Shown here: piece after piece, positions 1 through 64,000 of the stretch | Position numbering within the stretch: the first letter of the stretch is position 1 | Layout: each line of letters opens with the position of its first letter | NCBI RefSeq assembly: GCF_011745625.1 | Contig: NW_027191496.1 | Span: forward strand, 1-64,000 | Length of the DNA stretch: 64,000 nt | Direction: 5' to 3' | From: Cladosporium halotolerans | Taxonomy: Eukaryota | The notes under the pieces: model-generated | What the model was told of the DNA's origin: nothing | What the model saw: the letters and a program-made list of their open reading frames with translations, nothing else | The model's database searches: none | Program-made: the position numbers and the translations under genes

Positions 1-451
1 CATTCCTCCTGTCGAGATATGCGACGATAGAGCCATGTGTTGACAAACGCGTCGCGTGAGCACGCGGTGGGTCTGTGCACACGGTGGGGAAGACTTCTAA
101 CGGCAACGTCGGTCAGATGTTGTTTGTGTTGCCTCGCAAGCAACTCCGCCACTGATCACGTTGAACATCCATTCAATACTGCCATCGTGCTTGCCACTTG
201 CTATAAAGGTGACTTCGATTTGCGCTCCCTCCAATTATCCAACCTCCCCATACGGAAGCCATTTGCTCAGACCCTCACTCACCATCGAGCAAACTGCATT
301 TCCCTTTGCCTACAGCTCAGATATCCCAGACGCCATACCTATTAGAGAGTATCACCCCTGTGCTTCCATTGTTTTAATTACATTCCTTCACTAAGACGAC
401 CTTATAGGCATCAAACACTAAGAATATAGCAACATCCAAGGCATCAGAATC

Positions 452-1273
452 ATGGACCCCATCACTCGTCTCTTGATGGAAGCCGAAATGGAGCACCATG
501 CCCGCCGCATGCCACCCGGAATGGGACCGCCCGGCATGATGGGCCCGCCCGGCCCGCCGCCGTTCATGTCAGGTCCTCCGATGATGGGACCGCCAATGAT
601 GAGATTGCCTGGAATGATGGGTCCACCACCGGTGATGGGGCCTCCTATGATGGGCCCGCCACCCATGCTGGGTCCGCCTGGGGGTTTCTCATGCATGGGT
701 CCAGAGGAGCTGGGCGCCATGGGCCATCCTTTCGACGACCCTGGCTTCATGGGCGACCTGATGCGCGCGGAGGGTATTAAGCACGCTATCAGGGGCCGTG
801 GGGGAGGCAGAAGGAGAGAATTGTTGAGGGACGACGAATTCGAGGATGCGATGGGCGGCATGCCAGGTATGCAGGAGGTAATGGGGCCTAGAGGAGGTCG
901 TGGTATGGGAAGGCCGGAGATGATGGGCCCAATGGGACCTGAGTTGGGAGGGCGGGGGATGGAGGCTATGGGAATGGGTGGGCAAGGAATGAGAGATATG
1001 GGAGGTGGTATGCCAGGTGGACCTGGAGGTATGCCTGGCGGTATGGGACCGGGTATGGGGGGTGGCATGGGAGGAATGATGGGAGGCGTGAGAGGCGACA
1101 TGCGCGGAGATATGGGAGGTATGGGAAGCAGAGGGGGCATGATGGATCACCGCATGGGCGGCGCCAGTGGTGGACTTGTTGACGAAGAAGAACTCGACCT
1201 TCTGATGGCGCAGATGGCTACGGGTGGCATGGACGGTGGAGGACGCTGTGGAAGGCGTCGTCCGCGGTTCTGA
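452..1273 (+). CDS. Met/Gly/Pro-rich low-complexity protein (273 aa), unknown function
   Basis: Single ORF with MGPP/GGM/RGG repeats, about 50 Met; TATAAA at ~202; no family recognised. Confidence 0.7.
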   Translation: MDPITRLLMEAEMEHHARRMPPGMGPPGMMGPPGPPPFMSGPPMMGPPMMRLPGMMGPPPVMGPPMMGPPPMLGPPGGFSCMGPEELGAMGHPFDDPGFMGDLMRAEGIKHAIRGRGGGRRRELLRDDEFEDAMGGMPGMQEVMGPRGGRGMGRPEMMGPMGPELGGRGMEAMGMGGQGMRDMGGGMPGGPGGMPGGMGPGMGGGMGGMMGGVRGDMRGDMGGMGSRGGMMDHRMGGASGGLVDEEELDLLMAQMATGGMDGGGRCGRRRPRF

Positions 1274-1899
1274 CATCCCTCAAACGGACATTATCTAATG
1301 CCGATTAGGGCCTGTATGACCTTATATAGACACTGGGAGTTTGATCTTTACATCAGGTGCAATGAGAACACATGAATCGATTATACTGTGCACGGTGTCA
1401 CGAATACCTTCCAACTTTGTGCATCGTGGAGCTCTCTCAAGCCACGAGGAACGCATTAAGGAACAGAGGTTAGCACAAGCGGTTCAATGAGATCTCTTTG
1501 TTAGGCAGTGGAGCGCTTCAAGTGACGGCACATCGAAAGGTTCCGGGAATACTGTGCGAACATGGAATAAGACCGCACACTCTCGCATTACGCCAGCTCT
1601 CCCCATTGCATATGGTACAAGGATACCATCGGCGACATGTGTAAAGCAGGGGTTTTGTCGACATGTGGCCTGGCAACCATGACGACACGTGAAAATAAGT
1701 CAATGCAACAACATTGAAATTTCTCACTGCTATAAGATCCAATTCCACAGAGCAATCGAAGTGAGCACTCCGGCCACTTTCATCAACCAAATATAATCGC
1801 AGTCCAAATCATCGATCGATCATATTTGATCAGGAGCTCACGCGAAGTGGCCAATATCGAAAGCGTCAACACCTCACAACGACCCATCAATCCCCAACG

Positions 1900-2601
1900 A
1901 TGGATCCAAACCTAGCGACCTCCCTCCTAAACGACAACAACCCCAGCCCCGCCGCCGCTCCAGCTCCAGCACCCGCACCAGCACCAACAGCAACCCCGTC
2001 AACCAAATCAATCGCCCCCAGCAGCCGCCGCCCCAAATCCATCTCCCCCTCCACCAGCCCCAGCTCCAGCTCCAGCTCCGCCCCCACAACCCCCTCATCA
2101 AGCCGCTCCTCCTCCCCCTTCGACCCCTTCGACATGACACCCATGCCCATGCCCGGCCTCACCCCGAAAGACCTCCAAAAATTCCTCTCCCCCCACTCCA
2201 AGTCGAAATCCAAACACAAAGCCCCCTTCGGCACAATCTCCCTCCCCGGCCTCTCCCTCTCGCGCGGTCCCCGCGGCCAATCGCTCAGCATCGACGACGG
2301 CGCCGGTCTAGGATCCGTCCACATGGGGCCTGGGGGGATGACGATCAGCGGCGGGCCGGGAGGGGGCGGCACTGTGCATATTGGGCCTGGGGGGATGGTG
2401 GTTGGGGGGTCGAAGAAGGGGGGCAAGAAGTGGAAGTGGCCTGGGTTTGGGAGCGGGTGGGGGAATACGTACACTACTAACATTACGGGGCCGGTGGGGA
2501 GTGGAGGGTGGCCTTGGGCTGGGGGTGTGTCGGTTTCGGTGGGCGGGCCGAGCGGTTCTGGGAAGAAGGACAAGAAGGGGTGGGTGAGGAAGAAGAAGTG
2601 A
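1900..2601 (+). CDS. Pro/Ser- and Gly-rich low-complexity protein (233 aa), unknown function
   Basis: ORF with good start context, PA repeats, Ser tract, GPGG repeats and basic C-terminus. Confidence 0.6.
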   Translation: MDPNLATSLLNDNNPSPAAAPAPAPAPAPTATPSTKSIAPSSRRPKSISPSTSPSSSSSSAPTTPSSSRSSSPFDPFDMTPMPMPGLTPKDLQKFLSPHSKSKSKHKAPFGTISLPGLSLSRGPRGQSLSIDDGAGLGSVHMGPGGMTISGGPGGGGTVHIGPGGMVVGGSKKGGKKWKWPGFGSGWGNTYTTNITGPVGSGGWPWAGGVSVSVGGPSGSGKKDKKGWVRKKK

Positions 2602-2894
2602 GCGGAGGTGAAAGACTGAGAGCTTGAGGGGATGGAATGAGGATGTATTCTGCTTGATAGGGAACTTTTTTTTTTCTTGTCTATGTTTGGCGTCTATCGT
2701 TATGTGAAAGGAGAGAAATGCAGATTATGAACAAGGCAGTGGATTATTGCGGTGCGGAAATCATGAACCGAAAATAAACACATCGACAACATGCGCAGTA
2801 AATCACGACCAAAAAACCAAAAAGAGAAAACGTTTCCAGAAACTCGCGCAGGATATGAGGTTGCACGAACCTCGCAAGACTCGATACTTCCCCT

Positions 2895-4937
2895 TCAGAT
2901 GTACTTCAGCTTCTTCATCACGCCAATGCAGATGGCAGAGAAGGTCAGGATCACACCGACGATGCCGAACCACCAGCCAAGGCCACCGGCATCCTGACCC
3001 GGGACGTGGACGTTCATGCCGAACAAGCCGGCAACTAGGTTGAGCGGCACGAGGATGGTAGCCAAGACGGTGATCTTCCCGAGCAGCACGTTGCTCTGGC
3101 CGCCGAGTTCGATGTGCGCAAGCTGGACCTGCGACAGGTGGTTGCTGTGCGCGCGCGCCAGCATCTTCTCGAAGTGCGTCAAGTTGCTCATCATGGTGAC
3201 GACGTGGTCCTGCACGTCAGACAAGTACAAACCAACGTCGCCGCGTGGCGCCATGGCGTACGACTCGTTGCACTTCTTGGCGAAGCCTTTGATAACGTCC
3301 GCTTTTCCGCCAAGAAGGCGCAGCAGCGTCATGACGCGCTTGCGGCAGCTGCCAAGTTGCTGCATGATGGCGCGCGAGTCTTCGAAGCGGGCGGTGAAGA
3401 TGCCATCCTCGATGGCCTCTGACTCGTTCTCAACGTTGTGGAGGACCGGCGCAAATGAGTCGACGATCTCGTCGATAAGGGCGTAACAGATCCAGTCGGC
3501 AGAGAGGTTGACGTAGTCACGCAGGCGACCGATACGCTTGCGGACGTTTGCTGCGTGCGGGTTCGGGCAGAAGGAGAAGGTCAGAAGACCCTCACGGAAC
3601 ACGACGGCGTAGATGTTGATCGGCTCTAGGTAGTCCTCGCTCTCCTTGTCCAGCGAATAGAAGGAACGGAAGCAGAGGAAGTAGTAGGACTTGAAGAGCT
3701 CGACCTTCTCGCGTGTCTCCTGAGTAGTGATATCCTCGCGTGTAAGGGGGTGCACACGGAAAGCGCCGCAGATGGCGAAGACCTCTTCCTCTGACGGGTT
3801 CAACATGTCGAGCCACCAGACACCACCCTCTGGGCCAAGCTCGAAGATGTCGCGGAATGTCTCATCCGGCATCAGCAAGCCACCCAGCTCGGGAGCATGA
3901 ATAGTCTCGTCAATCTCAGAAGAGAAGAACGTGAACCTGTTCTGAAGCTCAGAGTGGCTGGGAACACGCTGAATTTCATCAGAAGACGAGTCAGCACCGC
4001 CCTCCTTCTCGTTGTTGATAGCATCGCCAGCAGAGTCGATTTTCGAGAGGGCCGAGTTACGCTTCTCGTTGTCGTCGACAGAAACCTTGTGGGCACCCTC
4101 ACCGTGCCTCAAGTCATGGAAAACCTTCTTCACGTGTTCGTTTTGCTGCGTGAAGCGGGGCATGAAAGGGTGAGCCACCGGGGTCTTGGTGTGAGTTTGG
4201 GCGACAAACTCCTCCAGATCCTCGAAGTCGATGGTGTAGGTGTTAGTGGGCTCTTCTGGCGGGAAGCACACGTCTTCCTGGATGGAGCTGCGGATAGAGG
4301 CAACATCGGTCCTGTTGCCTACAGTACCCTCTTCACCGGCGTGGTGCTGGCGACGCTGGTGCGTGTGGTTGGAAGCAGTGCGCTGAAGGGTCAGTCCTTC
4401 GATGGAGCCTGGCTTGCTGTTGACCGTGCCGGCCCTGCCACGCTTCGGAGGGGCGAAGGCATCCACAGAGTTGGGTGGCGAGCTGGACCGAGACCTGGAG
4501 GAGTCTCTAGAACCAGCATGTCCCATTTCCTTCTGTCTGTTGTGAATGGCACGTCTGAAAGTGTCGCGCCTGGCCACTATCGGGCTGCTTCGCGAGTTAC
4601 GGCGCTCGCGGTGCCACCTCTCATCGGCGCTGAGCTGAGAGCGCCTGGATCCCGTGGAAGTGTTGGAGCGGATGCTCTTGCCATCGTCGTCAACAATAGC
4701 ATTTTCAAAGTCTCTGGCCACAGTGTCGGCCGGGGCCAGGCCAGTTGGCGGCTCGATGGTCGCACGCGTGGGGCGCTCGTCACTGGCAATGCTAGCCAAA
4801 GTGCCGCGACGGCGACCTTCGTGTCTCGTATCCAGAGGTGGAGGCAGGCTTTCAGCCTGGTGGCGGTGGTCATCGAGGTTCGGCTCAGGGGTGCTGTACC
4901 TGGTCCTGGACCTGTCGGAGCGCGGAGTGTAGGACAT
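2895..4937 (-). CDS. ALR1: CorA-family Mg2+ transporter (Alr1-like)
   Basis: 680 aa; WWLDMLNPS, HPLTREDI, two C-terminal TMs with GLFGMNV (GMN signature). Confidence 0.92.
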   Translation of the reverse strand: MSYTPRSDRSRTRYSTPEPNLDDHRHQAESLPPPLDTRHEGRRRGTLASIASDERPTRATIEPPTGLAPADTVARDFENAIVDDDGKSIRSNTSTGSRRSQLSADERWHRERRNSRSSPIVARRDTFRRAIHNRQKEMGHAGSRDSSRSRSSSPPNSVDAFAPPKRGRAGTVNSKPGSIEGLTLQRTASNHTHQRRQHHAGEEGTVGNRTDVASIRSSIQEDVCFPPEEPTNTYTIDFEDLEEFVAQTHTKTPVAHPFMPRFTQQNEHVKKVFHDLRHGEGAHKVSVDDNEKRNSALSKIDSAGDAINNEKEGGADSSSDEIQRVPSHSELQNRFTFFSSEIDETIHAPELGGLLMPDETFRDIFELGPEGGVWWLDMLNPSEEEVFAICGAFRVHPLTREDITTQETREKVELFKSYYFLCFRSFYSLDKESEDYLEPINIYAVVFREGLLTFSFCPNPHAANVRKRIGRLRDYVNLSADWICYALIDEIVDSFAPVLHNVENESEAIEDGIFTARFEDSRAIMQQLGSCRKRVMTLLRLLGGKADVIKGFAKKCNESYAMAPRGDVGLYLSDVQDHVVTMMSNLTHFEKMLARAHSNHLSQVQLAHIELGGQSNVLLGKITVLATILVPLNLVAGLFGMNVHVPGQDAGGLGWWFGIVGVILTFSAICIGVMKKLKYI

Positions 4938-6108
4938 CGTGACGGCTGTCTATCCTGTCGAGGTTATTTGTGTTTCTGTAGCGGCAGACGTGTTTCTGCT
5001 GTTGCTGTAGCGTGTCTAAGGATGTCTTTAGTCCAGACTCCTGCGGTGGCGTACTCTTCGACGAGCACCCCTAACTTCCGCACCTATTTGGCGCTTTCAA
5101 TTATCCCATCGAGTGAGTATGTGGCTGCGAATATCCTTTTCCTGTTGCTCTGCGTTGTTCATCTACGTTCCGCGTAATTAAGGCGGCTGCTTGATGTCCC
5201 CTCCGCACACGAACCAGCAAGGTCCGAGTAGAGGGCGGGCGTAGGTGAACCCGAATGCTTGAATCCCCGCCAACTTGGTGGTGTTTGGGTGATGAGGGGT
5301 GCGACGATGTGGATCGTGCGAGTCGAAGGGCGAGTGCGACGAGTCGGCCAGACTTGCGCTGTTGTGAGTGTTGCCGGTGGGCAGATGAGTGAAACTGAGC
5401 TGTGGGACGCGACCGGGCGGGTCGAGCGTGACAACAGCGGATAGTCAATGCATGGAGCGCTGACTGTGCGATGCGGCGGATGTTGTTTGTGTGCGGATGA
5501 GTCCTCGGGGGGGTGGTGACGTTGGAAGCAGGAAGAGAGGAACGCAAGTTTTGCTGGGCTGCGATGGGGCTCAAGCGCTCATCTGCGCTTTGCACGTGCA
5601 GCGGACTGTGACACTGCGAGGGGCTGTGATTGGCGGCTGGGTGAGATCTGGGCGGCGCAGAAGACCAGGCTGGATTGACGCAGTCGTTAATGCCTCAGTC
5701 CAGCATCGACGGGCCTGCGTGACCCATGTACAGAGCCTTTCTGCCTTCTGCGCCTTGTTGCCCGGCCCTCGGCTAAGGCGTTCGTCTTGCAGGCCTGGAC
5801 GCATCCTGCCGTGCCTCATGTGGCCTTGCCCAATAGACTCGTTGCCAAGCTCAACGCCGCGCCCAAAGCCACAACTTCCCCCAGAGGGAAGCCGTGAAGC
5901 CGTTGCAGCTCCCGTTCGAGCCGCACCGCGCCGCCCGCGCCATAGCATCAGACAGCTGTACCAACGACGACAGCTAGCAAGCAGGGTGGTGCCGACAGTG
6001 GTGCTAGCGTTGACAACTGCTACGAAAAGCAACCTCGAGGCACCCAACCGCAAAAGCAATTGCATCTTCACTCGCGCAATCGTCTACAAAACAATTGAAA
6101 CCCCCAAC

Positions 6109-6498
6109 ATGGACGCTCTCCTCGACCAAGCTCGCGACATCTGGGAAGGCGAAATCGTAGGTCTACCCTAAGCCTCCCACCACCTAACCACTTGAAGCTC
6201 ACAAATCCACCAGGACTTCCGCGGTCAAAGCCTCGCCGACAACCTCACGACCTTCCTCCTCATTGCTTCCAGCGTCATCTCCGTCCTCGTCGGCTTCACA
6301 ACCCAAGACATCTACAAAACACTTTACGTCGGACTTGGCGGCACGGCCCTCACATTTCTGCTGGTGGTCCCTCAGTGGCCCTACTTCAACCAAAAGCCGG
6401 AGCCGTGGTTACCGGCGCGGGTACAGAAGGCGAGTGCAGCAAGCAGGGTTGATCTCGGCGGGGTGCAGATTGAGGTGGATGGGAAGAGGGTTGGGTAG
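6109..6498 (+). CDS. SPC1: Signal peptidase complex subunit Spc1/SPC12; intron 6157-6213
   Basis: Spliced product MDALLDQARDIWEGEI/DFRGQSLA...LLVVPQWPYFNQKP; two TMs; missing from ORF track because of the intron. Confidence 0.88.
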
Positions 6499-6797
6499 GA
6501 CTGGCTTTGATTGTAGCAGGTCGAGCGGAAAACTTCATGAAATGAAATGGCTACAACGTGGTATCAATGGTATCATTTAGCTGCCTCTCGGAGCTAGCTC
6601 TGTCTCAAGGATGGTGTCAAGTGCATCCCACTAGCAGCGTGCCTTTTCGCCGCCGCGTAGCCAGCGAGCAGCGGTCTATTAATCTCGCTCCTGACTTTGG
6701 TGTAACGCCGCCCATGCTCATAGCAGTCTTCAACGCCTTGCGTGAATTTTGATCGCCGTAGTCGTAATTCAATAGTTCGTCCATCGGGTCCCTTTCT

Positions 6798-7275
<478 letters not shown>

Positions 7276-7872
7276 CGTATATGCGGGGTGTCTCGAGTGC
7301 TTGTGGTGCTCTGGTATTCGACTTCTGGCAAGATCGGTGATGGTGTGGACGAGGAGGCAACAACTTCAAACGCCGGCGGTGCTGAGGGATGGCGAGTACG
7401 CGGTCTTGTTGAGATGTGAGATTGTAAATGCCTTGAGCGTCAATCAAGCGGATCAATCGTCACCTATCGATTAGGCTGCGGCGGCGATGAAGTCGGGCTT
7501 CGGCTAGCTAGGGCAGGTCAGCCGGAAACGGAAGTGGCGATGCGCGAGAACGGGCCATGCTGCGGCGCCCGTTCATTCACGTGCGATGATGACACAACAA
7601 CAACCGCGAGACATTCAAGTTGCTCACTGCGACAGCAACCGGTCATCTTCGCGAAGACACCCGCACTTCACTTCATTACTATTCAAATGTCGAGCCGCTA
7701 CCTCTTCACAACCTCAAACACACACCTAAGCACTACCCGATCTCCTTGTCCTCGCTTCCGAATCGCGCCCGCGCCGAGATAGCCTGTCTAGCATACCGCT
7801 TTCGCACACGATCGCATACAAGCTACCAGCGTCGTATCCTCTGCCTTCACCTACAAACCTGGCGCCAATAGT

Positions 7873-9312
7873 ATGGCTACACAGACAGCCGGCGGGACTC
7901 CGCCAAACATCACTATGACTCCGCCCAAACCTCAAGGCAAGAACCAGCGAATACCGTCAGGCGCGCAAGGCAAGCGAAACAACCGCAACAACCCTCGCAA
8001 ACAGAATCACCACGTCGATGGCGCAGTCTCAGACTCTATGGCCACTGCGCCCCCACACTCAAAGAAGAATGGCAGGCAAGGACAAGGCGGGCATCAGCAC
8101 TATAACAATGGCCAAAACGGGGATACCGGCAACCAGAGGATGAGACCAGTCTCGGTCGGCGGCCCCTTGCTGCCTGGTACTCCTGCAAAAGAGCGAGCAT
8201 ACGCCCAGTCTACCTTCCAGGCCTCGCCTGCCGCATCTGCTCTACCAGTGCCCAAGTTCTTTGGATCCAAGTCCGTACCTAGTACGCATGGACCTTCATC
8301 CTTGCAGGAGAGAATGGACCGCGAGAAGACACCGGAGCGACTTGAGGAGAGCTCTCCAGAGTCTGACGTAGTCTCTCCTGCGAAGATACCGCACAGCCAA
8401 AACGAGACGCCTTTGGACCTGTTCTTTATGGCCGACAAGGCTGAGAAGGAAAGAAAGAACAGCCCCGGCGCTGGCATTTCACCCCAGCTTGCTGCTCGGC
8501 CTCCGCCAGCCAGCGAACCTAGGAACCCGTTTCATACGAACATGCAGAGCCCTTTTGTCCGGCCTTCCAATGAGACGAACCGCAACATCGTCAGCCCCAG
8601 ACCTGCTTCGACCGGCCAACGCCCTCCTGTGCCCCGCGCACACTCTTCTCCAGGCAACAATGCGAATGTGCAGAACCAGAGCAATGGCAACCACGATGCC
8701 TCAACTCAGGCTCTCAAGGATTTGCTTTTCAGCAACATCAACAAGCAAAGCAGCACTCCGCCCCATAGCCACCAGCGAGCGCCCTCGAACCCGAATGCCG
8801 TGGATTCTGTCACTGAAACACCATCTCCAGTGCAGCAACGCTCTGCACTTGGACCGACTACACCCACACCCGCCAAAAATTCTCACGATCAGCACTCTCT
8901 TCACTACGGCAACCGCAATCTCTCTCCCATGTTCCAAGCCGCGCGCAACGAAACTCCTCCCCGTCCATCCAACCTCCGCCAGCAATTAGAGCACTCGGGT
9001 CAACAGAACGGGTTTGCCCAGTACAACCAACAGCCATATTCCAACTACGCTGATCCGAATTCATTCTCACGCTCGTACCTCGGTCACCAAATCCGCTCAT
9101 CTCTTCCGACACAGCCGCCCCCAGGCCTGATCTCAAACGGAAACGGCAACAACGCTCATTCTTCCACGTCATCCTCTGGCCCTACCCCACCTCAGAAAGG
9201 CATGCCTATTCCAGGAGCAGCATCAGGCAGCCCACGCAACGGCGGCTCGAGGGATGTCAAGGGGATGGAAGACGATTTACGACGGATGTTGAAGCTCGAC
9301 GTTTTGGGCTGA
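7873..9312 (+). CDS. Disordered protein with PNRC/Edc1-type decapping-activator motif
   Basis: 479 aa Pro/Ser/Gln-rich; YAQSTFQASPAASALPVPKFF resembles YAGxxF..SP.PS.LPxP; C-terminal helix MEDDLRRMLKL. Confidence 0.75.
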   Translation: MATQTAGGTPPNITMTPPKPQGKNQRIPSGAQGKRNNRNNPRKQNHHVDGAVSDSMATAPPHSKKNGRQGQGGHQHYNNGQNGDTGNQRMRPVSVGGPLLPGTPAKERAYAQSTFQASPAASALPVPKFFGSKSVPSTHGPSSLQERMDREKTPERLEESSPESDVVSPAKIPHSQNETPLDLFFMADKAEKERKNSPGAGISPQLAARPPPASEPRNPFHTNMQSPFVRPSNETNRNIVSPRPASTGQRPPVPRAHSSPGNNANVQNQSNGNHDASTQALKDLLFSNINKQSSTPPHSHQRAPSNPNAVDSVTETPSPVQQRSALGPTTPTPAKNSHDQHSLHYGNRNLSPMFQAARNETPPRPSNLRQQLEHSGQQNGFAQYNQQPYSNYADPNSFSRSYLGHQIRSSLPTQPPPGLISNGNGNNAHSSTSSSGPTPPQKGMPIPGAASGSPRNGGSRDVKGMEDDLRRMLKLDVLG

Positions 9313-10276
9313 GCGCTTCTCGATGCAATTTGCATTCTTCTGTTTTGTTCTCTAACGGCGTCCATTTTCTTTTTGCAGCTGGACTCTCTCGGTCTCCTGG
9401 CATTTGCATAGCGAGGCGCTTTGGCGTACCATCAGGGCGATCAATGCTTTGATCAACTGTCGGCCGTTGATTGATGTCTTTCTCTCTTGTTTTCCTTGTT
9501 CTCGCGTTCTGGTTCTTTGACGAGGCATACGAGCGGCGCATTCCCGGCCGCGTGCACAGCTCTCTGGCGAGAAGCTCTGGGCGTCCAGCGCCGGCACGTA
9601 GCGCTCAGCCATCACGAATCTTCTTTGCATTGTTTCGCCGGTGTTGCCGCCAGCAGTTCGGGATTTCACTGGACTGGCTGGGTCTGAGCGCAGGTCTCGG
9701 GTTACGACATCACAGGCATTCAGCGCACGGGTGCGTTTGGAAGGCTAGGAGAGTGTGTCTTGTGGGAAGGGGAAGGGGGGAAGATAGTTAGATAGATGAC
9801 CAACTCTTTGTCACTCTTTACTCTTTACTACTCCTTGCGTAGTTCTGGTCCTCATCCAAGCCTTGGAATTTCAGCGCGTTGCGAGAGTTGACTTTCATCA
9901 CTATTTCTGCGAACCTAGCCCCAACTTCACGCGTGGCAAGCTGAGGGATAGACTTCTTCAAGGAGTACTTGGAAGGAAGTACTCTTTACTCAACTTGGTC
10001 GCATTCACTTCGGATTCAATCGCTTGCCGTGAGTCACATGTCATGCTCACGGCTGTCACATGCGGTGTAACGCGGTTGCGAATGCAATCCTTGCCCGTGG
10101 CGACGCTGATGCCCCACCCGCATAAGCAGCAGCAACGACAACAAGTGAACTCCCAATAATAAATGTAGGCTCGACACCACGCAGCTCCCTCTTGTAAGTT
10201 TCAGCAACTCTGTACAGAACTCAAGTACACATCACACACCCGAATACATACACGTACACACAGCACCTCACCAACA

Positions 10277-11846
10277 ATGGGCTCCCTCCCCAACGCCAAA
10301 CGAAGCATCACGCCCAACGACATCGCCGCCCTCCGCCACATGCTCTCCGACACCAACGCCAAAGTCCTCTCGCCCAGCGACGCCGGCTACTCCGCCTCCA
10401 TCGCCCGCTGGTCGCGCGCCGCCGAGAAACCCGCCGGCGTCAGCATCATCCCCACAACCGACGGCGAAGTCGGCCTCGCGATCAAATACGCGCATGAGAA
10501 CGGCATCGACGTCGCCGTCAAAGGCGGCGGCCACTCGACCGCCGGCGCCAGCAGCACGCACGGCGGCTTGCTCATCGACCTCGGCGCCGCTATGAACAAG
10601 GTCACCGTCGACCCCGCGAAGCAGCAGCTTCGGATCCCAGGCGGCGCTCTCTGGGGCGACGTCGACGCCGCGGCCTGGGAGTACGGGCTCGCTACCGTCG
10701 GCGGCACGGTCGCTGACACGGGCGTCGGCGGGCTGTCGCTCGGTGGCGGCTACGGCGTGCTGTCCGGCGAGCTCGGGCTGGTCATCGACAATATGGTCTC
10801 GGCGACTGTCGTCCTAGCCAACGGCGACATCGCCGTCGCGAGCGAGACCGAGAACGCAGACTTGTTCTGGGCGCTGCGCGGCGCTGGGCAGAACTTCGGC
10901 GTCACGACGGAGCTGGTCCTGCAGGCGTACCCGCAGGGCGAGTGTTTCATGGGCATGATGGTGTTCGCGCCGACGGCCGAGAACATCGGGAAACTCGTCC
11001 AGGCGGCGAACGAGCTACACGGCATCAGGCAGACGTCCGAGGGCCCGGCGACGAAAGCGGCGGGCAGGACGATGAGCTTGATGGGGATCGTCAAGCCGCC
11101 GCCTGCTGAGGGGAAGACGGCGATTCTGGTGCTCGTGAGCTGTAATACAGACGAGGCGACGGGGCGCGAGCTATACAAGGACTTCATTGAGCTTGGGCCG
11201 ATGGTCAACACGCTGGGTATGGGGCCTTACACGCAGGTGAACAAGCAGGTGCCTGCGATAACGGGTATGCGGTCGAGCTTGAAAGGCGCTGCGTTCGTGA
11301 TGCCGCTGCGCGAGGAGTTTGTTCATCAGGTTCTGGCTTCGTACGAGGCGTACACGGCGGAGTGCGAGGACGCGAAGGAGTCGCTGGTCGCATGGGAGCT
11401 GTATGATCCGTGCCTTGTGGCGAAGTTGGAGAACGGGTGCTTCGCGAATCGGGGCCATCACTTCAATAGCCTGGTCATGCCGATGTGGTCGAAGGCTGAG
11501 AACGATCAGTTCTGCAGACAGTGGGCGCGGGACGTGAGCAATATGTTCAAGAAGGAGATTGAGGCTCATGGTGAGACAGCCAGTGCGGGTATTGAAGGTG
11601 GTGCGAGTGTGCGTGGCAAGAAGGGCGCCGTGTTGCTATACGGCAACTACGATGTGAGTAATTGTTCTGGCTGACTGACGGAATGAAAGACATACACTGA
11701 CGAGTAAGCAGCAATACGACGAAATCTCCAAGGACATCTTCGGAGAACACTACGAGCGCCTCGCGCAAATCAAGGCCAGGTACGATCCGGACAATATGTT
11801 CAACAAGCTGTTCCCGATCACCCCGGCGGCCGAGCTTTTTGAATAG
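10277..11846 (+). CDS. FAD-linked oxidoreductase (FAD_binding_4/BBE family, 6-hydroxy-D-nicotine oxidase-like); intron 11654-11711
   Basis: VAVKGGGHS covalent-FAD His motif, TGVGGLSLGGGYG, DLFWALRGAGQNFGV; spliced C-terminus YGNYD/QYDE...IKARYDPDNMF. Confidence 0.92.
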
Positions 11847-11906
11847 CACAAATCGCCAAATATTGTATACGAAGTTACGAAAGGGGTATCATGAAATAGT
11901 ATCTCC

Positions 11907-12452
11907 TCACACGACTAGTACTCCAAGAAATAGGCCGAAGCAAGTCAAGACACTGAGCCATGTCACTGCGGAAAGTGATGCGCCCGCGGCAACGGCAGTA
12001 TGAGCCTTTCCTTTGTGCGTTGCAATGTATCCATCCGCATTTCCCAGATGTTGCTGTTGTCCAGCCTGACCACCTCGATAGCCGGAGGCAGTAGTCGTAT
12101 AGGCAGCTTCTCCGCTACCCGCGTATACAACGCAGGCTCCGTCGAAGTCCTGACACGCGTTGGCGTCTGTCACCGTCGCGGTTGCCTGAACGATCGTCGT
12201 AGATGTCACAACGCTTGTAGGCGTCGGGCTGCTACCGCGGTAGACTGTGGTGGTATAAGGAGCTCCATGCGCGTCGTTGTCGCCATATACTACGCATGCT
12301 CCGCTGAAGTTGTTGCAGGCGTTTGCCAGATCGGTCGCGCTGGCGTAAATCGTCGTTGTCGAAGTCAAAGACACGACTGTGGTACTTTGAGCTTGTACAA
12401 AAGCATAGAAGACCGTGAAGAGTAGGGTAGTCAGAGCATGGGCGAGAGCCAT
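11907..12452 (-). CDS. Secreted, probably GPI-anchored Ser/Thr-rich protein with two Cys-containing repeats
   Basis: N-terminal signal peptide, duplicated NACxxFxGACVVY...YTTT unit, hydrophobic C-terminal tail. Confidence 0.8.
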   Translation of the reverse strand: MALAHALTTLLFTVFYAFVQAQSTTVVSLTSTTTIYASATDLANACNNFSGACVVYGDNDAHGAPYTTTVYRGSSPTPTSVVTSTTIVQATATVTDANACQDFDGACVVYAGSGEAAYTTTASGYRGGQAGQQQHLGNADGYIATHKGKAHTAVAAGASLSAVTWLSVLTCFGLFLGVLVV

Positions 12453-13584
12453 GTTGTACTATGTGATATCGCTGTTCTCGCGTGGCGTGATGTTGTGATG
12501 CTTCCCGCCAGGCCGTGTAGTATCATGGAGCAGGGACGAAACTCCTGTGGTTTCGGGGAACGCACCACACAGGCTATACTTACTGTTCGTTATTGATACG
12601 AGCCTTGGTGAAGAGGGCGGTGTTGCTTGGAGTTGGCAAGGTTGGCTCGCTTCCGCCGCACGTCGTCGTCATTCTGGTGGCGCTCGAAGCTGATCATTCG
12701 CTGGCGTCGAAACTTGGCCACAATCCTTCACGCCCTCTGGTCCCTACGGATCTCATTACTCCTCTCATCTCGAGACGAGTGAGACATCTACCAGATTTCG
12801 ACGAGAAGCCATGATCTGAACTCGTATTTTCATCTCATTGGTTCTGTTGGCGTCTAACGGGTCCTGATTATGGGATGACTTTAAGCAGCTTTCACGAAGA
12901 TGGTTCCCGAGGGGGTATTACCGCAAATGTTGACAAGCATGACTAAACATGTTAAGTACCTGGGGAGAAAACAACAGTAAAACGATACTCACTCGTCGGG
13001 GAGCGAGCCGCATCCTTATCAAACACGAACCCGAACAACGACATCGAAGATTCCCCGACCTGCAAGCCATTCATGCAGCCACAACGCAATTGAGACAGAA
13101 ACTCGGAGCCGGGCCCATCCACCCCGTTAGAGATCGCTTGCTTATGCAGGTCCAGGACCTCCGATATTCAAGGGTTCCATGGCCACGCATTGCATACTAG
13201 TCTCCTGAGGAGCCCAAGTGGGCTGTGGGCTTTGCTGTCGGATCATATGGTCCGCGTGGGACTTCATGGCTAGTGTTGGAGTGATAATATCAACCCCCCC
13301 GATATCACCCTACTTTGGCGTGACAGCTCGTCCCGGTGTACAATGGCGTTAAAAGGAGTTTTCTTAAGTACAATTCTGATGGCATGCATACTGCACACTC
13401 GGCTGTGGCCGAACGCAGCCAGGGAGCTGGGCCGTTATTTGTCAATCGTATATGGTGAGAGCAGCATCTGTCAGGTGTGATACCCAGAATACAAATCCGA
13501 TTGAACGGTGCTTATTAAGTCACAAGTGATGCCCTCCCTCGCTGAGTGAGTTTGACTACAGATGCAGCGTCTTACTCAACCCTC

Positions 13585-14762
13585 ATGCGCAGCCCGGAAA
13601 GGCTGCAGAAGCGCCTAGCAATGCCAATAGCATCTTTCTTTGCAAGAGCCAAAAGCCCAGAGATCGACTCTTTAACAGATTTGCAGTCTCGGGAGCTTGC
13701 AGCTAATGGTGCGGTTGTTGAAGGGTCTCAGACGAATTGGGCAAGAACGCCAGGGATCACTTACAGCATTGTCTCGATATGCTGCATGCTGCTGCTTGGA
13801 ATGATGCTTGGTGGGTCGTCTATCAATGGCATTGAATGTCTTCTTGTCATACCTAATCCGCGTCAGGGTCTCGAATACACTCTCTTACGAGTCGTACACA
13901 CAAGATGCCTTTAAACTTCATTAGACTGCTGGTATTCATGCTCTACTTCGCCGCCATAGCCTTCGTCGCCAGTACAGCAATACTCCAGTCCGGACTTGGC
14001 CTGAGCACCATGGGTTCTTGTCGCGCAGCGATATATACTTGTCTGGTCTTTTACGTCGGCAGTAAAGTGTTGATCCAATTGTTCCTGGTTGAAAGAGCGC
14101 ACGCTATCCGCTTCCGGCTGAAACGCCGCCGACAGGACTGGCTATGGTTGGTATCTGTCGCTATCATCGTGATAGGATTCGGCAGCATCGCAGGCATCGC
14201 CTTCGCTTACCCGATCGCACATCTTGCAAGCAAGGATCGCAGGTGCAGGATCGGAGTGCCACCCAAAGTCACTGTGCCGCTAATCACTTACGACATCCTA
14301 ATCAATGCCGCTCTGACGGGAGTGTTCGTTGCACTGCTGAGACCTCTTCTGAAGTTCCGAACAAGTCGAAAACTACCATTTTATCATGCGGCGGCAGCTA
14401 CGGAACTTCCTGTTCGCGAAGACAGCCGTCGCTTAGCAGAGCATGGCATCGAGCTTACGCAGTCTGTCCGTCATTCCGCATCACACGCTGCAATCGATAC
14501 GGCCGTCAAGTCGATGAAGTTGCTGGTCTATAAGTCTTTGGTTGGCTCCATTGCCATGTTGATCCCGACGATGGTCAATATTGGCTTGCTGCTGAAGTGG
14601 GAGGGGCAGGAGCAAGGTTGGCTGTGTTTTACTTTGTGTACACTGGATGGTATGTCCAAGCGACTCGGTATCTGTGGCCACTGCTGACGACGCGTAGTCA
14701 CCTGGTCAGTCATGGTTGTGCATTTTCTCATGCTTGATCGTGGGGACGAGGAAGGCGGTTGA
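13585..14762 (+). CDS. Multi-pass (about 7 TM) membrane protein, GPCR-like; introns 13811-13866 and 14650-14697; start may be 13621
   Basis: Splicing joins ORFs 13546 and 13905 in frame (MMLG/SRIHSL..) and adds a last exon D/VTWSVMVVHFL; about seven hydrophobic segments. Confidence 0.75.
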
Positions 14763-15134
14763 GCCCGAGACTCACCTTTGAAATCGATTGTTTCATGAAG
14801 ACTTGATGTATCGATATGAGTAATGACTGAGGACCGTTAAAGCTGGCTGTCCATTCTCCGGCCTGGCATAGCACAAGGAAAAGGATTGCCTCGCGGCGTT
14901 TATGTAGATTTGACGGCATTCACAGCTCTTCACATCATTTCGAGAAATCTAGCCGAATGACACGATGAATCCCTGTATGCAACAAAATTCCAGATGGAGT
15001 GGTCGATCATGCGCTTTCCCGTATTGCTTTTGTCCCAGCACTTTTGGTGGGGAGCAGCTTCCAGAACACAGTTGCGGTGAGAAGAATATCGAAGCTCACG
15101 ACTTATCATTTGTATCGCATTTCCGTTTCATGCT

Positions 15135-15824
15135 ATGGCTTTGCCAGACAAGACTATCAACGGCGTTTCTGTCAAGGCAGTTCTCGAGGACTTCGATGAT
15201 GACCCGGATGGGGTCCAGCGCATTGCGGAACGCAAAGGGAAAGCTCCCGAGGTTACCATCGTAGAGCCCAATCCTGAGTGGCTTGAACAGTTCCAGTTGT
15301 TCAACTCACGTATCACTGCAGCATTCGAGGCTCGCGATGCTAGCGACGAAGTTCAACAGCAAAAAGAAAGCGATGAGGCAAGCAGGGTCACAATCCTAGC
15401 CATAAACCACGTCGGCTCCACCTCAGTCCCTGGGCTGCCTGCCAAAGCAGTCATCGACATTGACCTCGTTCTGTCCGAGAACTCTTTATCCTCCGAGCGT
15501 TTCTACGTGCCATGTCTCGAGGCAGCAGGATTCCAGTTTCTACTCCGAGAGCCAGATTGGCACGGCCACCGCTTTTTCTACACCGACAAGCCCATGCCGT
15601 GCAATCTGCACGTTTGGGGCCCTCGGTGTCCAGAAGTTGAGCGACACCGGATCTTCAGAAACTGGTTGCTAGAGCATTGTGACGACAGAGATTTGTATGC
15701 GCGGACAAAACGGGAATGCGCAGATCTGTCGAAGGGCAAAGGCGAGGCGGTGGCGGAATACAATTTGAGAAAGCAAGGCGTCATACGGGAGATTCTTGCG
15801 AGAGCTTTTGAGACGCTGCAATGA
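15135..15824 (+). CDS. GrpB/UPF0157 nucleotidyltransferase-fold protein
   Basis: HVGSTSVPGLPAKAVIDIDL, NLHVW, RHRIFRNWL, YARTK motifs. Confidence 0.9.
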   Translation: MALPDKTINGVSVKAVLEDFDDDPDGVQRIAERKGKAPEVTIVEPNPEWLEQFQLFNSRITAAFEARDASDEVQQQKESDEASRVTILAINHVGSTSVPGLPAKAVIDIDLVLSENSLSSERFYVPCLEAAGFQFLLREPDWHGHRFFYTDKPMPCNLHVWGPRCPEVERHRIFRNWLLEHCDDRDLYARTKRECADLSKGKGEAVAEYNLRKQGVIREILARAFETLQ

Positions 15825-15940
15825 TGATTGAAGATAAAGAGCATCCAATAGACATCTATATGTTCATGACTTCGTTTCGCATTATAACGTACAAATGTGC
15901 CCACCCAGACATCCATTCTCAAGATGTTGGCTATCGAAAA

Positions 15941-18900
15941 TCAAGGCCCTTCCTGCCTTTCGATAACGGTCGTCAAGTCCTTCAGCTTGACCGGCTTTGT
16001 GAGAAACATATTGCATCCGCTTCCAAACGCCTCCTTGTGCGCCGCATCCGATCCCAATGCCGTGAGTGCAATAATTCGGGAGGCCGGCAGTTGATGCTTT
16101 CTTTCGTAGGCGCGGATCCGTTGAGTTGCTTCGTAGCCATCCATGACCGGCATGTTGATGTCCATTAATACCACAGAAGGCCTACCTGGCAACTTCGGCT
16201 CAGGGGCGAATGTTTCGTTTTGGGTGTCGGAAGAGGAATCCTCGTGTGCTTTCTGGTAGGCGTTGACGGCGAGTTGGCCATCAGAGGCTGTGATGTACTC
16301 GTACTTGTTCTTCTTTGCGTACATAGTGAGGAGTCGCAGATTGACTTTGTTGTCATCTACGAGGAGAAGCACGGGTTTGTCGGCTTTTGGTGGCTCAGTG
16401 GGTTGGACACAGACGGACTCTGGCTCCACTTTCTCGTGACTGTCTCCCCATTGCGGCGAGTAAGCTTCAAGGACTGATTTTGGAGATTTCATCAGCGCTT
16501 CATCCAGATCAAGTTGTGGCGGAGGGTTTCGTATATCGCTAAATGGGCTGACCGCTTCCTGCTCCAGGGCCACTGGGACATGCGCTCGATCGTCCACGTT
16601 CTCCGTCAGCTTAGGCCGCATCGGTAAATCGAAAGCCTTGAGATTGTTTGTTTTCATTTGCTTCGCAATTTCTGCGAGACGGCTTTCCTCACATCGTTGG
16701 AGCAGTGAGACAATCGCGCGGGAGATCGCTGTTTTGCCGCAGGGCAAAGCAACATACTCTGCCACGATGTGAGATTGCAAGTTTGGTGAGCCCGAATTCT
16801 TCCTCAAGAATTTCGCAGAAAGACTGCTCTTGCAAATGACTATGCATGGTTTGGAGCGCGATGGCTCATTGCTGCCGCAATTGAGTGTCTCCTGCAGTGC
16901 CTTCACCCGGGCGGCGAAATCATCTTCAGTCGCGACGTTGATAGAGGCAGTGCTGCACGCTTCCCAGGTGCCAGATTGTGTGGCCAGTCCTAGATATCGA
17001 CAGCTTTTCTCGAAGGAGGATATTGCCAAGACAGAAGCAGTGGTTTTCGATGCGTGGCCAATTTCTGCTGAAGGTGGGCTCGCGGAGGGACCTTCGATAA
17101 AACCAACCACGAGACCTGTGTTCTGTAAAGTTCCACTCAGGTGCAAGCTCTGTTGAATGTGGTCACTCGTCGGTTTCTCAGAGAGAGTGCTTGGACTGCT
17201 TTCGAGCGGAACAGTCACTGTAACACGAGTACCGGAGCCCAATTGATCGCTGATCACCTTGACCTGGCCTCCCATAGCAGACACAATTCGTGCGACCATA
17301 TTCATACCTAGTCCCATCCCGTCTGCAAGCGTGTCTTCCTGCGTGAAATCGCGGAACAGGTGGTTTTCCAGAAAGTCTTTCGACATTCCTTTTCCGCTGT
17401 CCGCAACCTCCAGGATTGCGTCGACTTGCCCACGGGAGCCAGGCCTGTACTTCTGCTTGAGTGACACATTGATATAACCGGAAGCTGTGTATTTCAGCGA
17501 GTTGTTGATAAGGTTGATGCAGACCCTCTTCCAGCCGCCAGACGCCAGCTTGCAACACCAATCATTCCCGGGCGAGCGATCAATATCCAGTATGAGTGGC
17601 ACTGCAGAGCTGACATCGGTAGCTGTTCGACAGGAATACGAGTAGACAGCTGTCTCCACAACTTCCTCGGTAAGGTCATCGAGAGCCACGCGTAGATCCA
17701 GATCTGCAAGGTCGCCTTGAGCTGAGAGCTTTCTGCCCGTGGGCGAGACGTCACGACCAATTCTAGAGCTGCTGACAGCACCGTTCTGGAGACGTTTGTT
17801 TCTAAGATTCGCGAAGTCGAGAAGATGGTTGATGATTTCGAGGAGGGTCCGTCCACAAGAGTCGACTTGATCAACGAGTGCCGAAGCCGTACTGTCCAGC
17901 TTGAGGTCTCTCAGTACCTCGCTACTCCCGAGTATTCCATGAAGTGGAGACCTCAGCTCGTGGGAAATGGATGATATGAAGTCGGACTTGGCCTTGTCCG
18001 ACATTTGAATCTCCAGGCGACGTGTTTCACCCACGATGATGTCGCAAAATGCTGTGACAAAATTCATCTCCGTTTCGATCGTAAGGATTCTCAGGGGATC
18101 GAAGGACCACAGCACGCATCCAGAAGCCCATCTGCGTTGCGTTATATCACGAATACCGTGGATCGCGACGCTGCGAGCTCCAGGAAACATTGCAGCAAGG
18201 ATCTCACCGTCTCGGCGTCTGCGAATTTGCCGGCGTTTTCGCTCTTGAAAGCCTCCTGAAGATTGGTCATCAGACATCTGACCCCGTGGTCCGTCATCTT
18301 CGGATGAAACAGTATCTTCAGAATGCGTCAGACCATTCTCATCAAACACCCAGATTTTTCCATAAGGATTCCGGCGCAGGAGTGATCGGAAGAAGCTCTC
18401 TGGAATCTTCTTGCTTTGCTCTTCTCCTGATGCGCAGCACTCGCTGTGGCGTGCAGATTCTGACCAACCCAAAAGCCGGCACGATGCCCCGCCCGCACTC
18501 GAGGGGTTGTGCGGACGTGATTGCGAAGGAGTCGACTCGGAGTCTTCGTAAGTGCTAGCTTCGGTCGTTTCGGTAGGATCGATCGCATCGGCAAGGCCGC
18601 CGAAGGTTCCTACGGATGCGTCTAGAAAAGCGACTCCGTCTACAGAAAGCGAAGCACGCATAATGTCAGACGCCCTTTGGTAAGTTGATTGAACATCCAT
18701 TAGCGAGTCGGTATTCTGTCGCGGCACTCGTGGAGTGGACGAAAGTCTGCCTTTGATCCGTCTCGGTGCCTGCTCTGGGCTTGACGGTATGGGGCTTCGG
18801 TTGGGTTGTGGGATGGTATCACTCGCTGAAGAAGCAAGATTTGTCTCAGTGACACCGGTGGCTTTTTCGTGCTCATTTAATCCTGTTTGGTGGGGAAATG

Positions 18901-19872
18901 CTGCGGGGATCTCTCGTGCCGTGGGCTCTGGGACAGCCTGCCTGCTGTTCTCTGGAAATGAGCGAACGAGAAGATCACTCGGCTCTGCATCTATACTCGT
19001 AGATTTTCGCTTCGTCAGATGGCCTGTGTGACGCCTTCTTCTGAGTGCGGAAGATCCTTTGACAAAGTTCCCGAGTCCAGTCACCATATGAGTTGCTCGT
19101 TGACGCTCAAATTGCCCACGCACGCTTTCGAGGTGTTTGACGACTGTGTGGCTCATGTCTCTGAGGAAAGTTAATTCCTTCTGAGAAAGGCCATTACGAG
19201 GCTTGTCGTCCAATATGCAGTAAGCGCCAATGTTGATGCCGGAGGAAGAAGTAATGGGCACACCGGCATAGAATCGGCCATGCGGAAAGCCAGTAACGAA
19301 GGGTTTGTCTCGAGTCTGCAGGTTTTCTGTAAGGTCATCGACCACGAACACCGAGTCTCTGTCACCACTGAGGGTGGACATAGTGGCAGGAAAGGAAGGT
19401 AGGTTGACCGTAACCTCGCAGCATGCTACATTGCGTGGGATCTTAGCATGGCCCAGCCACAGCTGATCCCCCTCGTCGTGAGCTTCGTCGTTTTCCAGTG
19501 ACAGCGATTGGGTTGCCTCGGCCATGACATAAGCGTGATTCACGTCGAAGAAGAAGATCATAGCCCTCCGAGCTTGACATCGCAACGCGCCCAGCTGGCA
19601 AAACGCCGTTAAAGTCCTGTCTGGGCAAGAGAAGGGAACATGGTTCTCTCGTGATTGCGGATCTCGCACATCACAATATGTAGGACCATTTGCGGTCATG
19701 TGCCGAATGGCTTCGAAATACCTGTGTCCGTGGGATTAGTATTTGTGAACCGAATGGAAATGTCGAAGTAAGCGCACCGATAAAACTCATGTTCGCGTCT
19801 GCTTTCGCTGCGGCCGTGTGCGCCCAAGCCACCATCACTGCGGTCGTGAACGCAAACCGTTCCAGCAGCCAT
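15941..19872 (-). CDS. Hybrid sensor histidine kinase (GAF-HisKA-HATPase-REC); first exon 19872-19778, intron 19722-19777
   Basis: GAF (RFYAGVPI..IGAYCILDDKPR), H-box SISHELRSPLHG, N-box NLINNSLKYT, G-boxes DSGKGM and GMGLGM, receiver LLVDDN..MDINMP..FLTKPV; upstream exon gives RREHEFYR/YF. Confidence 0.93.
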
Positions 19873-20243
19873 CCTTGCTCTGCAGCAAGACCATTGAAGG
19901 CTGCAGCAGTTTTGTTATCAAAAAAGTGATTGTAGCATTCGTGGCGAAACGCATCGGGCGGTGGGGGCCTAGATTGCAAGGGTGGTTCACTGGGCGCTGT
20001 GCGGCGCGGTGGGCTGAGGGCGGCGGGCGGCGGCACCGTGGGCCCCGGAGCTGACGGGAGGCTGCCGCATCGATCATGCAAAGTACGCGTGATCGGAAAA
20101 GTGCAACAACGGAGAACATCATCGTGCATCGTCTTAGACCTCCTCATTATTTATCCTGCGACTACGCTACAACAGTGTTGTGCGGCCATCTGAAACCCGC
20201 AATAGCCACTACCTTCCCACTCTCAGCTCAGTTTTCTACCTCA

Positions 20244-22057
20244 CTACGCACGCGCGCGCTCCTTGAACTGCACCATCGGACCTTTCCTCATCGCAACAAA
20301 AGCATCGTAAAGCTGATACTGCTCCACATTCTCACGGCCTTCTCCCAAAGATGGACTGCCAGCACCTGTTGTGTCAACAGAGTCAGGCCTGATCTCGAAA
20401 CCGTGGATCATCTTTGCCAGGACGATCTGCATTTCCAACCAGGCCAGATTCTTTCCAATGCATCCGCGCGTCCCGGTTGAGAAGGCGCAGTGTCCACTTT
20501 CTGCGAGAGCAACCTCATCTGCGGAGCTGCCTTCCGGATCGTCCTCTTTGGTGAGCCAGCGCTCAGGGCGGAAGATGAACGGCTCCGGGTAGATGTCACT
20601 ATTGTAGTTGAGACAGTAGAGGCAGGTGCTGAGTAAGGTGCCAGGAGGGAAGAATTGACCGTCTACAGTTGTACCGCCGGGCCTCACCTCGCGAGCAAGC
20701 TCAGCTGGAACGGGGGGTGCCATCCTGAGGACCTCGAGGATGAAGGCGCGCATGTACTTGCAGTTGTGCAGCTTCAGACCGCCCTTGATCTCGGACGCAG
20801 ATTCATAAGCCGAAAGAACTTCGTTCGCCAGTTTTTCCTGGATTCGAGGATTGCGTGCTAAGTAAAAAGCCATGGCCGCAGTCACGATGGCAGTCGTGTC
20901 ACTGCCTGCAATCGTCAGAAGTTCACACTCGCCATACAGTTCGTGAAGGTCATAGCCAGGTCCGCCAGTCTCCGGGTCTTTGGCGCCAAAGAGATAGTGG
21001 AAGAAGTCTCTCCTTTCCGGCCTCATGCCTTTCTGGACTTCTTCCTGAGCCTTAGTCCGATCGTCTAAGTTCTTTGCGACGAATGATTGCCATTTCTTCA
21101 GACTCTCGGGGATTGTATACTGCAGCAACCAGTCGAGTCCGCGAGGCTTCAACCAGACCCACAGACCAGCGTAGGGAGAGTATGTGATCTGTGACGTTAT
21201 CAGTCCGTCGGACTCATTGCTAGCATTACAGTTCTGTCGATCATAGCCAAACTCACCGGGGCAAGAAGCTCTAGGAAGCCCGCCATGAGATCAGGCACGT
21301 GCTTGATATCGCTCTCTGGTTCTTTCATGTTGAACTGCTTTCCGAAGCAAAGATCGCCGAGAATATCGAACACAAGGTAATTGACCTCTTCAGCCATGTT
21401 GAGAGACTTGCTCCAAGTCTTATCTGGACCTTGATGAGACTTTTCTTTGATCAACTCCAGCCATCGCTACGTATACTGTCAGTATACCATAAATGGCTAC
21501 GGACATCCATCGGCGCTCACATCAGTGTTCGAGTGCACAAACTCCTCGGTACCACGCAAGGCCTTATCAGAGAAGGCATTGTTGAGCACACGACGCTTCC
21601 GCGCGTGGGCCTCAATGTTGGTCACATTCCAAATGTTCGTGATCTTGCTGTTGTGCGGCCAAGACCTGTAGTAAGACTCTGTCTTGATCACGTTACCCTT
21701 CGGCCCGAAGATCGTCTTGTACGCCGAAGGCGTGTTCATGACCACGGCATCCGGGCGGTATCGGAAGACCGGTCCTGTCCGTCATCAGCCCTAGCGAGTA
21801 CGAGTTCGAACTCAGTCGGTGTACATACCATACTGCTGTTGAAGCTTCAGCAGCCAGATGTGTCGGTCCTGTTTTCGAGTGTACAGCCAGGATGGTATAT
21901 CCGATATCTTGGCCCAGAATGGGCCAGGGTATTTGGCGAGGGGATGCAGGTACAGTCTGTAAAAGACCACGTACAGCACGTATGTCAAACCCAACACAAT
22001 GGTCGAGGATACGACGAGAGGATATTGCATCGTGTCCAATGCGTCCTGGATCGCCAT
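20244..22057 (-). CDS. Cytochrome P450 monooxygenase; introns 21775-21828, 21467-21520, 21189-21256
   Basis: N-terminal TM, HPLAKYPGP, AGSDTT (I-helix), EVLR, PERW, heme motif FSTGTRGCIG. Confidence 0.95.
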
Positions 22058-23054
22058 TTTGGCTTCAGACGTGATCAGTGCACATATTGGTATTGCTGCA
22101 GAGCGAGCGCGCGCCTTTTAAGGGAGAAGTCGGCCACGTTATCACCCGGGGCTGTGGCCTTAAAGGGACTATCGACGCCGGGGGCAAGTCTAGGTCATGT
22201 TCAGTGAAGAAGTGGATGCGTAGGATTTCACGCTATCCGGGGTCTGAAGATAGACGTCCAATGATAAAGGCTGCTCGAGCGCAGGGTCGCTTACGGCCTC
22301 AAGTCGGCAGGAAGTTCCCCGTGCAAAATCACTACGAGTCGTGGAACATGCTTCAAGTTTCAGGCTACTGCCGCTCTACGGTACTATGGAAAACTTCCCC
22401 GGACGGTTGGGCATCGTTGCGGAGCTGACTCCATCGTTGCGCCTCTGGAGGTCCACTCGACTGCCGAAACCAAATCAACGGTCGCCAGACGATCCGCTGA
22501 CAACGCACGATTAATAACAACCTCTACGGCTGATTCCCGGCCAAGATCAGGTGTTGCTACCACTCTCTAACGACGGACGAAAGTAAATCTCTCCAACGTC
22601 TCTCCATCTTGACATGACCCACGACGGCATCGTATCGGACTCCAAGCATGGTATCTGGACCGGCCCCCACGCTATCCATGCCCTTGTCACAAGCTGCAAA
22701 GGATTCGCTATCCCATGTACAGAGTCTTCGAGCCACCTGATGTCTGCCAGGGATCGGACATGTCTGCGAGGTTTCCGAAGACCTACTCGTGCACCCGCCA
22801 TCACCGTCAATGCGTAACGAGTGCCAGCGATTTGCCGCGCCAGACTAATCTACAAAGACCGCGAGACCCATCCCTTGCGATCAGACACGCTCTCCCTGGC
22901 AGCGAGGCCGGGTCAAAGTCAAGAAGGTTCACTAGTACGGTGTGTTGTAATCCTGTGATATAGAAGCATGTTCTCCTCCGGCGTTGTGTGATTAGGCGAG
23001 AGCCCTAATGATTTATTTTCCTTCCTCCGGAGTAAAGTCTTCTCAGCTGCAGCG

Positions 23055-24351
23055 ATGGCGTCTCTGGGCTCTTTTGCGAACGTGAGAGCCAATCTTGATG
23101 GTGCAGCGATCACGACATATGTCTTGTTCATGATCGTGGTGCCACTGAAGTTCTGGTGCAGATTGAACAGCGGGCATAAGAGGCTCGGTCTGGACGATGT
23201 TTTAACAGCAGTGGGCGCTATCGTAGTAAATGCTTTTTTCTACATCACGATGATCGGTAAGTCGCATTCCCGCGGTCTCAGAGTTTTGTAGCTAATAACC
23301 TTTCGAGGCGTGCGGCCACACCTAGGAAAGCATGCGGACACCCTGTCAATCCCGATCATCATCCAATTCCTGAAATACGTGTTCGCGGCCCAACTACTAT
23401 ATGTCATCGCTTTGGCATGGATTAAGCTGGCCATCCTCGCATTTTACTGGCGCCTGTTCTCTATCAAGGCTCGATGGCCTGTCCTTATTACGACAGGAAT
23501 TGTGATCGTGTGGATAATCTCGGGAGTGAGTTTCCAATATGAGCTCAGGAATTCCCCTTCTACTGACACTCGACCAGTCCGCCGCCCTCATCTTTACCTG
23601 CAAACCCGTCAAAGCCCAATGGGATCTCACAGTCACCAACGCCGTATGCCTGGACCGACGGGCCGTTTACCTGGGAGTGTCCCTGGTGAACGTCGTCACC
23701 GACATCGTCCTCCTCGCGCTTCCAATACCCTACATCTGGAACCTGCACAGCCCTGCCTTCCAAAGAGTCGTCCTGATTGGCATCTTCTCCCTCGGAATCT
23801 TTGTCAGCGTCGTCTCCATCGTCCGCCTCACGATCCTCATGGGCCTCAACCTCGGCAAAGCAGACATCACATATTCGATGGCCCAGGTATTCATTTGGTC
23901 CCTCGTGGAAGTCAACATCGGCCTCGTCTGCGCCTGCCTCCCAAGCCTCCGTCCCGCCGTGCGCCTCCTCGGCCTCGGCCGGCTCTTCCCCTCCTCCTCA
24001 GCCATGGCTCAAGACGCCTACGTACAGCAACAGACGCCCCAGGGCTCGACGCGTGCAACCGATCGATCACACGCGTCGAAGCGCAATCCCTTCGGCTTCA
24101 TGACGAGCATGGGCGGGACGAAGTGCGAAGAGGAAGAGGAAGACAGCTTCCAGATGATCAGTCACCAGAACGGCAAGAACAGCACCGCCGTCGACGCGTA
24201 CCGCGTGCCTTCGAGCGGCAGCGACGACACGACCGACAGAACACCTGCTTCGAGCGGGAACATGCAGCCGATCACGATCGAGCGGGAGTGGCGAGTCGAG
24301 AGTCGGACGCCGGAGGAGAGGGAGCTAGGGCTTGGGTACAATGCGATGTAG
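23055..24351 (+). CDS. PTH11-like integral membrane protein (fungal rhodopsin-like domain, no CFEM); introns from 23257 to 23307 or 23325, and 23526-23577
   Basis: LGLDD, IKLAILAFYWRLF, CKPVKAQWD, NVVTDIVLLALPIP, WSLVEVNIGLVCACLPSL. Confidence 0.9.
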
Positions 24352-24686
24352 TAGAGGGAACGGGTAGATCGAGCAGACATATGAGGACACACAGTGCTGC
24401 GGCGGCACTCAATTCACAGGGAAGACTTGATAGAAATTACACGTGAGACAAAAGGCACACGAGAGATGAAGAGTCAAATCATTGCTCTGTTGTACAATGG
24501 ATATCACAAGATGCAGCATCATCTGCGCAGCATACGCCCAAACACCACTTTCCACACAATCGTTCCCAAACAACAATGTATCAGACCAGGCCAGCCGGCG
24601 TACTCCGTAGCACGCTTTGGTAACAAATCGACGTTCGTGAGATCGAATAAGAACGAAGGCAAGAGAAAAAGAAATGACCAGCACGC

Positions 24687-26594
24687 TTAAGCCTGAACAG
24701 CACCAGCCTCCTGTTCAGGGGCAGTCTGCGTTTGGCTCTCGCCCATCTCGGCCCAATCACCCCAGAGACCACGCTTGCCCCTCACTCTGATCGGACCACC
24801 GAGCTCCTCGGTGCTTTGGTCCACCTTGATTGCGTCCTTGGTTCCGAGCACGAGCATCTCGAAGAAAAGTTTCGTGGCGTCTTGCTTGCTGGTAGTCTCC
24901 TCAGGGCACAAGTCTGTGAAGAAGGCCTCGGACTTTGTACGTTGGGAAAGAGTTGGGGTCTCGGTGGCGCTGACAGGGTAATCAGGAGCGAAGTGGTTAC
25001 GAAGGAGGTGGACGGCGGTCTTGGTGCCGAGTGAGACGGGGCCAGATTGGGACGGGTGGAGGAGAGGGGCTTCGGTTGTGTCGAAAGGGAGACCGGGGGA
25101 TGCAACAAAGTCTTCTTGCTCGTCATCGAATGCCGCAGGCTGCTCATCAGCAGCGCCTTGCAGTCCATCACTAAAGAGCGGTACTGCGCCGTCAGAGCGG
25201 AGTGTCGTCTCTGCGCCGAATTCGCCAGCGCCAGCGCCAGCCTGGAAGCCCTCGTCTTCAGGCAGTTCGAGCTGAGGAGTCGCCTGGCGCTCGCTTCCGG
25301 TCTCGACGTCCGCGACTCCACTGTCACGCTTGCGCTTTTCGCCAGCTTTGCGGACAACTTCAATGCTCAGTACACCGCGGAGCTCCGGTGCCCAGCCTTG
25401 CATTCTTCCATCGCCCATGATGTTAGAGACGAAACCACCGTTGCGTTGCATTTCCATAAGCTGAAGAAGAAGAGGGTCACGAGGAAGATAAGAGGGCGCA
25501 CGAGTGATAGCCGAGCGGTCATCTTGCTGCTTCTTGATCTGAGAGGTTTCCAGTTCGGTGGTGACATCTGGGGGGAGCACACGACGGCGCTTGACGCGCT
25601 GCGCGGCTTGGAGGACGGTGGGATCTTCTTCTTCCATTGCGGTTTGGTCGAGGCGGAAAGTGGGCTCGAGTTCGCGTTCGATGCTAGATCTAGCTTCAGA
25701 CAGAGGCGATTCGGACCGGCGAAGTCTCTGCTCGTTGGCGGCGTCCACACGAGCGAGGGCTGCGGCGTTCTCGGCTGCGATATCTTCGTTTCCACCGAGC
25801 GGGTAATCATCATCCATTCCAAGCATGGGGGCATCATCGTCGGCTGGGAGGGGTTTAGGGGTCGCGTTGTCTTGACCAATAGTAGTGTCGCCGAAACCCA
25901 TGTCAAGTCCAAGATCATCGTCCTCAAGCAGAGTGGGCTCGTCGCGTCTAGGAGTGGTTGCACGTCGTCCGATTTCAATGCTAGGTTCGTCGCCCAGTCC
26001 GAGGTCAAGATCCAAGTCGTCATCTTCGAGCTCGAGCATTGGCCTGGCAGTCTTTCGCGCAGGTGTCTGGCTTTCCGAAAGCATTTGTGTAGTGTCAAAA
26101 TCAAGCATGGTAGTGTCAGCGCCAAGTGCATTGGTAGTGTCTTGCAAGAGAAGATCGGGATCGGGCAGAGGTGCGAGCAGATCGAGTTCGGTAATTGTGT
26201 CGGGGAGGGTCAGCGCTCCTGCGGCAGCAGTGTGCGATTGGTTTGCGGGAAGGTCGACATTGCCAGGGCGAAAAGCCTAGAGGAGAATTAGCGGCTGCTA
26301 TGGAGTCACCGAGAGAAGGACAAAACTAACGTGTTTGATTTTCGTGAGCGCGTCGGAGCAATCGTCGAGAAGGTACCTAGCTTTCCTGCTGTAAATCCTG
26401 ACGACACCCAGCAAAAGCTGACCACTTAGGCGAAGAGCCATCGGCGCCTGGCCCTGGCCGATGATGTCCTTGACATTGTTCTCAAGATCGGACTGCAGTA
26501 CGTTCTGTTTTGTGAGCTTGCGCTCGAGGTTGGAAGCGAGCCAGACGCGCGCCAGAGGGCCGGTCTTGGCCAGGAGAGACTCGGAATAAAACAT
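24687..26594 (-). CDS. RAD21: Cohesin kleisin subunit Rad21/Scc1/Mcd1; intron 26277-26330
   Basis: MFYSESLLAKTGPLARVWLAS..ALRLSGQLLLGVVRIYSRKARYLLDDC N-domain; separase-type SIEIGR; C-terminal ATKLFFEMLVL winged helix. Confidence 0.96.
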
Positions 26595-27278
26595 GTTGAT
26601 AGCTGGAGGTTGAAACGGATGTAGGCGACTCTATCGGTAAGTGCGCCGGTCGACAAAGGTCTGGTGGTGGTGGATTGCAGGCTTTGCGCCTAGACGGAGC
26701 GCGTCGTTGTTGATGTGATGACGCGCCCGTCGCGTGCGGTCGCGCTCGATGTAACGCGCGTGTGATTCCAGATATCTATACCATCCCAAGCAGCAGCGAT
26801 ATCGTGATAGCAGAAGCACAGAGCGGCGAAAGCAAACGGGCCGAGCGTGCGCGGTGGGTGGTTTAGGTGGGTTGTAGTAGTGGGAGGCAGTTGGAGAGGC
26901 TGGGTCGGCGCGTTGTTGGCTCAAAGCAAGCCAAGCAAATGGAGGTGGCAGGCAGCTGGGCTTCTGCAGGAAGATCCCCGGATGATGCCTCGCCGGATCA
27001 GGCATCCAGGCCGCCACCTCCTACGTAGCCCTAAAGCCAATGCTACCTGACGCGGATCGCCTTCACGTTTACGGACCGTCCATGATCTACCTCCTACGCC
27101 CTCGCTAGCGAACGTTGCGTGTTTGTCTTGCCCCCCCCTACGGCCTGTCATCGCCTGCTGGATGCTGCCGGTAAATTTTGCAGGACGACAACGCCAACCA
27201 GATTCCTCTTCGACTCCTGCCCTGCATCAGGAGCACTGACCTGGCCTTTCCCTGCCGGGCCTGGATGGCGGCGAGAAT

Positions 27279-30200
27279 ATGTCCACAAACTCGTCCCAGT
27301 CGCTCCCACAGTACAATGAGCAGCCTCCGTCGCATGCCGCGCGATCCCTCACACCACACCCTCCCGAGGAGCAGTTAAAAGGTCACACTCGCGCAAAAAG
27401 CAGGCTGAAAGTCGCCGGACAACAATCCATCACCTCTGAGCACGCGACACTTTCAGCTGACCAGGTTGCCGATCGCCTGTCGACATCTCTAACGCATGGA
27501 CTTCATCCGTCGGATGCTACTACGCGATGGCACGTTCAAGGACCGAACGAGCTACCACACGAGGAACCAGAGCCGCTATGGCTTCGCTTTGTCAAGCAAT
27601 TTCAGGAGACACTCATCCTGCTCCTGCTGGCAAGCGCGGCTATCTCAGCCATCATGGGCAATTATGAGGATGCTATAAGCATCGCGGTCGCTGTGACTAT
27701 CGTTGTGACGGTGGCGTTCATTCAGGAGTACCGGAGTGAAAAGAGCTTGGAAGCATTAAACCAGCTGGTCCCGCACAGCGCGCATGTCATTCGGAGCAAC
27801 GTCGCTAGTGGAAAGAGCGAGCAGCCTCCCGCATCGCAAGAGAATGGACATACAAAAGGGCCTGGCACTGCAGATTTTCCTGCTGCGGAGAAGGCGAGCA
27901 CAGATATCTCTGCGTCGCAACTGGTTACGGGTGACCTGGTGCTGTTTTCCACGGGAGATCGAGTACCAGCAGATATTCGGATAACTCACGCGGCTGATCT
28001 CACGATCGATGAGAGCAATCTCACTGGAGAAAACGAGCCGGTGCACAAAGTCTCGGAGACGCTATCCAGGACAGCCAGCCAAAATGGTTCTCTCACTCCT
28101 CACTATTCGCAACGCGCTTCTGATCTTCGCCTCAACGAGCAAACCAACATCGCATTCATGGGCACGCTTGTTCGCTCGGGATACGGTCAGGGCATCGTTA
28201 TCAGCACTGGTGGTGACACCGAGTTCGGTGCTATCAGTGCATCTCTTCAAGAAATCGAAAGCCCGAGGACGCCGCTACAGCTCTCTATGGATCGTCTCGG
28301 CAAGGACTTGAGTTACATGTCATTTGGTGTCATTGGACTGATCATGCTGGTTGGTATGTGGCGCGGCAGGAAATTCCTGGAGCTTTTTCAAATCGGCGTA
28401 TCTCTGGCAGTGGCTGCGATTCCGGAAGGTCTACCTATCATCGTCACGGTAACCCTGGCACTCGGTGTCCTTCGTATGAGCAAGAGGAATGCTATCGTGC
28501 GCCGGTTGCCTAGCGTTGAGACATTGGGCAGCGTAAATGTGGTGTGTAGCGACAAGACTGGCACGCTCACCATGAACCACATGACGGTCGCCAAGCTTTG
28601 GGCTTTTGGAGACGAGACACCAAAAGATGCCAAAGCTGTCCACAGAGATACCCCCAACACACCACAGACCCAGAGGATCATTAGGGTGGCGAACATCGTC
28701 AACAACGCACGTCTGAACAGCGGCGTTTCTGGCGGTGCAACGACAGCCGCTACCGCCGCCGTCCTGGCTAGTACCGGTGGCGACGACGCGAACAACGTTA
28801 GAAGCAGGTGGACTGGCCAGCCCACAGATGTGGCTTGCCTCGACCTCATCGATGCTTTTGGTGAGCATGATGTTCGAGAGCGAATTGGAGAGCGCAAACA
28901 GGAAACTCCTTTCTCCAGCGAACGGAAGTGGATGGGTTGTGTCATTGAAGGCCAGGGTGGTGAAGATATCGCGTACATCAAAGGTGCTCTCGAGAGGGTT
29001 CTTGGCCGGTGCGATACGTACCTCACCGACCAGGGTGGCGAGGTTGTTCTCGATGAGAAGCGCAAGGCAGAAGTTAACGTCGCTGCCACAAAGATGGCTG
29101 AAGATGGTCTTCGAGTATTGGCTTTCGCTTCTGGACCTGCCCGGTCCGGCAAGCCATCTCTCAACCGCTCTCGTACCAATGGTTCCAGCACTCCAGCAAG
29201 CCAGTCAGACCCGGATACGATCTACAGTGGCTTGACTTTCGCTGGTCTTGTCGGCATGTCTGATCCGCCGCGTCCTGGCGTTGACCGAAGCATTCGCCGA
29301 CTAATTGCTGGTGGCGTGAAGGTAATCATGATCACTGGTGATGCCGACATCACAGCTGTCGCGATTGCTAAGAGACTGGGCATGCCTATCAACATGTCTT
29401 CCGCTCTTGGCTCTCCTGTTCTCAGAGGCGATCAGCTCGACCACATGAGTGAGTCCGAACTTGCAGAGGCTATGAACAGAGTTTCTATCTTTGCGCGAAC
29501 CAGCCCCGACCACAAGCTCAAGATCATCGACGCATTGCAAAGGCGCGGCGATGTCGTGGCTATGACTGGTGACGGTGTCAACGACGCCCCTGCCTTGAAG
29601 AAGGCTGATATTGGCATCAGCATGGGCAAATTAGGCACTGACGTGGCGAAGGAGGCTGCTGACATGATTCTTACCGATGACGATTTCAGCACCATCCTCA
29701 GCGCGATCGAGGAGGGGAAGGGCATTTTCCACAACATCCAGAACTTCCTGACCTTCCAGTTGAGCACTAGTGCTGCTGCTCTGGGCTTGGTCATGTTCAG
29801 CAGTCTGGGCGGCTGGCGCAATCCTCTCAATGCCATGCAAATCCTGTGGATCAGTAAGTACTATTGCAGCAGGATTTTCATACCACCTGCTAACAAATTT
29901 CTTAGATATCCTCATGGATGGCCCCCCTGCCCAGTCTCTCGGCGTCGAACCAGTCGACCCAGCCCTCCTCCGCGAGGGACCTCGTCCACGCAATGCCCGC
30001 GTCCTCCAACCCCGCCTAATCCGCCGTGTCCTTCAATCTGCCGTTGTCATCATGCTCGGCACTCTCTTCACCTACGTCTCCAACCTCACGAACGAAGACC
30101 TCCTCGAGCACTCGGTCTCCGACCGCGACACAACTCTGACTTTCACCCAATTCGTCCTTTTCGACATGGTGAACGCTCTCGCATGTCGTTCATCAACCAA

Positions 30201-30477
30201 ATCGGTCCTTGCCGGCGAAGTCCCGCTCTGGGGCAAAGGCGCGAACAAGATGTTCAACTACGCTGTCCTCGGCAGTCTGCTCGGCCAAGGCCTCGTCATC
30301 TATTTCCCTCCTCTGCAACGTGTCTTCCAGACGGAGGCACTGGGTCTCATGGACTTAATCAAGCTAGTTTCCATGGCTAGTCTCGTTCTGTGGGTCGACG
30401 AGGCCAGGAAATGGTACGCGAGGAAAGGAGGTGTAGGCGGCCTCGGTAGGGGTGGAGGATACAGTTCGCGAGTGTAA
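27279..30477 (+). CDS. PMR1: Golgi Ca2+/Mn2+ P-type ATPase; intron 29854-29905
   Basis: [36 protein letters not shown]; spliced [22 protein letters not shown] typical of SPCA/Pmr1. Confidence 0.96.
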
Positions 30478-31591
30478 AATATTATATATGCATCTAGAAA
30501 CGGTAATGTACTGCATGATGTGGGATGATGGATGTACCCGCGTCTGTTGCTAACGTTTTTTTCTTTTTCTTTTTCCTTGGGAATCCATAGGCGACAAAGC
30601 AATGCACACGGCTTCTATCGCGGCCTTCAATGAGACCACGGGTCATCCGTCCCGGAGAAGGGATGGCAATCAGACACGTTCACAATCGATCTCACAGAAT
30701 CATCGCAGCTGGGACCTCCAACCCCGCTATACCCTCACCATTTCCAAGGCCAAGATTCCAGCGAGAGCAGTCACATCACCGACCGGTATACGACGGAGCG
30801 TCCGCTTCATGTCACGAGTACGAACATGCTGTGATTGATGACAGGACCTTGACAAACTTACAGGCAAGCGCCAGCAGCCTTGCATAGAGACCGATGATGA
30901 CAGCTCGAGCCTGGGTCATGTCTTTACATATGATTCATGAGATTCTAGCAAACGTAGATTTTGGTATGATTCGAATGTTTGAAATGGCGCTCTATGATAG
31001 CAGGCTTGCCACACGAGCAAGCAGTGGTGCTACTATTTATGTGTCGAAGGCCGTCAGTCAATGCGCTTAACCCATGCCGCAGTGCTGGCAATGTCTCAAT
31101 TGGGCCTATGTTCTCCTCGTTACGAATTAGAGTTGGCGTTAAAGGCTCCACGGACCTAAGGAAAGGTGCATTGTTGAGTGTCGATAGTATCGACCCTACA
31201 CAACGTCTGTCCTATCGATTACTTACTTTATATGCATTGAAAGTATTACAAAGAGCTCTAACTATGATGTCGCGATTGACGAGTAGTTTATGTCAGTCTC
31301 ATTCAAAACACATGCGATCATGCAACGAGCAGCAGGTTCTGGAACTACGACAGCGCAATAATCGAGGCAATGACGGTGCCAATAACGCAAGCATCCAGCA
31401 CGACGTTTGCCCGTCTCTAGTCAATACCCTCTTCACGGCCTTCAATGACAGCCATGTTGGCTCCTCCAACTATAAATGCAATTCGACTCACGCACTCGGG
31501 CCTCTTCGCTCGCTCTATCTACTAATCCCCACAATCACCTTCTACCAAGACTGCCATATCGATCAACGTCAGCAATATCACGTCACTGATA

Positions 31592-32401
31592 ATGGCAGGC
31601 TCACCTGATCCGAAGTAAGATCATGAGAAGCTTAAGCTCAATATGGTCGTATACTGACGCTCGCAATGACCTTCTGACAGGAAAGAAATCACGGAAGCCC
31701 AAGATCCCATGTCGACAGACCACCACGCTTCTTTCCCCGCCGAGCAGCCTGATCACGGTACACAGCATCTTGCAACATCTATGCAAGAGCCTGTTTCTGC
31801 AATGTACACCAGCGAACGCATCTTTGAAGACGATGCTGCGTCCGAGCTTTGTGGTAGTCCGAGACTGAAGAAGGCTACTGCCAGTCTCAAGATCACCACC
31901 GATCAGTCTTCGGTCGCTGAGAGTCACGAAGGACCTTTCCTGAACCTGATCGAAGGTGACACCCACTGCCAGGATCCGCGCCTTTTATCGGGCAGTGAGC
32001 TTGCGAATTCCGAAAACCAGCCACCCCCTTATGATGCGCCTCAATCCACGAACCAGCCCGAACACGTCAACTTACTTCGCTCGGGTGTGGGAGAAATCGT
32101 TGAATACGTCGAAAATATCCAAATCCACGCGGCGGGCAACATTGGACGAGTGCTCGAGGATCTGGAAAATCTCTACGGCCAGCAGATTGAGCTGTCCGCC
32201 AGACGCGATTTCTTGAGAGCCGCAATCTTGAGATTGGAGCTCAGGCTCCGTATGGAGGATCTGTTAAACGGCAGCAGTGAAAGCATCGGTGTAGACAGAC
32301 TCACCGGACCGCTTCTCACACCAGGCGGCGTCTCTCCTCAGTCTTCAGAATCAGGTACTGATTCACAGGAAGGTTTGCAGCCGGCTAGGGAGGCCCTGTG
32401 A
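31592..32401 (+). CDS. Hypothetical orphan protein (about 247 aa); intron 31615-31680
   Basis: Exon MAGSPDP(K) with GTAAGA donor, TACTGAC branch point and CAG acceptor joins in frame to ORF 31709; TATAAA at ~31471. Confidence 0.6.
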
Positions 32402-32734
32402 CTTGATCTCAGACCGCACTCTTCAGACTCTCCGGCGGCGAGGGACGATCAGCTTGGTGATATCAATCAATCAACTCCGCTACTAGAGTCCGTTACCTTT
32501 CCGAGGAAGCATGGAATCATAACTGGGCTTGACAATGGCAGGCGTAGGTGGAGGCCTCTCGATCTTTTAGAATAGCGACGTCAGAGCTCCATACAGACTA
32601 AGCCCGTCGTTACTGTCCTACAGGCTGCAAATGGGGCTACTGCCGGTTTTGTCGTGGCATAAAGTACGATTGCTAGGCTCAAAAAGGGCTCGAAATCTGC
32701 GACTGCCGAGATCTATCCATGAGAAGATTAAGCT

Positions 32735-34437
32735 TTACCATATCAAATCTTTAACCACTCTCTCTGCCACTTCCAGCATCTTCTCTTCCTGCAGCCGCCT
32801 TCCTGCAAGCTGCAGGCTGATAGGCATACCGTGCACAGCTGCTGCATCGTAATCTTTCGCGGTAGTCTCATCCATGTCATTCAGGGGTTTGAAGTCTGCC
32901 GGTACCACGTCCAGATTCTTGTCGGCATGTAAGCCCGTCGGGAAAGACACGGCGGTGTAATCGAGGATGTTGAACACGCCAGTGTACCCGACGTACTTGA
33001 ACTGACCGTTCTTCACGGCAGCGTACGGCGTCGTGGGCAAGAGAATTGCATCGACGCCACCGCTCGTGGCCCACTTGTCGAGATACATTTTGCCCAAGTC
33101 TGTGCGCTGTCTCTGCAATTGCCACAGATCGTAGACTCCGAGTTCATTAGCTGCCTCGTAAGCTGCCATTTCCGGGCGCCAGGGCTCGTTGGCCGCTTCG
33201 AGGATCTTCTTGATGCTCTTGCCACCATCAGCCGTGAAGAATATTGCGAGGAGCTCCAGAGCAGTCTTGTGGCCTCTGGCGTCCCATTCAACAACCTCAT
33301 GGCCGCGTTCCTTGAGCCGAGCGGCAACTTCTCGCAGAGCCCGCGTAACAGGCGGCGTAGGCTGGACAACATCGTCGTGCCACAACACGGCGATCTTGAG
33401 ACGCTCTGGAAGAGTCACAGGACGCCATGGTATCTCGATGCATTTAGGGTCCTTCAGCCAGGGGCGAGCGTTCACGACGTTCTCGGCAAAAAGCTTGAGG
33501 TCCGCGATGGAACGAGCCATTGGTCCGTGGACGCTGCCGACTGCTTCCTGGCCAGCCATGCCGCTACGAGCATCGAAGTGAGGGAATCTGCCATACGAAG
33601 GGCGAATGGTGAAAATGCCAGTCATTGCTGCAGGGATCCTCAGAGATCCACCAATGTCTGTGCCCACGCCCAGCGGGCTACCGAATGCTGTGATCAATGC
33701 GGACTCGCCACCAGAGGAGCCACCTGAAGTGAGCATTCGGTTGCGAGGGTTTACTGTTCTGCTTTTTGTTAGATCTTGGATGTTTGTTCCATTAGGGCTT
33801 GGTAATCCGTACCTTCCGTAGCAATTATTGACAGACTCTGCAATCATCATAGCAGTAGGCACGTTCGTTTTAACGTATGCGACGGCTCCCAAGTCTCTCA
33901 AAATTCCTACGATGGTACTTTCATGCTTCATGGGCTCATCTGCCCAAGCACAAAAGCCGGTGGCACTGGTCTTGCCAATGATGTTGAAGTTGTCTTTCAG
34001 TGAGATAGGGAGGCCATGAAGCGGACCTACAGTCTTTCCGGTACGTTTGAGATGGTCGTCCAAATGTTTCGCACGGTCAATCGCATCATCGAACATCATC
34101 ACAGTCAGACAATTGGTCTACAAACTTCTTAGCGGAGAATGGAATTCAGGTTTGAGATGTTTCGTACCAATTGATGGGTGATTGCCGCTCTTTTGCAAAA
34201 CGCTCTTGTGACATCTTCTGCTTTCCACTCGCCTACCGCAATGTGTTTGACGATGTCAGTAGCAGAAGAAGTGGTAATTGCGATATCACGCTCGGAAAAC
34301 AAGCCTGACTTGTATGGAAAGTCCATAACATCGGCCTGTTCTGCAGGAGGAAGCTTGTCTGAAGGAATTCGCCATTGAGATGGAATTGAAGCATCCAGCC
34401 TGGCACAGGCTTGCTGGCTGATTTCTTCCCAGGTCAT
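32735..34437 (-). CDS. Amidase-signature family enzyme (acetamidase/FAAH-like); introns 34118-34167 and 33759-33812
   Basis: PLHGLPISLKD, GGSSGGE, GTDIGGSLRIPA (Lys-cisSer-Ser triad). Confidence 0.94.
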
Positions 34438-36026
34438 ATCGAATCAATGAAGATGAAGTCGAAGCAGTGTGAGACAATCGTGGAGTTGTCGGATTGGATG
34501 AGTCCGAAGTCGAGAGAAAGCTGGGCGTTGAGACTGATACTGCAGCAGTCAATAGCACCGTTCCGTATACGGTTCTTCAGTGATGTCTATCTATGAGCTG
34601 TCACTACAAACAATCTGCGTGTATGTTCGTGCCTTCGGCATCTGCCTCGCCTATGGATGTGGGTACAGGACGCGAAGGCGGCGGGGTCGAGCTTTGCCGA
34701 AGGACCGAGCCATGCCAGCAACCTTCCTCGTTATCACCCGTGACCTCTCAGTGTGCCAGCCATACCTCAACACCGTGGTCGCAGACTTCGCCATTCTCAA
34801 AAGGCAGCGATTGAATGGCCTCGGCCATAGCATAAGCGTGAATCACCTCGAAGAAGGACACAACAGCCCGCCAGGTCCACATTGCGTGCGCTGTAGTGTG
34901 CCTTCTCTGGGATCAAAACATACAAATCTGCACGACTGACCATTCTAATAATAAATTTGGAGTCCTATCGCGTACCCGAAATCTTGTAGGCTTGGGAAGG
35001 CGTCGATACGTTCTAGTATATCTGAAATGTTCTCCTTGTGGAAATCTGGTTCCGAAAGCCAATGGAACCTCAAAGGTAGTAGCACATAAATTGTTTTTTC
35101 TTTCTACAAAATAGAGATCATCAAAAATAATCGACTCTATCATGGAACTTCATGGACCTCAACCTTTCCGACGAGCGGTAGTCATGATATATCGATATGT
35201 CTGATCGAGCATGCGACACAAACCTCCCTCTAAGCTCGTGCCTTACTTACACATGCATCGACAAAGATTGTCATCCATCTCAAATCGGTCCGAATGAGCG
35301 TTCGCATTCATTTCCTTGTCTTTCTTGGAAATCCTTGGACTTCCTCTCGTCTGCCGAACCAGAGCCAGCATTCCCGCCCCCGCTATCATGCCCAGAAAGA
35401 TCCCCGCTCAGTCAGGCTGCACCTGCGACATCACCGCTCTTCCATATCCACGATCTCGCATCAATTCATATCCACGTAGAGGCATGTCTTTGGCCTGCTC
35501 TGAAGCTTGACGGTTCTGCGACAGATGCGTTGCCCTTCGCCACAATGGCATAGCCGTGGTTCAGTCCCGACGGCCCTTTTCATCTGGAAGATGGGACTGC
35601 TCGGCGACTTCCATTCCCTCAAGCTACATTTCAAGGTCTCGGCGCCAATATGCGCTCCGTCCAAGCGTACTATAATCCTTTGATCCACTCTTTTCCCATG
35701 GGGTTGGCCACCAAGGTTTAGACCCCATGGCACACCACGCGCGCCGACATGGCACCGCGCGAGTGTGATCGTATGCCGCTCACGGAATCCCATTCTACGC
35801 CATGTGACCGCATAGGCTTGACAAAATTGGTCTGGTCAGAAATCACCGGCATCCTTGGTGCTTGAGTCCCGCAGACTCTGTGCTCTCGCTGTCAGAATAC
35901 TTATTCAACAATGGTGCCCCCACTGTGAGCTGCAGCATCGGCTCCTGCCTGAGACCCCTATCAGAACCGTACTCTTGTCTTCTCCCTCACGACGCAAACC
36001 CATCGAAGTCGGAATCGATTGTCAAA

Positions 36027-38193
36027 ATGGGCATCCGTCTGAAGAAGCCCGACGATGTGGCGGGTGCCGTGCGTTGACATACTGCTCCTCTTTTTATTGC
36101 AGTCGCGATCGCTGACTTCTAGCAGGCATGGCCTGCCATTGCTGTAGGTCTGTTCGTCGCGTTCGGCGGAGTGCTGTTCGGCTACGATACTGGCACTATC
36201 AGTGGTATCCTGGCTATGCCTTAGGTGGGTACTCAAGATGCTAGATAATCGTCCGATCATACCTGACTGACAAAACGCCTCCAGTGAGACTGTCAGACCG
36301 TAGCGTCGCTCCATAGCGTACTGACAAGAGACCTTCTAGCTGGCAAAATTCGTTCTCTACTGGTAACAACGAAGCCATCACCGCTCCACAAGAGTCCCTG
36401 ATCGTTTCCATTCTCTCGGCAGGAACGTTCTTCGGTGCCTTGTTCGCCGCCCCAGTCGCCGATAACCTAGGCCGTCGATGGGGTATCATCAGTAGCTGCG
36501 CTATCGTATTCAACCTCGGAGTCATCTTGCAGACAGTGACGACTGGAAGTCAAGAGATTTTTGTCGCTGGCCGTTTTTTTGCCGGGTTGGGCGTCGGGTT
36601 GATCTCTGCGATGGTGCCACTGTACCAGTCTGAAACCTCACCTAAATGGATACGAGGCACGATTGTCGGAGCATATCAGCTTGCTATCACCATTGGATTG
36701 TTTCTTGCGGCCATTGTCAATTATGCGACAAGGAACCGCAATGATACGGGGTCTTATAGGATCCCAATTGCGGTCCAGTTCGCTTGGTCCATCATCATCT
36801 GCATTGGACTATTCTTTCTGCCCGAGACGCCGCGCTTCCTCATCAAACAAGACAAGCATGAACAGGTGAACCAACGCCCCAACATTTTTGGCGATAAGTG
36901 TCACGATCCTGATCTCATTATAGGCCGCCAAAGCGCTCGCAAAGCTGCGTCGACTTCCCACAGATCACCCAGCTATCGTTGAGGAGCTTGCTGAGGTTGC
37001 AGCCAACCACAAGTCCGTCAAGATTGAACTCAATGCCCAGAAAGACTACTGACCAAATTGGCAGCTACGAGATGAGTATTTCGAAGGCCACATATTTGGA
37101 TTGCTTCCGTGGCAACATTGGCAAACGTCTCTTGACTGGTTGTCTGCTTCAGGTAAGCTATTCTATCTGAATTTCACTGCTTTATTAAACCGCGACAGAT
37201 CGGTTAACGCAAATCAGGCTCTGCAACAATTGACTGGTGTGAATTTCATTTTCTATTACGGCACAGGTGCGTCAATGCCACCCTCGCAGTAGTGTATTGC
37301 GTAGAGCCTGTCCTCCTGACACACCTGCAGCTTACTTCGAGCGTTCCGGCTTCCAAAACCCATTCATCATTCAAGTCATCACTAAGTGAGTCGACTTGCC
37401 CGATATGAAATCCCTCCGCGACTAACGAAGGGTCAGCTGCGTCAACGTCGTCTCGACATTCCCTGGCCTTTACTTGGTCGAAAAGATGGGTCGCCGCAAC
37501 CTGCTCCTCATGGGTGCGGCCGGCATGGCCGTCTGCCAATTCATTGTCGCCATCACAGGAACAGTGGCCGGCACGTCCGATCTTCCTGCTCAGCAGACCG
37601 CTATCGCCTTCGTCTGCATTTACATCTTCTTCTTTGCGAGCTCCTGGGGTCCGGTTGCTTGGGTCGTGACGGGAGAGCTGTTCCCGCTCAAAGTCCGCGC
37701 CAAGTGCCTCTCCATGGTGAGTATTCCAAGTTGGAGGTCTATTGCAGTCGAGAGTACCACTGACATTTACTCAAGACTACCGCGACGAACTGGCTTCTGA
37801 ACTTCATCATCGCCTTTGTGACACCGTACATGGTCGACGAGGACCAAGGGAACTTGCAATCTCGCGTGTTCTTCATCTGGGGTTCTTTCTGGTGAGTCCA
37901 CTATAAAACAATTGTTGGGGTTTAGAACACCCGCTAACTAGATATTCAGCTTCGTATGCATCGCTTTCGTCTGGGCAATGATATACGAGACCAAGGGCCT
38001 GGCGCTCGAGCAGGTCGACGAGTTGTACGGTCTAGTCTCGAAGGCGTGGAAGAGCAAGAGTTTCCGCCCTGCTCTCTCTTTCCAGGAAGTTCAAGAGTCT
38101 GGTATCGGCGAAAAGAAGGGTAGTCTGGCCGAATTTGAGAGGAGGCGGAGCTCGGTTGCTGTACAGCAGGAGAATGTTGAGACAGGAAAGTGA
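36027..38193 (+). CDS. MFS sugar porter / high-affinity hexose transporter; introns 36069-36125, stwintron 36224-36339, 36866-36923, 37013-37064, 37153-37217, 37267-37330, 37386-37436, 37717-37775, and a last intron ending 37949
   Basis: Spliced: FGGVLFGYDTG, DNLGRR, PLYQSETSPKWIRG, PETPR, QQLTGVNFIFYYG, WGPVAWV, YETKG. Confidence 0.93.
36224..36339 (+). other. [D1,2] spliceosomal twin intron (stwintron)
   Basis: G|GTGGGT..CTGAC..CCAG|TGAGAC..TACTGAC..CTAG; excising 36225-36284 creates donor GTGAGA for a 56-nt outer intron and restores codon TA/C (Tyr). Confidence 0.85.
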
Positions 38194-38312
38194 ATGTGGA
38201 AATTGTATACTGTAGGGTATGGAGAAAGAGGCGCATGGCATACGCTTCACGGAACCTGCATAGGGTATTATGGCTATTCGTCTAAGGCGGTAGCTCACCA
38301 CGAGATCTCAAC

Positions 38313-40049
38313 CTACTGCTTCTGCTTCTTCTTGTCCGGCTCCTCTTCATCGTCGCTCACTTCAGCATAGATCGTCTCCGGCTGCGTCTCCTTCCAAGCA
38401 TTCGTAAACAGCGGGTCATTCTTCGCCTTGTCCGCGTATTTGAGTAGAGCTTCACGCGGATCCTCGTCACGCAGACTGCTGAGAGGGATCTGGCTCTTGA
38501 CGTAGCCCTCGTCGGGGTTTCCCTTCGCGAATGGTGTAGTTTGTGGCACATGCGGGCGTCTAGGATCCCTGCTGCGACCAGAGGCCGTTAAACCGACGTT
38601 GGGGTGGCGTGCGGCGAAGGAGGTGGCAGACGGTGCTGAGCCACCAGGGAGGATGACAGCGTCGTTCGAGATGCCCTGCGAAAGATCCGTGGTGAAATTC
38701 GGGTCGTCGTCGACATGGCGGCGTTTGGGAGCACGTGACATGACGAAGTTGGCGCCTCCAGTAGAAGTGTTTGGGTTGTACAGAATGTGTGTCTCACCAT
38801 TTGCAGAACCAGTGATGATCTGGTTGATTTTGGGGTGCCATGTCGCGGTGATTAGAGCAGATCCCCGTGTGACTGGTGTGACGAGTTCAGGGCGCAGAGT
38901 GGCAGGATTGAGAATGTGCAGGTGACCGGTCTCAGAGCCTGTAATGATGTTTGCTGAGTTCGATGTGAATCGGATACTTGTCGATGCGTATTGCGCAGAG
39001 GTTGAAGCATGTGATATGGTAGCCAGCGGTTGCTTGAATTTGCGGGTATCCCAAGTCTTGATGGTATCATCGCCGCCTCGCGTGACTACTAGTCTTCCGT
39101 CTGCACTGATGTCCACTCCACTGGTCCAGGTATTCGGCGCATGAGCTTCTCGTATCTCAGCGGCAGGCCTGCTGTATGGCCCTTCGCCATTCCACATCGA
39201 CATGGTACCGTCGAGGGCGGTAGCTACGAGGATGTTGTTTCCACCTTGCATGGGCGAACCCCATGCCACCGCAGTCATACGAGATCGTCCAGCTGAGCCA
39301 GCAGCCTTAGACTTATGTACTATGACCTCCTTTTGGCTCCTTGCATTGTTGATATCCCAAATTCGTAGAGTGCTGTCCGTTCCAGCCGTTACACAGAGGT
39401 TGCGATCAGTGGGATGCCATGTTCCTGTCGTCACTTCTGAGACATGGCCTTTTGTGTGATGCATATCTCGTAGGTACATGTCACCCTTGGCAAATTCTAC
39501 CAGCATGTCTCCTTCTCTTGAAAGCACCCGTGCTTGAGGGAGGGCAGTGGTGGTCAATATGTGCCCAGCCGAGATTGGATTGAAGATGACTTGGTTAATT
39601 GGATGGCTCTCCGCGTTCGAGCTTTTCGATTCTGTAGGATCGACAGATCGGAAAGCTCGTATCGTGGTCGGTGTCATAGAAGCAAAATCATGGAGCTTCA
39701 GCGAGCAGTCCATGGAACCCGTCACCAAGCGCGATCCAGACGGGTCCAGGGTGACAGCAGTGACGGCCTTGTCATGCGTCTTGATGATCATCTCGTGCGA
39801 GACGGGAAATTCATCCTCGTCATCACTCTCGTCGTCGTCGTCGTCACTATCATCGTCGCTGTCTTTCGCCTTGCGCGAGGCCTTGCCGGGCCTCGACTCC
39901 TCTGGGACGGATCTCTTGGTTGACTCCACCTGCTTCTGCACGCTGTCGTCTTTTGGTTTCTGTCGCGTTTGTTTTCCAAAAGACGTAGTACCTAGAAACT
40001 TCTGTAGCTCATCGTTTTGCTCAATCTCAGGCTCAGAGTCGGATCCCAT
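38313..40049 (-). CDS. WDR70: WD40-repeat protein WDR70/GAD-1 family
   Basis: FPVSHE, KGDMYLRDMHHTKGHVSEVT, TRGGDDTIKTWDTRKF, DEDPREALLKYA. Confidence 0.88.
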   Translation of the reverse strand: MGSDSEPEIEQNDELQKFLGTTSFGKQTRQKPKDDSVQKQVESTKRSVPEESRPGKASRKAKDSDDDSDDDDDESDDEDEFPVSHEMIIKTHDKAVTAVTLDPSGSRLVTGSMDCSLKLHDFASMTPTTIRAFRSVDPTESKSSNAESHPINQVIFNPISAGHILTTTALPQARVLSREGDMLVEFAKGDMYLRDMHHTKGHVSEVTTGTWHPTDRNLCVTAGTDSTLRIWDINNARSQKEVIVHKSKAAGSAGRSRMTAVAWGSPMQGGNNILVATALDGTMSMWNGEGPYSRPAAEIREAHAPNTWTSGVDISADGRLVVTRGGDDTIKTWDTRKFKQPLATISHASTSAQYASTSIRFTSNSANIITGSETGHLHILNPATLRPELVTPVTRGSALITATWHPKINQIITGSANGETHILYNPNTSTGGANFVMSRAPKRRHVDDDPNFTTDLSQGISNDAVILPGGSAPSATSFAARHPNVGLTASGRSRDPRRPHVPQTTPFAKGNPDEGYVKSQIPLSSLRDEDPREALLKYADKAKNDPLFTNAWKETQPETIYAEVSDDEEEPDKKKQKQ

Positions 40050-40461
40050 CTTTGCGCTTGGGCCTGGGCCTGGACCTGCGTCTGCGGTGTTGCGAGCTTC
40101 GCGCGCGGTGATAATGAATCGGCAAGAAGAAAGTGAGTTCCACTTACGGCTGCACTACCTGTCAATCACGTGCCTGCAGTTGGTGTACAATCGACAACCT
40201 TTAGCAAGTCGTGAATGAGCAGAAAGAGACCGCGGTGGAAGTCCGCGCCCAGGTCAAGCTCCAAACCTCAGGCCCACCTTCACAAGCCAGCCGCCTGGAA
40301 GTCGCCGCTTGGCGAAGATCCACCGAACAAACCCCACCACCGCCCACCTTCTGCCCTTCGCGGACAACGTGGCGAAAAGAATGGACCTCCTGCACCACGC
40401 CGCGAACCTCTACCACTCCTTCAACAACCTGAGTTTGTCGCTGTTCGAAGCACAAGACGAG

Positions 40462-41545
40462 ATGGCAGACAATGCGTTCAGCAAAGCGACCGCAACGGTC
40501 GAGTTCCTGAGACTCGCTTTGCCGCCTGCGCTTGCGAAGCCGCGGGTTGCGATTGTCTGTGGCAGTGGACTGGGAGGTTTGGTTGCGACGTTGAACGACG
40601 ATGTGAGAGAAGAGTGGGCGTACAAGGACGTACCAAATTTCCCTCAAAGTACAGGTGAGTGATCTGTCGGGACAGCAGCTAAACTCACGGATCACAAATG
40701 GTCTTCAAGAAAGGAAACTGAGATAAGACGTGTAGTGGCTGGCCATGCAGGCAAACTTATTTTTGGTACATTGGGCAAGGAGAAAGTCCCTGTGATGCTC
40801 CTGGTCGGCAGAGCGCAGTCAGTAGCCACCGATCTACATAGTATGCCAAAGACCGCGCGCGCTCATGATTTTCTTTCTCAGTTTCTACGAGGGCCATGCC
40901 ATGGAGGCCGTCACGTTCGCAACCCGCGTGTGCAAGGTCATCGGTGTCGAGACCATGCTCCTAACCAACGCTGCCGGAGGCTTGAACCCGTCCTATTCTG
41001 TTGGTGACATCGTTTGCTTGAACGACCACCTCAACCTGGCAGGCCTTGTAGGTTTCCATCCGCTTCGTGGAGCCAACGAGGAAGACTTTGGTGTCAGGTT
41101 CCCTCCGCTTTCCGATGCATACGACCTGCAACTGCGCCAGCAAGCACACGAGGCTTGGAATGACCTACGCAAGGAGTCGCCCAGCAACAGAAAGATGCAT
41201 GAGGGTGTCTATGCTTTCGTAGCTGGGCCGACCTACGAGACCAGATCCGAGTGCCGGCTGCTCCATGGGCTTGGTGCAGACGTTGTGGGAATGAGCACTG
41301 TCCCCGAGATCGTGGTAGCGAGACACAGCGGTATGCGTGTTCTCGCCTTCAGCCTGGTCACCAACAATGCTGTGCTGGAGAAGGTGCCGAGAGGCGACGA
41401 TCCTCAGCTTCAAGGATTGACCAAGGAGCAGCTCGAGGAGAAGCTAAGCCTCGGAAAAGCGAACCATGAGGAGGTGCTCGAAGCGGGACAGCAGGCTGCA
41501 CTCGACATGCAGGGGCTGGTTTTGCGCATCGTGTCACAGCTGTAA
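40462..41545 (+). CDS. PNP1: Purine nucleoside phosphorylase; introns 40655-40735 and 40818-40881; alternative in-frame ATG at 40381
   Basis: IVCGSGLGGL, PQST/VAGHAG, GRA/HFYEG, TNAAGG, GPTYET, VGMSTVPE. Confidence 0.95.
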
Positions 41546-41596
41546 ATAATGTCAAGAGCCATACTTGTTTCCAAGCACGACACGCAGAGGGCATGT

Positions 41597-42522
41597 TCAG
41601 CCGGAGCCCTTCTTGACACCGCCCTTTCTCTTTTCCTTAAGAGCCTTGTAGAAAGCCTTCTTGCCGCTGCCCTTCTTCTCTTGAGCCTCGCCATACTTCT
41701 TCTTGAAGCGACCGTTCTGCTGTTCGCCGGCAAGGACTTCTTCGACAAGCGTGCGTTTGCGATTCTTGTTCTCGATTCTGCCAGAAAGATACTCGGTCGG
41801 CCCCTCAATGATGGTACCAACCTGGCTGTACTCGGGCGCCTGCATCTTGCCACCTTCCTTCTTGTAGTGACGATGCGGGTCAAGCACGTTACGCATCTTC
41901 AGCAGCTGAAGATCCCTCTTGAGCTCTGGTGTGAGGTCCGTGCGAGGGAGGTTGTACCACTGGGTGCCAGCGGTGGCCTTCTTTTTCTGGTGAAACTGTT
42001 AACAATTGTACCATGCGATACGATGTGCGAGTCGAATCAGTGTGGTAGAGGTGTCTCAGAGTAACTATGAAAAATAAAACTCTCATTTTGGCAGAAGGGC
42101 GACCAAAACGGCGCCCCGACTCTGCTCGAGGGAAAAAATTGGGAATATTTTCCTCATAGACAGGGAGAGGGTAAAGGCATGAATGAATGCAAACGTACCT
42201 CGGCAGCAATCTTCTTCGCCGTAACGGGGTCCTCGACCTTGCGAATCAAGCCCTCGCTCTGGCGGGCCTTGTCGTCGATGAGGCGGCTCTTGTCGGCCTG
42301 GGTGATGTGTCCCTTGGTAGTGGCATAAGGTTTCTCCAGGTTGCCAGCATCCATCTTGGGGAAAGTGAACTGCTGAGGTGCCTCCGACTCAAACATCTTG
42401 CCTTCCTCCTTCTCCTTCAGCCGACTGGTCGCCTGTGCAAGAAGCTCCTCCATCTGCTCGTCCGTGAGATCATCATGGGAGGATGCCACTTTTGGCAGAG
42501 CTTCCAGTGCGTCGGAAGCCAT
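41597..42522 (-). CDS. FCF2: rRNA-processing protein Fcf2; intron 41987-42198
   Basis: Spliced AAE/KKKATAGTQWYNLPRTDLTPELKRDLQLLKMRNVLDPHRHYKK..VGTIIEG..RKRTLVEEVL. Confidence 0.9.
42052..42162 (-). ncRNA. Intronic box C/D snoRNA, predicted guide for 25S rRNA Am2256 (snR63/SNORD46-type target)
   Basis: Terminal stem TGTC/GACA, box C variant ATGAGGA (42157-42151), box D CTGA (42059-42056) preceded by TCATAGTTACT, complementary to the LSU rRNA helix-69 sequence AGUAACUAUGA. Confidence 0.85.
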
Positions 42523-42814
42523 GCTTGTCGAAATGCCGAAACCGAGAGCGGCTGGCAGATGCAGAAGAGAAGAAAGAGAGGGCAGGTGTAGCCAGCGCAA
42601 ATAAAAGTTAACTAGCGCGCATGCGGAACGCTTCCGCGGCTGCGCCGAAAGCGACATGGGCTGCGCTAGCAGCAGCGTCATGGCATTGTTTAAAGCATCC
42701 AGCCAACTTCCAACCCTCGCCTACCTCGTCTTGTATATGCCCCCTTGCCTATTTCCTGTACATATTTCGCTCGAGGTTCTCATCTAAGACTGCTCATTCG
42801 ATCCCGCGACCACC

Positions 42815-44802
42815 ATGTCGCCCAAAGTCTCCTTCGCAAAGACCACGTTGCCCTTTCCCATCTTCGCTGCCGACTTCGATCCATTCAATCGCGGGTATCT
42901 GGTGGTAGGAGGCGGCGGCGGCGAAGGCCGTAGTGGTGTCCCTAATCAAATAGTCAGTAATGATTCCAGTACATTCAGAATTCGCGTTTCTAAAGCTCTG
43001 TATAGGCGGTCCTTGATGTCCAAGATCGATCTACCATTTCCACGGTTGCCGAAATCGACCTTTCGAGAGACGAAGACTCTGTTCAATCACTTGCCAGCCT
43101 CGCGACGCAGGATGGTCTGATCACGTTCGCCGGTATCAATTCGTCCCAAACGAACCAGAACGCTGGCAAGAACGACCACTTCCGATCATTCGAGATCAAA
43201 TACCCGCCGCGGAAGAAGCAGAAGACGGACGAGGAGAAGGGGCATGTCAACTCGTTAGGCAGGAACAGCTTGTTCAAGCCCACGCCATCTGCTAAGAGCG
43301 AGACATATCAACGCTTACTGCGTCTTTCGCCAGCTCAGAAGCGCGCGGGTGGAAGTAGGCGGATAGGCGCCATTGCGACGGGACTGGCCAAGAAATCGGA
43401 GCTGGTCGTTTTTAATGCAACGACCTCGACCCCCGGTTCCGAAGATATTATCACGCGAATCGAGCCTGATGGTGGCGCTGAGGTGGCAGACCTCGATGTG
43501 GCTACGGCTGGCACTGACGAGTTCAGCGTGGCTTACTGCACGGATTATAACATCTACGAGCAGACATACCAATATGATTTCAGCAAGAAGCAGGTGCAGA
43601 AGATGCCTAACGGTCCTCGCCGCATCCACCAGATGCCATTTCCCGATGCCACGGAGAACCCAGCCTCCAGGCCCAAGTTCCGCGCCCTTCGATTCCTCGA
43701 TTCGCAGAACGTCGTTGCGCTGCTCAACAAACCTGGTAGGACTGGTTCCGAGCTTCGCATTTACCACCTCTACCCAACAGGGCCTGCGATCATGACACTC
43801 CAGATGAGCCTGCCTTCTCACATCAAGCAGGCAGTCAGCTTGGACGTCTGCGCTCTTGACACAGATAAGAAAGGCAACCGACAAAGCGTGGTTGCCGTGG
43901 CCGGACAAGACATCAGCATCGAAATTTACACCATCAACTACACTCGCAACACGGACACGTTCTCTCGTTTCCGGTCCTACCAAAGCTCCAAGAACGTCCA
44001 CCCGCAGCAGATGACGAAGCTGTGCCTCTCGCCTTTTCATTCGCCCGCCCGCGCACAGGGCCCTGACTCCCAGCCTTCGACCGATGAGAAGAAGCCCAAG
44101 GCACCTATGCATCCTGGTCCTCAGTATATCCGTCTGGCCTCTGTCAGCTACGGTAACACGGTCGTGGTCGACACTCTTCCCCTGAGCCCGCTGGACCCCA
44201 AGGACAAAGACTCGCGCTACGTGCTCTCGCATCCTGACGACGAACGCTTCCAGCGCATCGCCTACACCTACTTCGCCTTCCTCATCCCCCTCCTCATGGC
44301 TTACCTGGTCCACTTCTTTATGTATCCCGAAGTCTCCGTCGCCACGCGCCTCATCAACGTCCTGCCCGAGCCCGTGCGCCACCGCTTCGGCACTCCAGTT
44401 CCCCTCCCTGTCGCGCAAAGCTTCGGCAGCGCAGTACACAGCACGGCTTCGTCCATTGTCGCAAGCGACGTGCCCACCGCAGTTCCCGGCCAACAAAGGC
44501 TTGCAGACCTGTTGTCGGTCCCGGGCGCCGAGCAGAATGCGCTGGTCGTGCGCCACGACCCGGCGAACACCGGCGTTGCCGTCGACGTGCACCCGGACAA
44601 GCAGGCCCTGCTTGCCGAGCACGCCGAAGCGAAGCACTGGCACGAGCTGAGCGACGAGCACAAGGCGGAGTGGAAGCGGAGGCTGAAGGCAGCCGGCTAC
44701 TGGGTCGAGAGCGAGGGCGAGCGCGTACTGAAGGGCGTCATGTTCTCCACATACGCTGGCCTGGTTGGGCAAGCTGCGGGCGAGATCTTGCGTGAGCTGT
44801 AG
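42815..44802 (+). CDS. SEC12: Sar1 guanine-nucleotide exchange factor Sec12 (PREB-like); intron 42953-43005
   Basis: N-terminal K-loop region FPIFAADF..VVGGGGGEGRSGVPNQI, beta-propeller-like body, one TM, lumenal tail. Confidence 0.85.
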
Positions 44803-45242
44803 ACTGAAAAGACTGTGGCTGGAGAAAGCCTTGCAGATTAAGGGGATGATTGACAAGAGTTTCTTTTAATCGTGATTATTAAGAGTGTGCCTAACAAAAA
44901 GCGGGAAAACGAGGCCTACGTTTCTACTTTGTACCCCCACGATCAATCAATCCATCTCGTCAAATCCGTCAGACCCACTCTTTTCTTTCCCATACTCCGT
45001 CGTACCCTTCCCAACCGGTGTAAATGCAAGAGCCCCTCGCTAAAACCATTGACAAAGGAACAACGACAAGCCCCTACTCCTCCCCAAACAACTTAGGCCT
45101 CGGGCGCGTGGATCATTACAGAGGCCCGCCTCAAGCAGGTATCGGGAGACGCAAAAAAACAAAAAGACGAAAAAGTCACAACGAAAAAATCAAGCGCGGC
45201 TCAAATCCATCAACACGACGAGTCGGACGCAAAGCTCGCCCT

Positions 45243-47224
45243 CTAAGCGTGCCCGTTCGCCTCTCCGCCGTCACCCATGTACTTTTCCATGAATTGGATG
45301 TAGTCGTACTTGGGCAGGTCACGGTCCTCCTTAAGGTCCGGGCCGCGGTGCGCGGGCATGCTCTCCATCAGCTGCTGCACGATCTCCTCCGGGATCAGGC
45401 TGTGGGTGAGGTCGAGCTCGGTGACGTAGGGCTTGCCATCGGCGACCTCGCGGAAGCTCTCGAAGACCTGCTCCGCAGTGTTCTGGTCCTCGGTCACGTC
45501 GACCATGAAGCGGATGAATTGCTCGAAGCTGACGCTGCCGCCGCGGCCGGCGACCTCGACGAAGCGGTCATGCATTTCGTCTTCGTCATAGACAAGGCCG
45601 AGCGAGGCGAGGGCGGCGCTGAATTCGAGTTCTTGCAGGCTGTTTGAGACGTCGCGGTCAAAGTGGCGGAAGACGGACTCGAATTCTTCCAGTTGCATTG
45701 GTGTCAGGTTGGTCATGTTACGTGCAACCATCTGGTTTTCGAGGAACACGAGCTTCTTCTGTACTGAAGAGCGGACTAGAGAAAGCTCGTAGACGAGTTC
45801 CTCGTAAGTGTATGTTGTGTAGTCGTTTTCTTCGATGTTGGCCTGTTCGCACTGCTTGTCGAGCTTAGCGATGACCTCGAGGTATTGGTCAAGGGGTGGC
45901 AGATGCTGAGAAATTTGTTGAGTGTGGTTAAGCTGGTCTTCGACATCGCCTTCCAGTCCCGAGATGCTCATGCTGATGGTGCTTAGGGCGAGCGCAAAGT
46001 CGTTAGCCTTGTCTGCGAAGGTGCGGCGGAGATTGTTCTTGATGTCGCGGATGGTGTTATTAATGACCTGGCTGCGCTCGCGCTCTGATTGTGTGAGACT
46101 TTGCCAGGCTTTATCGAGGGCATCCAGACTCAGCTCTGGAGGCGGATTGTAGGGACTCAAGCGGTATGTGCTCAGTTTGGTCTTGATGTTTCCGAGGAGA
46201 CCTGCCAGGTCGCTCTTCTCTGCGATCTTCGTCCGCTTGTCCTTCAGCTTGTAGCTCGTGAACTCTGCAAGCTGCTCCTTCGCATTTGTGTATGTCCCAT
46301 CAAACACAGCCTCTGCCCACTGCTTCTCCTTCTCGGCAATTGACGCAAGCAAAGCCCGCATCCTCCTCTCGTAGTTGTTCTGCATCTCCCACGCACCCTG
46401 CATGTTCGTGACGAACTTCTCCACTCTGCGCCCAGCATTCTCGACCTTCTCCATATGCGAGAAAGCGTGAAACCAGTAGGCGATGTAGGTCATGAGCGAG
46501 CGCTCGTCGGGCTTGGCGACATCGCAGACGTCCTCCACGTCGAGCAGGTCTGGGATGCCGATCTCCTTAGAAGCGATGTCGAAGGCCAGCTGCATGTTTC
46601 CGCGGTGGTCTGACTTATCCAGGCTGTCGTAGTCCATCAGGTCGGGTCTGTGGATGTCCAGCAGGGCGCAGAAGGCCAGGCCATTGTTCCAACTGGTCGA
46701 AAAGTCCTGCACCGACACTTCATTGTAGCACGCCGTCTTTCTCTGACACCACAAGAGCAACCCCTCTCTCGCGCTCAGGCCCTGGTCATTGATATCGCTG
46801 ATCGTGAACCGCAGAATGAGCGTCCAAATCAGACCCAGAATAATCTTGCGATTCCCGTCCACAATATCCTCCGCGCCGATGTTCGTCAATTGAATCTTCC
46901 GCCCTTTAATGAAATCCAGCGCTATGTTGGCGTTCTCAAACCGCTGCACACGGAGCTTCGGCTTGGCAGCATATCGGCCGAGGGATTCCTGTGAGAGGAT
47001 CTCGAGGAGGTGGATGAGGACGGTGCCGTCGGAGACATCCTGGACGAGGTCGTTAACATGCACGCCGCGCACGGCGAGTTTGCTGTTGAGCCTGTTTGCG
47101 GTACGCCGTTAGCCATTTGCGCCGCATTTCATTTCCCCCCTCCTGCCCCTCTCGCCCCTGTCACGCACCATTTTCCAAACGTCTTCTCCTGCACCTTCAC
47201 CCAGCTCTGCTCGAGCACCGCCAT
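45243..47224 (-). CDS. AIN1: Alpha-actinin (2 CH domains, spectrin repeats, EF-hands); intron 47092-47168
   Basis: MAVLEQSWVKVQEKTFGK/WLNSKL, IGAEDIVDGNRKIILGLIWTLILRF, KPDERSLMTY, EF-hand FRHFDRD. Confidence 0.95.
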
Positions 47225-48017
47225 GTCCCAGCTGACAGCAGCGCCCTACGCAGCGCAGCGGCCGGTTTGTTGTCCTTGGGTCCGTGGCTGCTGTTGCACG
47301 CTTAGTGCACTGTAATAGATGTCCTGCTCGCTTTCCGTGCGAAGGAATTGATTAATGCCCAACAGAGTAAATGGTGACGTTGGCCAGTAATGGCGAGAGC
47401 CGATGTGTAATTTGTTTGGATCACTGAAGTGGGCTGGGTGTAACAGGGCACAGCCTGGGGAGGGGTGCGGATCTTGGGACTTGAGTTTCGCGGCCCGCCA
47501 AAACACAGGAGAAGTCGAGCCCTGGCAACTGCAACTTGGACGCTACAGTAGCCCACCACGCGCGCAAACCAAGAGTCCGGCCTAGCGCGTCTGTTTCTTG
47601 ATGATGCTTTGGGAGCGGCGACATGAAGTTGGTTTGTAATATATCCGATGTAGCTGGGCTTTTTAATGGTTCACGTACCCTACACTACCCTAAACTATGT
47701 ATGAAGTAGACGTGCTTCTCAGACGTGCCCAGGTTCTCGGGACTCTGCCGTGTGGATACTATACGGACCCTTGTCTGGGGTTGAATGCTGATGGGGGCTC
47801 ACGCGAGGTCCGAAATGAACAGAGATCGCAGCATAATGATGTTGAGACAAGAGATGCTGTATCCATTGCTGAATGAGAGTTTGTAAATTTCATTCTACTT
47901 TCACTGGTAACCTTTCCTGATCCTTCCGTATCGTCCATATCGTTCCCATCGTAGTAGTAATATCATGATAGTACATAGGAGAGGGTTTTCAGGACCCGAA
48001 GGAGCCGCAAACATCGC

Positions 48018-49955
48018 TCAAATCCACGTTGTCTGCTCCTCTTCCTCCGCAAGAGGCTTCTGCGCCTGCGCAGAAGGTGTCCTCGAGAGCCTACCGCCAG
48101 CGATCGACGGCCTTCCTCTCTGCACCACGCGTCCCGCCTGCAGGATTGCGCGGTTGGAGAGGGTGCTGGGCTTGCGCATGATGTCGCACACGGCAGCCTG
48201 GGGAGATCTTTCTGGCTCGGAGTCCTGAACAGCGGCCACCGCGTCCGTGCTGCTGCATGCAGTGTTGCTGTGAACCAACTCAGGGATGCTGTTCAACGAG
48301 GCGACAGATGAGTGGCCGTTGTCGCTGGTTGGGGCCATCGGGCGGATGCCACTTTCGTAGGACGCGCAGGAGTTGGACTTTCGGTGTCTCGAGCTGCCGG
48401 TTCGCGTGGAAGCATCATCGCTCAAGCTGCCGACAGAGGCGCCTAGATGCATGATTTCGGGACCGAACATTGGCTTTGACTCCTCTACGTCTTCAGAGAC
48501 GGAGGCGAGGTGTTCCTGGCTTGCCTGCGCGTGCCCGTCGTGGTATCGAGTCTCGTAATTCGCGGAGTTCGTCCTGGCGTGCTGAAATCCCCGATGGCCG
48601 ACGATCGATGAACGGCGGCGCTGCAATGGGCTGGTGTTCTGTGGCGCCGCAGCAAACAAAGCAGAGGTCCTCGATCCATCGTTGGGCGGAAGGAATTTTG
48701 ACAGTCGGAACGCACCGTCTGCGTCTTCTTCGGGCTCATCCCAATGGAAATCGCAAGTTGACTCTGCTTCCTGCTCGTAACAAAAGTCCACGTCATTTTC
48801 CCAAGAAGCCTCGGAAACGTCGGCCAGTGATCCGTATTCGTCTTTGCCGTCGAATGATCCCGCATTAACTTGGTTGCTAGTTGAGGACTTGGGCGAGTTC
48901 ATGGAGGACGCTGTCTCGCTGTAAGATCCGATTGAGTATTGCGAGTCAAACGTCATGCGTTTCGATTTTCGTTTTGATCCAGCAGGTTGCGGAAGAGCTG
49001 GTAGAGGCTGTTGTGAACGGTATTTGACTTCCGAAGGAGAGCAATGCATAACCTGCACGTCAAGCGGCGGTTTGGATTCCGCTTCCGGAACATTCGGATT
49101 GTGTGTGGAAAGCCGGACGACCCGACTAATGGCAGACGGGTTTCGTTGCATGGCGCTTTGGGTCTGACACGACGACGCTCGAGGTCGGCCGTGACCGGTT
49201 ACAGCCGGCTGCATGATATGTCTAACATCCATTGAGCGGCTGCTGGAGTGATGGGGTCCAGATCCAGGTTCGGGCAGACAGGGTGTGGTTGGCCTTGACG
49301 ACGCTGAGGAGCGCGTTTCGTCCAGCTTCGGCGACAGATCGGTCGCTCTGATACCTTGGAGATCACTCGAGGGCGACTGTTGTTGGGCTTGAAACTGAAC
49401 GCGTGATAGGCCTTTTTCGTCAACGGTGGCCAGGTCTGGTACATGTTTCCTTCGTGTATGGCTGAGATGTTGGAAGTTGAATGGCGGCGAGATAGATTGC
49501 TTGCGCAAGTGACTGTGGTCTTTTGAACAAGTTAGTCTCGGACTGAATGCTGTGCGTCACCGTGGTGTAAACGTACACTCATCCACCGATTTGAAACTCC
49601 TAGGAGGCATCTCTGAGCCCGGGATATCCTCATCGTGGACAGACTTTCGAAGCGACTTTTTGCGACTGCGGAAAAGCGAGTGTCGTTTCGACAAGGTCGG
49701 ATCTGTGTGACTGCGCTCCATGACACCTGATGATGATGAAGGTCGGGGCACAGCTTGACATGTCGACAGGCTTCGGTTGGTCGTTCGCATAGAATCCAGA
49801 TCGGACGCGTCCAGATCAATACTGGCGTTACGTGTTTCGGGGCGTGAGAATATAGAGTTGCGTTTAATCAAGCCATTGGCTTTTGCATTCTGGAGGAATT
49901 GGCCTGGAGCCTGGGCGACAGCCGCTATAGATTGGTGGAAAGAGGATTGTGACAT
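48018..49955 (-). CDS. CRIB (Cdc42/Rac-binding) domain, largely disordered protein; intron 49520-49576
   Basis: ISPPFNFQHLSH matches the CRIB consensus; conserved-looking acidic box SWENDVDFCYEQEAESTCDFHW. Confidence 0.8.
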
Positions 49956-52900
49956 GTTGGTGTAGTGTCAATGCCTCGGTGTCGCTTAAGCAAGTTGGAA
50001 AGTCGGTGGCATTCCTTCGCGCACGCTGGTTGCAGTAGCTTCGAGTCCGGCGATTAATGATACGGAGAAAAAGGAAAAACGGCCGGAGACACTGATAGAA
50101 CGGGGTGAACGAGGGTTGAAAACCGACAGATGACGGCTTCCACTGCGCAACCAAGGAAGAAGACGAAATGAGATGCAGAGCCTTGGGATCACCAGAGGAT
50201 CGGAAGCATTAACTGTGTGACCAGCAGCGCTGAGCGGCCGGTCAAAGCACTCGCTGGGCGGTCGAGATCCTGGGAGGCCGTGAGACAGCATCATCCTGGC
50301 ACGATAGCGTCGGCGGTGGATGCAGGAACAGAGGCTAACGAGAAGTGAAACATGGCAAACCCGGTCTTGCACACACGACAGGAGAGCGGGGAGGTGGGTG
50401 CGGCCCACGCGTGGCACGCAATGCGGCCTTACCTAGACGAGCGCAACGACGAGCGCCCACCGGGATCCGTCCGGCGCTTCTGCAAAGTGTATGCACGGCA
50501 AGTGCATCGCATGCCTGTTCCTGGCAAACATCGGCACGGGTGCAGCTGCGAGCCTGCCGTGACGACGTTGATCCCGCTCCGGCCATGGGAGGCGCCGCGC
50601 GAGCTGATCACTCGAGCATTTCGGCCCCTGGAGCAAAAGGGCGAAATGGCCGCCGCCAGCGCGAGCGGTACGAGTATGGTGGTGCAGGCGTAGTGTCTCC
50701 CAGCTGCCACAGGCACGCGCGCTCAAACACTGGTCGCAACTCCGGCGATCAGCCAGCCACCGGTACCGTCCGGCGCTGGGCCACGTAGTGAGCAAGCGCA
50801 GTGGGCAGGCCGGCGAGCGCGAGCAGCGGTTCTCGCGAAAAAAAGCACGCGCGTTTCCCCTGGGTGGACCCGACGTCCCGAGGTGTTCGTGGCCGGCGAA
50901 CAGTGAGTTCTCCTCTTCGCCGGGGCGGAGTGGGCGCGCTGACGACGTCGGCCGAGGCATCGAGACTCCCATCGCATTCGTCGCATTTTCGCAATCTCCA
51001 CTTCAGCGCAGCACAGCGAAGCGCAGGCCGCCGCTCGTACAAGAATAATATTGATAGCAACGTTCATTTGTGCAACCACCGATTCGGGGACAGCTCACTG
51101 CACGCCTGGCATGCACGACGATCCGCCCGTCTCTAGTTGCTGCAAAGTGCCTCCCAGGCACGGCACGGCAGTGTGCGCTTCAGCAGGGCGTCCAATTGAT
51201 AAGAGCTACGGCAAAAGGCAGGCCGCGTGAAGCCAGGCATGACCCGACTACACACGTGCAAAGCGGAAGGCCCATCGCACTGGCCCGCGACAAAAGTCTC
51301 CGGCCCGGGGCTTCGTCCAATCATCTTTCCTCAAAGGCGCCTCTCGCTCCCAAAAGTGGAAACCCCAGAATCTTTTTTTCTTGTCTTGATCGCAGGCGTG
51401 ACGAAAGCATTGGAAAACCGGGCCCGGCACGTTGGGACTTCGCCGACGTGTAAGTTCGCGCTTGCAGTAGTGCAGAGCCCACCTGGACGTGTTGCAACGG
51501 TCCCAAACTCTGCTGTCGGCAGACAGCGTCGGTCGGTGTGGTAGAGATGTGATAGAAGGTCATGGCCGTTTTCTAGAGCTAGGGCACACGCACACAAATG
51601 CTCAGGAATTCGAAACGGCGGGCGAGTCGTGCGTTGCTGCAACCTGTCACGTCGTGAAACTCAACGGCTGCACGACGATCAGCAAAGCCACAGAACGCAG
51701 AGGCGTTTAACCGCCCACGCAAATAGACTCGACGCTCTCAGGAGTGATATGTCATATCGCAGCTGGCCGTGTGCCGTAAGTATTCTCCCACTTCGAGATG
51801 CTGACCAGGCCAGTCGTTTCTGCCGTGCGACGCCAACGTGTGCTCTTTCCGCGAGGAGTCGCACAACCAACCGCCGGCGCAACACACGCTTTGGCTCGCG
51901 TGCAAATAGGTTGCTATGTCTCAGACCCTGCATTTTGTGAAGAAAGGGAGCTCAACTTCGATTGGACTCGATGATACCGCGCGTCGTCCAGGCGGAAGAT
52001 GATCGTCGGACGGTGAGCTCTTCAATCAAGGCTCGTATCCCGTAAAGAGCCTCGATGTCGCTGGGCTAGAAAGACCCTGGATCTCCGTTCCTGTCGGTAT
52101 TCTTACCGTGCCAATACTCAAATAGATCTGCTCATGCGGCAGCTACAGCAGCTCAACCTTCCAAATCCGTCACGAAGCAGATGCCGTCCGAGGCACAATA
52201 GCAGTACATACTAGTGAACATCCACGGGGTACTGAAGTCAAGGTTGCGCAGGTGGCCAGACCGTCGCATGATCGACGCTATGTTCAAGAGACATTCCACT
52301 TTTTAGATGAGTTTGATCACCACCGCCCGGCCGCACGTCTGGGGTGTGCGGCTCCCCAGCCTGTTCGAAGCTATCGTGCGGCGGACAATTGATTTGATGT
52401 GGTGGCAATCCGCAACAAGGAAGTGATGACTGTACCGCAACCCCCAAACCCGAATGCGCCCGTCGGACTTGATGCAATGTACGGTTGCTCTTGTTGCTTG
52501 ATTTGATTCTCGCAGTTTGTGCTTTGCGTCTGCAATCACAGGGTAAATCATAGCAATCCGGCAGCAACTGCGATGCTAGTGAGATGGTCCCATGCTCCCA
52601 ACGCCGTCGAGATGGCCTGGTATGGTCTCAACGTCAGACCACACCGCCCAGGTGATGCAGCGCATTGGTACCTCCGTGACATGGGTTCTCGTGAATCCCG
52701 AATCCTATCAGACAATTGTCGGTGTGTTTCAACCCAATCATTTCAGGGCAGGGTAAATCATCCAGAGTCAGCCAGGTGTTTCGAAGGCCATGGACTCTCA
52801 CCAGGTTTTGCGGACAGTATCATGCGAACATATAAGCCGTGTTCGGCAGCGAGTCTGGTTCGTTCGCTCTGCGCATGCGTCCACAGTGGGACGAGAAGGC

Positions 52901-53067
52901 AGCGCCAACTGGGGTATATGCGGGCGATAGATCGGGGCGATTAGTCGCTACCATAATCAATATGGCCTTGCATACGTTGACCCCTAGTTGAACGCCACTT
53001 TGCTGGGGTTGTTTGAGGGGTCGATATTAACCTTCGTCTGACATATCACACATCTTGTGTTCCAGTT

Positions 53068-53085
53068 TTAGGGTTAGGGTTGGGG
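53068..53085 (+). repeat. Interstitial telomere-like repeat TTAGGG TTAGGG TTGGGG
   Basis: Read directly; minus strand is AACCCTAACCCTAA. Confidence 0.7.
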
Positions 53086-54121
53086 TATCAAGTTGAGACG
53101 CTCTTGACCGCTCGTGCAGAGGAGCATTTCGTTGATGTCGTCAAGCCAGCAAGTGAACCTTTCCGATACGTGGAGAAACTCCAATATTGTTTTTCTGCGG
53201 CTCCAATATGTTCGACGTAGACATTGGTGGTGCACATTGAAGCCCCAAGATTATCTGAAGCAACCTGAATGTAAGGCGAGAGCAGTGTTTGAAAGAGGTT
53301 GACATCATTTGAGCGATGAATCATGTCGGCACTGGGTCTGACATATCGTTGTGTTTAAAGGTCTCTAATGACGCTTGGCATCGCGCCTCAGCAACAGGCA
53401 CCAAGAGATATGTGATGGTTCCATCGCGCGTCCGGAAATTGTAGGCTTTAGAAGATCACGACGCGTTCTTACAGAGCGAATATCTTACTTTCCGGGGGAA
53501 TTCTGTTTTCTTTCGATAGCCAGTAATAAAGGTAGTACCACTTGAAGCTTTCTTGCGCCGGAGAGCGGGGATACCTAGTAGTAATGAGACTGTCAGAAAA
53601 TCTCGTGGACCTCAAATGTCCGAGTAAGCGATGGGCTCAAAACGTCAAGTAGTATGCCAGCAGTGGTTGATGTTTCCGTTGATGATTGGCTAGTTGCCAT
53701 CTGCCTGCGACGCTTGGAACAGTTGTGACCATGCTTAATTGCCAAAATTGAAACATTTTTGGTAGGAAAGACGGCAGTCCATCCAATACAAGCAGCAGAC
53801 GTTGATCGTAACTCGTGCCTGCCATTACCGTATTTTGAACTCTTTCTCGGCTCAAACGCTCGGGCCACGACCTCAGTCGCCGACGCCCTTTACATGAGCA
53901 TGACCTTCGCAAACCGCGAAGATACAACTTTAGGACCATAATTGTCGCACCTTCAAGGCCTCTCTGACTCACTTTAAAGGAACAACATTATGTCGTCGCC
54001 GTCAAATTAGCCCAAACCGAGCCCATAACCAAAACCCCCCACCTCCCCTCTACAACTCAAGGGACGGACGAAGAATCGAGCCTACAGACAACTCTCGCCA
54101 AACTGCACCACAAATCAGACA

Positions 54122-55001
54122 ATGTCGCGCCCCGTGCCATCACCTCCCGCACAACCCGACTCTCTCCTCGCCGCCTCAACTCTCGACTTCCTCCTTATCG
54201 AGCTCGTCCCGCTCGCACAGCGCATAGCCGAACAACACGCCGCGCGAGACCGCGCACAGCGCGAAGACTATGCCCGCAGCCAAATCTTCCACGACCAGCC
54301 AGTACAAACACCAAGCGCAGCAGCGGCGAGCAAACCGGCCGCGGACACGCTGTCCGTGGGCGGGGCGCCGACCGATAATACGACGGCGGCGGGAGGAGCG
54401 GGGGATGTGGAGGAGGAGAATCGCGATGCGGTGTTTTGGCGGTTAGATGGGATGGGGTATAGAGTTGGGCAGGGGTTGGTTGAGCGGTAGGTATGCCTTT
54501 TCTGGGGCCCTGGGATCTTGAAAGAGGCAGGCCACGGTTCGAACAATGGGATCTGACGGATTGGACAAACAGGTTCAGCGCCGGTCGACCACGGCCACAG
54601 ACGCCGCTCGACAGCATCAAATTTGTCTGCAAGGACCTCTGGCCCTTGTTGTTCCGGAAGCAGATCGACAACCTGAAGACCAACCACAGGGGCGTGTTTG
54701 TTCTGACAGACCAACGATTTCAGCCCATAAGTCGCGTGAGCGTGGACAGGAAGGCTGGTGTGAAGGCTGGGGAGGATACATTGAGTCGGGCACAGGCGGT
54801 GAGTATGGATTGGTGGGACAAATGGAGAAGGGCTGCGGATGGCGTTCGCTGACGTTGATGTCAATGCAGTATCTTTACTTCCCGTGTGGAATCATAAGAG
54901 GTGCTCTTGCAGGGCTGGGAATGGACGTCACGGTGCACGCGGACTCAAGTGAGATTCCCGCGGCAACTTTCCAGATCAAGACGAGAGGCGCGAAGGCTTG
55001 A
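54122..55001 (+). CDS. TRS33: TRAPP complex subunit Trs33/TRAPPC6 (Bet3 family); introns 54487-54572 and 54799-54869
   Basis: LDFLLIELV, RLDGMGYRVGQGLVER/FS, IKFVCKDLW..KQIDNLKTNHRGVFVLTD, YLYFPCGIIRGAL. Confidence 0.94.
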
Positions 55002-55447
55002 AGTGCTTCATGAGTCAGAGAAGAAACCCGCCGAGGCGATAACGTAGGAGGAACGCCGTACAAAGTGAGCTGCTCAGACGAAGGATAAGAGGCCCAAAGC
55101 CTGAATCATCTCGCGACTAGGCTGTAATCTTACGAGGGCTCTGTGAGCGTACATAAAAGCCGCGCCACGGACGTAAGGGGTCCAACGAACAGCCTGTTCA
55201 GGTTGAGTCCTGTGCGAGAGGACGCCCGACACAGGGCAGACACCGGAGGCCTTAATCAAGAAGGGGTTGATCACAATATTGACAAATGAAAGATAGCAAT
55301 GTTCAACTTTTGAATGATTCTCATGGCTCATAGCTATGTGCGACGAATCCGCCGGCGACATTGCAAATAACTCAACGCTTTGTATGCGTCCATCCTCTTC
55401 CTCTAGCCGTGGATAGGGACGCCAACATTTGCCCAATATTCATGCAT

Positions 55448-56687
55448 TCATAGCCTAGCTGGGAATCAGTGTCAGTCGGTGTTCCTGGCACAGCTGCGGC
55501 GGAAGAGACCTACTTAGGCGGGTTGGCAACGAACTCAACACCCTTGGAGATGTTGCCCTTGAGGCCGTCGTAGCAAGCCTGGAGGAGCTTCTTCTCGTAG
55601 TCGTTCGCAGAAGGAATCGGGTTGTGGGCCTGCTTGGCGCCCTCCTTGCCGAGCTCGACGGGAACGGAGAAGTACTCAAGGCCGGTCTCCTTAGCGATGG
55701 CATCACCACCAGGAACACCAGGCAGGTAGACGAAGGTGGGCTCAATGACACCACTCTCTCCGTTGGCAGCCTTCAGAAGCTTCTCAGCGAAGCGGAAACC
55801 GGCGTAGGCCATGGAGAGGGTGGCGGAACCGGCACCATCCTTGGCCTTGACGACCTCGTCACCGCCAAACTGGACACGGTTGGTGAGGGCGTCGAGCTTG
55901 TCGGCGGGGATGTTGACAGCAGGCTTAGCCTGGCTGAAGAGCGGGACGATAGTCTCGCCAGAGTGGCCACCAATGACCGGGATAACGGTCTTGGCCGGGT
56001 CCTTCTCGCCAGTGATGCCCTGGACGAAGGTCTCGGCGCGGACGACGTCGAGGGTGGTGACACCGAAGAGCTTCTGGGGGTTGAACTTGTTGGCCTTCTT
56101 GAGGACCTCAGCAGCGATGGGGACGGTGCTGTTGACGGGGTTGGAGATGACGAGCACGTAGGCGTCAGGGCAGAACTGGGCAACGCCCTCAATCAGGCCC
56201 TTCACGATGCCGGCGTTGATCTTGAAGAGGTCGTCGCGGGTCATGCCAGGCTTGCCTGAGGGTATATTCTTAGCTCTTGTATCGGCAGATAGCGGGGTAC
56301 CGTGATGGCTGGTAGCTTACGGGGAATGCCAGCGGGGATGACAACGATGTCGGCACCGGTGAAGGCCTTCTTGAGGCCATCGTCGGCAGGGAGGAAGCCC
56401 TCGATCTGGGCGACAGAGGAGATGTGCGAAAGGTCGGCGGCGACACCAGGGGTGTTCACGACATCGTAGAGGGCGAGCTTGTCAACGAGCGGGCAGGCCT
56501 TGAGGAGGAGGGACAGCGGCTGTGACGAGGTGTCAGTATTTATCAATTCCAAAGCTATCCACCTTGTGACTGTGCTTACCTGTCCGATACCACCAGAGGC
56601 GCCGGCGACGACTGTTCGCGTTGAAGGTTAGCTCGCAATTGAGTCAGTGAGGGGATGGGTCGGTAACCCCGCACCTGCTTTGACCAT
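55448..56687 (-). CDS. MDH2: NAD-dependent malate dehydrogenase, cytosolic/peroxisomal type; introns 56612-56674, 56520-56579, 56256-56320 and a terminal intron from 55513 to 55459 or 55455
   Basis: [64 protein letters not shown]; no mitochondrial presequence. Confidence 0.95.
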
Positions 56688-57799
56688 ATTGACGGTGTTG
56701 TGAATGGAAGGTGTTGTAGAGGTTGGCGTAGATAGGCGAGAGCGAGGTGTGAAAGATCGATATGAGCTTGGTAAGGTGTTGTGAGTGGAAGAAGGTGGGA
56801 GAGTGTTGAGGTTGAAGGCCGAAGTCAGTTCGGCGAGCAAGCGACGTGTTTACGCCCGCACAGCTGCTGCTGTGCCCCGCCCAACCTCAAGCAAAGGGTG
56901 TGATGGCGCCGGAGGGCCCCGCATGGCCCGCATGGAGATCCCCTCCACCGATGCGCGCAATATCCCGCCGTCATGCATGCCTTAGCTGACCATGTCCCTC
57001 CGCGAGGAGCTTTATAATTTCGCTGCCATGTCCCCGGCTCACATAAAATGCGAATACACGTATGAGGATGCCATAACCCCAAAATGATTTGTTGTTTGTG
57101 ACTACATAGGTGCAACGGGGAGCAACGTCAGGGTGGAGCTTACGATCGCAATTAGCCGAATACCATAATGTACTGGTGACTCTTTCCTCCGTCTTGCAAG
57201 CCAACGCAGCGAGAAAATGTCGTCGTGTGCAAGGTCTGGAACAAGGAGACCGGCATCGTGTGTTCCGCGGCTCTTCTGTTTCCTCATACTGCCGCTTGCG
57301 TCTAAAAGCCATTACAACCACCGAGAACAAATCGCCGTGATGCTCCGGCATCAATGCCGTCGCCTCCTCTGAGCGAGCAATTATCGTGAAGAGCTCGTTC
57401 CGTCAACATGCGTGACTTGATCTAACCGCGGTCGCGCGGAAACACGTGCGATCTCGACATTTCGCGTTCCCGAGTACGCCCGGCTGGAGCTGGCGAGCCG
57501 CGGTGGCAGCGCGAAAACACCCGAGGGACAGTGATATGAGGTTTGCGGAAAGGATGAAGTCATTTGATTGCCCTGGCCTCGAAGCCTGAAGCTCCCGATG
57601 TACCTAAGCTCGCCTTCTGCCGTCCCGAAATCAGTTTACCATTTCCAAAAACCATGGGTTTGGCAAGGCGCAATTACTCCAATAAACGCCACGCCTGTCG
57701 CTCACTCATGCTACATCTTCTAATGCATCTTTGTACAGGTATATGCAACTTCGCAGTTCCTCCGTCTATTCTTTCTTTCTTCTTCTTCCAGAAATGCCG

Positions 57800-58870
57800 T
57801 TAGTGTTCCGAATCACCGAACGCGTGATCTTCGCCAGCCAGCATTCGCGGAAGGTAGTACTTCATGTTTTCGTAAACGAGGAAGGTCACACAGGTAGATG
57901 GGAGGACCCTTATAAGGTTAGGGCCGAGTCTGCGATGGACATGTGTCAGCAAAGGCTAAACCGACAGCCATCTGAGTCGGAAAACAAACCCTCTGTAGAA
58001 ACCAGTAAGACCCTCATTCCTCCACACCTGCCTGATCACATCCGTAGCTCCGGTGTATCTGTTGCTCGCATCGTAGGTTTGTAGACGTGCCCGCACGACT
58101 TGGTAGGGATAAGTGATGCTGCCGGCGAACATCTTGCTCGCGGCACTAAGATAAAGGTAGTCCAAGTTCGTCAATCCTTTCTTGCCGCCGGTCCGCGACA
58201 TGCCCCAGTGATTCTTCAAATTCTCGTACGCCATGAATTGAATCGCGCCATGGCTCACACCAAACAACGAAGGCAGCAGTCCGCGATAGAAACCTCTGAT
58301 GCCCTCTGTGCGGTAGAGCTCGTATGTGCCGTGGGAGATCGAACGGTAAGCGCCAGGAGAGTTCCGCGCCGTCGACAACATACGCGTCTTGATTACCCAA
58401 ATTGGATTTGTAAAGACAGCAGTCAGGATTCCACTGACTCCCGATGCAAGGAAATAGTCGCTTGAGCGTAAAGCTTTCTTCCCCTCAGACCCTCTTGCTG
58501 ATGCAATCAGGTCCTTGATGTTGCCATACCACATGAAATATAAGCCCCAACTTATGCTATTTCCGATCATGTTTGGCATCAGCCCGCGATAGAAACTGCG
58601 CACGACCTGCGCCGAGTCCTTGACAACGCCATGCCCGTGTAGTCCCTCGTGCCAGGCCTCGTTTGCGATCTGGCGGATCACGCGCCAGCTGTTGCCGGGC
58701 CGAGTCTGCGAACTGTTTTCGATTTGTAATCGGGTCTTTACGACGTCGAAAGGGTGGACAGCCAGAGTTGAGACGACGCCTGCAGTGAAGCCAGCGGTCG
58801 ACTCTACCAAGGACGGCGTGAGGTAGACTGACGGCTGCCGCCCTTCGAGTGGAGGGTAGACCCGCGGCAT
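57800..58870 (-). CDS. FLX1: Mitochondrial carrier, FAD/folate transporter type; intron 57930-57989
   Basis: Three Px[DE]xx[KR]-type repeats: HPFDVVKTRLQ, NPIWVIKTRM, YPYQVVRARLQ (W and Q variants typical of Flx1/SLC25A32). Confidence 0.85.
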
Positions 58871-59684
58871 CCCTGCGGCGGCGGAGGTGGAGGTCGAAAT
58901 CGTGGCGGTGGTCTCGTAGGTTGTCGCACGATCATGTTGAGTCGGTCATCTTCGCATCGCTGCTGTGTCTGCCAGCCGAGGGAAAGTGGAGAGCGAATGC
59001 GGGAGAGCGGGTAGTGGATGGTAAGACTGGGAGATGTCTTAGCGAACGCCGTTGACCGACAGATTGGAGCTGGAGATCAAGGCGCCACGCGTGGGGAGCG
59101 TGGGGTAATGAAATTTGATGGATGATTAATCAAAATTTAGCCTGCATTTGATTGACATCAAGTGATGAGGAAGGAAGATTTGCGAACGATCTTGCGGAAG
59201 ACTTGAAACAACCCGACTGTGCAACTACTCCATTGGCTCAAGATTGGCCTAGATCGTGGCAGTATGAGAGTGATGGTATACTCTACACTACAATCGCACG
59301 GACGTTGTCGCTCCAGACTCCGTCCAGGCCCACCCTCACTGACATATTGATGAGATGAATCGAGACGATGCTGCAATTGTGGTGACACAGGGTAATCCGG
59401 AGCTCATATGTACGCAATGTCAGGTCCATTCCCTCGACACTTTCCTGCAACGACAGAACAACAAGAGATGGTACTCATGCAGATGGGCTTTCACTTGACG
59501 TTCCTCTCCTATATACAGCGCCCTTTCCGGGCAATATTTCCATACGAATTCGGCATGCTTTTCCTCTTCCCTGAAGCCTCTGCCTTATATCTCCCACAAG
59601 CGTGCCTTCTGACACCCGTGGACTAAGTACTCCCAAACGCCGCGCCTACGCACTATACATGCTGCCCCCGGCAAGTCTCATCTT

Positions 59685-60007
59685 CTAGTGGTGTCCCTCG
59701 TCGTGGTGGCCGTGATGTCCGTGGTCGGCAACAAGTTTATCGTATGCGACGTAGACTGCGAAAGCTCCCAATGCGATACCGAAGCCGGGGAAAGAGCCCT
59801 TGAAGCGGTTGGCACGGCTGAAGGGGCCGGTGTATCTCCAGGCCTCGCTGCTTTGTGTTAGTACCAGAGCGTCTATGGATTCTTTCAGCCTTGAAGGCAC
59901 GGTCGGGACCGGACGTACGCTCTCGCCCAGGGATCGTTTGCGGGTTGGCCGGCCGCGGCGGCGAACTTTTGCGGGTCAAAGCCGGTGAGGTTGGGTCTGG
60001 GGGCCAT
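59685..60007 (-). CDS. NDUFB3: Complex I accessory subunit B12 (NDUFB3/NB2M); intron 59848-59918
   Basis: DPWARA/EAWRYTGPFSRANRFKGSFPGFGIA, one TM, His-rich tail. Confidence 0.9.
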
Positions 60008-60717
60008 TTTGCTCTCTGTGAATTGTGAGCACACGCGATCAAGCAGGCGTGCAGCAGGCGGGAGTCGTACCAGGTGTTTCAATGGCGCGTTGTTGCTTAC
60101 CTACGATCTGCCTGAGGTGCGGTTGCTGTCGCAGTCCATGCGACGGGGCGGGGACTCGCCGCACTTTCCTCGCCGGCTTTCGACCGACAGACTCCTGCCA
60201 GTTGAAGGTCGAGCTCACGTATGGCGCATATACTGTTACCGACCTCTCGACATTGACACTCTCCAATCCGACAGACTGAATACGCGGACTTCTGACAAAT
60301 ATTTAGCATTCTCTACGCCGAACGAAAGATTCCCGAACGACCGATACCGGCGACGCGCTATTCCCGCGACCAGTACTCTACCGTTCACGCGACAACACCT
60401 AGACGCTAATTCCACTGCGTCTAGTGAATCGTCACTCAGAGGATCATCCTGCAGACCATCCCGACGCGCAAGAATGGAGGCTGTCCCGAAATCATAGAAG
60501 ATCCGAAGACACCCCCACTCGACCCAGTCGAACTCGTCGAGATTCAAAGCGCCAACAGCCTCAACCCTCGAGAGCCCATCTTCCAGAAAGGGCTGTGCGA
60601 CATTTCTCTTGGTCGGAACCGCAAACGCAACTCTACCAGTACTTCCGCAGACAGGAGCAACACCGACAGTACATATTCCTCCCAACACCTTGGTTTGGTC
60701 CTGCACGGCCGCTAGCC

Positions 60718-62423
60718 ATGCCTCCTCAAGTGAGCCGGATGCACCCTTCGCACATGTCGAATCCATTCGTGCACCTCAATTCACAACACTCAATCCCTCA
60801 GAGCTCTTACCAAAGCCAATCATCACACCTACCCGGTAGCTTCAACTCTCAACCCAGCTTCGGTGGCACTGCCATCAATGGAGGAATATCGCCCTTCCCG
60901 TCATCATCAACATATGGCGCGAATGCTTTCACACCAGGCGCTAGCAGTTCGGTATTCAATGGCGGCACATTGAGCGGACAAGGCCAGGGTCTTGCGTCAG
61001 TCGCAGCCCAGCAAGGTTTCGCAAGAGGCGCGGCTATGCAAGAACACTCAGCACATCAACTTGAAGCAGCAAGCATGGATAACAAGTCCGGAGCGAATAG
61101 CAGGATAAGGCAGGTCTGGCGGCATAATCTTGAGCAAGAGATGGCCGTTCTAAGACAGCTTATCATCAAGTATCCTTACGTGTCGATGGTATGTTATCAC
61201 TCAAACTGCGATCGCAACAATGCGTCTTTGGAGCTTCAGACTGGTCGGCTTCATCCGCGGGCCCATGGGGCTTTTCTCGCAGATGCACGTTCAGCTACTA
61301 TCTGTCGCTATGGATAAACTTGCTACGCCCCTTTCCCAAATCTGGCATACCGGCTGACATTTGCATGCAGGACGCTGAATTTCCCGGAATTGTCGCCAGA
61401 CCGATCGGTAACTTTGCTGGTAGCAAGGCCGAGTATCACTATCAGACGCTACGCTGCAACGTAGACCTCCTGAAGCCCATTCAGCTTGGAATAACTGTCT
61501 GGACAGCCGAAGGCGATCTCCCGCCTCAACAGCCCGACCCTTCTCTTATCAGCCAGCTGAACGGAAAGTCGCCCTATCCCAACAACCTCATGTACTTGCC
61601 ATGCACCTGGGTCTTCAACTTCAAATTTAATCTTAACGAGGACATGTTCTCGGAGCCGTCGATCCAACTACTTGAGCAAAGCGGCGTTGAGTTCGACAAG
61701 AACCGCGAAATGGGCATCGACTTGGACGCTTTTGGCTCTCTTCTCACCACATCCGGCCTCGTCTTTTCTGATGAGGTGAACTGGCTGTCGTTTCATAGTG
61801 GATACGATTTCGGCTACCTCATCAAGCTTCTTACTGCGCAAGGCCTTCCTGAAGACCAAAGCGGATTCTTTGATGTTGTGGGCACATATTTCCCTAAACT
61901 TTGGGACATCAAGTTTCTCCTGCGTCATGCCCAGCGTATGAATGGTCAGGGCCGCCTTACACCGGAAAGCTCGCGCATCATTAGCGACCTCGGCCAACGC
62001 TCTGGACTGCAGGATCTCGCGGATATGCTGTCTTGCCATCGGGTTGGCCCAGCGCATACCGGCGGCTCGGACGCTTGGCTCACTGGATCCGTCTTCTGGG
62101 CCATGCGCAACCGTGTCTTCGGCGGCGATTTGCCTGACGATCTTGCCGACCAAATCTACGGCCTGCATGGCGTTCCTCTACCCGCCTCTCAACAATATCG
62201 CGAGGAGTTCTTCGCCGCGCAGGGTACTCCTCAGCAGCAAGCCAACGGCCTCACAGGCGTCGCCGCAAGCTTTGCCTCTGGCCACACTCCCAACAACCCT
62301 TCCACGCCAACTAGCAGTCACGCGGGACTCAATGCGACAACTCCCGGGCCTCACTTCGGACACAGCATGGGGGCCGGGAGTTTGGGTGCGGCGGGATTCG
62401 GCAACTTCCAATATAGTAAATAG
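60718..62423 (+). CDS. POP2: CCR4-NOT deadenylase subunit Caf1/Pop2; intron 61189-61370
   Basis: RIRQVWRHNL..YPYVSM/DAEFPG, YQTLRCNVDLLK, SFHSGYDFGY, HTGGSD (DEDD residues intact). Confidence 0.95.
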
Positions 62424-63015
62424 GGCGGTCATTATTGGACGGGTTAACGAGATACCCAAGGTCTGATTTCTTGCGGTGTGATAGCGTTCTGCAGCCGGTG
62501 GAGGCGTTTGGGTAAGCAGTCGGCAAGGCTAGCTAGTGGCTGTTTGATGGGTGTTGTACATGTATATTCGATCAACCATTCACGCAATCAGTTCTTGGAG
62601 CAGTCTCCTCACGAGATGATAGACTCAATTACTATAGGTTTTTTGATTGCAATTTTGACAGTGGGCTCATGATTGAAATGAATAATTCAAAAGGCCACCT
62701 CATGTAGACGTAACGTTGTTCGAGTTTCTTCGTCCTACTATTGACGCCCGTTTTAAAGACGTGGCCCGTGCGTGGCGAAAGCTTGAGAGCGGCTGCACGA
62801 CGCCAAATTCTGAGGTGACTGGTGTGATTACCTAGCCAATTGAGTCAATATATTTTTGCCCCATTCCACCACTATCCTGCAACCACTCCTTCAACGTGGC
62901 TGCCCGCGCCTTTAGACACTCTTTCTTTCTTCAAACCCGCAACTTCACTTCCTCAGCCCCCAGGTGGCGTGCCATTGCTCCGGTCCGGACGCGAAACACA
63001 GGAGGAACGATCAGC

Positions 63016-64000
63016 ATGGCGACAGATTACAAGACCCTCGCGGGTCAAGAATTCGACAGAGCAGCATTTGAGTCGCTCATGAAGCGCAAGAACTTCTACT
63101 GGCAATCATTTGAGCCCCATGGCCCGGTCAAGGGTCTCTTCGACTATGGCCACCCTCTCGCCACTCTTGAGGCTCAGTTTCTCACCATCTGGCGCGACCA
63201 CTTCGTCCGCAAGGAGCGCATGCAGGAGCTCAAGTGCGCAATGATCACACCTTACAACGTCTTCAAGACTTCTGGCCACGTGGACAAATTTGCCGACTTC
63301 ATGTGCAAGGATCCCAAGACTGGCGAGATTCTCCGTGCGGACCACTTGATCAAGGATGTACTGGAGGCTCGTCTCAAGTCTGACAAGGAGGCCCGCGGCG
63401 AAAAGGTCGAGGAAGCCGCTGAGGACCCTAAGAAGAAGAAGAAGCAGGCCAAGGCTACCAAGGGTGCCGTCAAGCTTGATGACGAGGTTCGCAAGCAGTA
63501 CGAATTCCTGCTCGCTACTCTGGACGACTACACTGGTGATGACATGGGTGAGCTCATTAAGAAGCACGACATCCGCAGCCCTATCACTGGCAACGAGGTC
63601 GAGCCTCCGGTCTCTGTCAACCTTATGTTCCAGACTCAGATTGGCGCTACCGGCAAGGAGCCTGCTTTCCTTCGCCCCGAGACTGCTCAGGGCCAGTTCC
63701 TTTCTTTCCAGCACTTGCTCGAATACAACGACGGTAAGATGCCATTCGCCTCTGCATCCATCGGTTACTCTTTCCGCAACGAGCTTTCCCCCCGCTCCGG
63801 TCTCCTGCGTGTTCGTGAGTTCCTGATGGCCGAGATTGAGCACTACGTCGATCCCGAGAGTGGCAAGCAGCACTCTGGCTTTAAGAAGGTGCGCGACCTG
63901 AAGCTGCCCCTCCTGTCTCGCCAGACACAGAGCGAGGGCGGCTCGGAGCCTACCGTCATTACCATCGGCGAGGCTGTCGACACCAAGCTCGTCGACAACG
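63016..64000 (+). CDS. GRS1: Glycyl-tRNA synthetase (eukaryotic alpha2 type), 3'-truncated by the window edge; probable upstream GTG start at 62896
   Basis: Absent from ORF track (no stop in window); GLFDYG, KTSGHVDKFAD, LRPETAQGQF, SFRNELSPRSGLLRVREFLMAEIEH. Confidence 0.95.
   Translation, partial: MATDYKTLAGQEFDRAAFESLMKRKNFYWQSFEPHGPVKGLFDYGHPLATLEAQFLTIWRDHFVRKERMQELKCAMITPYNVFKTSGHVDKFADFMCKDPKTGEILRADHLIKDVLEARLKSDKEARGEKVEEAAEDPKKKKKQAKATKGAVKLDDEVRKQYEFLLATLDDYTGDDMGELIKKHDIRSPITGNEVEPPVSVNLMFQTQIGATGKEPAFLRPETAQGQFLSFQHLLEYNDGKMPFASASIGYSFRNELSPRSGLLRVREFLMAEIEHYVDPESGKQHSGFKKVRDLKLPLLSRQTQSEGGSEPTVITIGEAVDTKLVDN

Follow-up and report, generated by a model that had tools for sequence, protein, structure and literature searches.

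Spliceosomal twin introns (stwintrons) are an intron class, rare and already known, that was reportedly defined by Flipphi, Fekete and colleagues and is said to have been first described in Fungal Genetics and Biology papers of 2013 and 2015. As the class is defined in PMC5587772, the outer donor of a [D1,2] stwintron is disrupted by the inner intron, and the alternative [A2,3] form is recognised by a G following the last acceptor. According to PMC9024468, a single Hypoxylon genome holds 117 [D1,2] stwintrons, and the form has been described in Hypoxylon sp. CO27-5 and in other Hypoxylaceae and Xylariaceae (PMC9024468, PMC12403724, PMC8469720). Validation of the Hypoxylon stwintrons combined RNA reads, which covered both the exon fusion and the splicing intermediate, with RT-PCR and comparative genomics (PMC9024468). 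Other described cases are a [D1,2] stwintron in a DHA1 antiporter gene of Aspergillus nidulans and an alternative [D1,2]/[A2,3] stwintron in Trichoderma reesei, and the same source names recursive splicing and plain nested introns as distinct from stwintrons (PMC5587772).

Here we report that intron 2 of a sugar porter gene, found in a 64,000-base window (the whole stretch of DNA that was analysed), is very probably a [D1,2] stwintron, that is, a donor-disrupted spliceosomal twin intron from which the inner unit would be excised first and the outer unit second. Like the Hypoxylon [D1,2] stwintrons, this element has a G preceding a complete inner U2 intron, an inner acceptor that adjoins the remainder of the outer donor (HAG followed directly by TRWGY), a separate branch site and acceptor for each unit, and an apparent GG-AG skip in mature RNA. 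It fits the published Hypoxylon model letter for letter and, as in the 'uniquely occurring' class of that genus, related species keep it at a single position in the gene. It differs in its host, a Cladosporium-like Dothideomycete as opposed to a member of the Xylariales, and, unlike the sister stwintrons of Hypoxylon, it has no similar copy in the 64-kb window and no significant fold or symmetry. Moreover, the intermediate has been demonstrated in Hypoxylon, whereas the Cladosporium element is known from its mature junction and from comparison between species; of the three lines of validation used in the field, two are available here, namely exon fusion in RNA and comparative genomics. What is new is an RNA-supported (at the mature junction) [D1,2] stwintron that is conserved across species in a Cladosporium-like Dothideomycete. 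The stwintron papers that were searched make no mention of Cladosporium or of a hexose, sugar or glucose transporter; an earlier report elsewhere is possible.

The A. nidulans DHA1 stwintron is also a donor-split nested intron in an MFS-type transporter gene, with a G upstream of the most 5' donor (PMC5587772), although the gene families differ (DHA1 versus sugar porter). In contrast to the T. reesei stwintron, the Cladosporium element is followed by C rather than G: the base after the final AG is C36340, which is invariant in six of six aligned sequences, and the alternative [A2,3] path is therefore closed. The first-pass annotation had likewise found no [A2,3] route, a position that agrees with the definition given in PMC5587772. 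Both the Aspergillus and the Trichoderma cases (PMC5587772) differ further in that no adjacent canonical intron one nucleotide away was seen in relatives of the Cladosporium element. What the element would share with recursive splicing and plain nested introns is the stepwise spliceosomal excision of one long stretch, the first excision re-creating a 5' splice site. Recursive splicing is exemplified by the ratchet points of Drosophila. The difference is that here the outer donor, itself a splice element, is interrupted between its nucleotides 1 and 2, so the outer intron is unrecognisable until the inner one has been removed, as the strict criterion for a twintron demands. Introner-like elements of Capnodiales fungi, reportedly described by van der Burgt et al. 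in 2012, occur in the same broad fungal group, and the intron positions of the sugar porter gene likewise turn over fast between close relatives. These elements, which passages of PMC8469720 also treat, are canonical single introns with many similar copies and stable folds, whereas the Cladosporium element has neither a copy in the 64-kb window nor a stable fold.

The sugar porter gene (Sugar_tr/MFS) lies on the forward strand at 36027-38193 and was modelled from the sequence as 10 exons encoding 528 amino acids in a frame that is continuous across all of them. Exon 1 (36027-36068) is followed by an intron whose last base is 36125, and exon 2 (36126-36223) ends in ...ATG CCT TA, such that the next intron stands in phase 2, within a Tyr codon. 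Exon 3 (36340-36865) begins C TGG CAA (Y-W-Q) and is followed by exons 4 (36924-37012), 5 (37065-37152), 6 (37218-37266), 7 (37331-37385), 8 (37437-37716, starting in phase 2), 9 (37776-37891) and 10 (37950-38193), the last of which ends with the stop codon TGA (38191-38193). All nine splice joints are present in RNA contigs. In these contigs, eight of the introns are GT..AG introns of 51-65 nt; intron 2, at 116 nt, is about twice the length of these canonical introns.

Exon 3 matches the Pfam profile PF00083 (Sugar_tr) with an E value of 3.9e-50 (171.5 bits, cut-off 22.3) and additionally matches MFS_1, and exon 2 scores 18.6 bits against PF00083, which is under the cut-off of 22.3. A third segment, 37437-37715, gave no family match, its translation having been shifted by one base. 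A similarity search with exon 3 returned 3948 relatives, the best named of which is a Cladosporium fusiforme protein (90% identity over exon 3), followed by Dothideomycete proteins bearing source names such as 'RGT2-like', 'rco-3' and 'low glucose sensor'. On the strength of these relatives the host is called Cladosporium-like and the product is called a sugar porter; the latter is a putative assignment at the level of the family only, drawn from the Pfam matches and the names of relatives, and the former is what the relatives of exon 3 suggest. The C. fusiforme protein model (P0002) carries 26 odd residues exactly where other relatives have two. The expectation in the first-pass annotation that automated annotation would truncate the gene was therefore half right: this model is wrong at the site, but the error consists of extra residues and not of truncation.

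The whole intervening sequence (36224-36339, 116 nt, GG..AG) is delimited both by the RNA joint 36223->36340 and by a single match to the published model. Its first base, G36224, is G1 of the split outer donor; this base is invariant in six of six aligned sequences and is present in the unspliced X16 contigs described below. The inner intron (36225-36284, 60 nt) is complete in its donor, branch-site candidates and acceptor, with the donor GTGGGT at 36225-36230, the branch-site candidates CCTGAC/ACTGAC at 36262-36271 and the acceptor CAG at 36282-36284; the unit reads GTGGGT, CCTGACTGAC, CAG, and is followed by TGAGAC. The remainder of the outer intron (36285-36339, 55 nt) opens with TGAGA (36285-36289), which completes the outer donor GTGAGA once the inner intron is gone, and continues with the branch site TACTGAC (36319-36325) and the acceptor TAG (36337-36339). 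G36224 together with 36285-36339 makes a 56-nt outer intron (GTGAGA ... TACTGAC ... TAG), such that the inner (60 nt) and outer (56 nt) units each have a branch site and an acceptor of their own. The last two bases of exon 2 and G36224 form an in-frame TAG (36222-36224), so a plain intron from GT(36225) to AG(36339) would retain a stop codon. Joining TA to C36340 instead gives Tyr and the peptide MPYWQNSF, and proteins of relatives read AM[P/K/E/D][Y/F]W at the corresponding place. Every statement of the first-pass annotation on 36224-36339 holds against the sequence, including the end of exon 2, G36224, GTGGGT, the TAG, the two branch and acceptor sets, and C36340. A minor-spliceosome (U12) intron was considered and is unlikely, the donor being dissimilar to the U12 consensus.

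At least part of the gene is present in 20 sequencing runs, and four of these, from four studies, were examined as assembled contigs (X1, X2, X6 and X16). The contigs of X1, X2 and X6 (studies P1, P2 and P5) are spliced, and each of these three runs has one contig with the joint 36223->36340, a 116-nt skip with GG..AG ends. The flanking sides of the joint measure 32, 98 and 98 letters in X1, X2 and X6, respectively, and its placement is unambiguous, with 0 letters fitting both sides. The mature junction that had been predicted, CCTTA joined to CTGGCAA with the appearance of a GG-AG intron, is thereby established in three of three spliced runs from three studies. Coverage of the other joints is nearly complete: X2 has nine of nine joints of the gene, X1 has eight of nine (exon 1 is uncovered), and X6 has eight of nine, its contigs breaking at intron 3 with a 10-letter loose end that resembles the start of exon 4. 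Contig depth over intron 2 arises wholly from exon overlap and speaks neither for nor against two steps. Contigs lacking only 36225-36284, as the intermediate would, are absent from X1, X2, X6 and X16, and this is uninformative either way, as assembled contigs drop rare forms.

The same contigs bear on the idea that the gene is broken or regulated, with the distal sites GT(36225)..AG(36339) giving the main product, in which TAG 36222-36224 is retained, so that the gene yields either a truncated product of 46 residues or a transcript that is degraded. A GTGGGT preceded by AG is a favourable donor context, and infrequent direct use of distal sites has been reported in Hypoxylon (PMC9024468). However, the corresponding joint, 36224->36340, occurs in none of the three spliced runs, as against 36223->36340 in all three, and the downstream frame is open, giving 528 amino acids with 90% identity to relatives over exon 3. 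We therefore regard distal-site use as the main product as very unlikely. The 36224->36340 joint, absent from the contigs of the three spliced runs, may still arise as a minor by-product, since contigs drop rare forms.

A more trivial reading is that G36224 is an extra base introduced in assembly and that ...CCTTA is really followed by an ordinary intron of 115 nt, GTGGGT..TAG. The site does fall within a GG run, and one G fewer would yield a canonical intron in the right phase. Against this, the fourth study provides DNA-like contigs (X16) that are unspliced through every intron; they span 36121-36234 gap-free and 36216-36917 with a 1-nt gap at 36885 only, and they contain no insertion or deletion at 36224. 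GGT is also invariant in all six aligned DNA sequences, five of them distinct related metagenome sequences. Since this independent study and the six aligned sequences keep GGT, G36224 is not an assembly error, contrary to a possibility that the first-pass annotation had named as one that would refute its reading. An artefact would, in addition, leave the complete inner acceptor and donor remainder as an unexplained coincidence, and we consider this reading to have a negligible chance of being correct.

We enumerated every pair of GT/GC..AG excisions within 36224-36339 that yields the observed junction. A single GT-AG two-step route emerged, with 36225-36284 as the inner intron and a remainder that begins GTGAGA and measures 56 nt. 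Two other routes leave remainders that start with GC, of 37 and 24 nt, without a G at position 5; outer introns with these GC donors were rejected on both counts, as they lack G5 and fall below the 42-nt minimum given in PMC9024468. No single GT-AG intron in the enumeration left exons 2 and 3 joined in an uninterrupted frame. Four single GC-donor introns, starting at 36213 or 36218, would keep the frame, and none of them appears in the RNA contigs. No single canonical splice gives the product, and with canonical sites two consecutive splicing reactions would be needed.

The published [D1,2] regular expression (section 2.1 of PMC9024468; hereafter model A) was run on the 64,000-base window in both orientations. 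It returned one match, at exactly 36224-36339, which is the same to the base as the junction seen in RNA, and the donor GTGAGA is among the 24 that the model allows. On 100 dinucleotide-preserving shuffles, model A gave a mean of 0.09 matches, with at least one match in 8 of the 100. By this comparison of model A with shuffles, the element exceeds chance expectation.

A metagenome scan with exon 3 recovered 79 loci, of which six (L001-L006) have 89-91% protein identity over exon 3. L005 and L006 are identical at the site, such that five distinct relatives and the window make up six aligned sequences. All six loci read G + GTAAGR ... branch site ... YAG + TGAGC ... ACTAAC ... AG, placed between bases 2 and 3 of the same Tyr/Phe codon, with inner units of 52-54 nt and outer units of 56-59 nt. 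A conserved intron position in orthologues, which had been proposed as a check, was accordingly found in L001-L006 at the same codon. Model A matches four of the six clade loci at the site (L001-L004) and none of 12 other loci scanned; L005 and L006 miss the strict model solely through a less common inner branch site (TTAAC/CTAAG). With the sole GT-AG two-step route and the nesting at the same codon in five distinct relatives, the [D1,2] interpretation put forward in the first-pass annotation is supported.

The intron of the window shares 40-45% identity with those of the relatives, as opposed to 75-88% for flanking exon letters. In the alignment of six sequences, invariant columns number 4 of 7 in the G plus inner donor, 6 of 8 in the inner acceptor plus outer donor remainder, and 2 of 2 in the final AG, as against 13 of 99 in the rest of the intron, five of these 13 being in the outer branch site. 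The G, T and +5 G of the inner donor and the AG of the inner acceptor are invariant in relatives, and an inner branch site is retained in all six sequences. The longest invariant run within the intron is AGTGAG (36283-36288), which spans the point where the inner acceptor meets the outer donor. Comparison with relatives thus shows conservation of the nested splice elements at the same position.

This pattern is the main evidence bearing on one-step non-canonical splicing, in which a direct cut between A36223 and G36224 would make GGTGGG the start of a 116-nt GG-AG intron and the inner signals would be incidental. Such splicing would account for the mature RNA contigs, which show only the GG..AG skip and no intermediate, and in the predicted fold the ends of the element are paired with each other, an arrangement that could place the distal sites side by side, although this fold is no better than those of shuffles. 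Removal in one step would not, however, constrain the interior of the intron, and the conserved inner elements argue against it: AGTGAG and an inner branch site persist in six of six sequences while the rest has drifted to 40-45% identity. In addition, U at donor position 2 is nearly invariant in U2 introns, with GC as the usual exception, and the other eight introns of the gene are all canonical. One-step GG-AG splicing is improbable on this evidence.

Under the preferred two-step [D1,2] reading, the spliceosome would first excise the 60-nt inner U2 intron at 36225-36284 (GTGGGT ... CTGAC ... CAG), which would join G36224 to T36285 and create the new canonical donor GTGAGA. A second reaction would then excise the 56-nt outer intron, using the branch site TACTGAC and the acceptor TAG at 36339, and exon 2 (...CCT TA) would be joined to exon 3 (C TGG...), restoring the Tyr codon and the open frame. 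We infer the order of the two reactions and the existence of the intermediate between them.

Features beyond the splice signals were also examined. The element has no stable fold (MFE -24.7 kcal/mol, z +0.54, with 139 of 200 shuffles folding at least equally well), 36200-36360 contains no inverted repeats, and the 64-kb window holds no sister copies, with blastn-short giving only chance words of 9-13 nt. The inner and outer units align to each other with a score of 42, compared with 15-39 for the other eight introns, and 3 of 2000 interior shuffles reach 42. The proposal that the two units are duplicates was nevertheless rejected for whole introns, which across the six sequences are no more alike within a species than expected (392 of 720 permutations equal or exceed the measured value). 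For the 3' 25 nt of the units, likeness is higher within than between species; here 6 of 720 permutations do as well as the real pairing, a fraction that is not a probability, the sequences being related. The likeness of these 25-nt ends may be a weak hint of shared origin or of co-evolution of the two units.

Homologues outside the clade illustrate the history of the site. No intron is present at this codon in L008, L016 (74%), L023 or L027, which have introns elsewhere and are certainly genomic, or in L011-L013, whose contigs measure 6.5-41 kb. L007, L009 and L010 also lack the intron; their contigs are at most 2.2 kb and possibly transcripts, and they were left out as empty sites. A canonical intron at this position was found in none of the homologues examined. 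Other introns of the gene are variable: L001, L002, L004 and L005 lack introns 4, 5 and 6 of the window gene and have an extra intron within exon 8. Of the 10 intron positions known from the window gene and these relatives together, 4 are thus not shared by the two. Despite this turnover, the nested intron is retained in all six clade sequences.

A gene finder insisting on GT-AG cannot build the sugar porter gene correctly, and stwintrons of this kind can be flagged by an apparent GG-AG skip in RNA data. The six diverged sequences form a natural series across which nothing but the splice elements of the two units stays constant. Because ordinary introns turn over fast in the same gene, it is well suited to the question of whether nesting makes an intron more stable. 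We tentatively suggest, as a possibility that we hold to be rather doubtful, that the Cladosporium lineage acquired the nested intron at a site that had been empty before, and that the intron has been unusually stable since. If this is true, the two units, each depending on the other, would hold a twin intron at its site more firmly than an ordinary intron is held, and [D1,2] stwintrons could originate or be propagated as whole units in fungi other than the Xylariales.

In the nested intron 2 (36224-36339), the inner and outer units were compared with each other as well as between species. Within the window, the branch-site-to-acceptor parts of the inner (36258-36280) and outer (36312-36334) units were 74% identical over 23 nt. 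For the last 25 nt of each unit, compared by permutation across six sequences that are related to one another (the window and the metagenome relatives L001-L005), likeness was greater within than between species, and the observed value was reached by 6 of 720 permutations; for the whole units in the same six sequences, it was reached by 392 of 720. The likeness of the 3' parts could reflect a species-specific preference in the branch site (CTGAC vs CTAAC), co-evolution of the two units, or chance among related sequences.

In the deposited protein model of Cladosporium fusiforme (P0002), residues ~46-71 at this site read AM-ELVTNTEHSRTQVDSRVNELTPSSFS-WQNSF, while the same place in 11 other relatives compared holds AM, two residues and then W or F. 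Judged from the protein model, the gene finder appears to have worked its way around the same nested intron here.

Across 35990-38230, approximately 20 single-letter differences, representing strain variants in the runs, separated the sequencing runs from the window. One set was common to X2 and X6, X1 was nearer the window, and the unspliced, DNA-like run X16 was without one base at 36885 (intron 3). None of the run differences listed for this compared interval fell inside 36224-36339. Beyond the gene, a stop-to-stop open frame of 613 aa on the minus strand (38313-40154), acidic and Ser/Asp-rich in its N-terminal part, is convergent with the transporter 3' end.

Introns 4, 5 and 6 of the window (37013-37330), all confirmed by RNA, were absent from four relatives that are ~90% identical (L001, L002, L004 and L005), and these four carried an additional intron within the equivalent of window exon 8 (37437-37716). 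Common to the window and the same relatives were the stwintron and introns 1, 3, 7, 8 and 9. The transporter gene is one in which intron positions turn over fast.

Follow-up and report, generated by a model that had tools for sequence, protein, structure and literature searches.

A predicted intronic box C/D snoRNA of the CD33/snR63/SNORD46 family in the FCF2 gene of Cladosporium halotolerans

The intron of the ribosome-biogenesis gene FCF2 in a 64,000-nt stretch of Cladosporium halotolerans DNA (contig NW_027191496.1, positions 1 to 64,000; 'the window' below) very probably encodes a box C/D snoRNA, an orthologue of Neurospora crassa Nc CD33, yeast snR63 and human SNORD46 (U46) that would guide methylation of an adenosine in helix 69 of the large subunit (LSU) rRNA. 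Earlier publications cover the family, the target and an intronic location in a filamentous ascomycete, and members are known in yeast, Neurospora and humans, so that the snoRNA predicted here is best regarded as real but ordinary. Its value to annotation is that it accounts for an unusually long intron and supplies a non-coding gene missed by Rfam-based pipelines. snoRNA biology gains little: a helix-69 guide that keeps to one FCF2 intron among relatives, a form of box C peculiar to the lineage, and two conserved elements outside the guide function.

The snoRNA candidate and its host gene

Inspection of the sequence places the candidate, 111 nt including the terminal stem, at 42162 to 42052 on the minus strand, within a gene on the same strand that runs from an ATG at 42522 to a stop codon at 41599–41597. 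The features are as follows.

42199 to 42522, minus strand: FCF2 exon 1, 108 codons from the ATG (open frame; similar N-terminal parts in four uninterrupted orthologous ORFs)
41987 to 42198, minus strand: host intron, 212 nt, GTACGT...CAG (GT..AG; contigs of three runs join 41986 to 42199)
41597 to 41986, minus strand: FCF2 exon 2, 129 codons plus stop (Pfam Fcf2, PF08698)
42052 to 42162, minus strand: predicted box C/D snoRNA (sequence; orthologue covariance model; 77% mean identity with 48 orthologues)
42159 to 42162, minus strand: terminal stem, 5′ half UGUC (TGTC in DNA), pairing with GACA at 42055–42052
42151 to 42157, minus strand: box C, variant AUGAGGA (G3, A4, G6 and A7 invariant in 49 of 49 aligned sequences)
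42139 to 42144, minus strand: UCCCAA element just 3′ of box C, function unexplained (alignment conservation)
42126 to 42129, minus strand: putative D′ box UCGA, from its position and conserved GA (orthologues have UCGA, UUGA or CUGA)
42091 to 42125, minus strand: GC-rich internal hairpin between D′ and C′ (RNAalifold; outer stem GCAGA...UCUGC, inner stem, loop GUUUU)
42080 to 42086, minus strand: putative C′ box AUGAGAG (UGA kept in orthologues, remainder degenerate)
42060 to 42070, minus strand: D-box antisense guide UCAUAGUUACU, 11 nt (DNA TCATAGTTACT), with T at 42064 opposite the target A
42056 to 42059, minus strand: box D CUGA (invariant in 49 of 49)
42052 to 42055, minus strand: terminal stem, 3′ half GACA (sequence)

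The first-pass annotation had listed a closing stem, a box C variant, an internal hairpin, a C′-like motif, a guide and box D, and all of these are present on the minus strand. A single U separates UGUC from box C (42162–42159 and 42157–42151), the spacer that follows box C is A/U-rich and contains UCCCAA (42144–42139), and a U-rich spacer lies between C′ and the guide. In the hairpin, the outer stem pairs GCAGA (42125–42121) with TCTGC (42095–42091), and the inner stem is GGGCGCC/GGTCGCCC. Box C, box D, a terminal stem and a guide of at least 10 nt adjoining box D are the features of a box C/D snoRNA, and it is as such, and as the orthologue of a known family, that 42052 to 42162 is predicted from the DNA.

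The identity of the host gene, given as FCF2 in the annotation, was confirmed by exon 2, which encodes a full-length Fcf2 domain (PF08698, E = 8.8e-40, profile positions 1–95 of 95); with the exons queried separately against Pfam, exon 1 matched no family. Fcf2 belongs to the SSU processome and binds the U3 snoRNP (PMC10068337, available portion). The splicing of the intron was examined in four sequencing runs with near-identical sequence, placed on 40600–43400. In three runs from three studies (X11, X12 and X14) the contigs join 41986 straight to 42199, skipping exactly 212 nt, and the ends of the skipped segment read CT..AC on the plus strand, that is GT..AG on the gene strand. These three runs have zero depth in the intron and in the intergenic DNA beyond 42574, the pattern expected of RNA, although the records only guess at their kind; the fourth (X1) covers both and is DNA-like. 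The exact joining in the three runs means that the 212-nt intron (42198 to 41987), as previously proposed, is spliced out; FCF2 is transcribed and this intron removed.

The intron holds one snoRNA, whose 3′ end lies 65 nt from the 3′ splice site, a distance that is constrained among relatives (see below), as is characteristic of intron-encoded snoRNAs. The reading frame is kept by either of two AG acceptors, at 41996 and 41987 (minus strand), with 9 nt between them; the contigs of the three runs use only the distal one at 41987. A convergent neighbour gene on the plus strand (40990–41561) ends at about 41545, some 50 nt from the FCF2 stop codon (region 41532–41986, minus strand); one RNA-like contig (X12, 1381 nt) spans both genes, so that the two transcripts probably overlap at their 3′ ends.

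Conservation across FCF2 introns

With the protein encoded by FCF2 exon 2 as sole query, a search of metagenome contigs yielded 80 loci at 47–91% identity, and we then sought the motif CATAGTTAC.CTGA upstream of each protein match. Ten loci have 41 nt or less of upstream DNA and are uninformative, leaving 70 that could be judged. The element is present in 65 of these, 64–104 nt upstream of exon 2 (64–80 nt in 64 loci and 104 nt in one). Four others (L008, L015, L029 and L030) lack it and have a continuous frame that leads from an exon-1-like N-terminus into the Fcf2 domain; as the frame is unbroken there is no intron there, and these are either spliced transcripts or transcript-derived contigs, or else lineages that have lost both intron and snoRNA at this place. 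The last (L078, 47% identity) has upstream DNA and no element. The boxes and guide are therefore kept in 65 of the 66 intron-bearing informative loci, a conservation in orthologous introns on which the first-pass annotation had staked its reading, and the guide has remained in this FCF2 intron among relatives with no more than 62–91% identity in the Fcf2 domain. A covariance model built from the orthologues found the element in all 17 further loci marked by the motif and nothing in five loci that lack the motif. In the window the same model has a single match (118.1 bits, the window sequence being itself part of the model), and so detects no second copy there.

Conservation is concentrated on the snoRNA. 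Mean identity between the window and 48 distinct orthologues is 0.53 in the 5′ intron flank, 0.77 in the snoRNA and 0.55 in the 3′ flank, against 0.73 in the first 90 nt of exon 2 and 0.48–0.52 in shuffled controls. With the flanks at the level of the shuffles and the snoRNA at about that of a coding exon, selection acts on the snoRNA block and not on the intron. Judged from these comparisons, the block is under purifying selection, in the pattern that a box C/D guide would require.

Might such a block instead be a cis-acting element of FCF2, for control of splicing or autoregulation, and not a trans-acting RNA? The very stable tie to one host intron (65 of 66 intron-bearing loci) and the narrow spacing to exon 2 (64–80 nt in all but the one locus at 104 nt) would be expected of such an element. 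The parts that are conserved, however, are those that a C/D guide needs, namely the boxes, the terminal stem and, correctly spaced from box D, a guide complementary to rRNA; what was cloned from Neurospora as the orthologue is a small RNA (PMC2780460); and a constrained distance to the 3′ splice site is what the processing of intronic snoRNAs would lead one to expect (PMC2780460, available portion). We consider a cis-acting element scarcely credible. For the snoRNA reading, the kept spacing of 64–80 nt fits the position dependence of intronic snoRNA processing, which is discussed with references by Liu and colleagues (PMC2780460, available portion).

For the analysis of individual positions we aligned the window with 48 distinct sequences (49 in all), after dropping two truncated loci and collapsing duplicates. 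The guide CAUAGUUAC is invariant in 49 of 49, in part by construction, as loci were located and scored with the guide motif. Given the alignment, RNAalifold alone predicts the internal hairpin, with 11 pairs of which six show compensatory changes. In the inner helix of the hairpin 97.1% of cells are paired and five of seven pairs have double changes; in the terminal stem 80.1% of cells are paired, two of four pairs are changed on both sides, and the third pair covaries (CG in 29 sequences, UA in nine, GC in three). A few orthologues (e.g. L014 and L016) have no clear terminal stem. Taken together, the two stems have 92.1% of cells paired and 8 of 16 pairs changed on both sides, compared with 85.5% of cells paired in shuffled alignments (none of 500 shuffles reaches the observed value) and 38–43% when the pairing partners are slid.

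Box C is the part that departs from the canonical form. Position 5 is G in 37 of the 49 sequences and U in the other 12; AUGAGGA is found in 35 and AGGAGGA in two, with canonical UGAUGA in 12. These 12 also carry A, not U, adjoining box D, as does human SNORD46, and the two characters together mark a clade. In the geometry of the kink-turn, position 5 of box C forms a U–U pair with box D; a G at this position would give G–U, and the variant should be tolerated. A decaying or inactive copy, in which AUGAGGA blocks snoRNP assembly and the methylation is guided from elsewhere or lost, would account for the deviation from RUGAUGA at position 5. We regard it as very improbable, given that AUGAGGA is kept in 35 of 49 distinct orthologues in which the other parts are all constrained, that the G–A residues of box C are invariant, and that no second copy occurs within the window. 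Moreover, N. crassa CD26, which was cloned as cDNA, has the same UGAGGA-type box C (PMC2780460).

The helix-69 target and known relatives

The 11-nt guide is complementary to 5′-AGUAACUAUGA-3′ in the helix-69 loop of LSU rRNA. The pairing, already pointed out in the first-pass annotation, agrees both with the published N. crassa 26S duplex and with eukaryote-type LSU contigs; the target sequence was taken from these two sources (the former from the paper, the latter of unassigned taxa) rather than from the rDNA of the organism itself. Counting five bases upstream from box D leads to T at 42064, whose partner in this pairing is the second A of GUAAC, again as had been claimed. A published LSU primer site retrieved 34 loci from genome contigs. 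In 12 of these AGTAACTATGA follows exactly 63 nt downstream and the sequence is LSU of eukaryote type; the others are chance or cut matches. All 12 sit in assemblies labelled as bacterial and are thus likely contamination. When the D guides of the 49 sequences were folded against the two longest contigs with RNAduplex, helix 69 was the best site for 49 of 49 in one (L104, 9.6 kb) and for 34 of 49 in the other (L101). In three contigs (L083, L086 and L096) the LSU sequence follows ordinary rRNA up to GACTCTCTT and then diverges, a few bases on the 3′ side of the helix-69 target, in what looks like an insertion, possibly an intron.

Chance matching is a poor account of the guide. The 15-mer of guide and box D occurs once in the window, where 0.04 occurrences with up to two mismatches would be expected. 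We also ran a crude C/D scan over both strands of the whole window, asking for a box C-like heptamer, CUGA 50–140 nt downstream, a terminal stem of at least four pairs and a D guide of at least 10 nt complementary to four rDNA contigs. It returned two candidates, and only that at 42162 to 42052 matches the same site in four of four rDNA contigs. The other (29915–29797, minus strand) was rejected, as it falls within a 1033-aa ORF on the opposite strand and has a match in a single rDNA contig.

Among published snoRNAs the closest relative is Nc CD33, a 102-nt, intron-located RNA of chromosome III recovered from a cDNA library (Liu et al., 2009; PMC2780460, Table 1; GenBank EU780957). Its D guide is assigned to 26S-Am2218, and its listed homologues are snR63 of Schizosaccharomyces pombe and Saccharomyces cerevisiae and U46 of Arabidopsis and human (PMC2780460). 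The published duplex sets 5′-UCAUAGUUACUCUGA-3′ over 26S 3′-AGUAUCAAUGA-5′ (PMC2780460, Additional file 4), and the 15-mer of guide and box D is letter for letter identical with that of the window. Both RNAs are intronic and have the same predicted target in the helix-69 loop, with 102 nt cloned in Neurospora against 111 nt here. Compared by eye only, the full CD33 sequence (Additional file 1) looks similar over its whole length, notably near box C, in the hairpin and in the guide, and the parts come in the same order: box C, an A/U-rich stretch with UCCCA, a D′-like motif, a GC-rich hairpin, a C′-like motif, guide and box D. Box C itself is canonical UGAUGA in CD33, in contrast to UGAGGA in the window element. 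The accessible text and supplements of PMC2780460 name no host gene for CD33. Our search of the literature on Fcf2, snoRNAs and introns found no report of FCF2 as a snoRNA host, and the accessible main text of 'The fungal snoRNAome' (PMC5824354) makes no mention of snR63, CD33 or FCF2, while its supplements may list the family or the species.

In S. cerevisiae, snR63 guides 2′-O-methylation of the equivalent adenosine, 25S Am2256 in helix 69, and this is the function predicted here. Yeast snR63 differs in its far greater length (about 255 nt) and in coming from a gene of its own instead of an intron. The equivalence with yeast A2256 and snR63 proposed in the first-pass annotation holds up, given the CD33 15-mer and its listing as a homologue of snR63 and U46 (PMC2780460), together with the assignment of Am2256 to snR63 (PMC2794176, available portion). 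The predicted target of the window element is in this way that of CD33 and snR63. According to the available portion of PMC2794176, Am2256 in helix 69 contacts the D-stem of the A-site tRNA and h44, helix 69 forms bridge B2a and touches the A-site tRNA, and loss of its modifications alters translation accuracy in yeast. The target is accordingly of functional importance; the guide itself was already known.

Searches with Rfam models recover this kinship in part. At gathering scores the whole window has no match in Rfam. A narrow search gave sub-threshold matches to snoR442 (18.1 bits against a gathering score of 50), SNORD46 (17.4 against 40) and GlsR7 (16.1 against 75), all resting on guide and box D, UCAUAGUUAC(U/A)CUGA; no match to any yeast snR63 model appeared even at E ≤ 10. 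The Rfam check proposed in the first-pass annotation thus supports the family through the guide and box D shared with these three models, and fails at the level of gathering scores. The alignment to vertebrate SNORD46 (RF00218) covers model positions 40–98 of 104 only, in which the guide with box D and a stretch of the internal region, GCCGUCUUGGUC, align to the consensus. The human host of SNORD46 is a ribosomal protein gene and not the orthologue of FCF2. Plant snoR442 (RF01232) and Giardia GlsR7 (RF02476) share guide and box D and show no likeness outside the guide. Twelve orthologous loci searched at E ≤ 1 gave no Rfam match. A narrow search of orthologue L047 gave only sub-threshold, generic C/D matches, among them one to SNORD50 (18.9 bits, E = 0.1) that has UAUCCC following box C in common and that we set aside as uninformative. 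The snoRNA predicted here reaches the curated score of no Rfam family model, and fungal forms of this kind seem to fall outside those models.

Combining the transcript contigs with what is known of the family, we propose the following course. After transcription of the FCF2 pre-mRNA and splicing of the 212-nt intron, the intron would be debranched and exonucleases would trim it back to the core snoRNP proteins, bound on a C/D kink-turn closed by the terminal stem, so releasing the snoRNA; the lineage-specific change of U5 to G in box C would keep the G–A residues needed for this kink-turn. By analogy with the family, the 11-nt guide would then pair with the helix-69 loop in the pre-60S particle. 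By the spacing rule and from the orthologues, the snoRNP methyltransferase would 2′-O-methylate the adenosine that faces guide base five. This is the second A of GUAAC and would correspond to Am2256 in yeast and Am2218 in N. crassa.

Conserved modules outside the guide

Two parts of the element are conserved in the 49 distinct sequences though they are neither boxes nor D guide. In UCCCAA, which does not adjoin D′, the middle C (42142) is invariant and its neighbours are largely kept (alignment column over loci L001–L075). In the hairpin, the loop C-G-U-n-n-U-G is invariant in the fungal set of 49 sequences, and the segment GCCGUUUUGGUC (42100–42112, minus strand) aligns to the SNORD46 consensus GCCGUCUUGGuC (model positions 40–52) with 12 of 13 letters in common, a likeness that reflects either deep conservation or chance.

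It is possible, if rather doubtful, that a real snoRNA of this family has a second conserved activity, compatible with methylation of helix 69, in which UCCCAA, the loop CGUnnUG or both make accessory base pairs with pre-rRNA, act as the D′ guide of a different target RNA, or bind a protein. Besides the conservation of both parts and the likeness of the loop to SNORD46, the composition of the guide is consistent with such an activity, as the D-guide duplex is A/U-rich, and extra pairing may help such a duplex. Regular-expression searches and RNAduplex, run on seven eukaryote-type rDNA contigs, found no consistent rRNA complement for the spacer from box C to D′ with its UCCCAA, nor for the loop, a negative result that is weak because the taxa of these contigs are unassigned. 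The best rDNA sites of the spacer scatter between contigs and between orthologues, while the D guide finds helix 69. One weak match 15 nt downstream of the target, GUCUUGG/UUAAGGU, was rejected, having four G–U pairs out of seven. A D′ guide was also rejected, as the bases directly upstream of D′ vary freely, and Liu and colleagues (PMC2780460) assign CD33 a D guide only.

Going further, one may tentatively speculate that the family carries two additional selected modules, UCCCAA and the hairpin loop CCGUCUUGG, the latter invariant in these fungi and matching the human SNORD46 consensus. These could represent an old second function: extra base pairing might open helix 69 within the pre-ribosome, for instance, or the modules might contact a particular protein. 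The near-universal residence in the FCF2 intron could mean that selection has tied a guide for LSU modification to a gene of the SSU processome. Alternatively, the hairpin may do no more than hold C′ and D′ close to each other.

Follow-up and report, generated by a model that had tools for sequence, protein, structure and literature searches.

Organisation of the malate dehydrogenase locus

The window, i.e. the whole stretch of 64,000 nucleotides that was analysed, carries on its minus strand a gene for an NAD-dependent malate dehydrogenase (MDH). Its large exon (55514-56255) encodes the C-terminal 247 residues of the enzyme, and the in-frame translation of 55510-56253, designated P0001, matched the Pfam families Ldh_1_N (2.3e-18) and Ldh_1_C (1.4e-38). 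In BLASTP, P0001 is 100% identical over the local alignment to P0002 of Cladosporium halotolerans, an NCBI model of 329 residues which has no presequence and terminates with ..ANPPN; the last residue is lysine in P0001 and asparagine in P0002. According to both the sequence and P0002, the N-terminus begins at the Rossmann motif, and one of the top BLASTP matches carries the source name 'Malate dehydrogenase, cytoplasmic'. Judged by its predicted product, the gene is that of a presequence-free ('cytosolic-type') NAD-malate dehydrogenase of a Cladosporium, which belongs to the MDH2/MDH3 orthogroup and is not the mitochondrial enzyme. The exon model is as follows, where X1, X3 and X4 denote RNA runs described below and a slash separates the two positions joined in their contigs.

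56675..56687, minus strand: MDH exon 1, with the ATG at 56687-56685, encoding MVKA plus the first base of the next codon; joint 56611/56675 in X1, X3 and X4
56580..56611, minus strand: MDH exon 2, with the start of the Rossmann GxGxxG motif; joints 56611/56675 and 56519/56580 in X1, X3 and X4
56321..56519, minus strand: MDH exon 3; joints 56519/56580 and 56254 or 56255 to 56320 or 56321
55514..56255, minus strand: MDH exon 4 (large exon), whose final two bases are the AA of the terminal Lys/Asn codon; supported by P0001, Pfam and BLASTP
from 55458 (proximal acceptor) or 55454 (distal acceptor), minus strand: last MDH exon; from the sequence, with an RNA joint for the proximal acceptor
55200..55447, minus strand: 3' untranslated region; RNA-type contigs run to 55314 (X1), to 55326 (X4) and past 55200 (X3)

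The X3 contig with the spliced 3' end of the MDH gene has a length of 1339 nt, 936 nt of which lie beyond 55200, and represents either a long 3' untranslated region or run-on into an adjacent transcript that may be convergent. An open frame of 329 residues (57956-58945), located upstream of the MDH gene and on the same strand, contains repeated motifs of the mitochondrial carrier type (..HPFDVVKTRLQ.., ..NPIWVIKTRM.., ..YPYQVVRARLQ..), the family being assigned by eye.

The terminal intron, its tandem acceptors and the predicted C-termini

Read on the minus strand, the MDH frame ends GCC AAC CCG CCT AAG TAG. A donor, AA/GTAGGT, is formed by the G of AAG (55513) and the following TAGGT; it interrupts the last sense codon between the second and third bases and overlaps the stop codon of the unspliced reading. 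The acceptor region, CCCAG/CTAG/GCTATGA, contains two AG dinucleotides located 4 nt apart, a proximal one at 55460-55459 and a distal one at 55456-55455. The features of this region are:

55510..55512, minus strand: TAG stop of the intron-retained reading (..ANPPK-stop), inside the donor GTAGGT
55459..55513, minus strand: terminal intron with the proximal acceptor, 55 nt, GT..AG; contig joints in X1, X3 and X4
55471..55477, minus strand: candidate branch point GACTGAC, with the A at 55472; from the sequence only
55469-55465, minus strand: second candidate branch point CTGAT; likewise from the sequence
55455..55458, minus strand: CTAG spacer; with proximal splicing its C completes AAC (Asn) and its TAG is the stop, and the AG of the same TAG is the distal acceptor
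55448..55454, minus strand: G CTA TGA, the contribution of the last exon to the coding sequence with distal splicing; it completes Lys and adds Leu and the stop TGA (55450-55448)

We take GACTGAC to fit the fungal branch consensus CTRAY. Three C-termini are predicted from this arrangement. Retention of the intron gives ..ANPPK-stop. Use of the proximal acceptor removes an intron of 55 nt and joins AA to C in an exon starting at 55458, so that an Asn codon is followed directly by TAG (..ANPPN-stop). Use of the distal acceptor removes 59 nt, and in the exon starting at 55454 AA plus G specifies Lys, followed by CTA for Leu and TGA (..ANPPKL-stop). The latter product would be one residue longer than the cytosolic ..ANPPN form and would end in the tripeptide PKL, a predicted C-terminal type-1 peroxisomal targeting signal (PTS1). 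When the donor was joined by script to each AG located 30-260 nt downstream, all three tails were recovered. An earlier note on this DNA had described the donor, branch point and acceptors at 55513, 55459 and 55455 and had proposed the same three C-termini; its coordinates all match the sequence, and each of the tails was reproduced by the enumeration. As the stop codon is located at most 9 nt from the last exon junction in both spliced forms, neither of them would be expected to undergo nonsense-mediated decay.

Read-through of the stop codon was considered as another source of a PTS1 and was rejected: the in-frame extension past the TAG ends with ..HTKR, which is reached after 46 further codons, the read-through TAG itself being counted first, and which is no PTS1.

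Splicing of the terminal intron in RNA contigs

At least half of the gene's sampled words are contained in 20 of the 24 public runs listed, and four runs (X1 to X4) were examined in the form of assembled contigs. A junction of 55514 with 55458, which skips 55 nt with the borders CT..AC (GT..AG on the gene strand), is present in one contig each of X1, X3 and X4, i.e. in three of the four runs examined, which derive from three studies; all three upstream MDH introns are also removed in the contigs of these runs. These joints in RNA contigs of three runs establish the terminal intron and identify the proximal CAG as the acceptor in use. Consistent with this joint, a Logan-derived protein (P0286, from a contig of 1238 nt) ends with ANPPN. 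The fourth run, X2, is unspliced, with 14 of 22 pieces being 95-99% alike; it is DNA-like sequence of a close relative and carries no splice information.

No contig of X1, X3 or X4 is located inside the terminal intron, and in the two bins that cover the intron the depth corresponds exactly to their exonic share; since contigs drop rare variants, the absence of intron-retained contigs in these runs is no evidence against minor forms. For the same reason, the contigs of the four runs examined, from which the distal junction 55514/55454 is absent, do not tell whether the distal acceptor is used. No member ending with ..PPKL is contained in the protein's 90% cluster, all four members of which were inspected.

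Conservation of the hidden Lys-Leu-stop reading

Metagenome contigs were scanned with an alignment of 78 homologues, which yielded 80 loci, and those with the ..NPP.. tail of the orthogroup were kept. Loci lacking an ..NP(P/S).. tail were left out as paralogues or distant MDHs, as were L020 and all higher numbers except L030, L031, L033, L036, L038, L040 and L077; L008, L018 and L040 have too little DNA behind the stop and were left out of the counts. Contigs devoid of internal introns were regarded as mRNA-type (L002, L003, L004, L005 and L009) and treated separately. The genomic-type set comprises 17 sequences, namely the window and 16 loci with enough downstream DNA, where L016 and L017, which are identical over the compared region and gave the same outputs, were counted once.

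An AA/GT donor at the stop codon together with an acceptor that reads Lys-Leu-stop or Lys-Met-stop was found in 14 of the 17 genomic-type sequences (the window, L001, L006, L007, L011, L012, L013, L016, L030, L031, L033, L036, L038 and L077), corresponding to 13 of the 16 related loci when the window is set aside. A fifteenth sequence, L015, arrives at ..NPTKL-stop via a longer last exon, and in L010 and L014 no acceptor leading to Lys-Leu-stop or Lys-Met-stop was found behind the stop. When the downstream sequence was shuffled 2000 times per locus, an acceptor reading K(L/M/I)-stop arose in 1.9-8.1% of the trials per locus; for the window, where the 300 nt behind the donor were shuffled, the rate was 4.9%. 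The earlier note had suggested looking for the acceptor layout in relatives, and what is kept there is an R-YTN-stop behind an acceptor, with the count of 14 of 17 given above.

All six Leu codons (CTA, TTA, CTT, CTC, CTG and TTG) occur among the Lys-Leu-stop readings, the stop codon behind the reading is either TAA or TGA, and intron lengths lie between 59 and 253 nt. As Leu codons, stops and intron lengths vary, it is the reading that is conserved and not the DNA, and the predicted hidden PTS1 is in this sense conserved in the relatives. Among the contigs of mRNA type, two (L004 and L005) have been spliced at the proximal site and retain N-TAG-A-CTG/TTG-stop; the tail of L003 is ..PPQKL-stop, and L002 does not fit the layout.

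Different acceptor arrangements

Tandem acceptors with an N-TAG spacer are not confined to the window and were also found in four related genomic loci, one of them represented by L016/L017:

L006: CAG/ATAG/ATTATAA
L016: CAG/ATAG/GCTTTAA
L077: CAG/GTAG/ACTCTAA
L031: TAG/ATAG/GCTGTAA

We propose that these loci and this Cladosporium represent one arrangement, in which the spacer would serve both as stop codon and as splice site. In a second proposed arrangement a single far acceptor, present in L001, L011, L030, L033, L036 and L038, would compete with intron retention; it comprises the Sordariomycete-like loci L030, L033, L036 and L038 in addition to L001 and L011. For L033 the closest named proteins, with 94-95% identity, are those of the Sordariomycetes Verticillium, Diaporthe, Neurospora and Fusarium.

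In L007, L012 and L013, one AA/GT donor is followed by a tandem pair of acceptors at 49-60 nt and by an acceptor for KL-stop at 150-159 nt, the latter in a conserved context, AG/RYTATGAA. The tandem pair of L007 and L013 reads K-stop and KM-stop, and the acceptor about 100 nt further on gives KL-stop; these two loci would form a third arrangement with two successive PTS1-making acceptors, for KM-stop at about 53-60 nt and for KL-stop at about 150-159 nt. L012 differs in that its distal tandem site leads to KMSATS-stop, which is not a PTS1, so that only the far KL-stop acceptor fits. Genes of the L007/L012/L013 type may, as far as their sequences indicate, encode two alternative peroxisomal tails. 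The three loci have in common a tail of the type ..TNIETG.SF..NPPK, which is also found in the Cladophialophora protein P0135; in a homologue search with L012 the best named matches were about 85% identical, and the tail motif was shared only with P0135.

Public protein models of the homologues

Among 163 homologues centred on Dothideomycetes and Lecanoromycetes, 115 end with K, 19 with Q, 2 with N and 5 with x(K/R)(L/M/I). Of 119 homologues centred on Sordariomycetes, 82 are modelled with a terminal K and 32 with a terminal KL, which means that gene predictors already land on both forms of the same gene. The K end of most public models (115/163 and 82/119) corresponds to the retained-intron reading. 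Behind the ..PPQ ends (19/163), a CA/GT donor with a longer last exon may be hidden.

A protein of Neurospora intermedia (P0169) with the source name 'mitochondrial precursor' starts with MVKAVVAGAA, has no presequence and ends with ..AHNPPQKL; for this paralogue the name looks wrong. In four distant MDH contigs with 46-72% identity (L009, L019, L021 and L022), the open frame itself ends with ..NPSKL, ..EASKL, ..EPAKL and ..AAAKI, respectively, so that these fungi either possess an intronless PTS1 or were sampled as spliced peroxisomal mRNA.

Relation to known systems

Cryptic PTS1 motifs generated by alternative splicing or stop-codon read-through have been reported for fungal glycolytic enzymes and for animal MDH1 and LDHB (Freitag 2012; Stiebler 2014, PMC4207609). 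As in those cases, an abundant NAD-dependent enzyme of the cytosol would here gain, in a minor isoform, a C-terminal PTS1 that is invisible in the annotated reading frame; the reported examples differ in that they use TGA-CT read-through or other splice patterns. For the splicing of MDH in filamentous ascomycetes, our literature search yielded, besides the study of Kabran (2012), only that of Hurtig (2020).

In Yarrowia lipolytica, MDH2 (YALI0E14190g) is described as having 3' splice sites 4 nt apart that lead to the C-termini PAN, found in the cytosol, or AKI, found in peroxisomes, as localised with fluorescent fusion proteins; of the yeasts compared there, Y. lipolytica is given as the only one with this event (Kabran 2012, PMC3372373). 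The parallel that the earlier note had drawn to this gene, with acceptors 4 nt apart and a cytosolic and a peroxisomal MDH, agrees with that report. Both genes encode a presequence-free MDH, both have a last intron that splits the final AA/N codon, and in both the proximal site leads to an Asn followed by the stop (PAN in Yarrowia, PPN here), with the distal site 4 nt further on giving a product one residue longer (AKI and PKL, respectively). No intron-retained contig was seen in X1, X3 and X4, which is again as in Yarrowia. The spacer reads UAGCUAG in Yarrowia (PMC7491326) and CAGCTAG here, the proximal acceptor being UAG in the former and CAG in the latter. Whereas for Yarrowia the localisation and its dependence on the carbon source are reported as demonstrated, the Cladosporium gene is known from its sequence and from RNA contigs.

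For the MDH of Aspergillus fumigatus, three mRNA forms detected by RNA-seq are reported (Hurtig 2020, RNA 26:1464, PMC7491326): the form with the retained intron is the major and annotated one, splicing at the proximal AAG leaves the protein as it is with retention, and a distal UAG, located 4 nt downstream, adds one residue and creates a putative PTS1. The Cladosporium gene resembles this gene of another filamentous ascomycete in the donor overlapping the annotated stop codon, in the distance of 4 nt between the acceptors, and in the additional residue with a putative PTS1 provided by the distal one. In contrast to A. fumigatus, where the retained-intron mRNA is the most abundant, only the proximal-spliced form is represented in the contigs here, and proximal splicing, which leaves the protein as in retention in A. 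fumigatus, here replaces the terminal K by N. In the same account, the splice design of MDH is deduced to be ancestral to Saccharomycotina and A. fumigatus and more than 590 million years old, with losses in individual lineages, such as that of the proximal site in Lipomyces and that of retention in Yarrowia (Hurtig 2020, PMC7491326).

With respect to the tripeptide itself, mNeonGreen-PKL is reported to be peroxisomal in Histoplasma, so that PKL is sufficient as a PTS1 in another filamentous ascomycete, and for human, yeast and Penicillium the tripeptide appears in a list of functional PTS1 variants; these reports bear out the view expressed beforehand that PKL is an accepted variant. The principle of a splice-made cryptic PTS1 has already been published for Yarrowia and Aspergillus, and the present case adds no new principle.

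Proposed mechanism and alternative explanations

We consider it probable that one transcript with two acceptors supplies two enzymes, the proximal acceptor a cytosolic MDH ending with ..ANPPN and the distal acceptor, used to a minor extent, a peroxisomal MDH ending with ..ANPPKL. Most of the interpretation given in the earlier note is supported; that a single gene would supply both pools is its proposal. According to this proposal, the spliceosome would remove the last intron at the first AG (CAG, 55459) in most transcripts, giving ..PPN and the bulk of the cytosolic enzyme, a route that is observed as far as the mRNA. In the minority of cases, splicing would instead proceed to the AG at 55455, 4 nt downstream, by which the frame is shifted by one and ..PKL is created; both the conservation of the reading and the two published cases point to such use in this species. 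Pex5 would then read PKL as a type-1 peroxisomal targeting signal and import the ..ANPPKL form, which in the peroxisome would reoxidise the NADH from beta-oxidation and serve the glyoxylate cycle, as suggested by Mdh3 of Saccharomyces cerevisiae, for which peroxisomal NADH reoxidation and a role in the glyoxylate cycle are described as established in reviews.

Several points were counted against this proposal, namely the lack of a distal junction in the contigs and of a ..PPKL member in the protein cluster, L010 and L014 with no suitable acceptor, the misfit of L002, the KMSATS end in L012, the Q ends of 19 of 163 models and the proline at position -3 of the tripeptide, which makes for a rarer form of PTS1. 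In an alternative reading, which we regard as unlikely, the intron would be constitutive, only the first AG would be used, and the enzyme would be purely cytosolic (..PPN), with the Lys-Leu-stop left as an inherited but unused relic. Only the proximal junction is represented in the contigs of three runs, in the NCBI model and in the Logan transcript-type protein, the Lys-Leu-stop reading has apparently disappeared from two loci (L010 and L014), and the loss of a form in a single lineage has a published precedent in the proximal site of Lipomyces and in the retention of Yarrowia (PMC7491326). On the other hand, rare variants are dropped from contigs by construction, the G CTA TGA frame is intact behind a 4-nt CTAG spacer that is the same as that of Yarrowia (in UAGCUAG), and the Lys-Leu-stop reading has been kept in both close and distant relatives.

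Still less probable is that use of the distal site is occasional splicing noise and that peroxisomal MDH comes from a separate paralogue bearing a PTS1 or from piggy-back import. The latter is known for S. cerevisiae Mdh2, which is imported together with Mdh3, and other fungi in the metagenomes encode SKL, AKL or AKI directly (L009, L019, L021 and L022); in Yarrowia, however, the spliced PTS1 form is reported to be the peroxisomal enzyme (PMC3372373), and since the Leu codon varies synonymously while the Lys and the stop are invariant across lineages, selection on the KL product is indicated. It is very improbable that the PKL reading arose by chance, simply because a TAG stop adjoins an acceptor: the 4.9% of window shuffles (300 nt downstream) that yield a K(L/M/I)-stop acceptor would allow it for a single locus, but 14 of 17 genomic-type sequences are positive as against 2-8% per locus by chance, and the mechanism is described for two other ascomycetes (PMC3372373, PMC7491326).

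Beyond this species, we lean towards the view that a splice-made peroxisomal tag of the 'cytosolic' MDH is near-universal in filamentous ascomycetes, that it is achieved by several lineage-specific arrangements, and that most public models miss the tagged form.

Significance

What is new here is a Dothideomycete instance, which is Yarrowia-like in its Asn end and in the absence of retained-intron contigs, and a first look at the spread and the variants of the hidden Lys-Leu-stop reading in filamentous ascomycetes, by which the published picture of two to three species is widened to several classes. Routine gene models hide the tagged form, as 115 of 163 homologues end with K and only 5 of 163 with x(K/R)(L/M/I), and the survey should be of use for annotation pipelines and for the prediction of peroxisomal proteomes. 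In the NCBI model of this species (..PPN) nothing is corrected; a predicted second product is added to it. The proposed distal form would explain a peroxisomal malate/oxaloacetate shuttle in a fungus in which no annotated malate dehydrogenase has a visible PTS1, and, if the lineage-specific arrangements are as proposed, the cytosolic Asn-end form is made by splicing in this Cladosporium, so that the balance between the two acceptors could be the regulated step.

Follow-up and report, generated by a model that had tools for sequence, protein, structure and literature searches.

A probable GUG start codon for a mitochondrial isoform of glycyl-tRNA synthetase in a Dothideomycete fungus

Here we report that a single glycyl-tRNA synthetase (GlyRS) gene very likely supplies two enzymes by leaky scanning, a mitochondrial form started at a conserved GUG 40 codons before the AUG, and a cytosolic form started at the AUG itself. 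The gene lies at the 3′ end of the window, by which we mean the whole stretch of 64,000 nucleotides analysed. A first-pass annotation of this DNA had proposed a GUG-started mitochondrial presequence resembling that of yeast GRS1, and the proposal gains support from homology of the extension to those of related fungi, conservation of the GTG and its context, an in-frame stop just before this codon in one relative, and the 5′ end of a cDNA. The features on which the argument turns, all on the + strand, are as follows.

62833..62835, +: in-frame TAG, the upstream limit of the open GlyRS frame, read from the sequence
62863, +: 5′ end of the GlyRS cDNA contig (run X1, with start label), a probable transcription start (A after CCC)
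62863..62895, +: leader of 33 nt leading up to the GTG, without ATG; its final 20 nt are 80-95% identical in the relatives L001-L003
62896..62898, +: GUG at which the mitochondrial isoform is proposed to start, CAAC GTG GCT; kept in 5/5 (window, L001-L003, L006)
62896..63015, +: N-terminal extension of 40 codons, a candidate presequence; 7 Arg, 0 Asp/Glu, 22% Ser+Thr
62938..62955, +: RNFTSS, a conserved R-x-F-S/T-S/T-S/T motif and candidate processing site, from a motif scan of extensions
62983..63003, +: VRTRNTG block, common to the ATG-started extensions of P0016, P0020, P0021, L004, L009 and L010
63016..63018, +: start of the cytosolic isoform and first AUG of the mRNA, context ATCAGC ATG GCG; the gene models of close relatives (P0001-P0015) begin here
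63016..63999, +: GlyRS core, first 328 codons, assigned by similarity and domain matches; the gene continues past the window end

In the mechanism that we propose, the mRNA would start near 62863, and a minority of scanning ribosomes would initiate with Met-tRNAi at the GUG, which is weak as a start codon but optimal in its context (A at -3, G at +4). The 40 residues added in this way would act as a matrix-targeting presequence, probably processed between RNF and TSS, and would direct the mitochondrial enzyme. Most ribosomes would scan past the GUG and, finding no AUG on the way in any of the frames, initiate at the AUG at 63016 to make the cytosolic enzyme. The mitochondrial isoform would then probably be the minor one and the cytosolic isoform the major one. 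The strong-context GUG would serve the same purpose as the weak-context upstream AUG of other Pezizomycotina, which it would replace. The layout of the locus, its conservation, the homology of the extension and a transcript 5′ end are seen in the data, from which we infer GUG initiation, the isoform ratio, import and cleavage in this scheme.

The upstream frame and its conservation

Assignment of the gene itself is straightforward. The window's own full product (P0001, 662 aa) matches solved glycine--tRNA ligase chains (4kr2, 2pme and others) at E = 1.3e-186, the HGTP anticodon-binding domain (PF03129) with 70.7 bits, and the class II core (PF00587) with 27.6 bits, slightly below the cut-off of 29.3, while its relatives carry the name glycyl-tRNA synthetase in their sources. 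By these matches to structure, domains and relatives, the gene is a eukaryotic alpha2-type GlyRS of the GRS1/GARS1 kind. Among 284 candidates, 217 protein relatives were found at E ≤ 0.001, and the best 120 of these 217 are the listed relatives referred to below. The closest named GlyRS over the N-terminal region, among the matches listed, are those of Cryoendolithus antarcticus (91%) and Peltaster fructicola (89%), and as far as sequence similarity tells, the source organism is a Dothideomycete fungus.

Our reading of the DNA agrees with the first-pass annotation that the GlyRS frame 5′ of the ATG is open back to the TAG at 62833-62835 with no in-frame ATG, and that the GTG at 62896-62898 stands in a strong context, TTCAAC GTG GCT. 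An open frame alone is weak evidence, and we do not use it as an argument because a second frame (ORF 62840-63082) is open across the same region. No ATG occurs in any frame from 62863 to 63015. The bases CAAC GTG GCT match what we take to be the consensus context of filamentous fungi. A search of the leader fold (62863-63030) for a hairpin that could boost the GUG gave none (z = +1.26; 181 of 200 shuffles folding equally well or better).

Translation from the GTG gives (V/M)AARAFRHSFFLQTRNFTSSAPRWRAIAPVRTRNTGGTIS, the acid-free extension with an R-x-F-T-S-S motif that had been described earlier. Basic, hydroxylated, devoid of acidic residues and N-terminal, it has the composition looked for in presequences; the cytosolic N-terminus, by comparison, has 5 Asp/Glu in 40 residues. 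The best 11-residue hydrophobic moment does not discriminate as a presequence test, because the extension (0.60) and the cytosolic N-terminus (0.53) are nearly alike. More telling is the processing-like motif, searched as [RK]-x-[FLIYM]-[STAH]-[STA]-[STA], which was found in 28 of 39 distinct extensions versus 7% of shuffles of the window's own extension, and whose distance to the internal Met is exactly 26 residues in the window's clade, L004, L009 and L010. In form it is like the processing site with Arg at -3 or -2 that is typical of matrix presequences, R-x-F/Y/L followed by S/T/A.

Relatives of the gene were sought in metagenome contigs by a scan that gave 587 pattern matches, 533 of them confirmed, and the best 80 of these 533 loci were used. 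The upstream frame could be read in 71 of the 80, the remaining 9 having no N-terminus on their contig. Where the match begins at residue 1 (45 loci), 39 loci carry an upstream in-frame ATG, two (L035 and L048) are cut by the contig end, and four have a closed frame without ATG. These four, L001, L002 and L003 (94% identity) and L006 (88%), are the window's closest relatives among the best 80 of 533. All of them keep TTCA(A/T)C GTG GCT, including the A at -3 and the G at +4 (5/5 with the window), and their extensions are 40 or 41 codons long; from the GTG to the main ATG, all five are free of ATG in every frame. In L006 an in-frame TAA stands 3 codons before the GTG, and the extension of this relative can therefore hardly begin elsewhere.

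Identity between the window and the four relatives is 0.38-0.48 over the 120 nt before the GTG (gap runs of 2, 9-15 and 3 nt, not all of them multiples of three), 0.59-0.78 over the extension (a sole gap of 3 nt) and 0.82-0.97 over the first 120 nt of the core, which is gap-free, and similarity to the closest relatives collapses about 20 nt upstream of the GTG. Judged from these alignments, the persistence of the GTG, its context and the frame of 40-41 codons is more than chance.

Substitutions within the extension can be read in two ways. Among close relatives dN/dS is high (0.42-0.90), so that purifying selection appears weak, and variable sites have no clear third-position excess (19/18/25 by codon position), a pattern that would also suit an untranslated relic of a presequence, now a 5′ leader kept for RNA-level reasons, with mitochondrial GlyRS coming from another gene or from an internal signal. 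Such a relic is improbable, however, in view of what has been retained. As far out as L006, where synonymous sites are near saturation (pS 0.66-0.74) and dN/dS is 0.12-0.21, the frame is intact, and the GTG persists with its context, as do both blocks, R-x-F-S/T and RTRNTG; the sole indel in the extension is of 3 nt; decay would not preserve a basic and nearly acid-free composition (0-1 Asp/Glu in 5/5 clade members); and the leader lacks notable RNA structure. Presequences are known for fast evolution, and the moderate coding signal of the extension would fit a fast-evolving presequence constrained in composition, though this signal alone is no proof of translation. Stronger evidence of coding is that the start codon with its context, the frame and the composition have all been retained, and the processing-like motif counts as well.

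Transcript 5′ ends and other possible starts

Transcript evidence consists of contigs from four runs, of which X1 is on record as RNA-Seq cDNA and X3 and X9 are only presumed to be RNA. The X1 contig (2195 nt, 0 differences from the window) begins at 62863 and is preceded by 20 letters unmatched in the window, ending CAACGCAGAGTACGGGG, which close with the start label GTACGGG and one extra G. This G is non-genomic (62862 is C), a feature that we take to be typical of capped ends. According to the available portion of the Bookend paper (PMC9245221), the Smart-seq2 5′ start label is AAGCAGTGGTATCAACGCAGAGTACGGG, and the same primer followed by T's is the 3′ label. The contigs of X3 and X9 (2194 and 2256 nt) start at 62845 and 62851, and their length fits a whole GlyRS mRNA. 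All of these contigs begin past the in-frame TAG, 33-51 nt before the GTG. Because rare forms are lost from contigs, minor shorter or longer transcripts are possible, and the labelled start is that of one contig in one run. Not all transcription starts can lie downstream of 62896, because the labelled cDNA 5′ end at 62863 is 33 nt upstream of the GTG, and an objection that the first-pass annotation had foreseen is thereby removed.

With an mRNA start at 62863, the GUG at 62896 is the first conserved near-cognate codon. Others are present in the same frame (ATT at 62839, ATA at 62848, ATT at 62863), and the extension might be translated from one of these AUU/AUA codons on longer transcripts, such as the starts of the X3 and X9 contigs would allow, or from a near-cognate farther downstream. 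We consider this highly improbable. None of the three upstream codons is conserved, the aligned places differing in L001-L003, and L006 has its in-frame stop 3 codons before the GTG; the upstream candidates also sit in poor context at, or at most 18 nt from, observed 5′ ends, the ATT at 62863 being at the extreme end of the mRNA. In-frame near-cognates 3′ of the GTG all follow RNFTSS and would therefore yield no presequence. A frame of 12 codons, beginning at a CTG with A at -3 (62877, 14 nt into the cDNA), runs across the GTG to the TAG at 62913-62915; the CTG is absent in L001-L003 and is therefore probably functionless.

That an AUG in an unseen upstream exon, spliced onto the extension, provides a conventional start of the long form might be suggested by the short 5′ introns frequent in fungal genes and by the longer ATG-started extensions of relatives, but it is extremely improbable, with the adaptor attached directly to the labelled cDNA contig at 62863, no joint to an exon upstream of the extension in the contigs of the four runs, no conservation of sequence beyond about -20, and the gene models of 15 close relatives (P0001-P0015) beginning at the internal ATG. 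Read by eye, GTGACT...CCTAG (about 62815-62835) is too short to be an upstream intron. Holes in contig depth (X1, 62469-62803; X9, 62670-62803) are uninformative by themselves. Initiation at the GUG of an mRNA that begins near 62863 is thus the reading that we retain.

Three further observations were made in the contigs. In the X1 cDNA contig, 84 nt of GlyRS coding sequence at 63336-63419 (28 codons, in frame) are skipped, a segment covered unbroken by the listed contigs of X2, X3 and X9; the ends of the skip are TG..GC and not GT..AG, with the near-repeat TGCGGACC / TGAGGACC on either side. Jumping of the reverse transcriptase, a deletion in the strain or non-canonical splicing within the Lys-rich insertion could each account for it. 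In run X2, a contig from a relative (90-95% likeness) carries an additional A after 62913 and is one letter short at 62919, a paired +1/-1 change that restores the extension frame after two codons and may reflect coding constraint or an alignment artefact. Upstream on the same strand, the gene at 61191-62423 is a CAF1-family deadenylase (PF04857, E = 9.5e-15), whose X3 contig (3047 nt, depth 248) reaches 62858, while the X3 GlyRS contig (depth 95) begins at 62845; should X3 be RNA, the CAF1 mRNA at its 3′ end and the GlyRS mRNA at its 5′ end would overlap, leaving no untranscribed spacer for a GlyRS promoter.

The upstream start codon in related fungi

Long N-termini started by ATG were found in at least 9 of the 120 listed protein relatives; our anchor pattern matched 65 of the 120, and in 9 of these 65 the anchor lies at least 56 residues in. 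The extensions of P0016, P0019 (Salinomyces), P0020 and P0021 end in ...FSTS..R(F/A)QV.(V/I)RTR(N/V)(T/K)G....M and align with the window's NFTSSAPRWRAIAPVRTRNTGGTIS, which runs up to the internal M. P0021, from Pseudocercospora fuligena, is named “Glycine--tRNA ligase 1, mitochondrial” in its source. By this alignment, the window's 40-codon extension and the ATG-initiated N-termini that the same gene has in related fungi are homologous.

The 39 ATG-type loci (within L004-L077) each have one upstream in-frame ATG in weak context, with T at -3 in 34 of 39 and contexts that often read TA(T/C) ATG or TGA ATG. At the internal ATG, position -3 is a purine in 43 of 45 loci, one of the two exceptions being L077, where the match start is off by one codon. 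Between the two starts, 36 of the 39 have no ATG in any frame and 3 have one; because several loci are duplicates of each other, the counts for ATG-type loci are not independent. Read from these contexts, the leaky-scanning design is very uniform across Pezizomycotina metagenome contigs.

A tree of 47 rows was built after removal of 11 loci interrupted by a stop or intron ahead of residue 200, the duplicates L030, L031, L039, L045 and L058, the cut loci L035 and L048, and L077. The five GTG sequences form one clade (99/82), which groups with Peltaster and Cryoendolithus (100/98) and is nested inside ATG-using lineages. Among the loci analysed it is the only clade in which the upstream ATG has been lost, and in nearer relatives (L004, L007, L009 and L010) the ATG-started extension is 57-78 codons long. 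Its nested position points to a single replacement of an AUG in weak context by a GUG in optimal context, with the presequence shortened from 57-78 to 40 codons.

A more speculative idea, which we think unlikely but worth stating, is that this change from a weak AUG (U at -3) to a GUG in optimal context was a compensated, non-neutral switch, one that tied the ratio of mitochondrial to cytosolic GlyRS to the stringency of start-codon choice (eIF1/eIF5 balance, stress), since a change in stringency affects near-cognate starts more steeply than AUGs in weak context. If so, these fungi would have a stress-tunable supply of mitochondrial translation machinery.

Comparison with known systems

The gene models of the clade (P0001-P0015) start at the internal ATG and therefore miss the mitochondrial isoform, so that in annotation these fungi would appear to be without a mitochondrial GlyRS. 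In human, one gene (GARS1) has two in-frame AUGs, the longer, mitochondrial form carrying a presequence and the other being cytosolic. The gene described here would be alike in having two in-frame starts in one gene, with a core close to solved structures (2pme, 4kr2), and differs in that both human starts are AUG.

A closer counterpart is found in S. cerevisiae GRS1, in which, according to the available part of PMC2909995, mitochondrial GlyRS starts from a UUG, TTG(-23), and the cytosolic form from AUG1; a GTG substituted for the native TTG also supports mitochondrial function, and the level reached with non-AUG codons at this start is 10-30% of that with ATG. The enzyme is the same, and in both cases an in-frame upstream near-cognate adds, or here would add, a presequence while the first AUG gives the cytosolic form. 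The two differ in codon and length, with UUG and 23 codons in yeast and GUG and 40 codons in the present gene, which is known from sequence and cDNA contigs. Unlike in GRS1, the non-AUG state seen here is visibly derived from an AUG-started ancestor within the Dothideomycetes.

Our literature search, which covered sources outside subscription journals, found no paper on GUG-started GlyRS in Dothideomycetes, and a term search of the accessible text of Ivanov 2017 (PMC5487733) found nothing on presequences of aminoacyl-tRNA synthetases (aaRSs). The GUG-started GlyRS is very probably a known aaRS trick in a new fungal lineage, and overturns nothing known.

In light of the fungal aaRSs described in the available portion of Wallace et al. 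2020 (NAR, PMC7049704), both kinds of leader may be placed in existing classes. DualAUG genes have a weak-context upstream AUG (U at -3) preceding a presequence and a strong downstream AUG, the very design of our 39 ATG-type relatives with their T at -3 in 34 of 39. DualNCC genes (the GRS1/ALA1 type) are near-cognate variants, among them S. pombe GlyRS, Cryptococcus ArgRS (AUU) and LeuRS (ACG), and the window has sequence and transcript features of this class: an upstream near-cognate without in-frame AUG (shared with 4/4 closest relatives), a favourable context (5/5), an mRNA that covers the GTG, and no AUG in any frame between the starts. That one gene would serve both compartments has indirect support from the presequence found on the orthologous gene of relatives. 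The same portion of that paper names no Dothideomycete and no GUG-started GlyRS, and its supplementary tables may list further GlyRS cases. Exchanges between weak AUGs and near-cognates are described there as having happened several times in fungal aaRSs. The ATG-type and GTG-type leaders of one gene are a natural construct pair for studying the trade-off between codon identity and context. As far as the available text of Wallace et al. 2020 goes, the swap between a weak AUG and a strong near-cognate had been inferred only from distant species, and the set of loci described here offers a datable natural case of it.
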